A stretch of DNA of 63,754 nt, filler included, from Pelomyxa schiedti (taxonomy: Eukaryota > Protista > Evosea), in assembly GCA_020536535.1 (NCBI GenBank). It is 6 parts of 6 records of this genome, joined end to end, with 100 filler letters (N's around TTAATTAATTAA, not from the genome) between each part and the next. Parts side by side here need not be neighbours in the genome. Positions count along the whole stretch, not along the records: positions 56,846 to 60,820 come from JAHLWZ010001658.1; 5 more parts are not named here. The stretch is one strand, 5' to 3'. Below are positions 1 to 63,754 of the stretch, piece after piece. A program made the translations under genes and the position numbers. The notes below the pieces were generated by a model, which was not told where the DNA came from, did not search any database, and worked only from the letters and a program-made list of their open reading frames with translations. The first letter of the stretch is position 1. Each line of letters starts with the position of its first letter.

Positions 1-390
1 TATGCGCAAAGAACAAACCTGCAGGCAGACTCTCTTGCTCTTTGGAAAAGGTGCTTACATCAAATAATTGTCATGCGAACCTGTGTGGATGTTAGAAGCA
101 GAAAGCCAATAAAAAGGACAACGCAACCACAGAGGTGTAAGGGGAAAAAAAAAATAAGTTATCTCTTCCAATTTGTAGGCAAATCCCCAATTTGTACCCG
201 ATTTGAGAATGCTCAAAGCGGTGCCACTTTGTCCAAAGTCTGCACTAGTTAAGCAATTTGGAGGCTCACCTTGGTTCCGATTTGACGCATAAATTGGGAA
301 ATTTTTGGAGTTAGGGTGTTAGTTTTGGCACTGGGCGTTGCGTTTTCCTTTTCCCAGTGAGTAGTGAAAAGTGCAAGGCACAGGTTTATG

Positions 391-938
391 TCAAAGTGTG
401 TTGCCAGACAAAAACAAAGAGGAGGGCTTGGACCCAATATTGACATCTCTCAAGAACTCGAATGCGATGACATTGACACCAGAACACTCCTCAGTCACGA
501 ATATTTTTCTTCCTGATTTGGTGAGCTGGAAGAGCAGACCTCCTTCAAAAAAAGCATCATGTGCACTGCATTCTGGCAAGCATCTCATTCTCCTCTTTGG
601 CGTAGTGAGGTCGTTGATGTCCCACACTTCGTACTTGTGCTTGGAATCTCCAAAAACACAGTACTCTGACTGGTTTACTGGCGAAATACGTGTAACCCAA
701 ACTGAGTCCTCTGACTTACATTGAACTTGCCCAGTTCCCTCTTCAGTTTTAATACAAGTAGTCCAACGGGACTGATTCTTGACTGTGACGAATGAATGAG
801 TGGTGCCATCCTGTTTAGTAAAGACAGAGGTATCTGCAACACTGAAGTCCAGGTCTTTCACTTGGGGTGCAGTCACACTCAACACAACCAATTTTTTCAA
901 TGAATGGGTTTGAGAAATGTCAACCAACACCAGAGAAT
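391..938 (-). CDS. Family A tandem paralog, copy 1 (3' half only; 5' part lost in gap 939-1038)
   Basis: Translation after the gap (SLVLVDISQTHSLKKLVVLS...WDINDLTTPKRRMRCLPEC...FLSGNTL) aligns closely with ORFs 1492-2499, 2687-4186 and 4433-5806. Confidence 0.8.
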
Positions 939-1038
939 NNNNNNNNNNNNNNNNNNNNNNNNNNNNNNNNNNNNNNNNNNNNNNNNNNNNNNNNNNNNNN
1001 NNNNNNNNNNNNNNNNNNNNNNNNNNNNNNNNNNNNNN

Positions 1039-1344
1039 GGCCCTCGTCAGCAGTTCCTCCCTTGGGTAGATCTTGTGGGGCTCCTGGTGCTTCAGCAGGC
1101 CCGGCTGCACGTCGTAGATCAGGCGCATCACCAGGTACGAGAACCCGGCGGCCCGGCGCCTGGTTATGGGATCGCCGGCGAGCGGGGCCGCCGTGCCCAG
1201 GATCGACAGGCACGAGTCGAACGCCGACGAGAGCTGCCCCGACGCGAACGTGACCACGACGTCGAGGGCTGCGTCGGTGTCTGCGTCGCAAAAACGGCCT
1301 CGTTGTGGTTGTTGTTCGTTGTCACGTCTACTGCCATCACCCAT
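1039..1344 (-). CDS. N-terminal fragment of an uncharacterised protein, truncated by the gap
   Basis: GC-rich open frame MGDGSRRDNEQQPQRGRF...EELLTRA running into N's. Not homologous to family A N-termini, so the track's 391-1458 ORF may be a chimera across the gap. Confidence 0.45.
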
Positions 1345-1491
1345 CACAAGCACAGAATTCTTCACAGAAAACTTTTGTCCGTGCTTGGGGTTTTTTTTCT
1401 GTCCAAGTGGCTGAATAAAATATTCAACAGACCAGAACGCTGTACTTTTCGTTATCATCGCTCAGGATCGGCGGTCTGGTGTTTTTTTTAT

Positions 1492-2499
1492 TCAGCCAAG
1501 TGTGTTTCCAGACAGAAACAAAGAGAAGTGGCTGTGTCCAAACACAACCCCAACAGGTCTGAAAAACTTTAATGTGATGACATTGACACCAGAACACTCC
1601 TCAGTCACGAACATTTTTCTTCCTGATTTGGTGATCTGGAACAGTAGACCTCCTTCAACAAAGGCATCATGTGCACTGCATTTTGGAAGGCATCTCATTC
1701 TCCTCCTTGGTAATGGGAAATCGTCAACATCCAACACTTGGTACTGATACTGGGAATCTCCAAAAATACAGTACTCTGACTGGCTCACAGGTGAGACATG
1801 TGTAGTATGCGTGGGCCAATCTGAGTCCCCTGATTTTGATTGCTCTTTACCAGTTCTCTCTTCTATTGCAATGACTGTATCACCATGATGATCGACTGCA
1901 ATAAACGAATGGGTGCAGTCCTGTTTTGTCATGACATATACATTGGCCTCCATCATGTCCAGTTCACCTTCTGATTGAAGGGCAGTCCAACTCAAAACAG
2001 CCAATTTTTTCAATGACTGGGTTTGTGCATTGTCCACCAACACAAGAGAATCATCAAAGCAGAGCAGCAATCGGTCCTCACAATTCCCATCAAACTGGAG
2101 CTGAGATAAATGATGCTTAGGGAGTCTCACTACAGTGGGGCTGATTGCCAGTAGGAGTGTTGTTCCCAACCTTGTGAGTGGTAGCTTGATCACCGCCAAC
2201 TCCTTTGAGGAAGTGCACACGAACCACTTCCCATTTGTTTGAATATCTCCATCAGGCCTGTTCTCATCACTCAAGAATATTCTCTGGCCAGTTGCCATGT
2301 TCTGAAGGTAGTAAACATGGAAATCTTCGAAGCCAACGGGAGTGACAGCATAGAAATCACGAAAGGCTTTGATTACCAAGAAGTGCTGGTTGGCTCCAAT
2401 GATCTCCTCATCTGTCCTTGGGATCCACCACCTCATCTCGTGTGTCAGTGTCAGCAACACCATCGACCCACCACTTTCAAACTGTGACTCCCTACACAC
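1492..2499 (-). CDS. Family A paralog copy 2, lacking the N-terminal RDQ/HPRCG module
   Basis: Intronless 335-aa ORF; homology to siblings begins only at MVLLTLTHEMRWW. Confidence 0.75.
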   Translation of the reverse strand: MCRESQFESGGSMVLLTLTHEMRWWIPRTDEEIIGANQHFLVIKAFRDFYAVTPVGFEDFHVYYLQNMATGQRIFLSDENRPDGDIQTNGKWFVCTSSKELAVIKLPLTRLGTTLLLAISPTVVRLPKHHLSQLQFDGNCEDRLLLCFDDSLVLVDNAQTQSLKKLAVLSWTALQSEGELDMMEANVYVMTKQDCTHSFIAVDHHGDTVIAIEERTGKEQSKSGDSDWPTHTTHVSPVSQSEYCIFGDSQYQYQVLDVDDFPLPRRRMRCLPKCSAHDAFVEGGLLFQITKSGRKMFVTEECSGVNVITLKFFRPVGVVFGHSHFSLFLSGNTLG

Positions 2500-2686
2500 A
2501 ACGGTCGTTTTGGCATTTTACCCCAAGTCCGCGCTGTCAATTTCGTTATCGTCGCAGGATCGGCGGTCCGTTTTTTTTATTCCGCCATTTGATGATGTGT
2601 GCAACACCAGCGTTCTTGATGGTTCACTCACTCAAAAACAAACCAGGATTTTATTTTCTGTTGTGGTTTTCTTGTGGAGGAACCTG

Positions 2687-4144
2687 TCAAAGTGTGTTGC
2701 CAGACAGAAACAAAGAGAAGTAGCCGGGTTCAATTGCAACAGGTCTTAAGAACTTTAATGTGATGACATTGACACCAGAACACTCCTCAGTCACAAACAC
2801 CTCTCTTCCTGATTTGGTGATCTGGAACAGTAGACTTCCTTCAACAAAGGCATCATGTGCACTGCATTCTGGCAAGCATCTCATTCTCCTCTTTGGCGTA
2901 GTGAGGTCGTTGATGTCCCACACTGGTGGGCATCTCATTCTCCTCTTTGGTGTGGTGAAATCATCGACATCCAACACTTGGTACTTGTGCTCAGAATATC
3001 CAAAAACACAGTACTCTGACTGGCTCACAGGTGAGACATGCATAGGCGAAACTGAGTCCTCTGATTTTGATTGCACTTTACCAGTTCCCTCCTCAATTGC
3101 ACAGACGGTATCACCATCGTAGACTGTGATAAACGAATGGGTGCCATCTTGTTTTGTCAAGATACAGACCTCTGTGTCAGTCATGTCCAGGTCTGATTGA
3201 AGTACAGTCCGACTCAAAACAGCCAATTTCTCCAATGAATGGGTTTGTGCAATGTCCACCAACAACAGAGAATCATCGAAGCAGAGCAGCAAGTGGTCCT
3301 CACAATTCTGATCAAAATGAATCCGGCATAAATAGTCCCCAGGGAGTGTCACCCCAGTGGCGCTGATTTCCAGTGAGTTTGCTGTTCCCAACCCCGTGAG
3401 TGGTAGCTTGATCACCACCAACTCCTTCGAGGAAGTGTCGGAGAACACGAGCCACTTCCCGTTGGTTTGAATTTCTCCATCAGGCCTGTTCTCATCACTC
3501 AGGAATATCCTCCGGCCAGTTGCAATGTCCTGCAGGTAGTAGACATGGAAATCACAGGGGAAACCAGTACGAGGCGCAGCCACAGTATAGAAACCACGAA
3601 CGGTACCGACGATCAAGAAGTGCTGGTTGGCTCCAATGATCTCCTCATGTGTCCTTGGTATCCACCACCTCATCTCGTGCGTCAGTGTCAGCAACACCAT
3701 CGACACCCCGAACGTGACCACAATGGTGTGCTTAGAAGACTTTGCATTGAATTGAACAGAGAAGAACCTCGAGCGTGACCACAACCACGCCCACACAAGC
3801 CTCACAACCAAAATCCCACAATCGGTCGTCACATGACCGCTCGTCGCAGAAATCACAGTGGACACCAACAACCTCTGGAGCGGGCACGCTGCCCCGCACC
3901 TCGGGTGTGTGCCCGCGGCCAGCGCCCCAACTTGGTCCCTCATCATCAACAGGCTCCCACCCTCGGTCTCGGCGGTGGTCTCCACCGTCGTTGTGGTTCT
4001 CCTTGTTGTTTTGATGGTGGTGCCCGACGATGGCAGTCGATCCACGCTCGTCGTTGTGGTTGTTGTTGGGTACGACACTGTTGTTGTTGACATTGGGGCC
4101 ACCACCACAGCCTTGCCAACACGGCGGTGTGTTGTTGTTCGCAT
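2687..4144 (-). CDS. Family A paralog copy 3, full length, with internal 18-aa duplication
   Basis: Intronless ORF: Thr-rich N-terminus, RDQVGALAAGTHPRCGAACPL motif, beta-rich C-terminal region; TTPKRRMRC occurs twice. Confidence 0.85.
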   Translation of the reverse strand: MRTTTHRRVGKAVVVAPMSTTTVSYPTTTTTTSVDRLPSSGTTIKTTRRTTTTVETTAETEGGSLLMMRDQVGALAAGTHPRCGAACPLQRLLVSTVISATSGHVTTDCGILVVRLVWAWLWSRSRFFSVQFNAKSSKHTIVVTFGVSMVLLTLTHEMRWWIPRTHEEIIGANQHFLIVGTVRGFYTVAAPRTGFPCDFHVYYLQDIATGRRIFLSDENRPDGEIQTNGKWLVFSDTSSKELVVIKLPLTGLGTANSLEISATGVTLPGDYLCRIHFDQNCEDHLLLCFDDSLLLVDIAQTHSLEKLAVLSRTVLQSDLDMTDTEVCILTKQDGTHSFITVYDGDTVCAIEEGTGKVQSKSEDSVSPMHVSPVSQSEYCVFGYSEHKYQVLDVDDFTTPKRRMRCPPVWDINDLTTPKRRMRCLPECSAHDAFVEGSLLFQITKSGREVFVTEECSGVNVITLKFLRPVAIEPGYFSLFLSGNTL

Positions 4145-4432
4145 TCCTTCGTCGTGTCTGATTTCCTTGAAAAAAAAGAGATCCATCTGATGGTGCCTGC
4201 CTAGGCAGGGGAGGTGTTCGCAGCATTACCATGGCGCTGATTTTGGATCGAGTTTCCCTGTTCCAATGGTGAAAACAGGACTGCAGCTCTGGGCCAAACT
4301 CAGTGCCACTGTTATGAGTGAAAACATCTGAAAGGTCCTGGTGTTCTGTGCACATTTCCTTAAAATAGAGGTTTTTGTGCTTTTTTTCTGTACCCACTGT
4401 GAGTAGTGAAAATTGCAAGGCATAGGTTTCAG

Positions 4433-5806
4433 TCAAAGTGTGTTGCCAGACAAAAACAAAGAGGAGGGCTTGAACCAAATACGTACATCTCTCAAGAACT
4501 CAAATGTGATGACATTGGCACCAGAACACTCCTCAGTCACAAACATTTTTCTTCCTGATTTGGTGAGCTGGAAGAGCAGACCTCCTTCAAAAAAAGCATC
4601 ATGTGAATTGCATTCTGGCAAGCATCTCATTCTCCTCTTTGGTGTGGTGAAATCATTGATGTCCCACACTTCATACTTGTGCTTGGAATCTCCAAAAACA
4701 CAGTACTCTGACTGGTTTACTGGTGAAATATGTGTGACCCAAACTGAGTTCTCTGACTTACATTGAACTTGCCCAGTTCCCTCTTGTATAAAAGTCCAAC
4801 AGCACTGACTATCGACTGTTACAAATGAATGAGGGGTAAAGACAGAGGTATCTGCAACACTGAAGTCCAGGTCTTTCACTTGGGGTGCAGTCACACTCAA
4901 CACAACCAATTTTTTCAATGAATGGGTTTGAGAAATGTCAACCAACACCAGAGAATCATAGAGACAGAGCAGCAATCGGTCCTCACAAAGCTTATCAAAC
5001 TCAAGTTTCCAGCAATCACTCTGTATGAGTTTAACCACAGTTGGATTGAGCTCTGGGGAGCCTGTTTCCAACCTGGTGAGCGGTAGCTTGATCACAACCA
5101 ACTCCCTCCTTGAGCAGGTGTCAGAGCCCACAAACCACTTCCCGTTGGTTTGATAGTTTCCATTTGGCATGCTTCTTGAATCACTCAGGAATCTCCTCCT
5201 GCCAGTTGCCATGTCCCGCAGGTGGTAAACGTGGAACTCCTCACCGGCGGTACTTTCACGCCAGCAATCAACGATCAAGAAGTGCTGGTTGGCACCAATG
5301 ACATCCTCATGTGACCTCGGGGCCCACCACCTCATCTCGTGTGTCAGTGTCAGCAACACCATCGACACCCCGAACGTGACCACAATGGTGTACTTAGAAG
5401 ACTTTGCATTGAATTGAACAGAGAAGAACCTCGAGCGTGACCACAACCACGCCCACACAAGCCTCACAACCAAAATCCCACAATCGGTCGTCGCATGACC
5501 GCTCGTAGCAGAAACCACAGTGGACACCAACAACCTCCGGAGTGGGCACGCTGCCCCGCACCTCGGGTGTGTGCCCACGGCCAGCGCCCCAACTTGGTCC
5601 CTCATCATCAACAGGCTCCCACCCTCGGTCTCGGTGGTGGTATCCACCGTCGTTGTGGTTCTCCTCGTTGTTTTGATTGTGCCCGACGATGGCAGTCGAT
5701 CCACGTTCGCCGTTGTGGTTGTTGGGGAGGCCACCGTTGTTGTCGACATTGGGGCCACCACCACCGCCTTGCCAACACGGCGGTGCCATTGTGTGGTTGG
5801 TCGCAT
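4433..5806 (-). CDS. Family A paralog copy 4, full length
   Basis: 457-aa intronless ORF collinear with copy 3; C-terminus nearly identical to copy 1. Confidence 0.85.
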   Translation of the reverse strand: MRPTTQWHRRVGKAVVVAPMSTTTVASPTTTTANVDRLPSSGTIKTTRRTTTTVDTTTETEGGSLLMMRDQVGALAVGTHPRCGAACPLRRLLVSTVVSATSGHATTDCGILVVRLVWAWLWSRSRFFSVQFNAKSSKYTIVVTFGVSMVLLTLTHEMRWWAPRSHEDVIGANQHFLIVDCWRESTAGEEFHVYHLRDMATGRRRFLSDSRSMPNGNYQTNGKWFVGSDTCSRRELVVIKLPLTRLETGSPELNPTVVKLIQSDCWKLEFDKLCEDRLLLCLYDSLVLVDISQTHSLKKLVVLSVTAPQVKDLDFSVADTSVFTPHSFVTVDSQCCWTFIQEGTGQVQCKSENSVWVTHISPVNQSEYCVFGDSKHKYEVWDINDFTTPKRRMRCLPECNSHDAFFEGGLLFQLTKSGRKMFVTEECSGANVITFEFLRDVRIWFKPSSLFLSGNTL

Positions 5807-5848
5807 CCCGCGTTGGTGTCTTGTCTGACAAGAGTGCGCTCACCGTAG

Positions 5849-6268
5849 TCAGTCACCACTGCACATCGCAATGGTGGCTGAGCCACCTTGGGTTTTTCTC
5901 AACTTGAAGGGAAGAGGCGATGTATGGCACGTAAAATAGAAGAACCTCGAGCGTGCCCACAGCCACGCCCACACCAGCCTCACCACCAAAATCCCACAAT
6001 CGCGGCTTGAAGAATCGCTCGTCGCAGTAATCACCATCGCCAAGGGGCACGTGGCGCCGCACCTCGGGTGCGTGCCCATCACGAGGGCACCAACTTGGTC
6101 CCTCATCGTGAGGGTGCCTGTGGTCTCGGTAGTTGTGTGCACCCTGGTTTCTCTTGTTGTTTTGACAGTAAACGACGGCAATGTCTCCAAGCTTGTTGTT
6201 GTGGACGAATTTACTGTGGTTGCCGTCATTGGGGCCACAACGACGGCCTTGGCCATGCGGTGTTGCAT
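5849..6268 (-). pseudogene. Family A copy 5, N-terminal module only
   Basis: RDQVGALVMGTHPRCGATCPL...VVRLVWAWLWARSRFF, then homology stops near 5935 and the ORF ends. Confidence 0.6.
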
Positions 6269-6533
6269 TGCAATCAGTGTCAGAATACTGGAAGATCACA
6301 GCAAGGAATCGTGTTTTGGGAGGAGGGATAATGGGGCAATGGTGGCTCGTGGTTTAGTAAGTGGCGAACCTGGTCTTGGTGAGGATGAATGCCCAGTGGC
6401 TGAACCTGGTAATTTGAGTTGCACGTGATGTTACACGAATCATGTGCATTGATCGACTGCTTGATTTTTTTTGTATCAATCGCACGTTGCCAGGCCGAGG
6501 ATCCGACCCGTACAACCATACATCCCATAATCG

Positions 6534-7664
6534 ATGTCGTTCGATGATGACGGGTGGGGAGCAGCGGCGTCGTCTGCGTCGGCAGCGCGCGTGTCCACAG
6601 GCGCGGGGGCGGGCGGTGGCGCGGGGATGCAGGCGGCGTCGGACGCCATGCAGCGCGCGGGGACGGCGGTGGAGGCCCTGCGAGGCTCCGTGGGCCTGGT
6701 CGGCACGGGCCGCGACTCCCAGCGCGTGCGCGACGACGTGAAGCACGCGACGGCCACGGCCCGCGCCGCGCTGGCCGACGCAAACTCGGTGATTGCGTCC
6801 CTAGAGACAACTGTGGAAAAGGTGCTTTTGGCTTTGGTTATGGTTATGGGATAGCTTTTTTTTCATCCCCTGGATGAAATTACCTTTTTTTTTTTCTTTT
6901 TTTTTTCCCCTATGTTGTTTTTTAAAACAAGCTGGTTGTTGTATTAGATATGTAACTTGGAGTTTTTTTTTTGTTGTTTACAAAAAAGCTCATCCGTTTT
7001 TTGTAAAAAAAAAATAGGCAAAGCTAGACAAGATCAAGGGGCAATACAAAGATCTCGTTTCCCAACTCGATTCCCTTGATAAGTCGGCAAAACAGAAGAT
7101 GCAAGAGAATAAGCTCCTTGTCATTGAAATGCCGAGTGGAGGACCAACTACAACCTCCACGGCCGCTGCGGCACCTGATAATTCATCTGGTTTGTAGGCA
7201 TTCAACCTTACTTACCTTCTCACCAATTAAAAGGCGAGTTACAGCAAGTGACTATAGTCCATCAAGATGCAACAAAGAAAATGATTGGTTTGTTTTTTTC
7301 TAGCAATTTGTTAACTTTGACTCTCTCTTCAGAACAAAGAAATACTGAGTTCAGGGAACTCGCCAATGAAGTTACGGCCCTAAGGGATGTAATCAAAGAA
7401 ACAAATGAACTGATAGGTGAACAAGGAGAACAACTTAACACCGCAGCTGTACGAATTACCTTTTCCCGGCCACATGAGTAATTATTCCTTTAGGTTCATG
7501 TTGAGGACGCAAAAGAAAATGTTCATGAGGCAAAGGAAGCACTCCAGGAAGCTGAGGGCTATGCCAACAAAGCCCGGATTAAAATTGCTATTGTCGTAGT
7601 CATAGTACTAGTTGTTATTGCAGCTGCAATACTCATTGCATTGGGAGTCACACACAACTTATAA
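6534..7664 (+). CDS. Qa-SNARE syntaxin (Stx7/Stx12/Pep12-like), multi-exon
   Basis: Habc-like start (VGTGRDSQRVRDDV), SNARE motif RELANEVTALRDVIKETNELIGEQGEQLN..VHVEDAKENVHEA, C-terminal TM KIAIVVVIVLVVIAAAILIALGV then stop. Confidence 0.8.
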
Positions 7665-7765
7665 GAACCCAGTACCATTTTCCATTTTACTGAAGGAACG
7701 GCCAACAAGTTGTACAAATTCTTTGTATCTTTATAACACAAGTAAAGAACGTTTTTGTTTCTCTT

Positions 7766-10700
7766 TTAGCTGACAAATAGCCGCTCTTGAACACGCTTCA
7801 ACTGCTCTTTTTTGAAGGAAGAAGCCTTCAGCAGTGTACACATAAACCATAGATATATTTGGGTATCACCTGGATATAGTTATCAGCAAAACGCGGACAC
7901 CCAAAGCAGTGGCTGATGATGCTGTTGTTGTATTTGTATTTGTACTTGTATTTGTAGTAGTGCCGCTGCTTTCTGATGTGCTTGCTGATGTTGTTGTGTT
8001 TACAAGAGGGTGTGTAGTTGATGATGATGAAGATGAAGGAGCTGTTGGTGATGTAGACAAATGTTGTGAATATGTAGAATGTGTGTGTGATGAGTGCCTG
8101 CGGTAGTGTCCCTTGTGATGGCTCCCATGTGTTGATGATGATGATAGTGGTGTTGATATCGGCGCGGTGGTGCAGGTCGGCGACTGTGATTGTGGGACCT
8201 GCACGAGTGGCGACGGCTCGGCGGAATCCAGCGGGGAGGATGACAGCGGCGACACCGACTTCGGCGAAGACGGGGACGACGACAGCGGCGGCGGTGGCGG
8301 GAGGAACAGCGACGCGAGCGACGAAGAGGCCGCGTTGGCGGAAGCCGAGGACGACGACGATTCGCTGGAGCAGGTCGACGTCCCGCACCACGACGTGTCG
8401 CTGCCGATCCCGCCGGAGCTTCCGGGGCTGTGCTGCTGTTGATGTTGTTGTTGCTGTTGTTGCTGTGCTGGTTGCGGTGATGGAAGCGGCGGGTTCTGCT
8501 CCAGCATCGTTTCGAATTCGGCCTGCGTATCTACGGGAATTGGCGTTGGGGTGGTGGTTGCCGTTGGTGGCGTGGCTGATGCTGCTGCTGTTGTTGGTGT
8601 TGTTGTTGTGTAGTTTTCGTAGGCGGAGGTGGTGGTGTGGTAGGAAATTCTGATGTTGTCTGATTTGCTGAAGCCATATTTCCGGGAAATGGTTTGGAGC
8701 AGGAGTGGGAGGTCACCTCCTATGGGAAGTTCAACGAACCTTATGCCGCCTTGGTAGATGCATTTGAATCGTAGCGGGACCTTGTGGATTGTTTGATAAG
8801 ATAAAAGACTGGACAACAGGTGGACTCAGTACCTTTTGGTTTTCAGTGGGGAGAAGAGGAAGTGGCTTTAACTTTGGGGGAAGGCCATGAATTAGAGTCG
8901 GTGGAAGTTGCCGCGACACTGCCATTGAAGTATTCTGATGAAGAGTGAGTGTGGAAGCAGGAGCACCAAAGTGGACAACTCACCCTTTTCAGCCGGACAG
9001 TGCTGAATTTTTTCGGCAATTGTGAGTCATCAAATATATTCGCTTTCGGCAAGAAGGAGTCATCAAGTGTTAAAGCAGAGCTGTTACTTGGAGGTGTGGC
9101 AGGTGGTGCCGCTGGGGCTGGGGGAGGCCCATCGGATGCTGCTGAGTTGTAAGTTTCCAATGAAGGACGTTTACGTTACATTGTTTGATCTTCTTTGTTT
9201 CAGCTATTTTGGCGTCAATCTGATCTTGCAGAGCCGTTTTCCATTGAAGTTTGGCAGCCAAGGTAGTGAACACCAAAGTAAATCTCATATTACCAACGTG
9301 GCAGAGACTAAATGAGAAAAGTCCTTTCCCTGAGGAACATTTAGGTACAAGATAGAGAACCAAGACTCACTTTCTTCCAGTATATCGGCAATATACAGAC
9401 AATCCATGGGTATGTAAGACTTGAGTGCATTGAAGTTGGAGAACCGGAGAACAGAATTTGATAGCAGGTAATAGTGGACACGACGGTTAACAGTACCGAT
9501 CTGGGGATGTTAGACAATGTCTTTCAAGCTATATTTACCTTGGTTTCTACTTGCTCTGTGAGGACCTCATCTTTTATGTACTTCTGTGGAGGGCAAAGCA
9601 ATTTCACCTTAAAAAAATTTAGTGAGGTTCTGTATTAATTGTACCTTACCGAGGAGGAACTGGGTATTTTTCCTTGAATTTCTTGTACTTTAGCAAGATT
9701 AGCTGCATCTTTTGAAATTTCATCAACTTTACTCGCAATTGCCTGTAATTTCCTTAAGACAACACGGAAAGTGGCAGATGTAAAACCTTTGCAGTTTCAT
9801 AAGCAGACTCGATTTCTGCATAATCTGGATGACTTGGATCTGTATGTTTAAGCAAAGACTACTCCAAGTGAGAAGAAAGATAAAATCTCATGAAAACAAC
9901 ATTGAGGACAAGGGTATATTGCACTGTCCGCTGTACTGGGGTGATAAGCTTATCCTCCAGCTTAAGACCCATCAACCTTGGATGCTTCAGTGCTTCCTGC
10001 ATAATTAACATAATTATTAACATCGTTGAGATCTGTCCTATACTTGAATGAATGAACGAAATGCGCCTTTTTGCATTTTTTTATTGAGGAGCTGGATGCT
10101 GGCAGGATAATTGGTAAGAAAGTCAGACACCAATTTGGGGTAATATCCATTCTACCCTTTTTAAGAAAATCTACACTGATTTTAGAGAAGAAACACACCA
10201 GCTTGGTGAATGAACTTGCAAGTTTTTCTGTCGAGCCCTCAATTATATCACGCAATAATTTCTTGTGGTACGGCAAAATAAACTCAATGGTGCCAAAAAG
10301 CTGCTGAATAAGGTCTTGAGTAACAATGTGCTGTTCGAGAAGGGGTTGAATGAACACCTTTACGAAGGTTATAGAGAGATGTATCAGCTCAGATTAACCT
10401 CCACAACAATAGACAAGTCCTCAACATATTGCTTTTCTGTAGTAATGAGCTCTCTCATCGCTTTTTGCATTTTGGTGAGGGGTGCTGGTGTCGCTGTGGA
10501 AGGGGATGGAGCAGATTTGTCGCTGGAATCTTCTTCTGTGTCCTCTGGAGATTGGCTGTAAAAATAAAAATAAAAAAGAGTTGACCTACCAGTGTCAACT
10601 TGGTTTTGGTTCTCTTCTTCATCCTCCTGCTACAACAGTTTAGATGAATTGATAATAACTTCGTTACCTCCTCCTCCTCTTCTTCAAGTTCTGGATGCAC

Positions 10701-13660
10701 AACATTAAAAATAAATAGAAAGAAAGTAAGCCCAACCTCGCTCCTTGAGAATCAGCTTATCAGAACAAATTGTACCCATCAGTGTATCCATTGGTACTGG
10801 TGTTGTACTATTTGGAAGATAGAAGCTCCATAATTCGGGTCTCGGTTGCTGGGAAAATTAGTGGCATCGTTTTCTTGACAGTGAGTATTACGTTGTTGAC
10901 AAAAATGTCTTTTTTGTGCAATAACTCTTGAAGTGTGGCAGCCAGGGTAAGTTGGGGTTTGAAGATAATTTTAGTTTGAAAACGCTGGGTGATAGTGAGT
11001 GGGAGGAGGAGAAGCAAAAATAAATACCGGGAAGACAATTGTCAGGAATGCAAGTTTCATTTTTGCTATGTACGATGAGGGATAAAGATAAGAATAAACA
11101 TATCTCACAAGTTCCATCAGATTCGAGGGGTGATGGAGTGCTTGTAGTCGGGCGTGAAAGTATATCCGATTGTTGCAGACTATAGCGTTTGTAGTGCGAT
11201 TTAGGGTTCGGTTGGAAACCAGAATCGCCTGCAGCCTATAGGGAATGAGGAAAATTCTCTTAGGATGCCAAACCTGGGTTTGCTGCAGTTTTTGAATAAA
11301 TGTAGGTTGGAATGAGGGAGAGGGAAAAGGAGAAATGAAAGCAGGCTTGGATTCAGTACTGGCGGTGTCAAGTGGGGATGTACTGGAATTTTTCGGCACT
11401 GAGGGTGGCTGGGTGACTGGAGTTGACGGACTTGGTGTTAACTTGGACCCAAATAGCTTTCTAAACATCCATGGCTTTGCAGAAATCGGTGTAGATGGCG
11501 GTGGTGGTGGAGGTGGGGGAACAGGAATTGCTGTGAAAGATAGAGTTGGTGTAGAGCTAGGACTTGCATTAGGTGTAGAGTTAGGGCTCGCAAGTTTTCG
11601 GTATTCCTATTTACAGGGTGAGCTCCTTTATAGGTAGAATTGGTTTGTGGGAGTCTACTGGGTCAACTGCTTCATTCGAACTGTCACTTCCTTCTGGTGG
11701 GGTCTTTGCCCTCCTTTGCGTTAGGTCTATTTTTTTGATGTTGGTTGTATTTTAGTGTGTGTAGGCTAGACCTTGAGAGTCCCCTGAGGGAATGTCTGTT
11801 GTGACTTCCTTTGGTTTGATGTTACCTCCAGCTCCGTTTACATCACTTCCCCCGGGTTTTTTTTCGGATATGGACTTATGTTTGGTAGCCAGTGCCTTGG
11901 GGAGAAGGCTTTGTTGACTTGGGTCATTTAGCAGTGTTAGAGTGGAGCTTCCTTTTGTGAGTAGAGGTTGACTGATGGACCTATGTGAGGATAGAGCACC
12001 ATCTGCCGCTCCGCTTGGTGGGGAGATAGCTCTACTACCTTTCCGATTTTCAGGAAGCAGCAAGTGGAGTGCCTGTGGTGTTGTGTTTCTTTTTTGGTGA
12101 TGCCGGTGCCTTGGCGTTTCATCCCCATGTTCAGTGGAATCCCCAACCCCTCCTGAAGAGGTCTCTGTAGAAGGAGGAGTCTCGGGTGCCGTTTCTACTG
12201 TTCCTGTTGCTGGGTTTGTTACATTTTGAAGTAATGGAGTGAGGGATACCGGCAAGTTCTTTTTTGGGTGTGCCGCAATCTTCACTATCTTTCTTGTGAT
12301 TTCCCTCTGCATTCGGGGTCTCTTCATCCAATTTCACTCCCAGTTGTAGGCCCGGTACCCTCACTCTTCTATTTTCACCTCTGTCTCTAGAGTCCTTTTC
12401 CCTTTGGCTCCCTCTCGGCGTTTTTGTCCGTGCTCCGTCAGGATCCGCCGATCTAGGCCTTTGCCGCTCTCCAGTTTCTTCGTCCCACAGTTTAATCGGA
12501 AGCTCTCTGTGCTTGCTGTGCCTAGTGGAATGCCCGCTGCCCTTTTTGGCAGCACCGGAACCTCCGGTGCCACTCCCGCCAGGGGTTGTAGGCCTTCCCG
12601 TGGTGTCACAGTCATCATCACTTTGGCTGTCCTCGTTCCTATCTTTGGACATAACATTGGGAGTGCCCTCACACACTGATGCCGCCGGTACTGATGTTGA
12701 TGTTGTTGTTTGTGGTTGTGGTTGTTGTTTATCACCGCTGGTCATTTCATTGGTGTCAGCGGTGCCGGTTGCAGAGTCGCCACCGGGCATGGATGTGATC
12801 ATCATTTTCGACGAGAGGGGCGGGGAAGCAGGCGGGGTGCTGTGATACTGGTGCTGCTTTTGCTTGTGCTTCTGGGAGGAGGCCAGCGACGGGGACTTGC
12901 ACTTGGGGGCCGCGGCCGCCGCCATTTCGGCGATCACCAGGTCCACCGCCACAACGGCCACGGCGTCGCTTCGTGTTCTAGTTTGCGCGACACGCGCTTG
13001 CTGTGCCTCTCCCTGCGGTTGCTGGGGGCCCTGGTCATCGGCCAGCGGTTGGTTTGTTTCAGCTGCTGTTGCCGCGGGGGCTTGGTCTCCCCCGTCGTCG
13101 TCGCGGTTGCGTGGGTGTGGGTCGGTGCTCGTGCACGTCCGGGCGACGAGCCCCGGCGCGGCGGCGGGGGCGGCGACGGCCGCCGTTGTGGACCGCCGCC
13201 GAGAGCGGTTGGCGCCGCCGCTGCTGCTGCTCCCGCTGCTGCCGGTGGTGGAGGTGGATGTGGTGCTCGCGGCGGTGGAGTGGGTGTGGTGGCGGGAGTA
13301 GGAGTGGCGGGTCCCGCGGGGCGTGGCGACGACGATGGTGTCGGCGTCGTAGTCGATGACTGTGGAGGATGGCGAGGAGGTCGGGGTGGGTACTTGTTGT
13401 GTTGGCGTTGTTGTTGTTGTTGTTTGGGGTGTTGTGGCGTTGTCGGTGGGGGATGGCGTGGGTGGTGTTGTTGGCGTATGGGGTGCGCCGCCGGGTTGGT
13501 CGGCGAGAGGGGCCGCGGTGGATGACGACGGGGGGTCGGCGGCGCGGGGGGAGGAGATTATGGGATCGTGGGTTTCGGTTGAGGTAGGTGTTGGTTGGGG
13601 GGCCAAATCCGAGGAGGTGCCCGAAACGGGAATCGACGCCGGGGAGGTGTCCGAACTCAT
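7766..13660 (-). CDS. Large Rho-family GEF (DH-PH) with low-complexity N-terminus and C-terminal PB1-like domain, multi-exon
   Basis: DH segments EEAYVEDL, FIQPLLEQHIVTQDLIQQLFGTIEFILPYHKKLLRDI, LITPVQR, HPDYAE; PB1-like RFKCIYQGGIRFVELP...LQTISRKYGF...IRISY; long S/T/P-rich ORFs upstream on the same strand. Joining of all exons is inferred. Confidence 0.7.
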
Positions 13661-13782
13661 TGTTTGTTGCTTCGGTTTTTTGGATTTTTTTGGCGAACCG
13701 GAAATTTGGTGTTCTTTTGTTTGATTCCAATCACTCCTGGGGTGGAACTTGAATCCCATTGGTTCTTGGAAATAATGCGTCG

Positions 13783-14162
13783 CTACTTTCTGCTGGTGGG
13801 AGGCTTGGAATGTGTCGGGGATACTACAGCTTCCCATTCATTGGATCCTGATGAAATTCAGTGAAGGCCCCACTTGGTGCCAGAAGAATAACCTTCAATT
13901 TGGAAAGCAAGGTGCAAAACTGCGTCGTTCAACACATTGGATTCCGACAGAGTCTTGGTGTCTATTTGGCAATGAACACGTTTTTGACGATTTCTCAGTG
14001 CCTACCCACGAGCGGAGTCTCAGGAGAAGACAACAACCGAATCTTCTCGGGATTCATGTGCACCACCGCAGCGACCTTGGACTTGACGGCGCCGACTGTA
14101 TCAGCTGGCTCGCACAGCAGAAATATGCACTGGTTGGCTCGTTTCACTCTCACGTAGATCAT
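13783..14162 (-). CDS. Elongin B-like ubiquitin-fold protein (3 exons; absent from ORF track)
   Basis: Spliced by hand: MIYVRVKRANQCIFLLCEPADTVGAVKSKVAAVVHMNPEKIRLLSSPETPL-DTKTLSESNVLNDAVLHLAFQIE-GSNEWEAVV...; pattern matches Elongin B/plant Ubl. Confidence 0.7.
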
Positions 14163-14409
14163 TCCCTTTTGTCCCCAACAGTGGCTGTCTCACTGAAAAA
14201 CACCGCAACAATGCAGTGGGTTGGTCATCACTAATAATCTCAATTCCCGGAAATCAATGTGAAGTCGTTTTAGAGTACGAGAACTTCAAGCTTCTGTAAG
14301 GTTTATCAGAAGCCCATTTCGTAGTGGAAAAAACCAATAACACACAAGCAAACAGAGCCGCGCCCGGGCACAGACATCATATATTTTAATTCCAGGCTAC
14401 CAACCAATT

Positions 14410-17400
14410 ATGAGCACCACAACCAGTTCTAACAGGCCACTGTGTTTCACATTGAATGGGGTGATTCAGAGTGTTGCTCACCCTGATCCCTTAATGACTC
14501 TCCTTACCTACCTCCACCAATGTGTGTTGTGCACCCATGGAATTTAATCTTTTTTCAAAACCATAAATTTAATCAGTAATTAAAAAAAAATATCAACGAT
14601 AACGTTATGCACCCACATATTTTTCGGTTTTTTTTGAAAAAATACTTACTATTACACAACATATAAGCTGGAAACAAAGGAACCAAATTGGGATGTGGGG
14701 AAGGTGGGTGCGGTGCATGCACTATTGTGGCCTCATATTACAACAAATCATTGGGCTCTGTTTGGTATTGATTTAGTTTTTATCCCCCTCTGTTTTAATT
14801 ATTTTGTAGTCACAGAGCAATAAATGCGTGCTTGCTCCCACTTTGTTCTGTTGATGGATATGCTATTACCACCATTGAGGGTTTGAAAACTTCATCCAGT
14901 CTGCATCCAATTCAGGTTCCCACTCCTATTATTTTACTTTTTATGATTGTGATATTGTATTTGTAGGAACGCCTTGCGAAAGGAAATGGCATTCAATGTG
15001 GGTTCTGTACTCCTGGAATTATAATGGCTCTTTATGCATACCTTCTTGAGCACCCCAATGCTTCGGAAAGCACCCTTGAGTCTTGCCTTGATGGTAACTT
15101 GTGCAGATGCACTGGATATCGACCAATAATTCAAGTGGCAAAGAGTGTATGATCTTCCTCTCCTTTTGTGTATGACTACTTATTTTGTAACCACAGTTTG
15201 CACGTAAATCCACATGTACCGAAGCATGCACACAAAGTGTAATACCAAGTGATATTGAGGTATTACTAATTCAATCTTTCCGTTATGTAATAGCCACCAG
15301 AACATCGGTATTACTCCTCCAGCAGTCGGGGACTTCATCCTACAGGATAGACTGCCACTTGAAGTATCCACTTCAATCTGCACCTGGTGTTCCCCTAGAA
15401 CCCTATCTGATTTGTTACAGCTGAAGGCAGTTTTCCTCTTTGTTCTCTTTTCTAAGAAAAATTACAGAAGCGAAACCCACAAGCACAAATTGTTGTTGGC
15501 AATACCGAAGTGGGCATCTTTTCCCACTTCAAGGGTACTTACCCTCCCTTCATCATCGATCCACGGAACATAGCAGAGCTCCTTTCTGTGTGTTAACGAG
15601 GCGTCTGCCTCTTTTTCTGAACCCAATTAGTTTTCACCGAGTGAAGATGGAGTATTTATTGGTGCTGCGCTTTGCTTAACTGATCTTTCCATTAAGCTTG
15701 AAGAATTAGTCATGCATCACGATGTTGTAGCATTTTCAAATACATCTCTTGTCTTACACGATTACAGAAAACAAAGACCAGAATCTTTGTAGAGATGCTG
15801 AGGCAGCTGGAACGTTTTGCTGGGCGTCAAGTTCGTAATGTGGCTTGTTTGGCAGCGAACTTAGCAACTGCCAGCCCTACCTCTGATATGAACCCTATTC
15901 TTTTGGCCTCGGTATTGCTTCTAGCGACTTCCTTATGTAACTTCCATAACACACAGGGCTCAGTTATTCATCTCGAGTCTACAACTGGAACAAGAACAAT
16001 TGGTATTGCAGACTGGTTTGTGGGATACAGGAAAGTCGCAATGACTCCTGAAGAAGTGATTGTCAAAATATGTATGCTCAGTTAATCTGCCTGCGACCTG
16101 ATTTCTTGATTAGATATCCCTTTCACCAAACCTAATGAGTTTGTTGGTGCTTTCAAGCAGTCACGACGCCTTCATGATGACATTGCGATAGTGACTGCTT
16201 GCTTTGATGTGGTTTTGTCGGAGGTTCACTTCAGATATATTTCAGTAAGTTCTGATGTCTAAACAACTGGCAGGTACCCAACGAGCCAGCAACAACGATC
16301 CCCTCAACAACTGTCACATCCCCGTCACCAGTTCCATGCTACGGAACATGCAATACACCAATAAACTCTGAGGAGGGTTTTGTTGGCCACACACCCAATC
16401 AGGCACTCTTCCCGGTTACTGTGAAGAAGTTTGTGGTACAGTCTTGTGCACTAGCCTTTGGCTCAATGGATTTCAAGACTCGCCTGTATGTTTAGACGTT
16501 CCATCGCAGTCTCTGACACAATTTATAGTGCCGACGGGGCAGGCAGATATTTACTTGGAAAGCCATGGGATCTCTCCATCCTTCCTGGAGTTGTTCAAGC
16601 CCTAGCTACTGTATGTGTTCCCAGGGTACTCCATTTGTTGGTCCTACTTACTCCTGTCAAGGATTTTCCTCTTACGTCCAAAACACCAGGTGGAATGCCA
16701 GAATACCGTAGAACTTTGACTGGGAGTTTATTCTTCAAGGTATTTGAGTGCGAAGCTTCCATTATTCGAGGCTAACCTCTCATTCAGTTTTTCATGGATA
16801 TATACGCCCATATTCATGGGGCAGATTCGGTTCCCCCGAAGTTCCTCTCTGCTGCAAAAAGAAATTTTGATAGGGAAGTGATGAGAAGTATAATTGATTT
16901 CCACGCTAAGATACCAGCAAGGTGTCAACTTGATGTTCCTTTTTTTTTTTTTTTCTTACTCCCGAATCAAGCCCAACTGACATCGTTGGAACGCCAGTAA
17001 CTCACATTGCTGCGGATAAACTTGCTACTGGGGATGGTATGTTGTTTTTATTCACTTTCCGTCATTCTCATTTCTTGTGCCAAGCCCTCTTTACCTGCGA
17101 TCTCGAAACAACGTATCATGCAGCACTGATTCAAAGCAGCAAGGCACATGCGAGGATATTGTGCGACAAAATAATGTTGGAGTGTTTCTAATCAGTTGCT
17201 TGTGCAGAAACATTGATGCCAGCAAAGCACTTTCAATGGACGGTGTTATCCAAGTTTTTACTGCCAAAGATGTACCTGGTTCTAATGCATATTGTGGGAG
17301 CAAGGAAGAGGAAGTTTTTGCACAATCTGAAGTTCTTTGTGCTGGTATGTCCAAGGGACAGTTATTTGCGAACACGTGTTCACTCTTCCTAGGGTACCCT

Positions 17401-20344
17401 CTTGGCGTGGTTGTTGCAAAAACGCAGGAAATCGCCCGCAATGCTGCCCGGCTTGTTCAAGTGCAATACGAAGAACTGCCTGCTGTTCTTACTATCGAGG
17501 TTTGCTCTCTCACTGTGTCCCTATCTAAAAGTAGTCAGGATGCCATCAGAGCCAATTCTTGGCTGGCTCCCCCAATCAGTGTTGAAACTGGAGACATTAA
17601 TGCCGGTTTTAGGGAGTCAGAAACTATCATTGAAGGTTATAAACTTTGATAACGCTATTAACAGTACTGAATATGAGCGGGCAGGTGAGATGCAGATTGG
17701 AGGGCAAGAGCACTTCTATATGGAAACCCACGTTGTTGTTGCAACCCCTCGTGAAGATGAAATTGAGCTATTCTGTTCCACGCAGAATCCCTCTAAAACA
17801 CAGAGCTGCGTGGCTGCAGCTCTGGGAATTCCCTCACATGCCGTCACTGTTAAAGTAAGTTTCTTTGACTCACTGTGCTCTCTTATTGGTCCCTAGTGCA
17901 GGAGGGCCGGAGGAGGATTTGGAGGAAAGGAGTCCCGGAACCTATTTGTTGCCACAGCTTGTGCAGTCCCCGCATATATATTGAAGAAACCTATTAAGCT
18001 CTGGCTGGATCGTGATGTTGATATGTCCATAACTGGAACTCGACATCCGTTCCTATGCAAATATAAAGTAGGATTCATGAATACTGGCAAACTTGTGGCC
18101 GCGGATTTTACTCTGTACTCTAACTGTGGCTACTCGTTAGATGTTTCTCTTCCTGTGATGTCAAGGTATTATACTTTCTTCCCTAGTAGTCAGTAAATAT
18201 CTTGACAATAATATTTAATCCAAACAAGAGCAATTCTGCATGTTGACAACGCATACTTCTTTGAGCACCTTCGTGCAGTTGGCCATTTAGCTAGGACAAA
18301 TAAGCCCAGTAACACTGCGTATGCCTCGAATTTCCTTTTTGAATTATAAAACTACAAAAGCTTCCGCGGATTTGGTACTCCCCAAGGGATGTGTGTGATG
18401 GAGCACATAATCTTCAGAATCAGTCAAATGATCTCAAAACCTGCTAATGCAATAAGAGTCGTCTTCTAGACAAACAACTTTTCTCTAACTACCTCACAGG
18501 AGCTTAACTTCTACAAAGAAGGGCAAGCAACCCCCTGTGGCATGCAAGTGATAAATGATACAATGCCTCGTGTTTGGGCTGAGTTGCTTGCAAAGAGCGA
18601 ATTTAAGAAGCGAGAGTAACTATCCTTTTCATAGATTTAAGGATAACATCCTAAAACAGGCAGGAAGCACTTGTTTTTAATGTACAGCACCGCTACAGGA
18701 AACGGGGTATTGTTTGTCTCCCCATAAAGTATGGGATGGGGTTCACACAACCTTCACTCAATCAGGTTTCAAGTTCTCCCTCAAACGATCTTACACCAAA
18801 TAGGCTGGAGCCCTTGTGCACATTTATACTGATGGATCTGTTTGGGTATCACATGGTGGGTGTGAGATTGGGCAAGGTCTTCACACAAAAATGGCACAGG
18901 TAAGTTTCTGTCGCACAGTGTAATCAGTTTTGACTTCTCAAGATTTGCTCCACTGCTCTTGGTATTCCCCTTCGTTTGGTTCGAATTGGAGATACCAGTA
19001 CAGATAAAGTTTGTAACACATCACCCACAGCTGCTTCTTCACAGTCTGGTATAATTCTCCGTATTTCCAGTATTAATTGTAATTTGAGATCTTAACGGTA
19101 TGGCTGTACTAAACGCTTGTATCGCTCTGAAGGAGAGACTGGAGAGATTTAGAGCCTCTCTACCTGCTTCCCCGTCTTTATCCTGGGAACAGGTAGATAC
19201 TTCCAATCCAAAGTGATTGACTCACGAGAAAAAAAAGTTAATTCAAGCAGCTTATGCTGCCAGAGTTGACTTGTGCGCCCATGGGTTCTATGAGACGCCA
19301 TGCGTTACCCTGAACTTTGCAACAGGCAAAGGAAACCCATTTTATTACTATGTATTTGGTGCAGCTTGTACCGAAGTTGAAATAGACACATTAACAGGTC
19401 TTGAAGCAAACCTCAGAGTGCCAGTAAACTAACTCATGCAGGTGACCACACTATTCTCCGCAGTGATATAGTCATTGATATTGGAAAGAGTTTAAATCCC
19501 TCCGTAGATATTGGCCAAGTATGCCCGCAACTTCGCAGGAAACACCTAACAGTATCTATGAAGATTGAAGGTGCTTTTATCCAAGGTTATGGGTGGTCTG
19601 TTCTTGAAGAACTGGTCAATTTCCCCAACGGCTCGTACTACACATTAGGCCCTTCAACATACCATTCGGTGTTGGGTCAGTGAATGCATCTCGGCAAGCC
19701 AGCCGGATTTGTTCGCATGAGGCCGGGATGGAAAACTGGAAGAATCCTTGTATTCCCTCTTCCGCTCTTGCACTGGAAATAGCGCTTTGTATGGCGAAGA
19801 AAACAGAGTGCCCAAGGCACAGCGGTGGTTCTCCAACGCCCTTGGATGAGTGTATTGCCTCTGGGTTATCAGAGTCCCGTAGCATATACANNNNNNNNNN
19901 NNNNNNNNNNNNNNNNNNNNNNNNNNNNNNNNNNNNNNNNNNNNNNNNNNNNNNNNNNNNNNNNNNNNNNNNNNNNNNNNNNNNNNNNNNTGTATATGCT
20001 ACGGGACTCTGATAACCCAGAGGCAATACACTCATCCAAGGGCGTTGGAGAACCACCGCTGTGCCTTGGGCACTCTGTTTTCTTCGCCATACAAAGCGCT
20101 ATTTCCAGTGCCCGAGCGGAAGAGGGAATACAAGGATTCTTCCAGTTTTCCATCCCGGCCTCATGCGAACAAATCCGGCTGGCTTGCCGAGATGCATTCA
20201 CTGACCCAACACCGAATGGTAAGTTGTCTCCACAGTGTTCCTTTCAAGTGGAATTAACTGGCCAATGCAGCAGGCGTCAAGGGGGAATCCTGGTCTACAG
20301 AGGAATCCAAACTAAAACCAGACGTACTGCGAAGACTACCATAA
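14410..20344 (+). CDS. XDH: Xanthine dehydrogenase (molybdo-flavoenzyme), many exons; 3' part disturbed by inversion and gap
   Basis: 2Fe-2S motif [14 protein letters not shown]; FAD domain [17 protein letters not shown]; Moco motifs [47 protein letters not shown]. Confidence 0.93.
19661..19890 (-). repeat. Inverted copy of XDH 3' exon (mirror of 19991-20220 around the gap)
   Basis: Reverse complement of 19991-20220 apart from 2 nt; junction microhomology caacatac/caacttac. Confidence 0.9.
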
Positions 20345-20372
20345 ACCACCAACAAAGGGAAGGAAAAAAAAG

Positions 20373-20444
20373 TTCCGATGCCGGGAATCGAACCCGGGGC
20401 CACTGAGTGAAAGTCAGAGATGTTGCCAACTACACCACATCGGA
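20373..20444 (-). tRNA. tRNA-Glu(TTC)
   Basis: Acceptor TCCGATG/CATCGGA, anticodon loop CT-TTC-AC, T-loop GGTTCGATTCC, downstream T-run terminator. Confidence 0.92.
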
Positions 20445-20522
20445 TTTACATTAATGTCACTCCCGGGCCACTTCCTTACCAAAGCATCACCCCCAGGGCA
20501 CACAAGCATGAGAAAAAAGATT

Positions 20523-20604
20523 TGCAGGCAGTGGGGTTCGAACCCACGCATCTTCCGATAGATGAGCTTAAATCATCCGCCTTAGACCTCTCGGCCATAC
20601 CTGC
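20523..20604 (-). tRNA. tRNA-Leu(TAA)
   Basis: GCAGGTA/TGCCTGC acceptor, GATGA-TT-TAA-GC-TCATC anticodon arm, long variable arm, GGTTCGAACC. Confidence 0.92.
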
Positions 20605-20703
20605 ACAAGTTTTCTTTTGGGGTCTGTCCTTGTTTGCTTGCCATGACACTGAACCTTAACCTGACCGTCATAACTTTCTTTATTTCTGAGAAAGACAGTA
20701 TGT

Positions 20704-20793
20704 GCTCTGGTAGCTCAGTTGGTTAGAGCGCGGTACTTATAAGAACAGTATTGAGTCATGCTGAGGTCGTGGGTTCGATCCCCACCCGGAGCA
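20704..20793 (+). tRNA. tRNA-Ile(TAT) with short intron after the anticodon
   Basis: GCTCTGG/CCGGAGC-A acceptor, TAGCTCAGTTGGTTAGAGC D-arm, CGGTA-CT-TAT-A, ~16-nt insert, then TGCTG; GGTTCGATCC; TTTTT terminator. Confidence 0.9.
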
Positions 20794-20823
20794 ACTTTTT
20801 CTTGGTGTAATACGTAACACGGG

Positions 20824-20883
20824 TGGTTTTAGTTTGGATTCCTCTGTAGACCATGATTCCCCCTTGACTCCTGCTGCATTGGC
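20824..20883 (-). repeat. 60-bp inverted copy of XDH last exon at the duplication junction
   Basis: Reverse complement of 20261-20320 with 2 mismatches; joined through TGGC to sequence matching 18892 onward. Confidence 0.85.
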
Positions 20884-22096
20884 ACAGGTAAGTTTCTGTC
20901 GCACAGTGTAATCAGTTTTGACTTCTCAAGATTTGCTCCACTGCTCTTGGTATTCCCCTTCGTTTGGTTCGAATTGGAGATACCAGTACAGATAAAGTGT
21001 GTAACACATCACCCACAGCTGCTTCTTCACAGTCTGGTATAATTCTCCGTATTTCCAGTCGTAGTAATTGTAATTTGAGATCTTAACGGTATGGCTGTAC
21101 TAAACGCTTGTATCGCTCTGAAGGAGAGACTGGAGAGATTTAGAGCCTCTCTACCCGCTTCCCCGTCTTTATCCTGGGAACAGGTAGATACTTCCAATCC
21201 AAATTGATTGGCTCACGAGAAAAAAAAGTTAATTCAAGCAGCTTATGCTGCCAGAGTTGACTTGTGTGCCCATGGGTTCTATGAGACGCCATGCGTTACC
21301 CTGGACTTTGCAACAGGCAAAGGAAACCCATTTTATTACTATGTATTTGGGGCAGCTTGTACCGAAGTTGAAATAGACACATTAACAGGTCTTGAAGCAA
21401 ACCTCAGAGTGCCAGTAAACTAACTCATGCAGGTGATCACACTATTCTCCGCAGTGATATAGTCATTGATATTGGAAAGAGTTTAAATCCCTCCGTAGAT
21501 ATTGGCCAAGTATGCCCGCAACTTCGTCGGAAACACCTAACAGTATCTATGAAGATTGAAGGTGCTTTTATCCAAGGTTATGGGTGGTCTGTTCTTGAAG
21601 AACTGGTCAATTTCCCCAACGGCTCGTACTACACATTAGGGCCTTCAACATACAAAATTCCTGGTATCCACTGTCCAACCCAAAATACATTCAGTTGACC
21701 AATAAACACTAGGCATAGTGGATGTGCCAGCGGACTTCCGGGTGTATATGCTACGGGACTCTGATAACCCAGAGGCAATACACTCATCCAAGGGCGTTGG
21801 AGAACCACCGCTGTGCCTTGGGCACTCTGTTTTCTTCGCCATACAAAGCGCTATTTCCAGTGCCCGAGCGGAAGAGGGAATACAAGGATTCTTCCAGTTT
21901 TCCATCCCGGCCTCATGCGAACAAATCCGGCTGGCTTGCCGAGATGCATTCACTGACCCAACACCGAATGGTAAGTTGTCTCCACAGTGTTCCTTTCAAG
22001 TGGAATTAACTGGCCAATGCAGCAGGCGTCAAGGGGGAATCCTGGTCTACAGAGGAATCCAAACTAAAACCAGACGTACTGCGAAGACTACCATAA
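20880..22096 (+). other. XDH: Second copy (allele or recent duplicate) of the XDH 3' third
   Basis: Collinear with 18892-20344, about a dozen mostly silent or intronic differences; contains the KIPG...DVPADFRVY segment missing from copy 1. Confidence 0.85.
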
Positions 22097-22124
22097 ACCA
22101 CCAACAAAGGGAAGGAAAAAAAAG

Positions 22125-22196
22125 TTCCGATGCCGGGAATCGAACCCGGGGCCACTGAGTGAAAGTCAGAGATGTTGCCAACTACACCACATCGGA
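22125..22196 (-). tRNA. tRNA-Glu(TTC), duplicate
   Basis: Same sequence as 20373-20444, offset 1752 bp. Confidence 0.9.
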
Positions 22197-22274
22197 TTTA
22201 CATTAATGTCACTCCCGGGCCACTTCCTTACCAAAGCATCACCCCCAGGGCACACAAGCATGAGAAAAAAGATT

Positions 22275-22356
22275 TGCAGGCAGTGGGGTTCGAACCCACG
22301 CATCTTCCGATAGATGAGCTTAAATCATCCGCCTTAGACCTCTCGGCCATACCTGC
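22275..22356 (-). tRNA. tRNA-Leu(TAA), duplicate
   Basis: Same sequence as 20523-20604, offset 1752 bp. Confidence 0.9.
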
Positions 22357-22455
22357 ACAAGTTTTCTTTTGGGGTCTGTCCTTGTTTGCTTGCCATGAAA
22401 CTGAACCTTAATCACGACCGTCATAACTTTCTTTATTTCTGAGCCAACAGTATGT

Positions 22456-22545
22456 GCTCTGGTAGCTCAGTTGGTTAGAGCGCGGTACTTATAAGAACAG
22501 TATTGCGTCATGCTGAGGTAGTGGGTTCGATCCCCACCCGGAGCC
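22456..22545 (+). tRNA. tRNA-Ile(TAT), intron-containing, variant duplicate
   Basis: As 20704-20793 but with intron A>C, variable-loop C>A and discriminator A>C. Confidence 0.8.
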
Positions 22546-22605
22546 ACTTTTTCTTGGTGTAATATGTACAACTGGTAGTTATTCCCAAGGGTGGGTGCTG
22601 GTGGG

Positions 22606-24136
22606 CTAGAAAAGTTTTTGGGAGAAGGTATTGTTGGCCCACCCAAGGTATTTTAGGATTGGATTAGGTTTGGAGAGGTCAATGTGAAATGGGTTGTTTC
22701 CATGGATGAACGCATAGCGCACGTCATTGCTATAGCAGAAATTCTCCACGTTCTTGTGAATGGTTGCCAGCACAAAAAGGTTTCCTGAAAAGAATAATGA
22801 AAAAGATTGCGGAACAGCGAGGGGACTACTTGAAATCTGCCGATATTGGACAGAAAAATCATAGGTAACAGTAAGCTCCTTCAGGGCTTTGACTATTGCA
22901 CAGAAGTTCTCCGGTTCAATTGATATTATTGAAATAAAAACTGCTGGCCCTACGCTGTTTAAGTTTGATATGGAGAGAATGAAAATAATTGAATTGGACT
23001 TACTACGAGATATTCGTTCTGTAATTCCAGCAATTGTTGATTCAGGAACTACATAGAACAAAGTGAGGTTAGCGTGACAAAGGGCGAGGTGTGAACACAC
23101 ACGTTTTGTAACAGAACGGCTGTCCACAATGTACTGTCTGTTTGAAGTGGTTGTGAAGGAGACAAACTCGACTGTGCCTTTAGTATGTACAAGAGTACTG
23201 GTATCTCCCAACGTGGGGAGTGGTCCAAAGTGAACCGGTAGATGCCGGCGGAGCAGTGGCAGGGGATGCACCTCCTTGAGCCTGATCGCTGTGCTCCCTT
23301 GGTCACCGCGGGGAGGTTTTGAGCACAAAGCGATACAATTTGAGGATATTGCGCCAATTCCGGGAATGGTAGACACAAGGAGCACAATCTTAGACCCTAT
23401 ATGCGATCTGCCAATGCGTTCAGCAACTAAAATAGAACCGACCCATGGTTTTCAACCTTGTGGAAGAGCACATTGGAGTGATGCTGAATATAATCACCTC
23501 CGTAGAGGGGGGACATGGCACACCAGGACTATTGGTTACAGGAAGGCTCCGCAGTGTAATTTCCACTGGTTCACTGGACTTCCCAGTGCACTTTCTGCAT
23601 ATTGCCTCTGATAGATATTTCACACAATGTCAGCATTGCTGACACGAAAGTGCGGGAAATACTTGCGTTCAATCCCCATTTGACCCATGAGCCACAAATG
23701 ACGTGGTTTGCCAGCTCGGTGTGCGTTATGCCCGTGGATTGTCTCCAAATTGAGTCAACGCTCAGCTTCATCTTTTGTGTGGGTGGTTGGCGTTTTGTTC
23801 CATTTTAGTGGCTTCTCTACTTTCAAAGGTGTTTTTTTCCCGAGTTCAAACCACAAACACTACACACACTGAGGGAATGCGCACAGTGTATAAATGGCGC
23901 CAGCACAGCACGTCTCCATCCACGCGTAGTTCTACGAACCTCGAGCCAGTCGGCTGGCTGTAACTGCTCATCACTCTTTCGGTGAATAATGAGATTTTGA
24001 TCTTGAGCATCTCCCTCCGTTTTTGCCTCTTTGGTAATGTGCGACAGTGACAGGGAATGAGGCTGTTGGTCGAGTAGTCATGAACCTCGGCACCGCCGCA
24101 CTGAAGCGTTTCGCCAAAGATCCAGATCCGCTTCAT
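22606..24136 (-). CDS. Uncharacterised multi-exon protein
   Basis: Several same-strand ORFs (23846-24136, 23571-23771, 23420-23623, 22606-23385) with plausible introns between them; no family recognised. Confidence 0.45.
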
Positions 24137-24330
24137 TTTTTTTCCTTTTCCATCTCAGAGAATTCCAGCAACCCAAGAAGCTTCACACCGATGCTTCTGA
24201 AGCCCCAGAGCGCGCCCTGAATTCTCGCTTGGGATACTGGACAAGGGGAGCTACACCACCTGATGTTCCGATAAAACCGAAAGAAACAACAGCCGAGTCG
24301 AAACACTACAGCAGAAACCCATAAGTTACG

Positions 24331-25881
24331 ATGGCGGGAATGGACTTCGCGAAATGGGAGGAGACGATACGCCAGTGTCACGTGTTGCCGATGGACGACC
24401 TCAAAAAACTATGCGACAGAGTAACAACTAACCCCATAATCGCTACTTTTTTTTTTGAAATTGTTGAAGGTTGGTGACTAAAACCACATGGTAATAGGCA
24501 AAAGAGATATTGCTGGAAGAATCCAATGTTCAACCAGTTTCTTCCCCTGTGACGGTATTTCCTTATTATTCATCGATTGTTGTGTTAAATAGAAATTGTT
24601 AATTCGAATTTAACAGATTTGTGGAGATATCCACGGGCAATTCTGGGACCTTCTCAAACTGTTTGCCACTGGTGGTGAACTGCCTGAGACTAAATACATT
24701 TTCATGGTATATTGACTCTTAGTCACAATCGTAAAGAATCCCACTTTTTTTTCCCTCCAGGGTGATTATGTGGATCGTGGCTATCACAGCCTTGAAACAT
24801 TCACCCTCCTCGTTCTTCTGAAAGTGAGGTGAGTCTTTTCAATGATGGTATTCGCTAATATTCTCCATTTAGATATCACGACCGCATCACTCTCTTGCGT
24901 GGAAATCATGAAAGCAGGCAAATCACACAAGTATCAAAATCGGTCTATTTACTTAAACTTATTGATTTTTCCGCAAGGTCTATGGCTTTTATGATGAATG
25001 TGTACAAAAGTATGGAAATGGTATCCCTTGGCGCTGGTGTACACAAGTGTTTGATCTTCTCACTGTTGCCGCTGTTTGTACCCCCTCAATTGACACGTTT
25101 TTCCTTTTTTTTTCATGTTGATCTGTGAACAGATTGTTGACGGAAAGATATTATGTGTGCATGGCGGTCTTTCACCAGGTATCAATTTTTCTTCTCATAC
25201 TTTTCGAACTTTTTGGAATGTGATTAACCTTTATGAAAGACATCAGGACAATTGATCAAATACGCGCCAATATCAAACGAAACCAAGAGATTCCACAGGA
25301 GGGACCTTTCTGTGGTATGCTTAATAATTTATTGCCAGTCTTATCTAACCGGGTTTACACCATATATATTATAGACCTGATGTGGTCAGATCCGGAGGAA
25401 GCTATTGAGGGCATGGTCATCAGCCCAAGAGGTGCTGGGTGTCTGTTTGGGGCCAATGTGACAAAAGAGGTTCCTAAAAAACATAGTCACTCATACATTA
25501 AAGTCTGACAGTTTTGTTTTCAAGTTCAACACGTTGAATAGCCTGGAGCTCATATGCCGCGCACATCAGCTTGTGCAAGAAGGATATAAATACAGCTTCA
25601 GTCCGGACAATACCCTCGTAACAGTGTGGTCGGCTCCAAACTATTGTTACCGGTATGTGTTCTTCTACTTGTCTTGTTGTCTGTAGTTGTGTGTCCAACT
25701 CAATCCCACCAACGCCTTTGTATAGTAGCACTTCTAACCAATTAAACACAGTTGTGGGAACGTTGCGGCTATACTGGCACTGGACACAACGCGACAGAGG
25801 CAGTTTCAGATATTTGAGGCTGTGCCAGAGGCTGAGCACCCAATCCCCCCTCAACGAACAACAATCCCTTACTTCCTTTAG
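24331..25881 (+). CDS. PPP6C: Ser/Thr protein phosphatase 6 catalytic subunit (Sit4-like), multi-exon
   Basis: [86 protein letters not shown]-terminal TIPYFL. Confidence 0.9.
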
Positions 25882-26135
25882 TGTGACACTCCCCCACACC
25901 ATCACAAGAAACAAGGAGTTGACCAAAATAAAATGTTTGCATGTTCAACCTTTAATCACCTTGCTTGGACCGGTTATGGGTGGGAGGATGAACCCTGAGA
26001 AGGCGGCCAGAGTCTCTGCTGCCGATGCAATATCATCACTCACTACCTGTGATGATCATTTGTTGCTCTGCGAAGAGCGTTTGGGAAACCAAAGTGAGTC
26101 CCAAATTTAGCACATTGGCTTTTCTGTGAGGAAAG

Positions 26136-29100
26136 ATGTTCAAAGGAGCAGCAGACGCTGTCAAACGTGCTACGGCGGGCCTAACAACGGCTCCAGCCAC
26201 AAAGAAGTCGGCCATCAGCGGTACTGACGCCGATTCGTCGTCTCCCACTATCGCCTACTCCGGAGGTGCCAGCAGTTACGTGCCTCAACAAAGACCGGTA
26301 GTAGCGGCCACGCAACAGCCGGCGGCACCAACGCAGCAGCAAGCAACAAGCACACCCGGCGCTGCAGTTCACAGCACACCAGCCGATGCCGTCGGGCTCT
26401 CATCCACGACGTCTCCGCAGCCCGCTGTGGGGACCGCGACCGCGCCAGTGCTGCAGGCCACGGCGCAGGTGTTGCGAGACAGCACGCCGGCATGTACGGC
26501 CACACAAACGACGCCGGGGGGGGCTGCGTATTCCACACCTTCAGCTTCGCCGGCTGTGCAATCTCTGGGCTTACCAAGTGTCGGTTCTGCTCTAACGACC
26601 GGGGTTCTTCCTGTATGTTGTTTGGGAAAAACTCACTTTTCATAATAATTTTTTCCTTCCCCAGGAATCAGACTCCAACAATGATGATGAATGGGAAGAG
26701 GATGAAGAGGAAGTTGAGCCACAGCTCAAGTACACAAGATTGGTATGTGCCGCTGAACGCGAAAAACCTTACTCTTGAAGAGAGGAAATGTTCCCGAAAT
26801 TCTCAGGAGTAATAATGCCTCTTGTATTGCCATATATGCTAAATTTCTCGTATGTGCTCACTTTTTTCCCATGTCCCATTCACCAAGAAATGCAGGCCTT
26901 GGGAACACACACAGGAAAGATTTTCATCCTCGATTTTCAAGGCAATCAATTGATCTCTTTTGAGTATTTTCTTTATTCTTCTGAAAGGTTTTAGTGCTAA
27001 TAGTTCGTAGGAGCCACGACTACACTGTAAATGAAATTAGTATTGATGGCACCGGTCACTACCTTGCAAGTTGCTCAGACGATGGTACTGTTTATCGTAT
27101 CCTGGTTATACTGCACTCATTCTTCATCAAGGTCGAGTTGTGATTAATGCCCTGATGGCAAAAGAAGTTATTACGTGTNNNNNNNNNNNNNNNNNNNNNN
27201 NNNNNNNNNNNNNNNNNNNNNNNNNNNNNNNNNNNNNNNNNNNNNNNNNNNNNNNNNNNNNNNNNNNNNNNNNNNNNNACTACCTTGCAAGTTGCTCAGA
27301 CGATGGTACTGTTTATCGTATCCTGGTTATACTGCACTCATTCTTCATCAAGGTCGAGTTGTGATTAATGCCCTGATGGCAAAAGAAGTTATTACGTGTG
27401 AGTACCATAGGCCAATAAAGGCGGTTTCAATAGACCCAAATTATATTCGAAAGAATACCCGCCAGTATTGTGTGGGTGGATCATCTGGACATTTGATGGT
27501 AAATGTAAAAGGTGAAAGATCCTTTACTATAGTGCAATGTCTCACTCAACCCTGTAAAGGAATACTCAAGGCAAAAGATGTTGTGATACACCAGGGGCAA
27601 GGTGCAATTCACACAATAAAGTGGAAGGGGTATGCTTTTCACTTATTGTATACAATTACGTAAAACACACAGACAGTTCATTGCTTGGGCAAGCGACACA
27701 GGCATCCGTGTCTGGGATGTATCCTCAAGGCAACAAATTGGAGCTATTCCGAGGGAACCAGGCTCACCTCGCCCAGATTTATATCGGTTCGTTGTTCACT
27801 TGTAACTGTTTTATTTCCCAATCATCTCAGGTGTTGTTTGTGTTGGGAAGATGAGCGCACACTTATTATTGGATGGGCCGATGGTGTAAAAATTTGCGAA
27901 GTCAAAGTTACTTTCCTTCTCACATACTTTCTTCCAACAACTTTACCAAGGAGAGACCCCCAACAGACCAAGCAGGGTTCTTTTTGCAAATAACAGCCAA
28001 GTTTATTCTCTTCACATAATAATTGCCGACTTAATAGCATTAAAGGTTTAAGACGGACTTTTTCATCAGCGGAGTCGCTCCATACGGAACTCAGCTTGTC
28101 CTACTGGCGTACATTGAAGAGAACACCGATCCCGAGGGAAGACCTGTTGTGGTGCCAGAAAGGTTGACAGGCACACAATAAAGTTCGAATTTACATGCCT
28201 ACAGGTACCACCCAGAANNNNNNNNNNNNNNNNNNNNNNNNNNNNNNNNNNNNNNNNNNNNNNNNNNNNNNNNNNNNNNNNNNNNNNNNNNNNNNNNNNN
28301 NNNNNNNNNNNNNNNNNTGTCCTACTGGCGTACATTGAAGAGAACACCGATCCCGAGGGAAGACCTGTTGTGGTGCCAGAAAGGTTGACAGGCACACAAT
28401 AAAGTTCGAATTTACATGCCTACAGGTACCACCCAGAACTCAGACTTATGTCAAAAAGTGGTAGGGAATTTGTATCTGATGCAATAGAGGTTGAAGGATA
28501 TAAGGACTATCACGTTTGTTACAAAATCAATGTTTTTTCTATTTTAAAGCAAAAAGTAGGCAACAGCATACAGACTCGAGTATTCACTAAAAGGGCCCAT
28601 GTTCTTTTTGATGGCACCAAAGGGTATTGTTGTTGCCAGACCCCGAGACCTGGATGACCACATTGACTGGCTACTAGAAAAGCACAAGTATCATCCTCCT
28701 GGGTTGGCCAATTTTCTATCCTTTCTAGATTTGCTGAAGCACTCATGGAGTGTGAACATGAAACCAAGAAATATGCCCGAATTGTGGAGATCTATCTGAA
28801 TGACTTAATTTGTAGGTTACATTCACCCAAATGCTACTCGGTCTAACACTTAACAGCAAAACAAGAGTACACCAAGGCTGTAAGAGTTTGTGTAGAAACT
28901 TTTGGCTCTGATCCAGAACTGTGGGAAAAATGGATCATAACATTTACAGAGCATGGACAGTTGGCGGTAAATTCCACCACCAATTAATCGTGTACCAATG
29001 TCTATATATAGAGATTAGTTGATTATATTCCGACCAGAAATCCCACACTCAAAACTGTCACGTACACCAATGTAATTCTTTACTTCCTTCGATGTGAGCA

Positions 29101-29568
29101 ACTTCTCTTCACTTTATTGACCCTCAGAATATAAACAGGTGATCCAGATAGGTGTTTGCAGTTAATTTCAGCCTGGGAATCCCTGTTTGACGTTAAAGAA
29201 ATTTTCATTGCTATGAAAACTATCACTCCAACTGAAAAACATAAATTGGGTATCGCTCAAGTTGAACATTTGAACGGCACTGTGTCAGAGTTGAAAACGC
29301 AGAAGGAGCTTGTTGCCAATCTGCAACAAGCTCTCAAGGAAGAAGCTGCCAAGTCCAAAACATACCAGGTTTCCTCCTCAAACCAGTAAAAGCACTCACT
29401 CTATTCTGCACACTCCTCCAGGCAGACGTGGCAGAGTTGCAGCAGCATAACGAACGGGTTCCAAATCTTCATTCTAACATAAACGAACTAATTCCTTTTT
29501 ACACACAGCTCCAACGTGAAAAGAGAGAAACAGAGGCAGCACTCTGTGAAGAACGAATTTGTGTAGCC
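26136..29568 (+). CDS. VPS41: Vps41-like (HOPS) protein, multi-exon, truncated at scaffold end
   Basis: EEDEEEVEPQLKY, ALGTHTGKIFILDFQGN, HDYTVNEISIDGTGHYLASCSDDG, YHRPIKAVSIDPNY, IAWASDTGIR, LIIGWADGVKIC, PKGIVVARPRDLDDHIDWLLE. Confidence 0.82.
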
Positions 29569-29612
29569 NNNNNNNNNNNNNNNNNNNNNNNNNNNNNNNN
29601 NNNNNNNNNNNN

Positions 29613-29624
29613 TTAATTAATTAA
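29613..29624. other. Artificial six-frame-stop scaffold linker inside N run 29569-29668
   Basis: TTAATTAATTAA flanked by 44 N on each side. Confidence 0.97.
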
Positions 29625-29872
29625 NNNNNNNNNNNNNNNNNNNNNNNNNNNNNNNNNNNNNNNNNNNNAATGGAAGAACAAATGGTGAGCTCGCAAGTGT
29701 TTTCCACCAGACTGCAGACAAAAAGTCTCACCCACTCATTTTGTGTACACAACGATACTTCGGCCCGTGCCATCAGTACTTCAAGAAGAGTCGGCAGAAT
29801 CAGTTTTCAGAGGAATGATCACTTCAGATAAAACTCCCGAGTTTGATCGGCGAAAGGAAATTGATCTTCAAG

Positions 29873-30222
29873 ATGGTGCGCACCAGGAACTTGTGGTACG
29901 CAGTGTTTGTTGCAGCGTGGGCGTTGGTTTGTTATTGTGGGTGCGCGTGGAGCGAGGATGTGCCTGAGCCCCCGATTTTCCCAGCGCAGTACAACGCCAC
30001 GCTTGTCATCACAACTGCCGGGGGTACTGTATACAACGTATGTAGTGCGCGGCGTGAATGGTGGTGTGGGCGATTATGGGTGGCGTCTGGAACTGGTCCC
30101 ATAATTTGTTACAGGGCACTTTATGGAGTGACTACTTCAAGGGGAAGAAGCGCATGGATACGGTTTACCCTGATAAACTCTATACGCAAATTATTCGCTT
30201 GGATCAGGTAACAAATTAGAAA
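29873..30222 (+). CDS. 5' part of ependymin-like gene (second haplotype or copy of 35193-36106)
   Basis: 29669-30222 matches 34986-35523 with a few SNPs and intronic indels. Confidence 0.75.
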
Positions 30223-30322
30223 NNNNNNNNNNNNNNNNNNNNNNNNNNNNNNNNNNNNNNNNNNNNNNNNNNNNNNNNNNNNNNNNNNNNNNNNNNNNNN
30301 NNNNNNNNNNNNNNNNNNNNNN

Positions 30323-31450
30323 ATTGGGAGGGATCACAGCTTCCAAGTCAATCTTCAATTGAGTTGGAAGACCAACGTTCCTAGTGGTGGATTTAGTGGT
30401 GTTCAGGGTGTTAGGAGTGACATTCAAAGTCTTCAGGGAGTTTAACCGGAGTTCCTTGCAGATTGCGGCATTGTGGCGGCATGTGTTGAGGATGTGCTTG
30501 ACCGATTCTGGGGAATTGCAGCCGTGCCAGCATGTTGAAGCAATGTGGAGGATGTGGTACAGGCGGTTGTTCAGGGGCTTCATGCTGGTTGCAATTTGGA
30601 GAGCAAGGTTCCGCAGGGTTGGAGGGATTCCCTTGGTGTTGAGGTTCTTGACCAGGTTGATCCAGTGAGCCGCTGTTGGTTTCTCTATCATTGTGGTACA
30701 AAGCTTGTGATGCAGGGATTTTCCTGGGCTGCAGTTATATGTTTGTTCATGGTGGGTCATATTGCTGGTTTCTTGGGAGGACAACGGCTGCTTTTTGGAC
30801 AATCCCAAAGCCAAATGAACCTCCACTCGTGCTAATTCTTGCAAGAGTGTTGAGGTGGTAATTGTAGAGTCCAACAACAGTTTTGGCTGCTGTCTTAGCA
30901 GAGTCCGGCGAGTTGGGAATTGCATTCAGGATCTTGTGAGGGTTCACGTTTAATTCGCGCCGGAGGTCGGAGTTATGTCCACATCTATTTAAGATGTGCT
31001 TCATCGTTTGCGGGGAGTCACATCCATGGTGGCAAGTTGGGGCCACATCGCAAAGATGAGTTATGCAGTTATTGAGTGGTTTCATATTTGCGGCTACTTG
31101 GAGGGCTTGATTACGAATTGATGGTGGTATTCCAGGGGTGTTGAGGTCATTGACTACATTTTGCCAGTTGGTTTCTGTTGGTGGTGTATTCCTGGCTGTG
31201 TGGAGTTTGTGGTGTAGTGGCTTGGTGGGGTGTTCTTGCATGATGTCTGTGGGTGTGCTCATGTGGGCTGGAATATGCTTGTTGAAATGTATGCCAGAGG
31301 GTAGGTACGCCTCAGTGCCTTGCATGAGGTGGGTTATGACATTCGTCCAAGCCTGGGGCATTCCAACATGCCAGAATGTGGGTTATGGCGTTCCTGTCAA
31401 GATTATCATAGGCCTTGGAGAAATCAGTGAAGAGGAACTGGGCAATCGTG
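30323..31450 (-). mobile_element. Degenerate non-LTR retrotransposon remnant: RT fragment plus two tandem zf-RVT-like modules
   Basis: FLFTDFSKAYDNLDRNAITHILA (31393-31425 core) in a frame shifted from PQAWTNVITHLMQG; two Cys/His modules CHHGCDSPQTMKHILNRC and CWHGCNSPESVKHILNTC. Confidence 0.78.
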
Positions 31451-32535
31451 GTTGTTGTTGCTGTTGTAGTTGTTGTTGTATGTATTGTTGTTAGTTAGTT
31501 AGTTCTATTGTTTGATCGCAGGGAATCCAAAAGCTACTTTCCTATCTGCTTCATCCTTCTCCTTTTTTTTTTTTTCTCTCCTTTTCAAAGTTTCTTTTGG
31601 CTTTTTGCCTCCTCTTTGAGTTTCTGCGCACATTGCAGACACATAACCTCGTTATTTCGGGTACAGAACTTATTTCCTGAAAACGGCTTCTGCATTCTGT
31701 GGGGCTGTTAGGAATACCAAAAAAAAAAAAAAAAAAAAAAAAAGGACCCACCAATTAGTAAAAACACACAAAGTGCCACAGCCTACCAACAGCCCTCAGA
31801 AGCTTCTATACGGGAAGTACTGTCATCCTACATCTAAGGCACAGACTAAGGTCAACGTCAGGTACCAGATGAAGCAAAGTCTTCCGTTGTGCTTGTGCAT
31901 TAGAGGCCAGCAAAGAATTCGTATGCAAGTATACCTGAAAGTACCACGGCACGGCATATGTAATGTGTACTTGGCTTGGTTTTTTTTTTTTTACCTCTTG
32001 CGTGCCAGTTGAGGGTAGTAGTGGCAGTGGCAGTAGACACCGGAGGTTCTCTCCCACACGAAGGAGGCACGGCCAAGGTAGCACTGGCACTGGCACTACC
32101 GCCGAGCTGCGGGGTACGAGAGGGCGCACAGGGACCGCCCCCGGCGTCGGCGCACGCCAGGCACACCGTGTGCCGGCACGTGTAGGGCAAGAGGACGGGA
32201 CCAGGCTCACCAGTACCGAGGGCCCCCCCGAGCACGACTACGAGTCGCACCACACCGTCTCCTCCTACGTATCGTATGCTACTTCGAAGTTCTACCGCCA
32301 GGCGGGGTGGCATCTTCGGCGAAAGAATGTCCCGCCAGCTAGTCCATGCGATGTTTGTGAAAGAGGTTAGGCATGTCACCCCTGCCACCCACGTAAGGAT
32401 CTTCTGGACCACGTGTTGGGAGCGCCACCCGGAGAGGTTGCCCCACCAACTTGGAAGTTCGGAAAAACCCAAAACAAACGCGAAAATCAAGAGTGAACTC
32501 CAACAAAATCAAACAGCACCACACCCCACAGCTCG

Positions 32536-34701
32536 ATGAGCGGGGCTGGTGACGCACGGGTGCCGGAACAGCGACAATCACCTTCCATGTCGCAACAGAT
32601 CTCCACGTCCGCGACATCGATGCCAATGCCGCCGTTGCCGTTGCCGTTTTCGCCTATGTCCACGAGAACGACGGCGTCGTGCTTTTCTCCCCTGCCGCCA
32701 CCCGCGCAGATCGCGGTTCCTAGAACTACGTCGCCGCCGACGGGAGCGCGGCCGGTGTCGCCGCCTTCGTCTCAGCAGCGAAGGACGAATGTGACCGGGA
32801 GTGGACTGCTTGGAACTGGGGCCACGACAGCAGCGCCGACGACCGCGACGCCGCAGCAAGTGGAGGCGCTGAGGAAGGCTTTTTCCTGTCTGGAGGGTTA
32901 CATAAACCAGCTCTCTGTGTTTATGGCTCATCGCGAGTGGACGTCGCGCGAGATGGTGTACTCCACGCAAACGGTGCAGGCATTTGAACAGTTTGTGAAG
33001 CTCGCGGAGAGTGGCAATGAACCAAACTTGGTGGACTATGCACACAGGATTGTTCGCTCCCTATACTCGGCGGTGGAGAAGTTGAATCCAAAGAGAGTGT
33101 CTGAGATATTTCCGTTTCTCATTGTTCTTGTTCTCAGTGCCCTCTCGTATTTATCGTTTCCTTTTGATTTCAAACCAATGAAAATGCAAGAGTAATTGAG
33201 AAACTGGATCATAAGAAAGAACCGGTATGCACACTGGATAAGTTGTTTGCTATCATACATCGTCAAGCTCTGAAAGTTTCCTCGAGTGATGATGTTTCAA
33301 GAAAGGAGTCCGCCATCTTATCTGTATTGAAATTTTCCTGCTATTTCCCTCTATTAATTTTTTCCCCCTTAATAATAAACAAAGGCTTTAAGCAAGTATG
33401 ATGGCAGTTCTGTTTTTGCCAAACTTGGTGAACTCTTGGAAAGTAGGTTATCATCTAAAGTTCATCTTCAGGTAAAACCCTGAACTTGTCATCAGTAACT
33501 TCCCTTAACATCACAGGCATCCTTTGAAATGTCTCTGCGTTTATTGTACATGGGATTTCACATTGTTGTGAAAGATGAGTCCTCCCAACAAGTCAGTGAA
33601 CATTTTGTCGTTCTACCATTCATGATTCCATAAGGTTGTCGAAAATTGGAAATCCTCCATCAGATTTATTGGGCAACACTCATTCACAACAATTAGAGAG
33701 ATATTTTTTTCGTACATTTCAAATTTATCAAAAAAAACCCTGTAACAACAACAAGTAGGCCACTTGTCTTGTGCTCAAGAATTTCACTCTCCACACCTTA
33801 TTCCGTCTCCTTGGCTGTATTACATGGGCTGTTGGAGACCACAAAAAACGAGTCCCACAACTGCAAAATATCTGTGGAACAGCAACTTTCTCATAGGTCT
33901 CAAGTACCGGCATTGGTGTATTGGCCCTGTCCAGCTAAGTTCAAAATTCCTCATGATGACATCAATGCCATCCAGGTAGGCTTTCTCTTAGTTGAGCACT
34001 CAAATTTATACTTACTGCATTAGGAACTGTCAGAGATACTACGAGGTTCTTCTGACCATTTTTTCAGGTGTTTTAACACACCCAACAGCATTTTTGGATG
34101 TATCATGCCCAAGGGACAGGAGTAGTGTCTTGCTGCCCTTATTTGTGGAATGGTGGTATTGGCTGCTGGGGATTGTTCAAGAGGTCCTCTAATGAAGAGC
34201 TGCAAGGAAAGACTGTCATCTACGGCCCGAGTGTACATCATCAAGAGGAAGAATCCATCAGCACCTCACCTCGTCCAAAGTGCTGGGTCTGAAGCCAGGA
34301 ACTTGTTCCCAATTGGGAACGGATCCAGGTTCTGCGTCGCGTACGATGGATTATACGAGTTGCGTGATGTTAACACACCAGAGAACGTGCTGATTATCAT
34401 CGACACCATAGGGTTTGAGAGGGTCCAGCTGGAAACAAACACTGGGCTCATGCTGGCAACGTCAGAAAAGAGGAAGGAGAACCCTGAAGAGAGTGGCAAC
34501 AACTCAGACACACTGTGTGTGCACTTGTATCTTGCCAACCTACCAATAAGGACTGACCATCCTATCAGCTCCCCCGAGTCACAGGTCGAAAACAGACTGG
34601 GCCTGCTCTCCGAGATCGCAACAGTGGAAATTCCACACAACACCTCTTTGTGGACGAAAAGCGCGGCACACGTTGAACGCCTCTCCAGACACCACAAATG
34701 A
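32536..34701 (+). CDS. Uncharacterised multi-exon protein
   Basis: 219-aa first ORF with P/T-rich start then helical region; chain of short exons to the 183-aa ORF at 34150-34701; single-gene model inferred. Confidence 0.5.
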
Positions 34702-35192
34702 GTAATATGTCGATAAGAATCGAAAGTGTACACCTGTCCGCCAGCAGTGAATAAAGTCAAAACGAATGGAAGAACAAATGGTGAGCTCGCAAGTGTTTTC
34801 CACCAGACTGCAGACAAAAAGTCTCACCCACTCATTTTGTGTACACAACGATACTTCGGCCCGTGCCATCAGTACTTCAAGAAGANNNNNNNNNNNNNNN
34901 NNNNNNNNNNNNNNNNNNNNNNNNNNNNNNNNNNNNNNNNNNNNNNNNNNNNNNNNNNNNNNNNNNNNNNNNNNNNNNNNNNNNNAATGGAAGAACAAAT
35001 GGTGAGCTCGCAAGTGTTTTCCACCAGACTGCAGACAAAAAGTCTCACCCACTCATTTTGTGTACACAACGATACTTCGGCCCGTGCCATCAGTACTTCA
35101 AGAAGAAGCGGCAGAATCCGAAGTTTTCAGAGGAATGATCACTTCAGATAAAACTCCCGAGTTTGATCGGCGAAACGAAATTGATCTTCAAG

Positions 35193-36106
35193 ATGGTGCG
35201 CACCAGGAACTTGTGGTACGCAGTGTTTGTTGCAGCGTGGGCGTTGGTTTGTTATTGTGGGTGCGCGTGGAGCGAAGATGTGCCTGAGCCCCCGATTTTC
35301 CCAGCGCAGTACAACGCCACGCTTGTCATCACAACTGCCGGGGGTACTGTATACAACGTATGTAGTGCGCGGCGTGAATGGTGTGGGCGATTATGGGTGG
35401 CGTCTAATTTGTTACAGGGCACTTTATGGAGTGACTACTTCAAGGGGAAGAAGCGCATGGATACGGTTTACCCTGATAAACTCTATACGCAAATTATTCG
35501 CTTGGATCAGGTAACAAATTAGAAATGTTCCACCTGTCTGAACTAATTATATCAATCAAGTAAATATTTTGTGGCCTACTTGTAACACTCTCTTTCTTCC
35601 AAAGTTACCTTGGTACCAGTATATTATTCAAGAGTTTTATGATGGAACAGTGAAGTGCTCAAAATCAATGGTGAGGTCCTCGTTAGTTTTTTTTTTGTAC
35701 ACCAAAACACCTGATGACTCAGCTGACACTTCCACAGCTAGCTTCAAATCCAATAGACTATCCAGAGATGATATTGTATGGAACCTATGGCGGAACCTAT
35801 ACAATAAATGGAGTAGAAGCTGACAAGTGGACCGGTGTTAAAAATGGAGTTGGCTACAACATGGTGTGCACTAACTCAACCCCATCCCGCCCACTGTTTC
35901 ATGTCCATGTCACACTTCCCCAGCTTATTATGCAAACACTGAACAAAATTGTGTAGGATTATTATGACCAGCCGGATGATGCAATTGCAGAGTACCCAAA
36001 TTCACCAGTGAGAATGTATTACATTGGTGGTGCCACCTGGGACTTGTATGATGTTGTCCAGTTGCCTCAACCTGACCCCGTTTTTGAAATACCTTCTTTT
36101 TGTTGA
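35193..36106 (+). CDS. Secreted or lysosomal ependymin-related (EPDR/LolA-fold-like) protein, multi-exon
   Basis: Signal peptide, PPIFPAQYNATLVIT, GTLWSDYFKGKKRMD, TINGVEADKW, C-terminal QPDPVFEIPSFC resembling the EPDR end motif. Confidence 0.55.
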
Positions 36107-36235
36107 AAGATTCAGGAGAACATCCCCCTCTAATTCTGTGTTGTTTTAAATCTCCTTGAGACAAAGAAAAGAGTGGGTTATAGACCATTTTTTTAATCGT
36201 TTCTTTTTTAGTGTAACATAGTTGAGTTGCGGGCT

Positions 36236-37849
36236 CTATTGAGTGGAGCCAAGAGGGCCAAACCTAATCTTGGAGAATTTCACGGAGGAATTGGGATACT
36301 CGCTCCTGCAGTCATCAGGGTTACCAGATGTTGTTGGGCATGGACCACGTGTAACACCAGGATCAGAAGGATCGGAGTCAGTTGGGTATTCAGAGTCCAA
36401 CCAAAGCATGTGCGCGGTGAAGTCATCCCATAAGCTGAGAACCAGAACCACTCCGCGGCCTAGCATCTGCCCCTGAACAGCCATTCCTCCCTTCTCCTCG
36501 AACTCGAGTGGGTCTCCAAAGGCAGTCTTCTCGGCATCGCAGAAATCGTCCGATACGGAATCGAAGGTCTCGCCGTTGACTGTGATCACGCTGTTGGCCT
36601 TGATAACTCCGTCCTGCTTCCAGAGCCTGCGGATTTCCTTGAGTGCTCCGGTGGTAGTATTGTCCACAGTGACAAATTGGGTGATCACAGAGAACGAACG
36701 GGTGGTGTCAATCTTGAATGAGCTTCCACCGCCGTAGAATGTCTTGTCTCCAAGGCGGTAGCTGTTAAAGTCGCAGCCGTCCTTGTCACAGACTCCATCA
36801 TATCTCTCGTCGTCATCGCCGCATTCGGTTCCGCTGCAGCGGTAAAGTCCCTTGACGCTGCAGTCATGTGCGGTGTAGGCTGTGGATTCGGAGTTCGATT
36901 CCCAGATATCCATCTCTCCGCAGCATGTGCCGTAGTAGCCTGTCCCACTGTTGGGATCCTCGTCGCTTGGTGTCCAATCGATGACTGCAGGGGAAAGAAG
37001 AAAAACGAGACTGTTAGCATCGTTATAGTAAGAGTAAGGAGACAAGAAGTACGCACTATTGGCCTCGCCGTTGATCCACTTGATATCGTGAGGGCATTGG
37101 GCATCACAATATCCAGTGCCGTACTTGGCACCAGCGGAGTTATAATTAGTTCCCATACCACCGTTGGAAGGCATTTCAACGAAGTAAAGGGCACCGTTAA
37201 GTCCACAGGGCAACTGTGAGACATCAACATCGAATGTGAACTCTTGATTTAGAAGCTGGAACATCTGGAGAAAGTGAGAAGACAAAGATGGGGAAGTGGA
37301 GGTGGGACCTTGTAACCGGTGGTGGATTCCATCAGGTATACACGGGAACCAATGTTGGTTGAATAAGCACCATAAGTAACGTACTTCAGGGTAAGAGTGT
37401 CCCCACTGGTAGTGATACCATAAGTACCTTTTCGGTGTTAAGGTCACAAGGAATTCAATTAGGAAATGTTACCAGGGTAGTCACCACCCTCCAATGCGCA
37501 GTTCTTAGCACAAGCATCGGGGTCTGTGCAAATTGAAGTATCCCACTTATTTCCCGTGTAGCAGTTCGTGTACTCCCCAACCTACATGACATCCCAGTTA
37601 GTGAAGCACGATACAATAACATGTCCCACCACTATTAAAAAAAAAACTGAAATTCGCAAATTGGAAAGAGTGTACCTTGTGGACCCAGCGCCAATTTGAA
37701 TCCAACGTGATTGAGCGGGACAGGGACTGGCAATTTCCGACCGACGTGCACTGGTACACAGTCAACGAGGGGTGGTTCTCCGCCGTATATGTTCCAACTT
37801 GTTGACCAACAGCGAGGCAGAACAGAAGAGACAAAACAACAAACAACAT
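36236..37849 (-). CDS. Glycoside hydrolase family 7 cellobiohydrolase, secreted, no CBM, intron-containing
   Basis: Signal peptide then QQVGT; [35 protein letters not shown], catalytic [23 protein letters not shown]...MLWLDS. Confidence 0.95.
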
Positions 37850-38211
37850 GTTGTTGGCAAAGGGGAACAAAAAGGGGGAAAGTTTGGTGTTTGGGTTTTT
37901 TTATTTATTTAAAAAAAAAAGAAGAGGGGAGGAGTGTGGCTGTTAAAAGGGCCACCGTTAGTGGAAAGGTCGAAACGTCACGGTTTTTTCGGGCATCGGA
38001 TTGAAAAATGGAAAATGGCACAAACGGAACAACAGGATGTCTGCCTACACAGCGGGTTTTTCTATTGTTTTCCTCATCTCCGGAGACTCGGCTTTGACAT
38101 CTGACCGTTGTGATGTTTGTTCGGTTCGGCGAAATCCATTACGGCCAGGCCAGATCTGGTCCCCAGACACTTTTGTAGCACGCGAGATCTGGACGACAAT
38201 TCGCTTCTGAC

Positions 38212-40531
38212 TTGGCGATGGACACGTTACCGGGGCTGATAGTGCTGGATATAATGCGGGAGTTGGACCCCGAAGATGCGTTATGTGCCGCGCAAGTGTG
38301 TCGCACTTGGAGAGATATTGTTAACGACAATTACCTCTGGTTGGTTCCCCTTCGTGTTGGACTTCCTTTTTTTTTTGTTTTGTTTCACTCCATTTGTTTT
38401 TCCCCAAATGGTTGTTTGCTGGGCTGCTCACAAGTGTGAAGGAAATACTTTTTTTTGAAGGGCAAAAAAGGTTTCCCTATCAGTGCACTCAAGTTGGGAG
38501 CAGAAGGAGATGTACCTAACTTAGGTTTTCAGACTTGATTGATCCACCTCTTACGTTGCCCCCATGTTTAGATGAAAGAAATGGTAGTGTTGATTGGAGA
38601 AGGAATTACATGAAGTGCCGCCAACATGAAACAATTGCTCAGGCTCTGAGTTTTGAATATCCTCATCAGCCGAAAAACATTTGTATTCTAGTACGTGCTG
38701 GAAAGCATCACCTTTCACTCCCTTTGCATCTTCCATACGAGTTTATTGCCCTTGTTGGTCAGCTTCCCCCCCAACTGCCATTATCCTCATATGAGCTAAG
38801 GAATTTCCTCTGGTTCTCGTGATGCGACACTGATACCTGAGAATAACCATAGTTTGATGATTCTTCACAGAGTTGAACAGAAATACCTTCTTCGAAATTT
38901 GACATTACTGCAACCTGTACCTTTCTTGACTTGTTCGTGTTTCTCTTACTAAGCTGGTATGCAGGAATCCTCTGGGCAATTTTCTTGTGTAGACCTACGT
39001 CTTGGAGAGATTGACATTGAGGATTGCACTCTCAAATCAGAGAGTATGGCGGCAATCCGTGTTTTACATGATTCCTCTGGGTGTAGGATATCAAAATGCG
39101 CTGTATCTAGTAGTACCAGTTCCTGTATCCTACTTGTTCAAACTTCTGGGAAAAGTGTCAGGGTGGAGGATTGTGATATATTCGGCAGTCAGAGGATGGG
39201 TATGATATCACTATTTCCTTTGCCATTTACACAAGGATAGGCATCGAGGCCATTGCTGGAAATCCTGTAATTATTGGTTTGTTATCTGCCCTTTGGGCCT
39301 GTTGTATTTACCTCTTCTCAGGAAATAGAATTCACTCTCATAAACTCTTTGGTACAGTGCCGTGTGATACTCTAAATAATACCTGTTTTTTATTTATTTA
39401 TTGAAAACAAAAACAGGCATAGCAGTTTTTGAAGGCAGACCAACCATTGAAAACAACGAGTTCTTCAAAAACAACTGTGGTGGCATTGGTATATATGGCA
39501 AGTCTGAGCCGGATCCACCTGCTTTTGTAGTTATTAGGAACAACACCATTCACAACAATTTATCTGGCGTCCTTCTACATGTACATTCATTTTTCTCCTT
39601 TTCCAACACGTTCCAAAAATGAATAGTGTGGAGGGGCTCTCATGGAACACAACACAATTCACAGCTGTTCTTATTGTGCCATATGTATAAGAACCTCTGG
39701 TACTCTCAATATTCTTCTGATACTGGAAACATTTAATGAATCTTTTGCAGACCCTTCAACTGTGGTGTCAAATAACTTTCTCTATGGACAACAACAAGGC
39801 TCCGGAATTCGCCTCGAAAAGGGGGCTTTGGCGACTATACAAGATAACGAGATCCACCACAATGAGTATTGTGGCATAATTTCTCTCCAAGGAAGTAATA
39901 GCACAATCCTGAGAAATAAGATTTTTGACAACCGAAGCACTGGTGTGGCATGTTAAGTTGGTTTTTCGCCTTTGTTCCAAGCTTATCACTTAACAGGATT
40001 GTTAATTTATGTGGAGGGCACAGCAGTTGGGAATACCATTTACAATAATGTTGGTGGCATTGAGGTGAGAGACCCTTCATCAAGTGTGCATGTATCTGAT
40101 AACGATGAGCACGACAATGAAAAGGGTGTGCTGAAAAACAACCTCTCTTGCATATACTCATTTGTCTTTTCCCATAGTGTCTCCTCTTGCTCAAGCTGCG
40201 ATTGACCGTGGGTATTGCACATTCACTTCCACAAGTGTAAACTTTGTTCCTCAGTACTGGTGCTCATCTCCAATGATCCTCTCTTTTTACTTATTCAACA
40301 CCAGGTTTAGATGTTTGACATGTGCCCTACCAGATGATAACAACAGTGGCTGCTGTGTTGTTTGTGCTGAGAAGTGCCACAAGGTACGTGCCATTTCACT
40401 TCTGCTTATTACTCACTGAACCACAGACACACAAGCTATCAACAAAGAGGTTTGGTTTATTCTTTTGTGATTGCGTTTCAGAGTGGAAATGTTTTGCCAA
40501 GCCACCACATCAGGATAACCCTGATGGGTAA
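38212..40531 (+). CDS. FBXO11: FBXO11-like F-box protein (F-box, parallel beta-helix repeats, UBR zinc finger)
   Basis: F-box LPGLIVLDIMRELDPEDALCAAQVCRTW; repeats such as PTIENNEFFKNNCGGIGI, ATIQDNEIHHN; C-terminal RGYCTF...FRCLTC...CCVVCAEKCH...FFCDC. Confidence 0.82.
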
Positions 40532-40607
40532 AATAAATTAATATTAGCCAGTTTTGGCTTCTTATTCTTGTTGTTATTTTGCACAAAACACAAGTACAGT
40601 TTTGGGA

Positions 40608-42412
40608 TTATGTCTCCATTGGATCAAGGTCTTCTTCCTGAGGTAGTGTTGTAAAAGGTGTGAAGATATACGCGTCGAGTTTGGGGTCCGTGATGTCGGT
40701 TTTCACGGGCGTTATGGTTGGGACTTCCTTTGCCTCGGGTCTTGTATCGACCCGGGCGACGCTTGTGACTTGGGTGCATTCGGTGTACAACTTGTGGACA
40801 TGAGGATCGGAAACGAAGCCGTCATGTAGTTGTGGGGTGGAGTATTTACTTGTTGCGTGTGGAATATGTGGGTGGAGTGTGAGAATTCTTGCCGGGGCTC
40901 CGTTTGGAGGCACATAAACAGTACTGGAGAACTGCGTGACAATTGCACTTGAATCGTGGTCAGTGAGAACGCCAAACCGTCTCACCACGAAATTTTCTTC
41001 AAGTTCCGCCATGCCGCTTTTCCACTCGGGGCACTCAATGTTTCTTGTCGGTGTAAGAGATTATAAGAGAACATCTTTAGTCAGTGTACCTGAACGAGAA
41101 AGGGAAATGGGGCAGAGCTTGAAGGCCAGTTAGTAGTTGTTGACTAGTCTTGCGCCTGGGGCTATATTCAACCTCAGGTTTATTCATATATAAGGTAGAT
41201 TTCTCCTTGCTAAATTTCGCCTAGAATAGTGTTCAATGGTTTTAATGTAAAGAGTGGATACCTTTCCAGTGCCAGTACTCATCATGGTTGTCACACAGTA
41301 AACCTGCACATTACTTAGCTAAATATAATTCAAGAACTTGCACCATACTTCGTGTTCTTCAACTTCAAAGTCTTTCAAACTGCCTGGAGGATCAGGAACA
41401 GCATAGATCCGTTTGGATCCTTCTAAATTGTTTCTATCTATCAAGGAAATTGATGTGCGTTCGACGTTGTTTACGTGGTATTGTGCTGCACTGTCATGCA
41501 GGTGTTTAATAAGTTCTGTGCCCTTGTGGAAAAAAGTCACAGAATAGACAGGTTGCGGGTTATGTACCAAAACACCAGCTCTGATAGTCCGGCACACTTT
41601 GCACAATGCATCATATGCAGCCAATAAGGCTTCAGCAGGTGGTCCATCAACTACATCAGCACCGTCTGTTACAATAACAGTATGTGCTACAATAGCTGGA
41701 AACCCATCGACTTGAACTCCAAGTTTGCTAAAACAATAAAGAAACGGGTGAGGAATTGGTAAGCACGGAAGACAGGAGCTTACATTTTCGCAACGTCCCT
41801 CAAGTGGAGCCTTGTTTTGTCTCCTTGAAGAGGGGAGTAATTGCAAATAAGCTGATTGGGGGATACGCAAGTCGGAAAAGCAATTCCCATTGAATATACG
41901 TTCTCATTTGCTGCAAGGGATGTGTTTAATGAATGGTCTAAGCAAAAAGAGGGATTCTTACGGGGTGGAAATTTCTTTGCAAGCCCTCTTCCAATAGCTT
42001 CGTCTCCAAACCTACACAAATCTGCTATCAACGCGCCAGGGAGACACTTAGCAACGACAGCACCCAGGGCTTCATTTGCAATGTCTGCGGCGACTATATA
42101 CTTTCTTTCAGCAGTCCAATCCGCGAAAAGAGGATTGGTGGATACAGTGCCCATAGGAACAGTTCGCACAGGAACAGGCGGGCACCACGGCGTAATCGAT
42201 ACGCTCAGGTCGGGCTTCGAAATAGCACAAGAAGCAGGCTCCAAGTAAAAAGGTCTCTCAGGAGGTCGCTCTTCGAAAACGGAAGGCGAAATCTTGACTG
42301 CTTCGGTCTTGAGATCTTTCTTTGCAGCCACAACAAGGGCGTGTTTGGTTGCTTTACGGCATGTTGCTGCCCTTTTTCCGCCTCCGCTGTGCTTTGCTAC
42401 GTGCCTCATCAC
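40608..42412 (-). CDS. PA2G4/Ebp1-like M24 peptidase-fold protein, multi-exon
   Basis: KYIVAADIANEAL, GIAFPTCVSPNQLICNYSP, LGVQVDGFPAIVAHT, VTQFSSTVYV. Confidence 0.78.
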
Positions 42413-42555
42413 CGTGTTACCGTTGTCGAGGTTTTTTTTTTATTTCTTTTGGTTTTTACTTCCTTGATCAGATCTCGGTTCTTGGTTTTTTTTTTTCAAA
42501 CAGAATTCCAACCCACGAACGAATGAACTAAGAAGAAAGGAGCCGGGGAATTATG

Positions 42556-43580
42556 TCATGCTTTTATGGCAGTCACCAAGACGCCACCAATGAACCCATT
42601 TTGATATTGCAGTAATAAATCGTCACCGTAGACCCTCACTAGGCCATTGTACCACTTTTCTCCAAATCTGCTGACAAGCTGTGCCTTTTTTGATTGTATC
42701 TTCCCCCACAACTGGCGGTACCATTCCTCAAACTTGGCAGTAAGATCTTCTATTCTGACATTCTTCCAGCCAGCTTCCTCCAGTTCACTGGTGATGAACT
42801 CTAATAGTGTTACTGGTTACACAAAAAAAAAAAACACCAATGAAACCCAAGGGACTGCATACTGGGTCGTATGGGGTTCCACCTTCCTTCCAAGTGAGGC
42901 CCATTCAACGGATCACTGAAATCCATAATGCACAAAACCGCGCCATTGTCGCACAAGTCGTACACGCCTCGCAACACGCTGTCCTGGTCCCTCATTGCAT
43001 AGAAAGATGTCAGCATATACACGAGGTCGAATCTCGACCCGCCTTTGAGATCCAAGATCTGCCCAACGGCGTTCCTGAGGGCAGCAGTATCGCAGGCATT
43101 GCAGGCGAAGAAATGGGCCTGAGGGCCGTACTTTCTGTTGGAGTATTCGACCGAGCGGGAGTCCAGGTCGACGCCGGCCGCGGCACCAAGTTGGGAGCCG
43201 AGGGACGAGGCGACGTGGGCCAGGGAGCCGCCGCGGCCGCTGCCTACGTCGAGGACATTCACGGGACGCGGCGGCGCCGCGGAGCAACTGTGGGAAGTCG
43301 CGGAAATACAGTCACCGAGGTGGCGCCGCGATAACGCGGACATGAGTACATAGTCTACAGCCTCGAACTCGCCGGGGTGGGCGTGGTCGCACCCCCTCAC
43401 CTCTGAAAGCACCAACTTCCCTTCAAACGAATCAAAGTCTACCATCACCAAAAACCTCGTTGGGCTTCCGTGGTAGTGGGTTGTGGGATTAAAAACACAG
43501 GTGAGGGAGGGTAAATTTCCCGGAGATCTCAGCGCAGGGGAGTGTTGCCTTGGGTAGATTGCCAAATCACAGTCTGACAT
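42556..43580 (-). CDS. Class I SAM-dependent methyltransferase, phosphoethanolamine/sarcosine N-methyltransferase-like
   Basis: Motif I VLDVGSGRGG, GVDLD, FDLVY; hand-spliced last exon LEEAGWKNVRIEDLTAKFEEWY...LVSRFGEKWY...GGVLVTAIK. Confidence 0.7.
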
Positions 43581-43861
43581 GAGTTTTTCGCCGACCTGAC
43601 TTTCACTTTCGCTAAATTCGTATCAAAACAGAAGGACAAAACAGAAAGTGTTCCTGGTTTCCTCCTTCCTTTTTTTTTTATTATTGACATCACGAAGCAT
43701 CAACAAACCAGTGCAACACGAGATCTACGCTTCACTCGCTCCAGACAGAGACCAAACCGCTGCCATTCGTTCCCCCAACCAACGTCCGATCGTCTCCATC
43801 GAAATAACCCCTGAAAACAGCACTTTTCTCGCCCGCCCACGCCCCAAGATCTCCCCCTTCA

Positions 43862-46223
43862 ATGGCCGATGCTCGGCCGTCGTTTCTCAGCAGGGTCCCG
43901 CTTCGCCCACTTCCTCTGAATTCGGCTGTACGTGCTGCCGGGCCAATTTCCAGTCCCTCTGGTGCTCCGCTGCCTGCTCTGCGCGGGGATTTTGATTGGG
44001 CTTCTAAGCCACGGAATGCCCCCTTGATTTGGCCAATATCGCCAAACGGCTCTATATCTACACGAATTAACTGCCCAAGTGCCAAGGATTCCGTTTACAC
44101 TCCAACTTCTGCGCCGAAAGCTATTCCGCCCAAGGAAGGCGCGCACTGCAGTCCTATTGTTGTATCTATCACCCGGCGTGAGAGGCCTACTGTAAATAGT
44201 AGTAACATCGTTACTGACGAAAATGCTATCAGCTCGCACTGTGACAAGCCTAGTCTCATCACTGAGATAAATTCAACACCTCCCACATATTGTGAATTCA
44301 AAAACCATGTGGACTTTCCTGTGGATGGCGATGTTCCTTCTTGCAACCCATTTACCAATCTCGAAAGTACCCTGAGATCTCCCCCATGTGCTCTTTCTCC
44401 CTGTGTCTCTGAGTCTACTCCACTTCGGTCCAGCCTTAGAAGGGGCGATATAGATGACTCCGCAGATACTCTGTTTGCCAAGAACTCCCCGATTTATCCA
44501 CAGTTTACTCAGAGCCCTACTACTCCGTCTGCACTTGCTTTACCCGCTTTGCGGATGTTGCCACAGCCTACTTTTGTTACACTTCCAGTCTTGACCCCCC
44601 CTAAATCCCCTCACGAGTCTCCTCCAGCATCTCCCTCTAAATGGTTTTCACTTTCTGACTTAGCGTTCACCCCAATAGTTCCCCCACCCCCATCCAGTAT
44701 GCCACTACCTATTCTTCCCACTCCTCCATCTACCCCTCCCCGTGCTCCCAAGTTGGAGCCGAGCAACCGTTCTGGTGCAGAACAGAGTCCTGAAAGGTCT
44801 TTCAACCCTGGAGCTATTCCCTTCATTCCAGTTCCTCAAGTATCTACTAATCAATCACCAAGTGAACCGCGTCTCCCACGCGTTTATTCCCGCGAATTCC
44901 TTCTGTCTATGAAAGACGTGTGCTTTTTTTTTTTGGTCAGATGTTCAATTAACCCAGAATCCACTCCTAGAAATGTCAAGATCCCCCTCGGGGTCTGACC
45001 CAGGCTCTTTTGAGCTCCTTTTTTGGGATGCCATATGAAACACCTAAGGTGGAAACAACCCCTGAAAAGAGTGGTGAAGTGCAACCAGCACCTATGCCTT
45101 CTCATACCCCTACCAGTATTTTTTCACACCCTCCAGCTGTTACTCCTCCAAACACCTTTCTCTCTGGTAGAGGTACTCCTCCACTCAATTCGGAGGGAAC
45201 TCCTATTGGAAACAGCTCAACGCCTTATACTCCTGGAGTTAGTAAACCAACACACTTCACTCCCGGATTTAGCACTGCTGCACATCCCCAACCAAACTCC
45301 ACCACACCTCTCACTTCTGGTGCCCGATATGCATCACCTCAGGGAGTGAATTACCAAAAACTTGGAGGAACTCCTTCAGTTCAACCTGGTTTATTACCAG
45401 ACAATCCTGTCTCTGGCATTGCTTCTTCAGGTGATTGTAAAAGGGAATAACTTTGTCCACTTACTGTCGATAGGTGACCTCATTGGAGCACCTTCCGATA
45501 TTACTTTATTGAGGATGGCTTTATATTGTTGCTATGAAATCGGTACCAAATTTTACCAATTTGTTTTCTCTGGAATGACCTCTTGTAGAGCTCAGCCAGC
45601 CTCGACTTGAGGCTCGCCAGAAACAAATCGAGTACGGTATTGTAACTGTAGGGTATCAAAACTATATGAAGCTTGTTGGTTCGAAAGCCAAGAAAGGGGA
45701 TCCAATTTTCCCAAATAAGTTTCAGAAGTGCTCAAAGGTTCTCAAATCTTTATCCTATCTTTGACTTAAGACTAAACAGAGGAGTTGGGATGGGCAAATT
45801 CGTAAGTGGCGCAGAACACTCCACTTTTTTGATAATGCAAAAACATGGGATGATGTGGTCCAAGCTCGCTTTTATATACAGCAAGCCGCTATCGCCAAGA
45901 AAGAGCGACTATTGCAGGAGGCTGAAATGAGGAGAACCATGAATATATTTGTTTATAATAAGCAAGAGAGTGATGCCAGTGATGAAGAAAGTGAGCCAGA
46001 TGAATATGATGGGGACTCAATCGACAGTTCCCCCCCATACAAACCCGCCAACACATATAATACACAACACGTAAATGCCCCCAACCTATCTGCTTCTGGT
46101 GGGTTCACAACAACCCCATTTAGCAGTGCTCAATACGTTCCTGGGCATGGTCAATATCTCCCAGTGCCGTTCCCCTTCCCTGGTGATACACAGTTTTCAT
46201 CCCAGAGTCGTACTTTACCTTAA
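43862..46223 (+). CDS. SLBP: Histone RNA stem-loop-binding (SLBP) domain protein with long N-terminus carrying PAM2 and eIF4E-binding motifs
   Basis: Introns 44918-44970, 45431-45473, 45543-45588 and 45738-45779 join all ORFs in frame; RLEARQKQIEYGIVTVGYQNY...PNKFQKCSK-RSWDGQIRKWRRTLHFFD matches the SLBP RNA-binding domain. Confidence 0.85.
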
Positions 46224-46563
46224 GTGTGTTCCCTTCTTTGTAACCTCCTATTAACCCAATCATAGGCTATATCGTTGTATCTTAACTTTTTTTTTGGTGT
46301 ATTTTTCCCTTTGTCTCGTTGACCACTATGAGTGTTAATAAAAAAAAAAAAGAATAAAAAATAAAAAGGGGCAAAAACCTCTTCGTTACACAATTTCCAC
46401 TGAGGCACATCAAAAAATACGAAGAGAGAGGGGAGTTGTGGAGTACGAGAACCCGTGTGGGCTTTTTTTAGAGCACCAATTGGCCGAGTTTTGTTATTCG
46501 GAAATCAGAAAAATATCTTGAAAACCAACAACTTCGAACAAGAAAATAAAAGTTGTGGGAGAG

Positions 46564-47371
46564 ATGTCGAGCCCCGCAAGGAGAAGGTTGAATTACGACC
46601 CACTGCAAATGACATTTTACAAAAGCACGTCGCGTCACTACATTCCTTTAAATCAATGATGCAGTGTTAGTACTATTTAACAGTACATTACTTCAAACCA
46701 CACATGACCTAGAAAGGAACATGCACTCTGCCACGACATGTTACATGTTTTTGTTAATTATGCATATGCCACAGGTTGATGCGAGACTTCAAGCAACTGC
46801 AAACGGACCCACCAAGTGGCATTAGTGGTGCTCCGTTGGAAAACGACATAATGCGGTGGAACTGTGTAATTTTCGGTCCCGAGGACACCCCTTGGGAAGG
46901 AGGTATGATTAATTCGACCATCCTCGTCGTGCTTGTCCGTTCATGGTGGTTTTTCCCTCAGGGACATTCAAACTCCAAATGGCATTTACTGAAGACTATC
47001 CAACAAAGGCACCAAAAGTAAGATTCGTTTCTAGGATTTTTCACCCAAATGGTGTGTGCTTTGTTGGTTCTGACACCCAAACCGTTTGACCTTCTGTGCA
47101 GTTTATGCAGATGGGTCAATATGTCTTGATATTCTTCAAAACCAGTGGAGCCCAATATATGATATAGCAGCTATCCTCACATCCATTCAGGTACTTTCCT
47201 TCTTGTGGGTTTGTTTCATACTCCCTTTCCAACCTCTTCGTTTAGTCCCTACTAGCTGATCCGAATCCAAATTCACCTGCTAACAGTGAAGCAGCCAAGC
47301 TGTACACAGAAAACAAGTCGGAATATGATCGCAGAGTTACAGAGATTGTGGAACGAAGCTGGCTGGATTGA
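46564..47371 (+). CDS. RAD6: Ubiquitin-conjugating enzyme E2, Rad6/UBC2
   Basis: [68 protein letters not shown]. Confidence 0.95.
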
Positions 47372-47440
47372 CACCACCATTTTGTTTAAAAATACCTCCT
47401 TTCCTTGTTGTTGGTTTTTTTTTTTTTTCCTTTCTGGGTA

Positions 47441-50400
47441 TTACAAATTGCCGCGGTATTCTGTCACTTTACATTTACATCCCCAATTCTTTTTTCAAGA
47501 CTGGTTCCAGTGTCTCCAATACATTCACAAAAGCTGTTGTGTGAAGGGTTAGAAGGGAGGAAGAGGTTCAAAAGAACCCACTTGGCCTGTCTTCGGGCTT
47601 ATGACTCCACGTCGAGGAAATTAGTTGTGCATACGTACTAGGGCACTCAGGGGGTATTGTCTCCCGTTGACCAGAAATTACAAATTCATCTAGTGGGGTT
47701 GTTAGTCATCCACACAGAAGTCAAGTCCAGAGTGCAACATACAGAAGTCGTCAACGTGGATGTAGGGCACGGACTCGGTATAAAGCTGCCACAGCATCAC
47801 TCCATAACTAAATACATCTGCCGGTGGTCCGTACTCCTGTTTGTGCAAGATTTCTAGGAACTGTTACCTAAAGGGATTATCTCATGTGGTACCTGGGGCC
47901 ATATCTGTGTTGAGGGGTGTCATTATGTGCGAATTCAATTTGAAAAGTACATGTTGGAGTGCCAATAAGTAATGTCATCTGTCTGGCAGATGAGGCAGTT
48001 ACATTTGACGTATCTGCCAGTATGACTCTGGTTCCCACTGACCTAGAGGTTCCAAAATCGGAAACCTTAGAGATTTAAGTTCTGTAGGCAGATGGAAGAA
48101 ATTTACCTTGCAGGCAGTTTGTGCATTCTTATCAAGTGAAACGACTAGAACTAAAACAAGTTATGCACGAAATATTTTACAGTTTGAAGTAAACCATTGT
48201 CCGGCTGTGAGGGATTAGCTTCAAGGGAGGGAAAAAAAAAGGAAGTAAAAGACACACTTTCAAATCTCTATGAACCATACTATTTCCATGCTAGAAACTG
48301 ATTAAAAAATGGAAGAGAAGGGAAAAAAATATCATAGGGCAAACCAAGTATGCCATTCCTTAAATCAGAGTCAGAAGACTAAACTGAGCAAAAATGAATA
48401 AACCTGTTGCAACATCGTGTGCTATTTTGATTTTAAGTCCCCAGTCCAGTCCTTTGCGGTTCTGGGTATTTTCTTCAGCAAGGGAAAAAAAATGTGATGA
48501 TGAGCAACCTTCAAAACAGAAGCAAGACTTCCGTAAGGCATGTACTCCTGTTTGAAGGTAAGAGCAGAAAAAGTTAACAGTAGAACTCACTGTAACAAGG
48601 CAAAGCTAGAACAGACAAATACAAGGTTGCAGAAGTTTCTATAAGTATAAAGATTTAGAAACGGAATTTACCTTTTCTGCAACTGACACCCTTTAATACA
48701 AGTTAGATACCAGGTGTAGTTGTTTATTGAAACATACGCGCCAATGAAATTTACAATCTGAGAATGTCGCAGTTGGGTCATGAGACTGACCTCTCTTGGA
48801 AGTTGTAAGATTACAGTAATAAATTACAAAGGGTAACCGTTTAAATTCCAGTAACCCAGAATCTGTAGGGTGTTGATCTTTTAGATGTTTGATAGCAACA
48901 GCTGCATGGTGATACTTTCCCTTCCTGAATGACATTTGGAAAAGCCTGAAGAAGAAAATATAAGCTTACCAAACCATTGCAAAGCTGCCTTCGCCAATTG
49001 GTTCATCAAAGATTAAGTCCATATAATTCAGCTAAAAAAAATATGTTGGTAGCCAAGGGAAGAAAAAAGCTCACGTGAGTTGAAAGAGCACTGGCTAAAC
49101 CAACATGTATCTTGTTACAAAATTCGGCTTGTGATTCTGTCAGAATCTTAAATTTCCTTTTTGCTAGAAGTGGACTTTGCAAAGAAACCAAGAAAAAAGC
49201 AGGGACTACCTCCAGAAGATAAAAGGTATATATTTATATCAATTGACATTGTACAAATAACTTTGAGAGTAAGATTAAATTTTACTTCTTTTCCCTTTTT
49301 TAAGGTCAAGGTTAAAAAAATGAGAAAAAAGAACCTTTTTGATAAGAAAAGATGGGGGATCAATATTGACAGTCCAACGATCATCTGGGGGCACAAGGAA
49401 GGACACGAATATTGAGTGACCTGTATTTTTGACTACCACAGCATCATGCAGTTCCTAAGAAATAATTATTCCTTAGGAACAGTTTGTATTGATATGAGCC
49501 TTGAGCACATACTGTGTCAACAGCTCCAGGTTCTGTCTCACAACCAAAGGCAAGATTTTCAGGTTTAACCTTGTGAAAGAGTCAGTGATTTTAGGGGCAT
49601 GGAGAAGAGACAATAAGCTGGCTAGTACTGGTCTGTGGTGGAGCAGAGAAGGAAGGTGGTAAGAAAACAGGTTTGTTGATTTTGGATATCAAGAGTTGTT
49701 GGCGGGTACTTGGAGGATGGTCAGTGGCAGAGTTAGAGGAAGGAGGGGTAGGTGTGTTACTGCCAGATCTCTCTTTTGTGTCAGGTGTAGATACAGGAGA
49801 GGGAGTTGGAAGTGGAGAGCTTGAGGACTTCCTCATTTGGGGTGGATCACAACTCCTTCTTCTCCCCCCTTCTTTATTAGATGAGTCAGGGTGCGTGGGA
49901 GAAGGAAGTTGTGGTGAGGATACTGTTTGTGATGGGGGTTTTTCAGGTGGAGGCTGGGTGTCTGCCTGTGTATTAGTAGAGGCCACTTTGTGTGGGTCTC
50001 CAGGAGTCGTGGTACGCTCAAGGTCTTGTTGGGATGGCTGGGTAACAGCTGAGGCAGGCTGGGAAGATTTTTGGTGGTTACCCTGGAGACCCTGATGATG
50101 GTGATGCGTCTGTGGGGATGCCTGTGCTTGGGGAGATGATGGGGGTTGCCCTGGGTGACAAGGTTGTGTAGGTTTTGTATGCTGTGGTTGGTAATGTGGA
50201 TCATCAGTTTGTGGATAATTCACGTGTTGCAAATCTCCCTGTTGGTACTGAGCTTGTGGGTATTGATAATGTGCCTGTGGATAAGGGGGTGCATATTGAG
50301 GTTGTGAGTAGACTTGTGGATATTGGGATGGCCAGTCTTGATAGGTTTCTGGGTGAGGACCGCCTGGTTGTGTGTACTGTGGGACATATGAATATTGTTC

Positions 50401-51197
50401 CTGCCATCCTGGTTGTGGCTGCCACTGTTGTGGAGGAAGTTGTTTTTGTGCCCACATTTGCGGAGGCCATGTTTGCCCAACATATGCAGCGGGATCAGTC
50501 CCCGTTTCAAAGAAATAGAGCTGTGGTGGAAGCGCAACACCACTTTTACTACGAATAAACGACTTGCCAGTACTGTTGAGCTGCAACCCATATCTTCAAA
50601 ACCAATTACAGAGTTAATTCAGAGAATTTGTCCAATGTCCTAGCGAAAATCACCAAAGATGATTACATACTTTGTGGAGTAACTCAATTTCTCAGTGACC
50701 ACACCAAGCCACAATTCAGTCTCAGAAACCCACATGATCCTCTCTGGTTGGACAGGCAGGGGCGACGCGCCGCTCGGGCTGAACACAGACTGCCTCGCCT
50801 CGAGCGACATGTCCATCGGCCTGTCGAACTGCACCGACACGGCGCTCACGCCCCTCGGCGCCACGTCCCTCGCGCCCATCGCAGGGTTGAACGACACCAC
50901 CCGCGGCGCCGCCGGGTTGACGTTGTTGCCCCCCCCGCCGTTGCTGCTGCCGCTGCTGCCGTTGCTGTTGCTGGTGCCCGTGCTGCTGCCGGGGGTGGTG
51001 GTGGTGGTGTGGTGGGGCTTTGCAGGCGTCGTGGTGGGTGAGACGCACGGGGTGATGTTCGGCTTTGGGTGCGACGACGAAGACGACGTGGTGGAGGCGC
51101 TGGCGGAGACGGACGGTATCGAAGGGCTCGCGATCGGAGCAGATCGGGACAGATCGTTGGACGTCGGTGGCGCAGCGCGACACGACGAGTGTCGCAT
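47441..51197 (-). CDS. Tyrosine-kinase-like (TKL) protein kinase with N-terminal bacterial-Ig-like (Big_5-type) domain and Q/P/Y-rich linker
   Basis: IGEGSFAMVFRKGKY...VAIK, MVHRDLK-PDNVLV, VSDFGTSR, GTPTYMAP, PADVFSYGVMLW; N-terminal PRVVSFNPAMGARDVAP...VSVQFDRPMD. Confidence 0.8.
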
Positions 51198-51546
51198 CGG
51201 CTCCGGCTAAAGTTTCCCTTCCTTTTTTTCCCTTTGTACTTTTTTTTTGGTTTCGCAAAAACAGTGAATCGGAAAGTTTGGAAGTGGTTTGCAGGGGCGG
51301 TGCAATATCTCCCCATAAAAGCTTCTTCTCTGCAATGTTCCATTGCTCCAGAGCAGTACAAGCTTTGAAATGGATAGTCCTTCTTGTCCTGTTGGGGGGC
51401 ACGTGTGCACTGCAGCTGTTCGTCCAATTGGAATCTGACAATTAGTACCAACTGGACCACATCTGTCAAATGTCATCCTGTCTGTACAGAAATCACAATG
51501 GCCCTTTTTACTGTAGCAAGGGTAGGGAATAGAATGAATTGTTTTA

Positions 51547-52698
51547 TTATGTTTCAAAAGGTTTTGCCAAGCAATCTGGATCATATCGAATAGGAAGTGG
51601 AAGGAGCCAGAGTTCCCGGTACTGGAAGGAAGGGGGACCATCAACATAGGTCTTGAATGGTTTCTGTACACAAAACGGGGGCAGAATAACGTTCACAGGC
51701 CGATAGGGATCTGTTTGGTTTGCAAGTTCAATGTTTTTCTGTGTGAAAGAGTTAGACACAGAATGGTGTGAAAGAGCATACCGTTTTTAGGTGGTTGTTG
51801 GTGATAAGAAGCCATTTTGCACCAGATGCTTCAGCGCTTCGAAAAGCAGCCTTGATCAGATCGTTTGGCAAGTGGAAGAGCGTGTCACGAATGAGGACTA
51901 CATCTGGAGGAGGTTCAATGTCAAGAGTTCTCCTTGTGAAATCTAAGAATGCAAAGTGCCAGTGTGATTGGTGTGCAAATTTTTCTCTGTGATCTAGAAT
52001 GAGACTCCGAACAGCATCAGTTCCAAAGTACTCAATTGTGATGTTGTACTTTTCTTCCATGCTATGGAGAAATATTGGCATCCACACCATGGACCCACAA
52101 GACGCGTCCCATAAGCGTCTCATATTCAGGTGCAATGTGAGGTCCTGTAGGGCTTCTATAGTGAAAATTGCAAACTGGATTTGGGTTCTGATCAGTATGA
52201 AAAAGAGGAAACACGGAAATACCTTCATTTCTGATCCAGCACCAGAGAGACCCCCTTTAAGCCCCCATTTCTTTTTCTCATATATTGCCTCAAATATCTG
52301 GAGTCAGGCATTATTTTATCTCAATGCCATAAACAAAAAATACCGCAGTCAAGTTATTTGGGGTGGATTCAGCTGAAAGTTGAGGAGTTAGAAAGCAATA
52401 ATGGAATATTTATTAGAGAACATACTCAAACAACCAAACTCTGGGAAAACTGCGCCAGTAACACATTGCTTACAATTACCACTGGAATCACAAACTGCGC
52501 AGCTATTTTTGCAACCTCTATTACTCCTCATAGTGCCATTGTCAACGATTTGGTGTCCAAAGACAACAAGGTAAACAAATAAAACCTACGGAAGGGTTGG
52601 CTCATTTATGTTGCTTTTGGGTGGTTGTTTCTTTTACCAACTTGGAAAAATAAACACAGCAAGACAACCGCAAACCACCACACCACGGCCCGCCGCAT
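51547..52698 (-). CDS. Putative type II membrane-anchored SAM-dependent methyltransferase
   Basis: Hydrophobic start MRRAVVWWFAVVLLCLFFQ-VLFVYLVVF; LWDASCGSMVWM, YFGTDAV, DVVLIRDTLFHL, YRPVNVILPPF. Confidence 0.65.
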
Positions 52699-52828
52699 CA
52701 ATCCGTAAATTTGATGGAAGCAGCGTACTTTGTTTTCGGAATGTTGTAGTTACATGGATACTATGAGTGCAAGCTATTTTGCGGATCCTTCCAAGCATAG
52801 ATGGCATTCCTTTCACTGTATTTTTTTC

Positions 52829-53040
52829 TCAAGTTGTTCGATTCGCGGCAGCGGCGTTCTTGGCAGCCTCCAGAGCCAGTTTTGCGGCCAGGGCATCGGC
52901 CTCGTACGTCCAAGGCACGTAAACTCTGTCGTGGATGACGCCCTGAGCCTTGAGCGCTTTCATCTGCGGCTGCGAGTCCAACCTCTCAGAGAACAAAGTG
53001 TAGGTGGCAGGGTGCTTCAAGATTTGGTCCGAGTAATGAT
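52829..53040 (-). CDS. C-terminal fragment of a gene cut by the scaffold end
   Basis: Frame open from the gap (HYSDQILKHPATY...) to a stop at 52829. Confidence 0.45.
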
Positions 53041-53084
53041 NNNNNNNNNNNNNNNNNNNNNNNNNNNNNNNNNNNNNNNNNNNN

Positions 53085-53096
53085 TTAATTAATTAA
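53085..53096. other. Artificial six-frame-stop scaffold linker
   Basis: TTAATTAATTAA within N run 53041-53140. Confidence 0.97.
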
Positions 53097-53140
53097 NNNN
53101 NNNNNNNNNNNNNNNNNNNNNNNNNNNNNNNNNNNNNNNN

Positions 53141-53487
53141 AAACCACCCTCAATGGTGGTGGACAACTGGTGCTCAAGTCACTTTTTACTCTCGAAATGA
53201 TCATTTGCCCAACCTGGAGTTGCAAAAAGGTGGATTACACACACTTTGCAGAAGAGGACAAAACCAACCACACTGTGAATGTGTTCTCAACTGGTGATGA
53301 CTTTGGGAGACCTGTTCGCATCTTTGCACTAAATGGTAGGTTCCTATGTGGGAATGGCATCATTGCATTGACCCAACAAGAGGAGAGGTGCTTTCCAGAG
53401 GGGTGCTATGACTTTGTTGATGCAGTCACTGGCACTTGGCTGTTGCGCTGCCGACTGCCTTGTGTGTTGCACATGGCTGCTTCATGA
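53141..53487 (+). CDS. Family B paralog, 3' fragment
   Basis: KVDYTHFAEEDKTNHTVNVFSTGDDFGRPV...DFVDAVTGTWLL matches the ends of 54105-55439 and 55521-56745. Confidence 0.7.
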
Positions 53488-53569
53488 ACCACATGAATGA
53501 ACTAAAAAAAACAAACAGGAGTTTCTTAGCGGAACTAGATTGGAAAAGCCTCTGTGGCTGCTGTTTTTG

Positions 53570-53990
53570 AGAGCAGAATCATATGAGGTCAATGTGCATG
53601 CCCACAGCGTCCTGAATCACAACAAACCCGTTTCCACAGTGCATGTCAGTCAGAAGGGGAAACACAAGCACAGGGAAGTCAAATTCATTCAGTGGAGAAC
53701 GCACTCAGTGTGTGCTGATGCGTGTCCTCCACTGAAAAGTGCACAATCAATCTTGTGCACAGGGTGGTCAGAGCAGCGCCACATTTTGAGGTTCCGAGGA
53801 GATGGTCTCCTCAATGGATTCCCAGTGAGTTTCGATGCACAAGATTTCGCGGTCCTTGCCAGCTCCCCCTTTCACTGTCAACAGCGCTGTTGTCATCATC
53901 AACCAGGAATCCAATCCTCCTCCCATTCTCATCACTCAGTGGTTGGGATGGTGATGATGATGGCGAGGAGCGAACAGCAAACGGCCCTTG
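53570..53990 (-). pseudogene. Inverted, frameshifted family B remnant
   Basis: Minus-strand pieces HPVHKIDCALFSGG...TLSAFST and NEFDFPVLVFPLLTDMHCGNGFVVI lie in different frames and align to the family B C-terminus. Confidence 0.6.
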
Positions 53991-54146
53991 TGGTTGTAGG
54001 TTGCATGTACTACTCCTTGTCGTTGATAGATTGTCTGCGTCTTGGTATTATTTATTGGCTGCTTACCACAACTCAGCATCATCAAAAGTTGACCGTGGGG
54101 CTGATTGATGGCTTTCCCCGAAATCAACGAATCCTGTGTCTGTGAA

Positions 54147-55439
54147 ATGTCTGGCAACAACACGTCGCAGGCCCCACGACGGCGTGTCCCTCGAAAGCTG
54201 GAAGAGATTGTTCCTGGGACTCCGGCGTCACCAGGTCACGTTGTCCTGGCACGCGACCAACTCGTCGCGCTGCTCGCCTGCGTGTCCTTTCCGCATTGTG
54301 GGACACACAGCCCAGCCAGGGTGCTCCCCGCTCGCGTTGTCATCGACGAAATCGGAGCCACGTGGGTCACGCACGTCGACAGGAGGATCGCGATTATGGG
54401 CGACCACTTGCTCCCAGACCCCTCTGTCGACGACACCGACGACATCATCCGGCATTACGTGTTTGTTGGCGTGTCACCGACCCTCGGGGTCGTTGGTCTG
54501 TGGGCCTGCAGGGCCAGCTCCAAGTCCGCATTTGGTTGCATGCGCATCATTCCAGCAGGGCTGTTTGGCGACCGGCTTGGCGTGATGGAAGGAACCAGGG
54601 ATGGAAAGATCGGGATAGCCAATCTGGTGACACACGAGGTGAGGGAGGTGGACGACCCAGGGTTCGTTGGCACGTGGACGTACAGAGTGTGCAGCGGGAG
54701 GAAGTGGGTGGTGATCTGGGATTGTGTGAAACCGCAACAGATTGTGGTGCTGTCTGTGAGTGGGTTGGTGCAGCCCTTCCATCGCCGTCCATGGCAGGAG
54801 AGTGATAACGAAAGCTATTGGAAGATTGTGAACGTGGGAAGGAAGGCACTTTTGGTGAGTGTTTTTATGAACACCAATGATTGTGATGGAGACGACGACG
54901 ACGAGGCTACATTTGTGACGAGAGAGTACGGAAGCGTGACGATGGTGGACATGTGGCATGTGGATTTGAAAAGGTCGTTTGAGTCTGGTGAACTGTCTGT
55001 CACTGGAACGTTCTGTGGGTTTGCAACGCTGGTGGAGATCATTCGCACAACAGCTGTTTATCACTCAAAAGAACACAAGGTAATTTTGTCCTTGCCAAAT
55101 GCAGATGGCACCACGACTCAATGGAAGTCAATCTCCCCATCACAGCTGCCCATCATTCTTCACGAGTCACATTGCCCAATCACCATGGTGGATAATTCAT
55201 ACTTTGCAGAGGAGGACAGAGCAAGTGAGACCCTGAGAGTGTTCTCAACTGATGACTTCGATCACCCTGTGCACGTGTTCCCACTGAGGCGCAAGGACAT
55301 CAAGGTACTCTGTGGGAATGGTCTCATTGTGCTCTGGGATGAGGGCCACTTTGATGTCTTCGACGCAGTCACTGGCACTTGGCTGCTACACCAACCATCA
55401 CACCGCCCAATCCACAAGCTGTCACTTCGTGCCTTGTGA
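54147..55439 (+). CDS. Family B paralog, full length, intronless
   Basis: ARDQLVALLACVSFPHCGTHSPA motif then beta-rich region ending DVFDAVTGTWLL. Confidence 0.85.
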   Translation: MSGNNTSQAPRRRVPRKLEEIVPGTPASPGHVVLARDQLVALLACVSFPHCGTHSPARVLPARVVIDEIGATWVTHVDRRIAIMGDHLLPDPSVDDTDDIIRHYVFVGVSPTLGVVGLWACRASSKSAFGCMRIIPAGLFGDRLGVMEGTRDGKIGIANLVTHEVREVDDPGFVGTWTYRVCSGRKWVVIWDCVKPQQIVVLSVSGLVQPFHRRPWQESDNESYWKIVNVGRKALLVSVFMNTNDCDGDDDDEATFVTREYGSVTMVDMWHVDLKRSFESGELSVTGTFCGFATLVEIIRTTAVYHSKEHKVILSLPNADGTTTQWKSISPSQLPIILHESHCPITMVDNSYFAEEDRASETLRVFSTDDFDHPVHVFPLRRKDIKVLCGNGLIVLWDEGHFDVFDAVTGTWLLHQPSHRPIHKLSLRAL

Positions 55440-55520
55440 AGGTGATGTTTTTCTTCACTCAGCTCTATGTGTTGGCAAAAAAAAAATTGAACTTGAAACT
55501 CCCAAAAAAAAAACTCAACA

Positions 55521-56745
55521 ATGAACGAGGAACGACGAGGACGAGGACTGCCACTCGGCGTGCGCGGCATACTACCCCCGCCCAGCCAAGTCCTGCTCGC
55601 ACGCGACCAGCTCGCCGCCCTGCTCGCGTGCGTCGCGGTGCCCCGCTGCGGCGCCCGCAGCCCAGCGTCCCTCGCGCCCCACGCCGTGCTCGCGCGCGAC
55701 ATCGGCGCGCGGTTCGTCATGCGCGTCGACAGGAGGCTCGCCATCAGCGGCCACAACCTGGTGTCCGCGGCGCCGCAACAACAACCGGGGAGTGGTGTCA
55801 CCACGGAGGAGGAGGAGGAGGAGGCTGGCGGCGGCGGCGGCGGCGGCGGCGGCAAAGTCGATCCGTTCAACGTGGTGGTTGTGGGCGTGTCGCATACGCT
55901 GGGTGTGGTGGAGATGAGGGGATGGTGCGGGATCGAACGAAGCTTGGTTACGTTCGTGTTTGCGTGGAGTGGCGTTGGCTGGTCCCTGCCGATCCTGGAT
56001 ACGTCGAAGATCGCCGTGGTGGACCTGGCCGACATGACGGCCGCGGTGGAGGAGGTGCGTGGCGTGGGCCCTGTGAATGGGTCGCTGGAGATATGCAAGG
56101 GGTCCAAGTGGGCTGTCCTATACCCAAGGCACGATGCTGTAGGATCAGGGAGGATTGCTATACTGCCACTTGGAGGATTGCATGGAGGGGGGGCCTGCAA
56201 AGCTGTGGATGTGCCCGGGGAGGTCGCAGGGGCTGATATGATCAACGAGAATGAGGTGGCACTGTTTACGAGAACTGGAATTGCTGACACCACAGCTTCT
56301 GGGCAATTCCATCTGATCTGTGTGGACTTGGAAAAGAGCTATGAGTCAGAACAGGAGGTTGCTGTTATCACTGGCTCGTTCTGCGGAGTCGACAGCTGCG
56401 GTCTGAGAAAGATGGTTTTCACCTCCAATGAGCACAGGTTGATCTTTCCAACGCGGCTGGAGAGAGATGCCGATGGTGGTGGCTATCATCAGGAGCTCTG
56501 GTCAGTCTGTCCACCCAAGGTGCTACGCACCTGTTCCTCTGTGGACAAAGTGGATTACACGCACTTTGCAGAACAGGATAGAATCAACAAAACACTGAGA
56601 CTGTTCTCAACTGATGACTTTGAGCACCCCATCTGGATTCTCACACTCAATGGTGAGTTGAAATTCCAGGGGGGCTTCATTACCCTTCTGCACCAAGAGG
56701 AGGGACACTTCGACCTTGTTGACGCAGTCACTGGCACTTGGCTGT
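55521..56745 (+). CDS. Family B paralog, nearly full length (cut by scaffold end)
   Basis: ARDQLAALLACVAVPRCGARSPA motif; collinear with 54147-55439. Confidence 0.85.
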
Positions 56746-56789
56746 NNNNNNNNNNNNNNNNNNNNNNNNNNNNNNNNNNNNNNNNNNNN

Positions 56790-56801
56790 TTAATTAATTA
56801 A
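56790..56801. other. Artificial six-frame-stop scaffold linker
   Basis: TTAATTAATTAA within N run 56746-56845. Confidence 0.97.
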
Positions 56802-56845
56802 NNNNNNNNNNNNNNNNNNNNNNNNNNNNNNNNNNNNNNNNNNNN

Positions 56846-57802
56846 CTCACCACTGAGCACTTTGCCAAAACTTCCTGCACCAAGATTTGCGTCTCCGTTT
56901 AATACAATGTTGAGAGGCTTTTCTAACCCTGCCGGCCACTGCTCACATTCGTACAAGTGTGCAAGGTTATCCTCATGTCCAGTTTGGGGGGCACTGCTTC
57001 CCATTGGGGTCGCTGCTCCAGCAGAGGAAGTTCCGTAAGAGATTACAAGTGGAATTGTAGCAGCTGCAATTGGTCCAAGAGCAATGAAATCGTCCGTTGT
57101 ATTGCGTGAAGATGCAGTGAGTGGAATGAAATCCTCCTCCTCCTGAGTTTGTGCGTGGTGCCTCTGGTTTTGGACTGACGTAAGTGGGTGGGGGCCACTG
57201 TATTCAGAAGACGGCGCCCGAGACCTCTTGTGGGCTGGTGGGGTTTCCGTGTGTTCATGATTCTCACCAAGGGTGCGCCCTGAAGTAGTTGTAGAAAAAA
57301 CGGCAGAAGCAGTTGTAGGAGCGGGAGTGGGAATGGTAGAATTGGTCCCAGGCGTATGTTGTTGAAGTTGCGGCTGCAGCGGTGGTTGTTGTTTTTGTCT
57401 AGCCTTCAATTTTGCCCTGCGGGATTGACTTGTACTGCCCCTTTTCCTGTGGTGGCGCCTGTAATACTCAGTGTAATTCGCATTCGTGCTGTTTGTGTGT
57501 TGGCTGTTTGTGGGAATTTAATCGTCTGGTCGGTTTGGCGAAGGAAAAAAACAAAGGGGGCCTACGCACATTTCGCTCTGCGGACATTTTTCCATCCCTC
57601 TACTCTGCACCCCTGTGAGATCTGTGATGTGGTGCGGAAGATCTTCCGGTGACGCAGATGGCTGCGGCGCCGTCACACCGTCGTCCTCTTGTTCCGTTTT
57701 CTTTGTTTGTGTTTGTGTGGCCTCACCTCCGCACGTCCCTCCTAGGCTTTTTTCCCTTGTTCTTTGCTTGCCGCCTTGTTTTAGCGCCACGTGCCAAAAC
57801 AT
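56846..57802 (-). CDS. Protein kinase, N-terminal part only (truncated at scaffold end)
   Basis: Two exons joined in frame; ends with Gly-loop NLGAGSFGKVLSGE at the gap. Confidence 0.6.
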
Positions 57803-57930
57803 TCCTATGACCCCTGCACCACTCTAATAATAGCTAAAAACAGCTAAACAAAGTTCTTTTCTTTAGTAAAAAAAACTATTGGGGTTCCCGACATCAGTGT
57901 TCTAAGGCAGACACAACTTAACATTGCAAA

Positions 57931-58790
57931 GTGAGACTGGGAAAACGACGCTCTAATTGGGGAGCAGTTCAGATTCTCAGTGTTTCCGATTATGTTTGAC
58001 TTCAAAATACCCGCGACAACTGAAAGTGCGGTTAGTAAAAGAACTCGAGAGGAAAGGAGTAAATACCTTCAAAGTGGAACAGTATAGTAATTCCAAGTGA
58101 TGATGAGACTGGGAAACGACGCTCTAATTGGGAGAGCAAAGTTCAGATTCTCAGTGGTTCCAATTGTATTCTTCAATAGAAGTCAAACCTGCAAGTGCGG
58201 TTAGTAAAACAGAGCCACAAAGATAGGAATATAAATACCTTCAAAGTGGAATAGTAATTACAAGTGATAATTGGAACAAAGAAGAAAACTACGCTCCCAG
58301 TTGGGGAGCAGTTAAGATTCTCAGTGTTTCCAATTATAGTTGACTTCAATAGAATTCGAGTATGCAACAACTGCAACTGGCGGTTAGTAAAAGAACTCGA
58401 GAGGAAAGGAGTAAATACCTTCAAAGTGGAACAGTTTTGTAATTCCAAGTGACGATGAGACTGGGAACACCAAGAAAACGACGCTCTAATTGGTGAGAGC
58501 AGTTCAGATTCTGAGTGGTTCCAATTACAATTGTATTCTTCAATTGACTTCTGCAAGTGCGGTTAGTAAAACAGAGGAAGGTATAAATACCTTCATGTTT
58601 CTTCACATGGCAAAGTGAGACTGAGAAAACGACGCTCCAGTTGACTGGGGAGCAGTACAGATTCTCACTGTTTCATCATAATTGACTTCAATTGCAGAAT
58701 TCGAGTATTGCAACAACTGCAGGTGCGGTTAGTAAACAGAACCACAAGCATACGGGAGGGATAGGAATAAATAAATACCTTCATGTTTTT
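57931..58790 (-). repeat. Five-unit ~170-bp tandem array; each unit is a GT-AG intron with TACTAAC branch point plus a 122-132-nt exon
   Basis: Introns (plus-strand coordinates) 58717-58778, 58551-58590, 58371-58418, 58189-58238, 58020-58066, all AAG|GTATTT...TACTAACCGC...YAG on the minus strand. Confidence 0.85.
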
Positions 58791-60311
58791 CTTCACATCT
58801 TTTCTCATGAAGAACAATCCAACCAAGAATGACGCCCCACAAGTGCAACTGCATGGTAGTCCGTCTTGCCGGTACGTGTGCGACAGACATTGTGTTCTTT
58901 TTATAAAAAATAAAGAAAAAGCGGGAATAAGTCATGGAAATGAATTTTTGGGAATTACGTCTTGGGAAGGCCCAGGCCCAGCACGAATCCAGCAAAAATC
59001 GTGATTGGAGAGGATGAGAGCCTGATTATGGGACGAAGCTACAACCACACTTTTTTGACGATCGTTGTGGCCTCATTTTTGGTGACTACAGAACTCGACG
59101 GACGAAGAAATGACCACGATTTGATTGTTGTCTGAGGGGTTTTTTTTCCTCAAGCACACTGTGGCCCCTTGTCAACGTTCGGCGCTCCTTTTCCCCAATG
59201 ATGCCATTAACCTTTTTGATTATGCAAAAGAACAAAACTGTGACGAGGTGATCTAAACCCTGTTCTCTTTCTAAGCGGCTATGGCTTTTCGCTCTGGATC
59301 GCTACAAAACCCATAACACTTGACTACTATTTTTTGCCCTGCACTTCGGAGGAAACCCTCTCACTCTCCTCTGATGTTGTGGTGAGGGGCTTCGCGTCCC
59401 TGTAGTTTGTATCTTTAGACTAGGATGAGGCCACGGCTCATACTCGCAGTACTACTCGCTGAATCAGCGCCACGTAGGGAAGGGCATCGCTTGCAAAGTT
59501 CCTCTGCCGCCTTCCTCCTGCTTCGATTACCACTGTGACCGCTAAATCCCCATTTGTGCCTCTGGACGGACGTGAACGGGAGCTATCTCACAGAAGGAGC
59601 CCAGGCGGAATGTGTTTCCCCTGCCTAGCAGTGCGGCTGCATGCGGTGCTGCCGAGGCTACAGACACTGACCTGGACCCGGTGGTTGCTTCCGGTATCGA
59701 CAACTTCAGGTGGAACATGGAGGCTTCGTGGAATGGGGATAGGGATTCATGGGGATGCGTATGAGAGCCAGAATTCCGATGGCAAGAACTATCGCACTGA
59801 CTATGGATGTATCTCGCAGAAAAGCTTCAAATTTGCACCGCTTGTTTGGTTCTGGCCTGTAGAAAAGCAGAGGGAGAGTCTACACAGGGCCTGTAGTTCT
59901 TTGCCTACTAGCCTTCAAAGAATCAAAGCAGTTGCCCCACCTCATTCTGATGCACCCTGTGGCGATTTTGATGTAGTTCTTGCCGCCGAAGTTGGCTGCA
60001 GCTGGCCCTTCAAGATAAACTTGTGGAAACAGTCCTCCGCCTTGGTTCAGTCTCTGGCAGAAATCATTCTGCAACTAGAGGCCGGCTTTGCAGTACTGGA
60101 TACATTTTTAGTTGATGGAAATGGGACTGTGAGTATGCAACAGTATGGGTACCCTGATTGAGATCACTGTTGCTGAGAAGAAGAGGGCGTAAGGTAACAC
60201 TGATTTATTGTGACAAGTCGACTCAGAACTGTTTTGTTTGTGCACTCAATCTCAAACCCCAACACGCCGAAAAGGCTTTGTTTTGATGAAAAAGCTTGAA
60301 AAATATTGAAG

Positions 60312-60820
60312 ATGACAGACGAGGGACCGGAGAAGACGACAACGGCATCCAGCACCAACGCGAACGTCGAAAGTAATGGAACAGGTGGAGGGGGATCGGT
60401 AGATCCTGTCGCTACGTCGGCGTCGGCGTCGCCGTCTTCTTCGGCGACAGGCGCGTCGGCTGCGGCAATTGTGAGTCCGAAGTTGTTCTTTGAGGGGACA
60501 GTTACTGATTCCATAAGAGAAGCCCGAGCTCGTGATTTCATGATTGTAGTTTTTGTTACTGGTGCGTCTTTTTTTTAGACACAAAAAAAAAAGAAAAACA
60601 TCAGTTGCCCACAATAACACTGTGCAACCAACCAATGTTTTTTACTCACACTCTTTAGACCCGAGCTATCCTGATTGCCTCAAAATGGAAACAGAGACTT
60701 TCAGTGCAGCTCATGTAGCCCCCTTTTCGAAATAGTTTTAGAAGGCTCAAGCCCAACAAGGTGTGCGATACACTGAAGGAAACCGCCATTGCTCTAAAAC
60801 TACTGTGGAACTCTGAAGAT
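60312..60820 (+). CDS. UBXN4/PUX-like protein, N-terminal thioredoxin-like region (truncated)
   Basis: LFFEGTVTDSIREARARDFMIVVFVTG, later exon KVCDTLKETAIALKLLWNSED. Confidence 0.55.
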
Positions 60821-60864
60821 NNNNNNNNNNNNNNNNNNNNNNNNNNNNNNNNNNNNNNNNNNNN

Positions 60865-60876
60865 TTAATTAATTAA
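60865..60876. other. Artificial six-frame-stop scaffold linker
   Basis: TTAATTAATTAA within N run 60821-60920. Confidence 0.97.
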
Positions 60877-62564
60877 NNNNNNNNNNNNNNNNNNNNNNNN
60901 NNNNNNNNNNNNNNNNNNNNTTTTGCCTTTCTTGAGAGAACTGTGACTTAATCGGCGAAGGAGGCCTGGTTTATGTTTGGGAGTTGGAGATGTTGAAGCT
61001 TCGTCCAGAGGTGGAGTAGTTGGTGGTGCTGGTCTCTGTATCGGGCGCGTAGAGAACACCGAGAACCCGTGCCACCTCTTCTGCGTCGTCCATTGCAGTC
61101 GATTCGTCGTGAGGGATAATCCGAGATGGAGCTGGTGAACGTACTACAGTGACGCCCCAATATGAGTGGTGTGGTGCGGCACTGCGTTCGTTGGCCCAAC
61201 TCGACATCGTAGCTGTTCTCTGAGCAGAGATTTTCTTCTCTACTCTGAGAAGCCAAATAAGTTTCGATTCCCCATTCAATCACAGACCGTTTAGTCACAA
61301 CGACGTCGGGAGGGAGTAACAGCGGTTCGCAGAGGAAAGGGCGGTAAATGGACGGTAGTATCTCCGTGGGCAAGGCCAAGACAGCAGGGGGAGTGTACAT
61401 TGAGACTTATGGGTTCGTGGCGTGGATAACAACGTCGGTTGCACTCGGTGCGTTTGTTTTGGCCTTGTGAATCCAAATGAATATCAATACAAACACTGGG
61501 CGGGTTGGGCTCGTCGTTTTAGTGTGTTGTTGTGGAATTAACTTACGCCTGAACCCATCATTTAGTTTGTTACCTCGTGCTTGCTTACGTGCCTGATGCG
61601 GCGTGGAGAGCCCTGCATTTGGAGTCAATTGCAAAGCAACTGCTTCCGGATAAGTAAGCACACTGTTTGTTTCTTGTTTTTATTTTACTGAAGCACTATC
61701 AACAGGTACTGGGCCTTAGCTGTGCCTAGCTGGCTCTGTGTTTCCTTTTTCTTCATTCTTATATATTACCACGGCATTGTTCTCAGCCACGTGGAACCCA
61801 TGCACTCGTGGAGAACATACACAGGTTTCTTCTTCCCACATCCTCACATCCCCCTGATACAACTCCCACACAAAGATGAGCACCGCAATGAGTCACACTC
61901 GCCAAATTCCGCAAGCACCCACGCCGTAGTTGATTCCTCCAACGTCGATGATCCCGTTCCTGCTTTGGAGGATGTTCTCCTCACAGAGGCTTGCAGGATT
62001 CTGTATCACAACAAGAACTGACCGGTGGGAAAGATTTGCAGTTTTCAGGCCTCTTCTCTTAACTGTCTGTTGTATTGTAGGAACTTGATACACTATCGAG
62101 AACCACCACTAAAAGAAACGTAACTTCCTTCTTTTTTTCTCAAGGTCAACAAGGCAAAAGCAAGAGAAGTGCTCCAAACAACAAATTGTTTGGTCCACAG
62201 GTTGTATGGGGTCTGTTTTTAGACCACTTTAGTCATCACTGAGTGTTTTTCTGATGACTACTGTACTTATGTACCGTTCCAATGGAACTTCCAAAAATTG
62301 TTTTCATTAGGAGCATAAGTTAGAGAAACAGTTTTGTACAGACACTAAATAAACATACGTGGATGAAGACGAAGGTGTATGAAGGTGCGGCTGCGTGATT
62401 GTGTGACTGGTGGGGTGTGTTCATAGTAGTGAGCCACTTGATGAGGCTGGGAGTGGAGGCGGTGGAATGTCGGCGGAGCAAATTTCGATGAATTCGGCAT
62501 CTGTGATGTCTGGTGGCGGGNNNNNNNNNNNNNNNNNNNNNNNNNNNNNNNNNNNNNNNNNNNN

Positions 62565-62576
62565 TTAATTAATTAA
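62565..62576. other. Artificial six-frame-stop scaffold linker
   Basis: TTAATTAATTAA within N run 62521-62620. Confidence 0.97.
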
Positions 62577-62620
62577 NNNNNNNNNNNNNNNNNNNNNNNN
62601 NNNNNNNNNNNNNNNNNNNN

Positions 62621-63075
62621 GGCTTGGTGATTGGGGAGGAAAATTGCCCACTGGTGAAAAGAAGAACAACAAGCTTCGACGTCTCTGACATTGCACCAAG
62701 AGCAACAAATAAAGCGGACCTGAGTGCACTGGCTAGGTTTCCGCTCCCACCATTGAATTGCATTCCAGGGTGCTTCTGGACAGCCTTGCTGGGGTCGTCT
62801 GGGAACCTAATGTGTTGCACCATCTCGTCAGTCCCTTTGACGGCGTTCATCAGCATGGTTTCATCATTGGTGAACGAGCACACAGTCGTGGCTGTCGTAG
62901 AGAAGTCGATAATGCTCCGCATCATGCCCGTTGTCTTGCCAATGATGAGACTCAAAATATCTTTCACGATGACAAAGTAGTTATCTCTGCCGACGTTGTT
63001 GCTGTTCTCAACAAGGATGAGGAGAAGAGTTTCCGGCGACAGTTGAGCTTGAATTTCGTTCACAACATGGTCCAT
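62621..63075 (-). CDS. vWA-domain-like protein, left copy (truncated)
   Basis: LLLILVENSNNV, RSIIDFSTTATTVCSFT, NGGSGNLASALRSAL, KLVVLLFTSG follow vWA beta/alpha order. Confidence 0.65.
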
Positions 63076-63302
63076 CTGTGTCTTTTTTTTTGGTTGGACT
63101 GATGGATTTCTGGGAACACCCAGTTCTCTGAGTTCTAACAGATCAACACTCAGGCAGGCAATCCACCTCGTCGCACCCCACACGCCACAGAGACAAATCC
63201 ACCTGTAACACCAGGCAGAAATCAAAGAAAAACAAAATAACAATCAATCGCGGCTAGACTTAGTCTTAAGCACTGTGGCGACGCAAAGTCACCTCGCCAC
63301 AC

Positions 63303-63754
63303 ATGAACAGTGTTGTGAACGAAATTCAGGCTCAACTGTCGCCGGAAACTCTTCTCCTCATCCTTGTTGAGAACAGCCGCAATGTTCACAGAGACGACTT
63401 TGTCATCATGAAAGATCTTTTGCGTCTCATCATTGGCAAGACAACGGGCATGATGCGAAGCATTATCGACTTCTCTACGACAGCCAGGACTGTGTGCCCA
63501 TTCACCATTGATGATGCAATACTGATGAACGCCGTCAAAGGGACTGACGAGATGGTGCACGGCAGTAGGTCCCCGGACGATCCCCGCTTTGCTACCAAGA
63601 AGCACCCTGGAATGCAATTCAATGGTGGGATAACAAACCTGGCCAGTGCACTCAGGCTTGCTTTATTCGTTGCTCTTGGTGCAATGTCAGAGACGTCGAA
63701 GCTTGTTGTTCTTCTTTTCACCAGTGGGAACTTTTCATCCCCAATCACCAAGCT
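63303..63754 (+). CDS. vWA-domain-like protein, right copy (runs off window; absent from ORF track)
   Basis: MNSVVNEIQAQLSPETLLLILVENSRNVHRDDFVIMKDLL...FTSGNFSSPITK, paralogous to 62621-63075. Confidence 0.7.
   Translation, partial: MNSVVNEIQAQLSPETLLLILVENSRNVHRDDFVIMKDLLRLIIGKTTGMMRSIIDFSTTARTVCPFTIDDAILMNAVKGTDEMVHGSRSPDDPRFATKKHPGMQFNGGITNLASALRLALFVALGAMSETSKLVVLLFTSGNFSSPITK

Follow-up and report, generated by a model that had tools for sequence, protein, structure and literature searches.

An array of five diverged tandem units, each of ~172 bp, occupies positions 57918-58790 on the minus strand of contig JAHLWZ010001658.1 of Pelomyxa schiedti, an amoeba that lives anaerobically. The intron-like segments of the array are best read as real U2-type introns, a reading that draws on their anatomy, their restriction to one strand and their conservation, and the exons of the array are non-coding as they stand. 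We propose, at a confidence somewhat short of even, that unequal crossing-over duplicated an intron module and that the resulting introns may still function, in a non-coding leader or an upstream RNA. Positions are those of the window, the whole 63,754-nt stretch of DNA that was presented (filler included). The contig, which belongs to assembly GCA_020536535.1, makes up 3,975 nt of it (positions 56846-60820) and was analysed whole. The P. schiedti genome was obtained from single-cell amplified DNA and annotated with Augustus, PASA and EVM; it comprises 52.4 Mb at 46.5% GC and has 148,348 introns, or 7.46 per gene (PMC8887013).

Results

On the minus strand, every unit of the array has an AAG|GTATTTA donor, TTTACTAACCGC and a YAG acceptor. 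A motif search of the 3,975 nt located GGTATTT on this strand at 58779, 58591, 58419, 58239 and 58067, with an additional copy at 58011 within the last exon-like segment (E5), and TACTAAC at 58734, 58568, 58389, 58206 and 58037. Both motifs are absent from the plus strand of the piece and from the sequence outside the array. The intron-like segments measure 62, 40, 48 (or 42), 50 and 47 nt, and the exon-like segments between them 126, 132, 132 (or 138) and 122 nt. The branch A is followed by the AG after 12-13 nt, or after 7 nt if the nearer CAG of the third intron-like segment (I3) is used.

The segments are described here in the order in which they would be transcribed, all on the minus strand. 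A TATA-like element, TATAAAAAG, followed by GAAC, is present at 58897-58905, which places it 8-15 nt ahead of the initial ATG in E0, and is a possible promoter of an array transcript. E0 (58779-58890) is a non-repeated first exon-like segment with an ATG at 58890 and a second ATG at 58854; its MQLHLWGVILGWIVL is hydrophobic, and the E1 tail was templated by its final ~20 nt, ATGTGAAGAAAAACATGAAG. I1 (58717-58778, 62 nt) extends from GTATTTA to TTTACTAACCGCACCTGCAG. E1 (58591-58716, 126 nt) has a head like those of E3 and E5 and a tail copied from the tail of E0; it contains four ATGs, and there are stops in the frame that arrives from E0. I2 (58551-58590, 40 nt) is followed by E2 (58419-58550, 132 nt), and I3 (58371-58418) is 48 nt long, or 42 nt with the nearer CAG at 58377, in which case the next exon becomes 138 nt. 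E3 (58239-58370, 132 nt), I4 (58189-58238, 50 nt) and E4 (58067-58188, 122 nt) come next, and E2, E3 and E4 are all without an ATG. I5 (58020-58066, 47 nt) leads into E5 (57918-58019), the last repeat-derived exon-like segment, in which the homology to the repeat runs to CACTTTGCAATGTTAAG. Downstream of the repeat end of E5 there is no GTATTT donor.

Tandem Repeats Finder returned two periods for the array, one of 172 (70% matches) and one of 352 (80% matches). Pairwise comparison indicates a 352-bp dimeric higher-order repeat, with identities of 94% for I3/I5, 80% for I2/I4 and 81% for E2/E4; the remaining pairs of unit parts are 63-79% identical. The original prediction had described a tandem array of intron-plus-exon units with a dimeric higher-order structure. 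The five units, their motifs and acceptors, the four exon lengths and the intron interiors were all found again, and the 352 period and the pairwise identities agree on the dimer.

All five intron-like segments have a 5' GTATTTA and a 3' YAG, and the U2-complementary TACTAAC stands shortly before the acceptor. A U12-type intron, which would have an RTATCCTT donor and a TCCTTRAC branch site, was rejected, the array having GTATTTA and TTACTAAC. The minor spliceosome is missing from the related Mastigamoeba and Entamoeba (PMC8136499). In intron-rich eukaryotes branch sites are degenerate: a single hexamer is common to fewer than 22% of introns, and to 6% in Entamoeba histolytica (PMC2483917). Five perfect TACTAAC sites are therefore unusual in a genome with the intron density of P. 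schiedti, since intron-rich species normally have degenerate sites. The GTATTT donor is without the usual G at +5, and the two other candidate introns of the piece start with GTGCGT and GTGAGT; this unlikeness counts against reading the array segments as functional introns.

The splice signals are the best-conserved part of the repeat, as selection on splicing would predict. Aligned with one another, the five units are the same in 76 of 219 columns; the longest uninterrupted stretches of such columns are TGAAG|GTATTTA (12 nt) and TTTACTAACCG (11 nt), followed by runs of 7, 6 and 6. When the columns of all five units were shuffled 20,000 times, a run of 12 was reached in 2 shuffles and both runs in none. 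With units U1, U2 and U3 alone, the first run was reached in 129/20,000 shuffles and both in 0/20,000. The units are not independent: 58028-58115 and 58380-58467 share an 88-nt block at 97% identity, and I2 and I4 agree in each of their last 26 nt, which leaves about three lineages in the comparison. Recent duplication or gene conversion accounts for part of the signal invariance. Between unit types, the divergence is 20-37%, mostly as indels in the pyrimidine-rich intron interiors and the exon linkers, and 23 signal positions are unchanged across the unit types, which argues that the splice signals are preferentially conserved. There are also invariant exon blocks of 6-7 nt, so that constraint is not confined to the splice signals. 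The claim that selection keeps the array spliced is thus supported in part: the signals are the most conserved positions, lie on one strand and fit a U2-type anatomy, but some of their constancy is that of recently duplicated or converted copies.

Copy number was assessed by depth in Logan contigs (up to 153 kb) from four DNA runs of one sample (X1-X4), in which introns and intergenic DNA are equally covered. None of these contigs has a joint that matches the excision of one of the five introns, an outcome that for DNA has no bearing on the RNA. Summed over contigs, the depth of the array does not exceed ~2x that of the flanks in X2-X4 and is below that of the flanks in X1. Depth at this level suggests that the unit is unlikely to be a high-copy dispersed repeat. 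X2-X4 hold a second haplotype, roughly 3% diverged. One 437-nt contig of this haplotype contains pieces at least 90% like E3, E5, the E0/E1 tail, I1/I4 and E4 in a changed order, which indicates that the array is structurally polymorphic. All 12 listed haplotype differences in the array avoid the signal blocks, a pattern that by itself falls short of significance (P about 0.13). When metagenomes were scanned for GGTATTTA-N(12-42)-TTTACTAACCGC, 31 single matches came up, approximately the chance expectation, and BLASTN showed no similarity between any of them and the piece.

The exons of the array lack a shared reading frame. The spliced frame that starts at ATG 58890 terminates at a TGA nine codons into E1, and the longest spliced frame spans E2-E3 and ends at codon 2 of E4. 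A peptide-like block that recurs in the exons, as IIGNTENLNCSP or a variant of it, is found in frames 2, 1, 0, 0 and 2 in E1 to E5, respectively, and in the phase inherited from E0 each internal exon has three to four stops. The sole open exon combination is E0 joined to E5, which gives 94 codons to a TAG at 57844-57846 when E5 is read through. Assembly error does not account for the frame breaks, since no indel separates the X1 Illumina contigs from the window. No homologue of an array ORF or of the E0/E5 peptide was found among 5.8 billion proteins, a Pfam search of the array gave no match, and an exact look-up of two window ORFs returned no record. The absence of a conserved protein, predicted from the differing frames and from the stops in exons 1 and 4, is borne out by these results.

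The gene downstream of the array most likely starts at ATG 57802, which is 115 nt below the array end on the same strand, because this ATG shares the frame of a long ORF that has a single, removable stop. The frame from ATG 57802 comprises 319 codons with that one stop (TAA 57520-57518). The probable first coding exon (57570-57802, minus strand) has an in-frame TAG 24 nt upstream of the ATG. It is followed by a candidate ordinary intron of 66 nt (57504-57569, minus strand; GTGCGT...ACAG), which is deduced from the frame only, is without a CTAAC-type branch site and would remove the TAA; with it removed, 297 codons are open to the contig end. The long coding exon of this putative kinase (56846-57503, minus strand) is truncated by the contig end, and its product has a Ser/Thr/Pro-rich region, a hydrophobic FIALGPIAAATIPLVISYG and then LGAGSFGKV. 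A kinase starting at 57802 on the strand of the array had been predicted. The strand holds and the start most likely does, given the continuity of frame with the long same-strand ORF, whereas the kinase label is based solely on LGAGSFGKV at the contig edge. Pfam was silent on the downstream ORF, where the sole apparent match, P0003, was a spurious one to an unrelated repeat protein; the silence would be explained by the cutting of a kinase domain at the contig end. In a profile-free search against 1.84 billion representatives the downstream ORF had one real match, its own annotated protein KAH3723152.1 (Pelo_18143). The array ORF, the E0/E5 peptide, the downstream ORF and the neighbouring gene matched only the contig's own two annotated proteins, with no paralogue.

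The public model Pelo_18143 (162 aa) consists of E0 (58890-58779), a 759-nt intron (58778-58020) that spans the array, and E5 (58019-57918), and then has a 743-nt intron, part of the long ORF and a last intron of 51 nt that puts LGAGSFGKV out of frame. It takes 71 residues from E0 and E5 and exits E5 at 57918 into the downstream ORF. The model is not credible downstream, and both Pelo_18143 and Pelo_18144 look unreliable; the presence of the array explains the 759-nt intron that the gene finder was forced to make. A receptor-kinase reading in which E0 is the required signal peptide was also rejected, since ATG 57802 is in the frame of the long ORF with only one removable stop between them and the contig end.

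Discussion

Tandem duplication of an exon-intron module is a known kind of event; the non-coding outcome and the strong signals of the P. schiedti array are unusual. E1 finishes with 19 nt (CATGTGAAGAAACATGAAG) that are a copy of the E0 end (GATGTGAAGAAAAACATGAAG), and its body as far as CACTTTGCCATGTGAAG is a copy of E5 as far as CACTTTGCAATGTTAAG. That E1 is a chimera of an E0 tail and an E5 head suggests that the array began when ATGTGAAG in E0 and ATGTTAAG in E5 recombined unequally. Such an exchange between E0 and E5 would have duplicated an exon end, an intron and an exon start, so that the copied module comprised ~12-20 nt from the E0 end, the short U2-type intron behind it and ~100 nt from the E5 start. 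Repeated unequal crossing-over would then have produced five intron copies with four chimeric exons between them. E2-E4, which have a shortened tail (TTCCACTTTGAAG), would have been duplicated later as a dimer, giving rise to the 352-bp organisation.

Several known systems resemble the array in part. In the Rogers model of intron gain by tandem genomic duplication (examples in PMC4974935 and PMC2891723), splice signals are likewise multiplied within a transcription unit. There a new intron arises from a duplicated exonic AGGT, whereas in the array an existing intron and its flanks appear to have been copied four more times, with new exons made as well. Tandem exon duplications and Dscam-type clusters also consist of head-to-tail exon and intron copies that arise by unequal recombination and have usable splice sites. 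However, mutually exclusive exon clusters keep their length, phase and open frame, and in the P. schiedti array the phases differ and the internal copies carry stops. Introner-like elements, in common with the array, are near-identical multicopy introns equipped with strong splice signals of their own. Introners are dispersed over many genes, often with terminal repeats or target-site duplications. The array, in contrast, is tandem and low-copy by depth, and no inverted repeats were found at the ends of its units or introns. Yeast-type introns (PMC2483917) resemble those of the array in that a heptamer fully complementary to U2 precedes the acceptor by a short and constant distance. An invariant TACTAAC is a genome-wide trait of intron-poor species in the yeast case, but the trait of one repeat family in P. 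schiedti.

If the duplicated introns still function, transcription would start from a promoter just upstream of E0, at the TATA-like element. The introns are tiny and their signals complete, so each is expected to be removed alone; every 40-62-nt intron would be recognised and excised singly, by intron definition. The TACTAAC 12 nt before the acceptor would help recognition, and its perfect match may offset the weak GTATTT donor. The mature RNA would keep E1-E4 and encode no protein. It would serve either as a uORF-laden 5' leader of the gene at 57802 or as a separate upstream transcript, non-coding or a decayed orphan, and purifying selection would bear on the splice signals and leave the exon sequence free. 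Position and strand favour the leader of the 57802 gene, with the separate transcript nearly as likely. The public annotation puts E0, E5 and the downstream ORF into one gene. The leader reading is weakened by the nine ATGs in E0 and E1, which would strongly inhibit downstream translation. In addition, the public model was trained on this species and skips all internal sites, which counts against functional introns. GAS5/UHG-type host genes and 5'-UTR introns offer a parallel, since they too have conserved splice signals, drifting exons and no ORF. Host genes of the GAS5/UHG type are maintained for their intron cargo, the snoRNAs. The array differs in having introns of only 40-62 nt without an RNA-family match, and its repeated, polymorphic structure is unlike that of such hosts.

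The main rival, possible though we consider it doubtful, is that the array is functionless and consists of inert duplicates within one long intron, or belongs to a dead orphan gene. Tandem duplications would have struck the inside of an original two-exon unit, E0-intron-E5, with its 94-codon ORF. Any productive splice would then join 58779 to 58019, the internal units would be pseudo-exons that are skipped or give nonsense isoforms, and the signals would look conserved since the copies are young or have been homogenised by gene conversion. This would fit the open join of E0 to E5, the only one available, and the status of its peptide as an orphan without homologues; blocks of 97-100% identity between alternate units point to recent duplication or conversion, and the haplotypes differ in unit order, as an unstable minisatellite would. 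Yet the 23 signal positions have stayed intact amid 20-37% divergence and indels, whereas conversion would homogenise whole tracts, and selection for an E0-E5 splice should erode the rival internal sites, not preserve them. Under intron definition, the skipping of 759 nt full of short-intron signals also seems unlikely, and the public model that includes this splice is poor downstream, where its GxGxFGKV loop is out of frame. An improbable alternative is that the array is a promoter-proximal minisatellite, not transcribed or not spliced, whose likeness to introns is coincidental. The features repeated upstream of the downstream gene would be DNA-level elements, for example GTATTTA as a TATA-like box and TTACTAACCGC as the holder of a factor site. 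In Entamoeba, the TATA element of the core promoter is GTATTTAAA and is accompanied by a GAAC element. The array is indeed directly upstream of ATG 57802, and GAAC-containing strings occur near both candidate starts, but the distance from GTATTTA to the GAAC-like string is ~100 nt in the units, which is unfit for a core promoter. Moreover, AG|GT, a pyrimidine-rich interior, TACTAAC and a YAG 7-13 nt further on, all on one strand and five times over, would be hard to obtain by chance, and TACTAAC occurs nowhere in the ~3.1 kb outside the array on either strand.

A protein-coding array of repeat exons, encoding repeats such as those of a secreted protein or the extracellular ones of a receptor-like kinase, and masked by frameshifts or alternative (mutually exclusive) exons, is very improbable, the frames having largely refuted it. 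In its favour, three internal exons out of four have lengths divisible by three (126, 132 and 132 nt), E2 and E3 can be read from end to end in one frame, the recurrent peptide-like block has NxS/T and Cys, and the start of E0 is hydrophobic in the manner of a signal peptide. Against these features, the common block stands in three phases relative to the exon starts, each internal exon has its three to four stops in the E0 phase, and the X1 Illumina contigs agree with the window without indels. Neither homologues nor Pfam matches were obtained, and the downstream ORF has an in-frame ATG of its own. It is also most unlikely that the array is a source of small or circular RNAs, in which the exons or introns would yield small RNAs, circRNAs or spliceosomal products of the first step only. 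Full-length intron circles have been reported in Entamoeba histolytica (PMC6085484, PMC8876499), and the exons of the array can form a hairpin around GCTCC...GGAGC in which 2 of 17 pairs show a compensatory change. However, Rfam gave only chance matches at E-values up to 10, the fold z-scores on the two strands, -2.9 and -2.7, are as similar as any repeat would give, the consensus fold has an unfavourable covariation term (+0.92), indels vary the exon lengths, and the introns are too short for snoRNAs. The branch-to-AG distance of ~12 nt and the intact AG imply that the second splicing step should proceed. The suggestion that the array supplies small RNAs or circRNAs is therefore not upheld: Rfam is empty, the fold is weak and independent of strand, and the branch-to-AG distance is short. 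Host genes for snoRNAs, SL-RNA arrays and TER1-like cleavage were likewise ruled out on sequence grounds. The 3' end of fission-yeast telomerase RNA is formed through a blocked second step, caused by a long branch-to-acceptor distance, together with an upstream Sm site. That RNA resembles the array in having a strong branch site within a non-coding RNA, but the array has ~12 nt from branch to acceptor, an intact YAG and no conserved Sm-like site.

Finally, the reading of the array as a spliced non-coding RNA can be taken one step further, although we regard this extension as rather unlikely. The array may be a constitutively spliced, non-coding leader that is polymorphic in copy number and selected for splicing itself, such that the number of splicing events tunes the kinase-like gene and crossing-over varies that number heritably. 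The unit would then be a minimal intron with yeast-strength signals amid an intron-rich, weak-signal genome, and the count of splicing events, or of deposited junction complexes, uORFs or NMD triggers, would be a control on expression. Judged from sequence, the locus is a moderate curiosity in a little-studied organism and not an established new system. If the proposal of duplicated and still functional introns is true, the P. schiedti array would be a natural example of introns multiplied by tandem duplication and kept functional while the new exons drift. It would bear on how introns are gained in intron-dense genomes and on whether the strength of splice signals is set locally or genome-wide, and it would be a rare protist case of selection on the splicing of a non-coding leader built from repeats.

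Results and Discussion

The piece, a single 3,975-nt contig, carries two public gene models. Pelo_18143 (KAH3723152.1; 56847-58890, minus strand) looks like a mis-fusion. It contains introns of 759 and 743 nt and a final intron of 51 nt, which places the glycine loop motif LGAGSFGKV out of frame and leads to a stop at the contig edge. The alternative model, which starts at ATG 57802 and removes a 66-nt intron (57569-57504), yields 297 open codons. This putative kinase ORF includes a hydrophobic stretch of 19 residues, FIALGPIAAATIPLVISYG (57049-57105, minus strand), preceded by a Ser/Thr/Pro-rich region that bears NxS/T sites and followed by the glycine loop. The stretch may serve as a membrane anchor of the product, despite the absence of a signal peptide from the ORF starting at ATG 57802. 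AAAGAAC strings occur on the minus strand at 58894-58905 and 57850-57860, a short way ahead of ATG 58890 and ATG 57802, respectively, the two candidate starts, and seem to resemble the GAAC core-promoter element of Entamoeba.

Pelo_18144 (59733-60161, plus strand), a model of 121 aa, may be neither a genuine gene nor contain a genuine intron. Its 63-nt "intron" (59849-59911, GTTCTG...CTACTAG) need not be spliced out for the ORF to stay open, and the product had no homologues and no Pfam matches. Beyond this model lies an unannotated Ser/Ala/Gly-rich ORF (MTDEGPEKTTTASS..., 60312-60820, plus strand) that begins at ATG 60312; GTGAGT follows at 60471. The contig end probably truncates a gene here, since a 9.8-kb contig of sequencing run X2 extends from this region past the end of the piece.

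The single-cell runs X2-X4 contain a second haplotype, approximately 3% diverged from the window, with 18 differences in the 640 nt at 56846-57485 and in-frame indels in the GAC/GCC-rich stretch at 60379-60415. The "opposite strands" joints at 60200-60295 in these runs are of a kind typical of amplification chimeras.

Within the array of tandem exon-like (E0-E5) and intron-like (I1-I5) segments, the sense strand is free of ATG from I2 through I5 (58020-58590, minus strand), a span of approximately 570 nt. In contrast, E0 and E1 together contain nine ATGs on the sense strand. Shuffling of the 484-nt core of the I2-I5 region gave an expectation of 7.2 ATGs, with none observed; the probability of this absence is 6e-4 on the assumption that the units are independent, and 0.06 when one unit alone is considered. 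Four ATGs lie on the opposite strand of the I2-I5 region. The copies could merely have inherited the absence. Alternatively, the lack of ATG might reflect avoidance of uAUGs, if a leader begins within the array.
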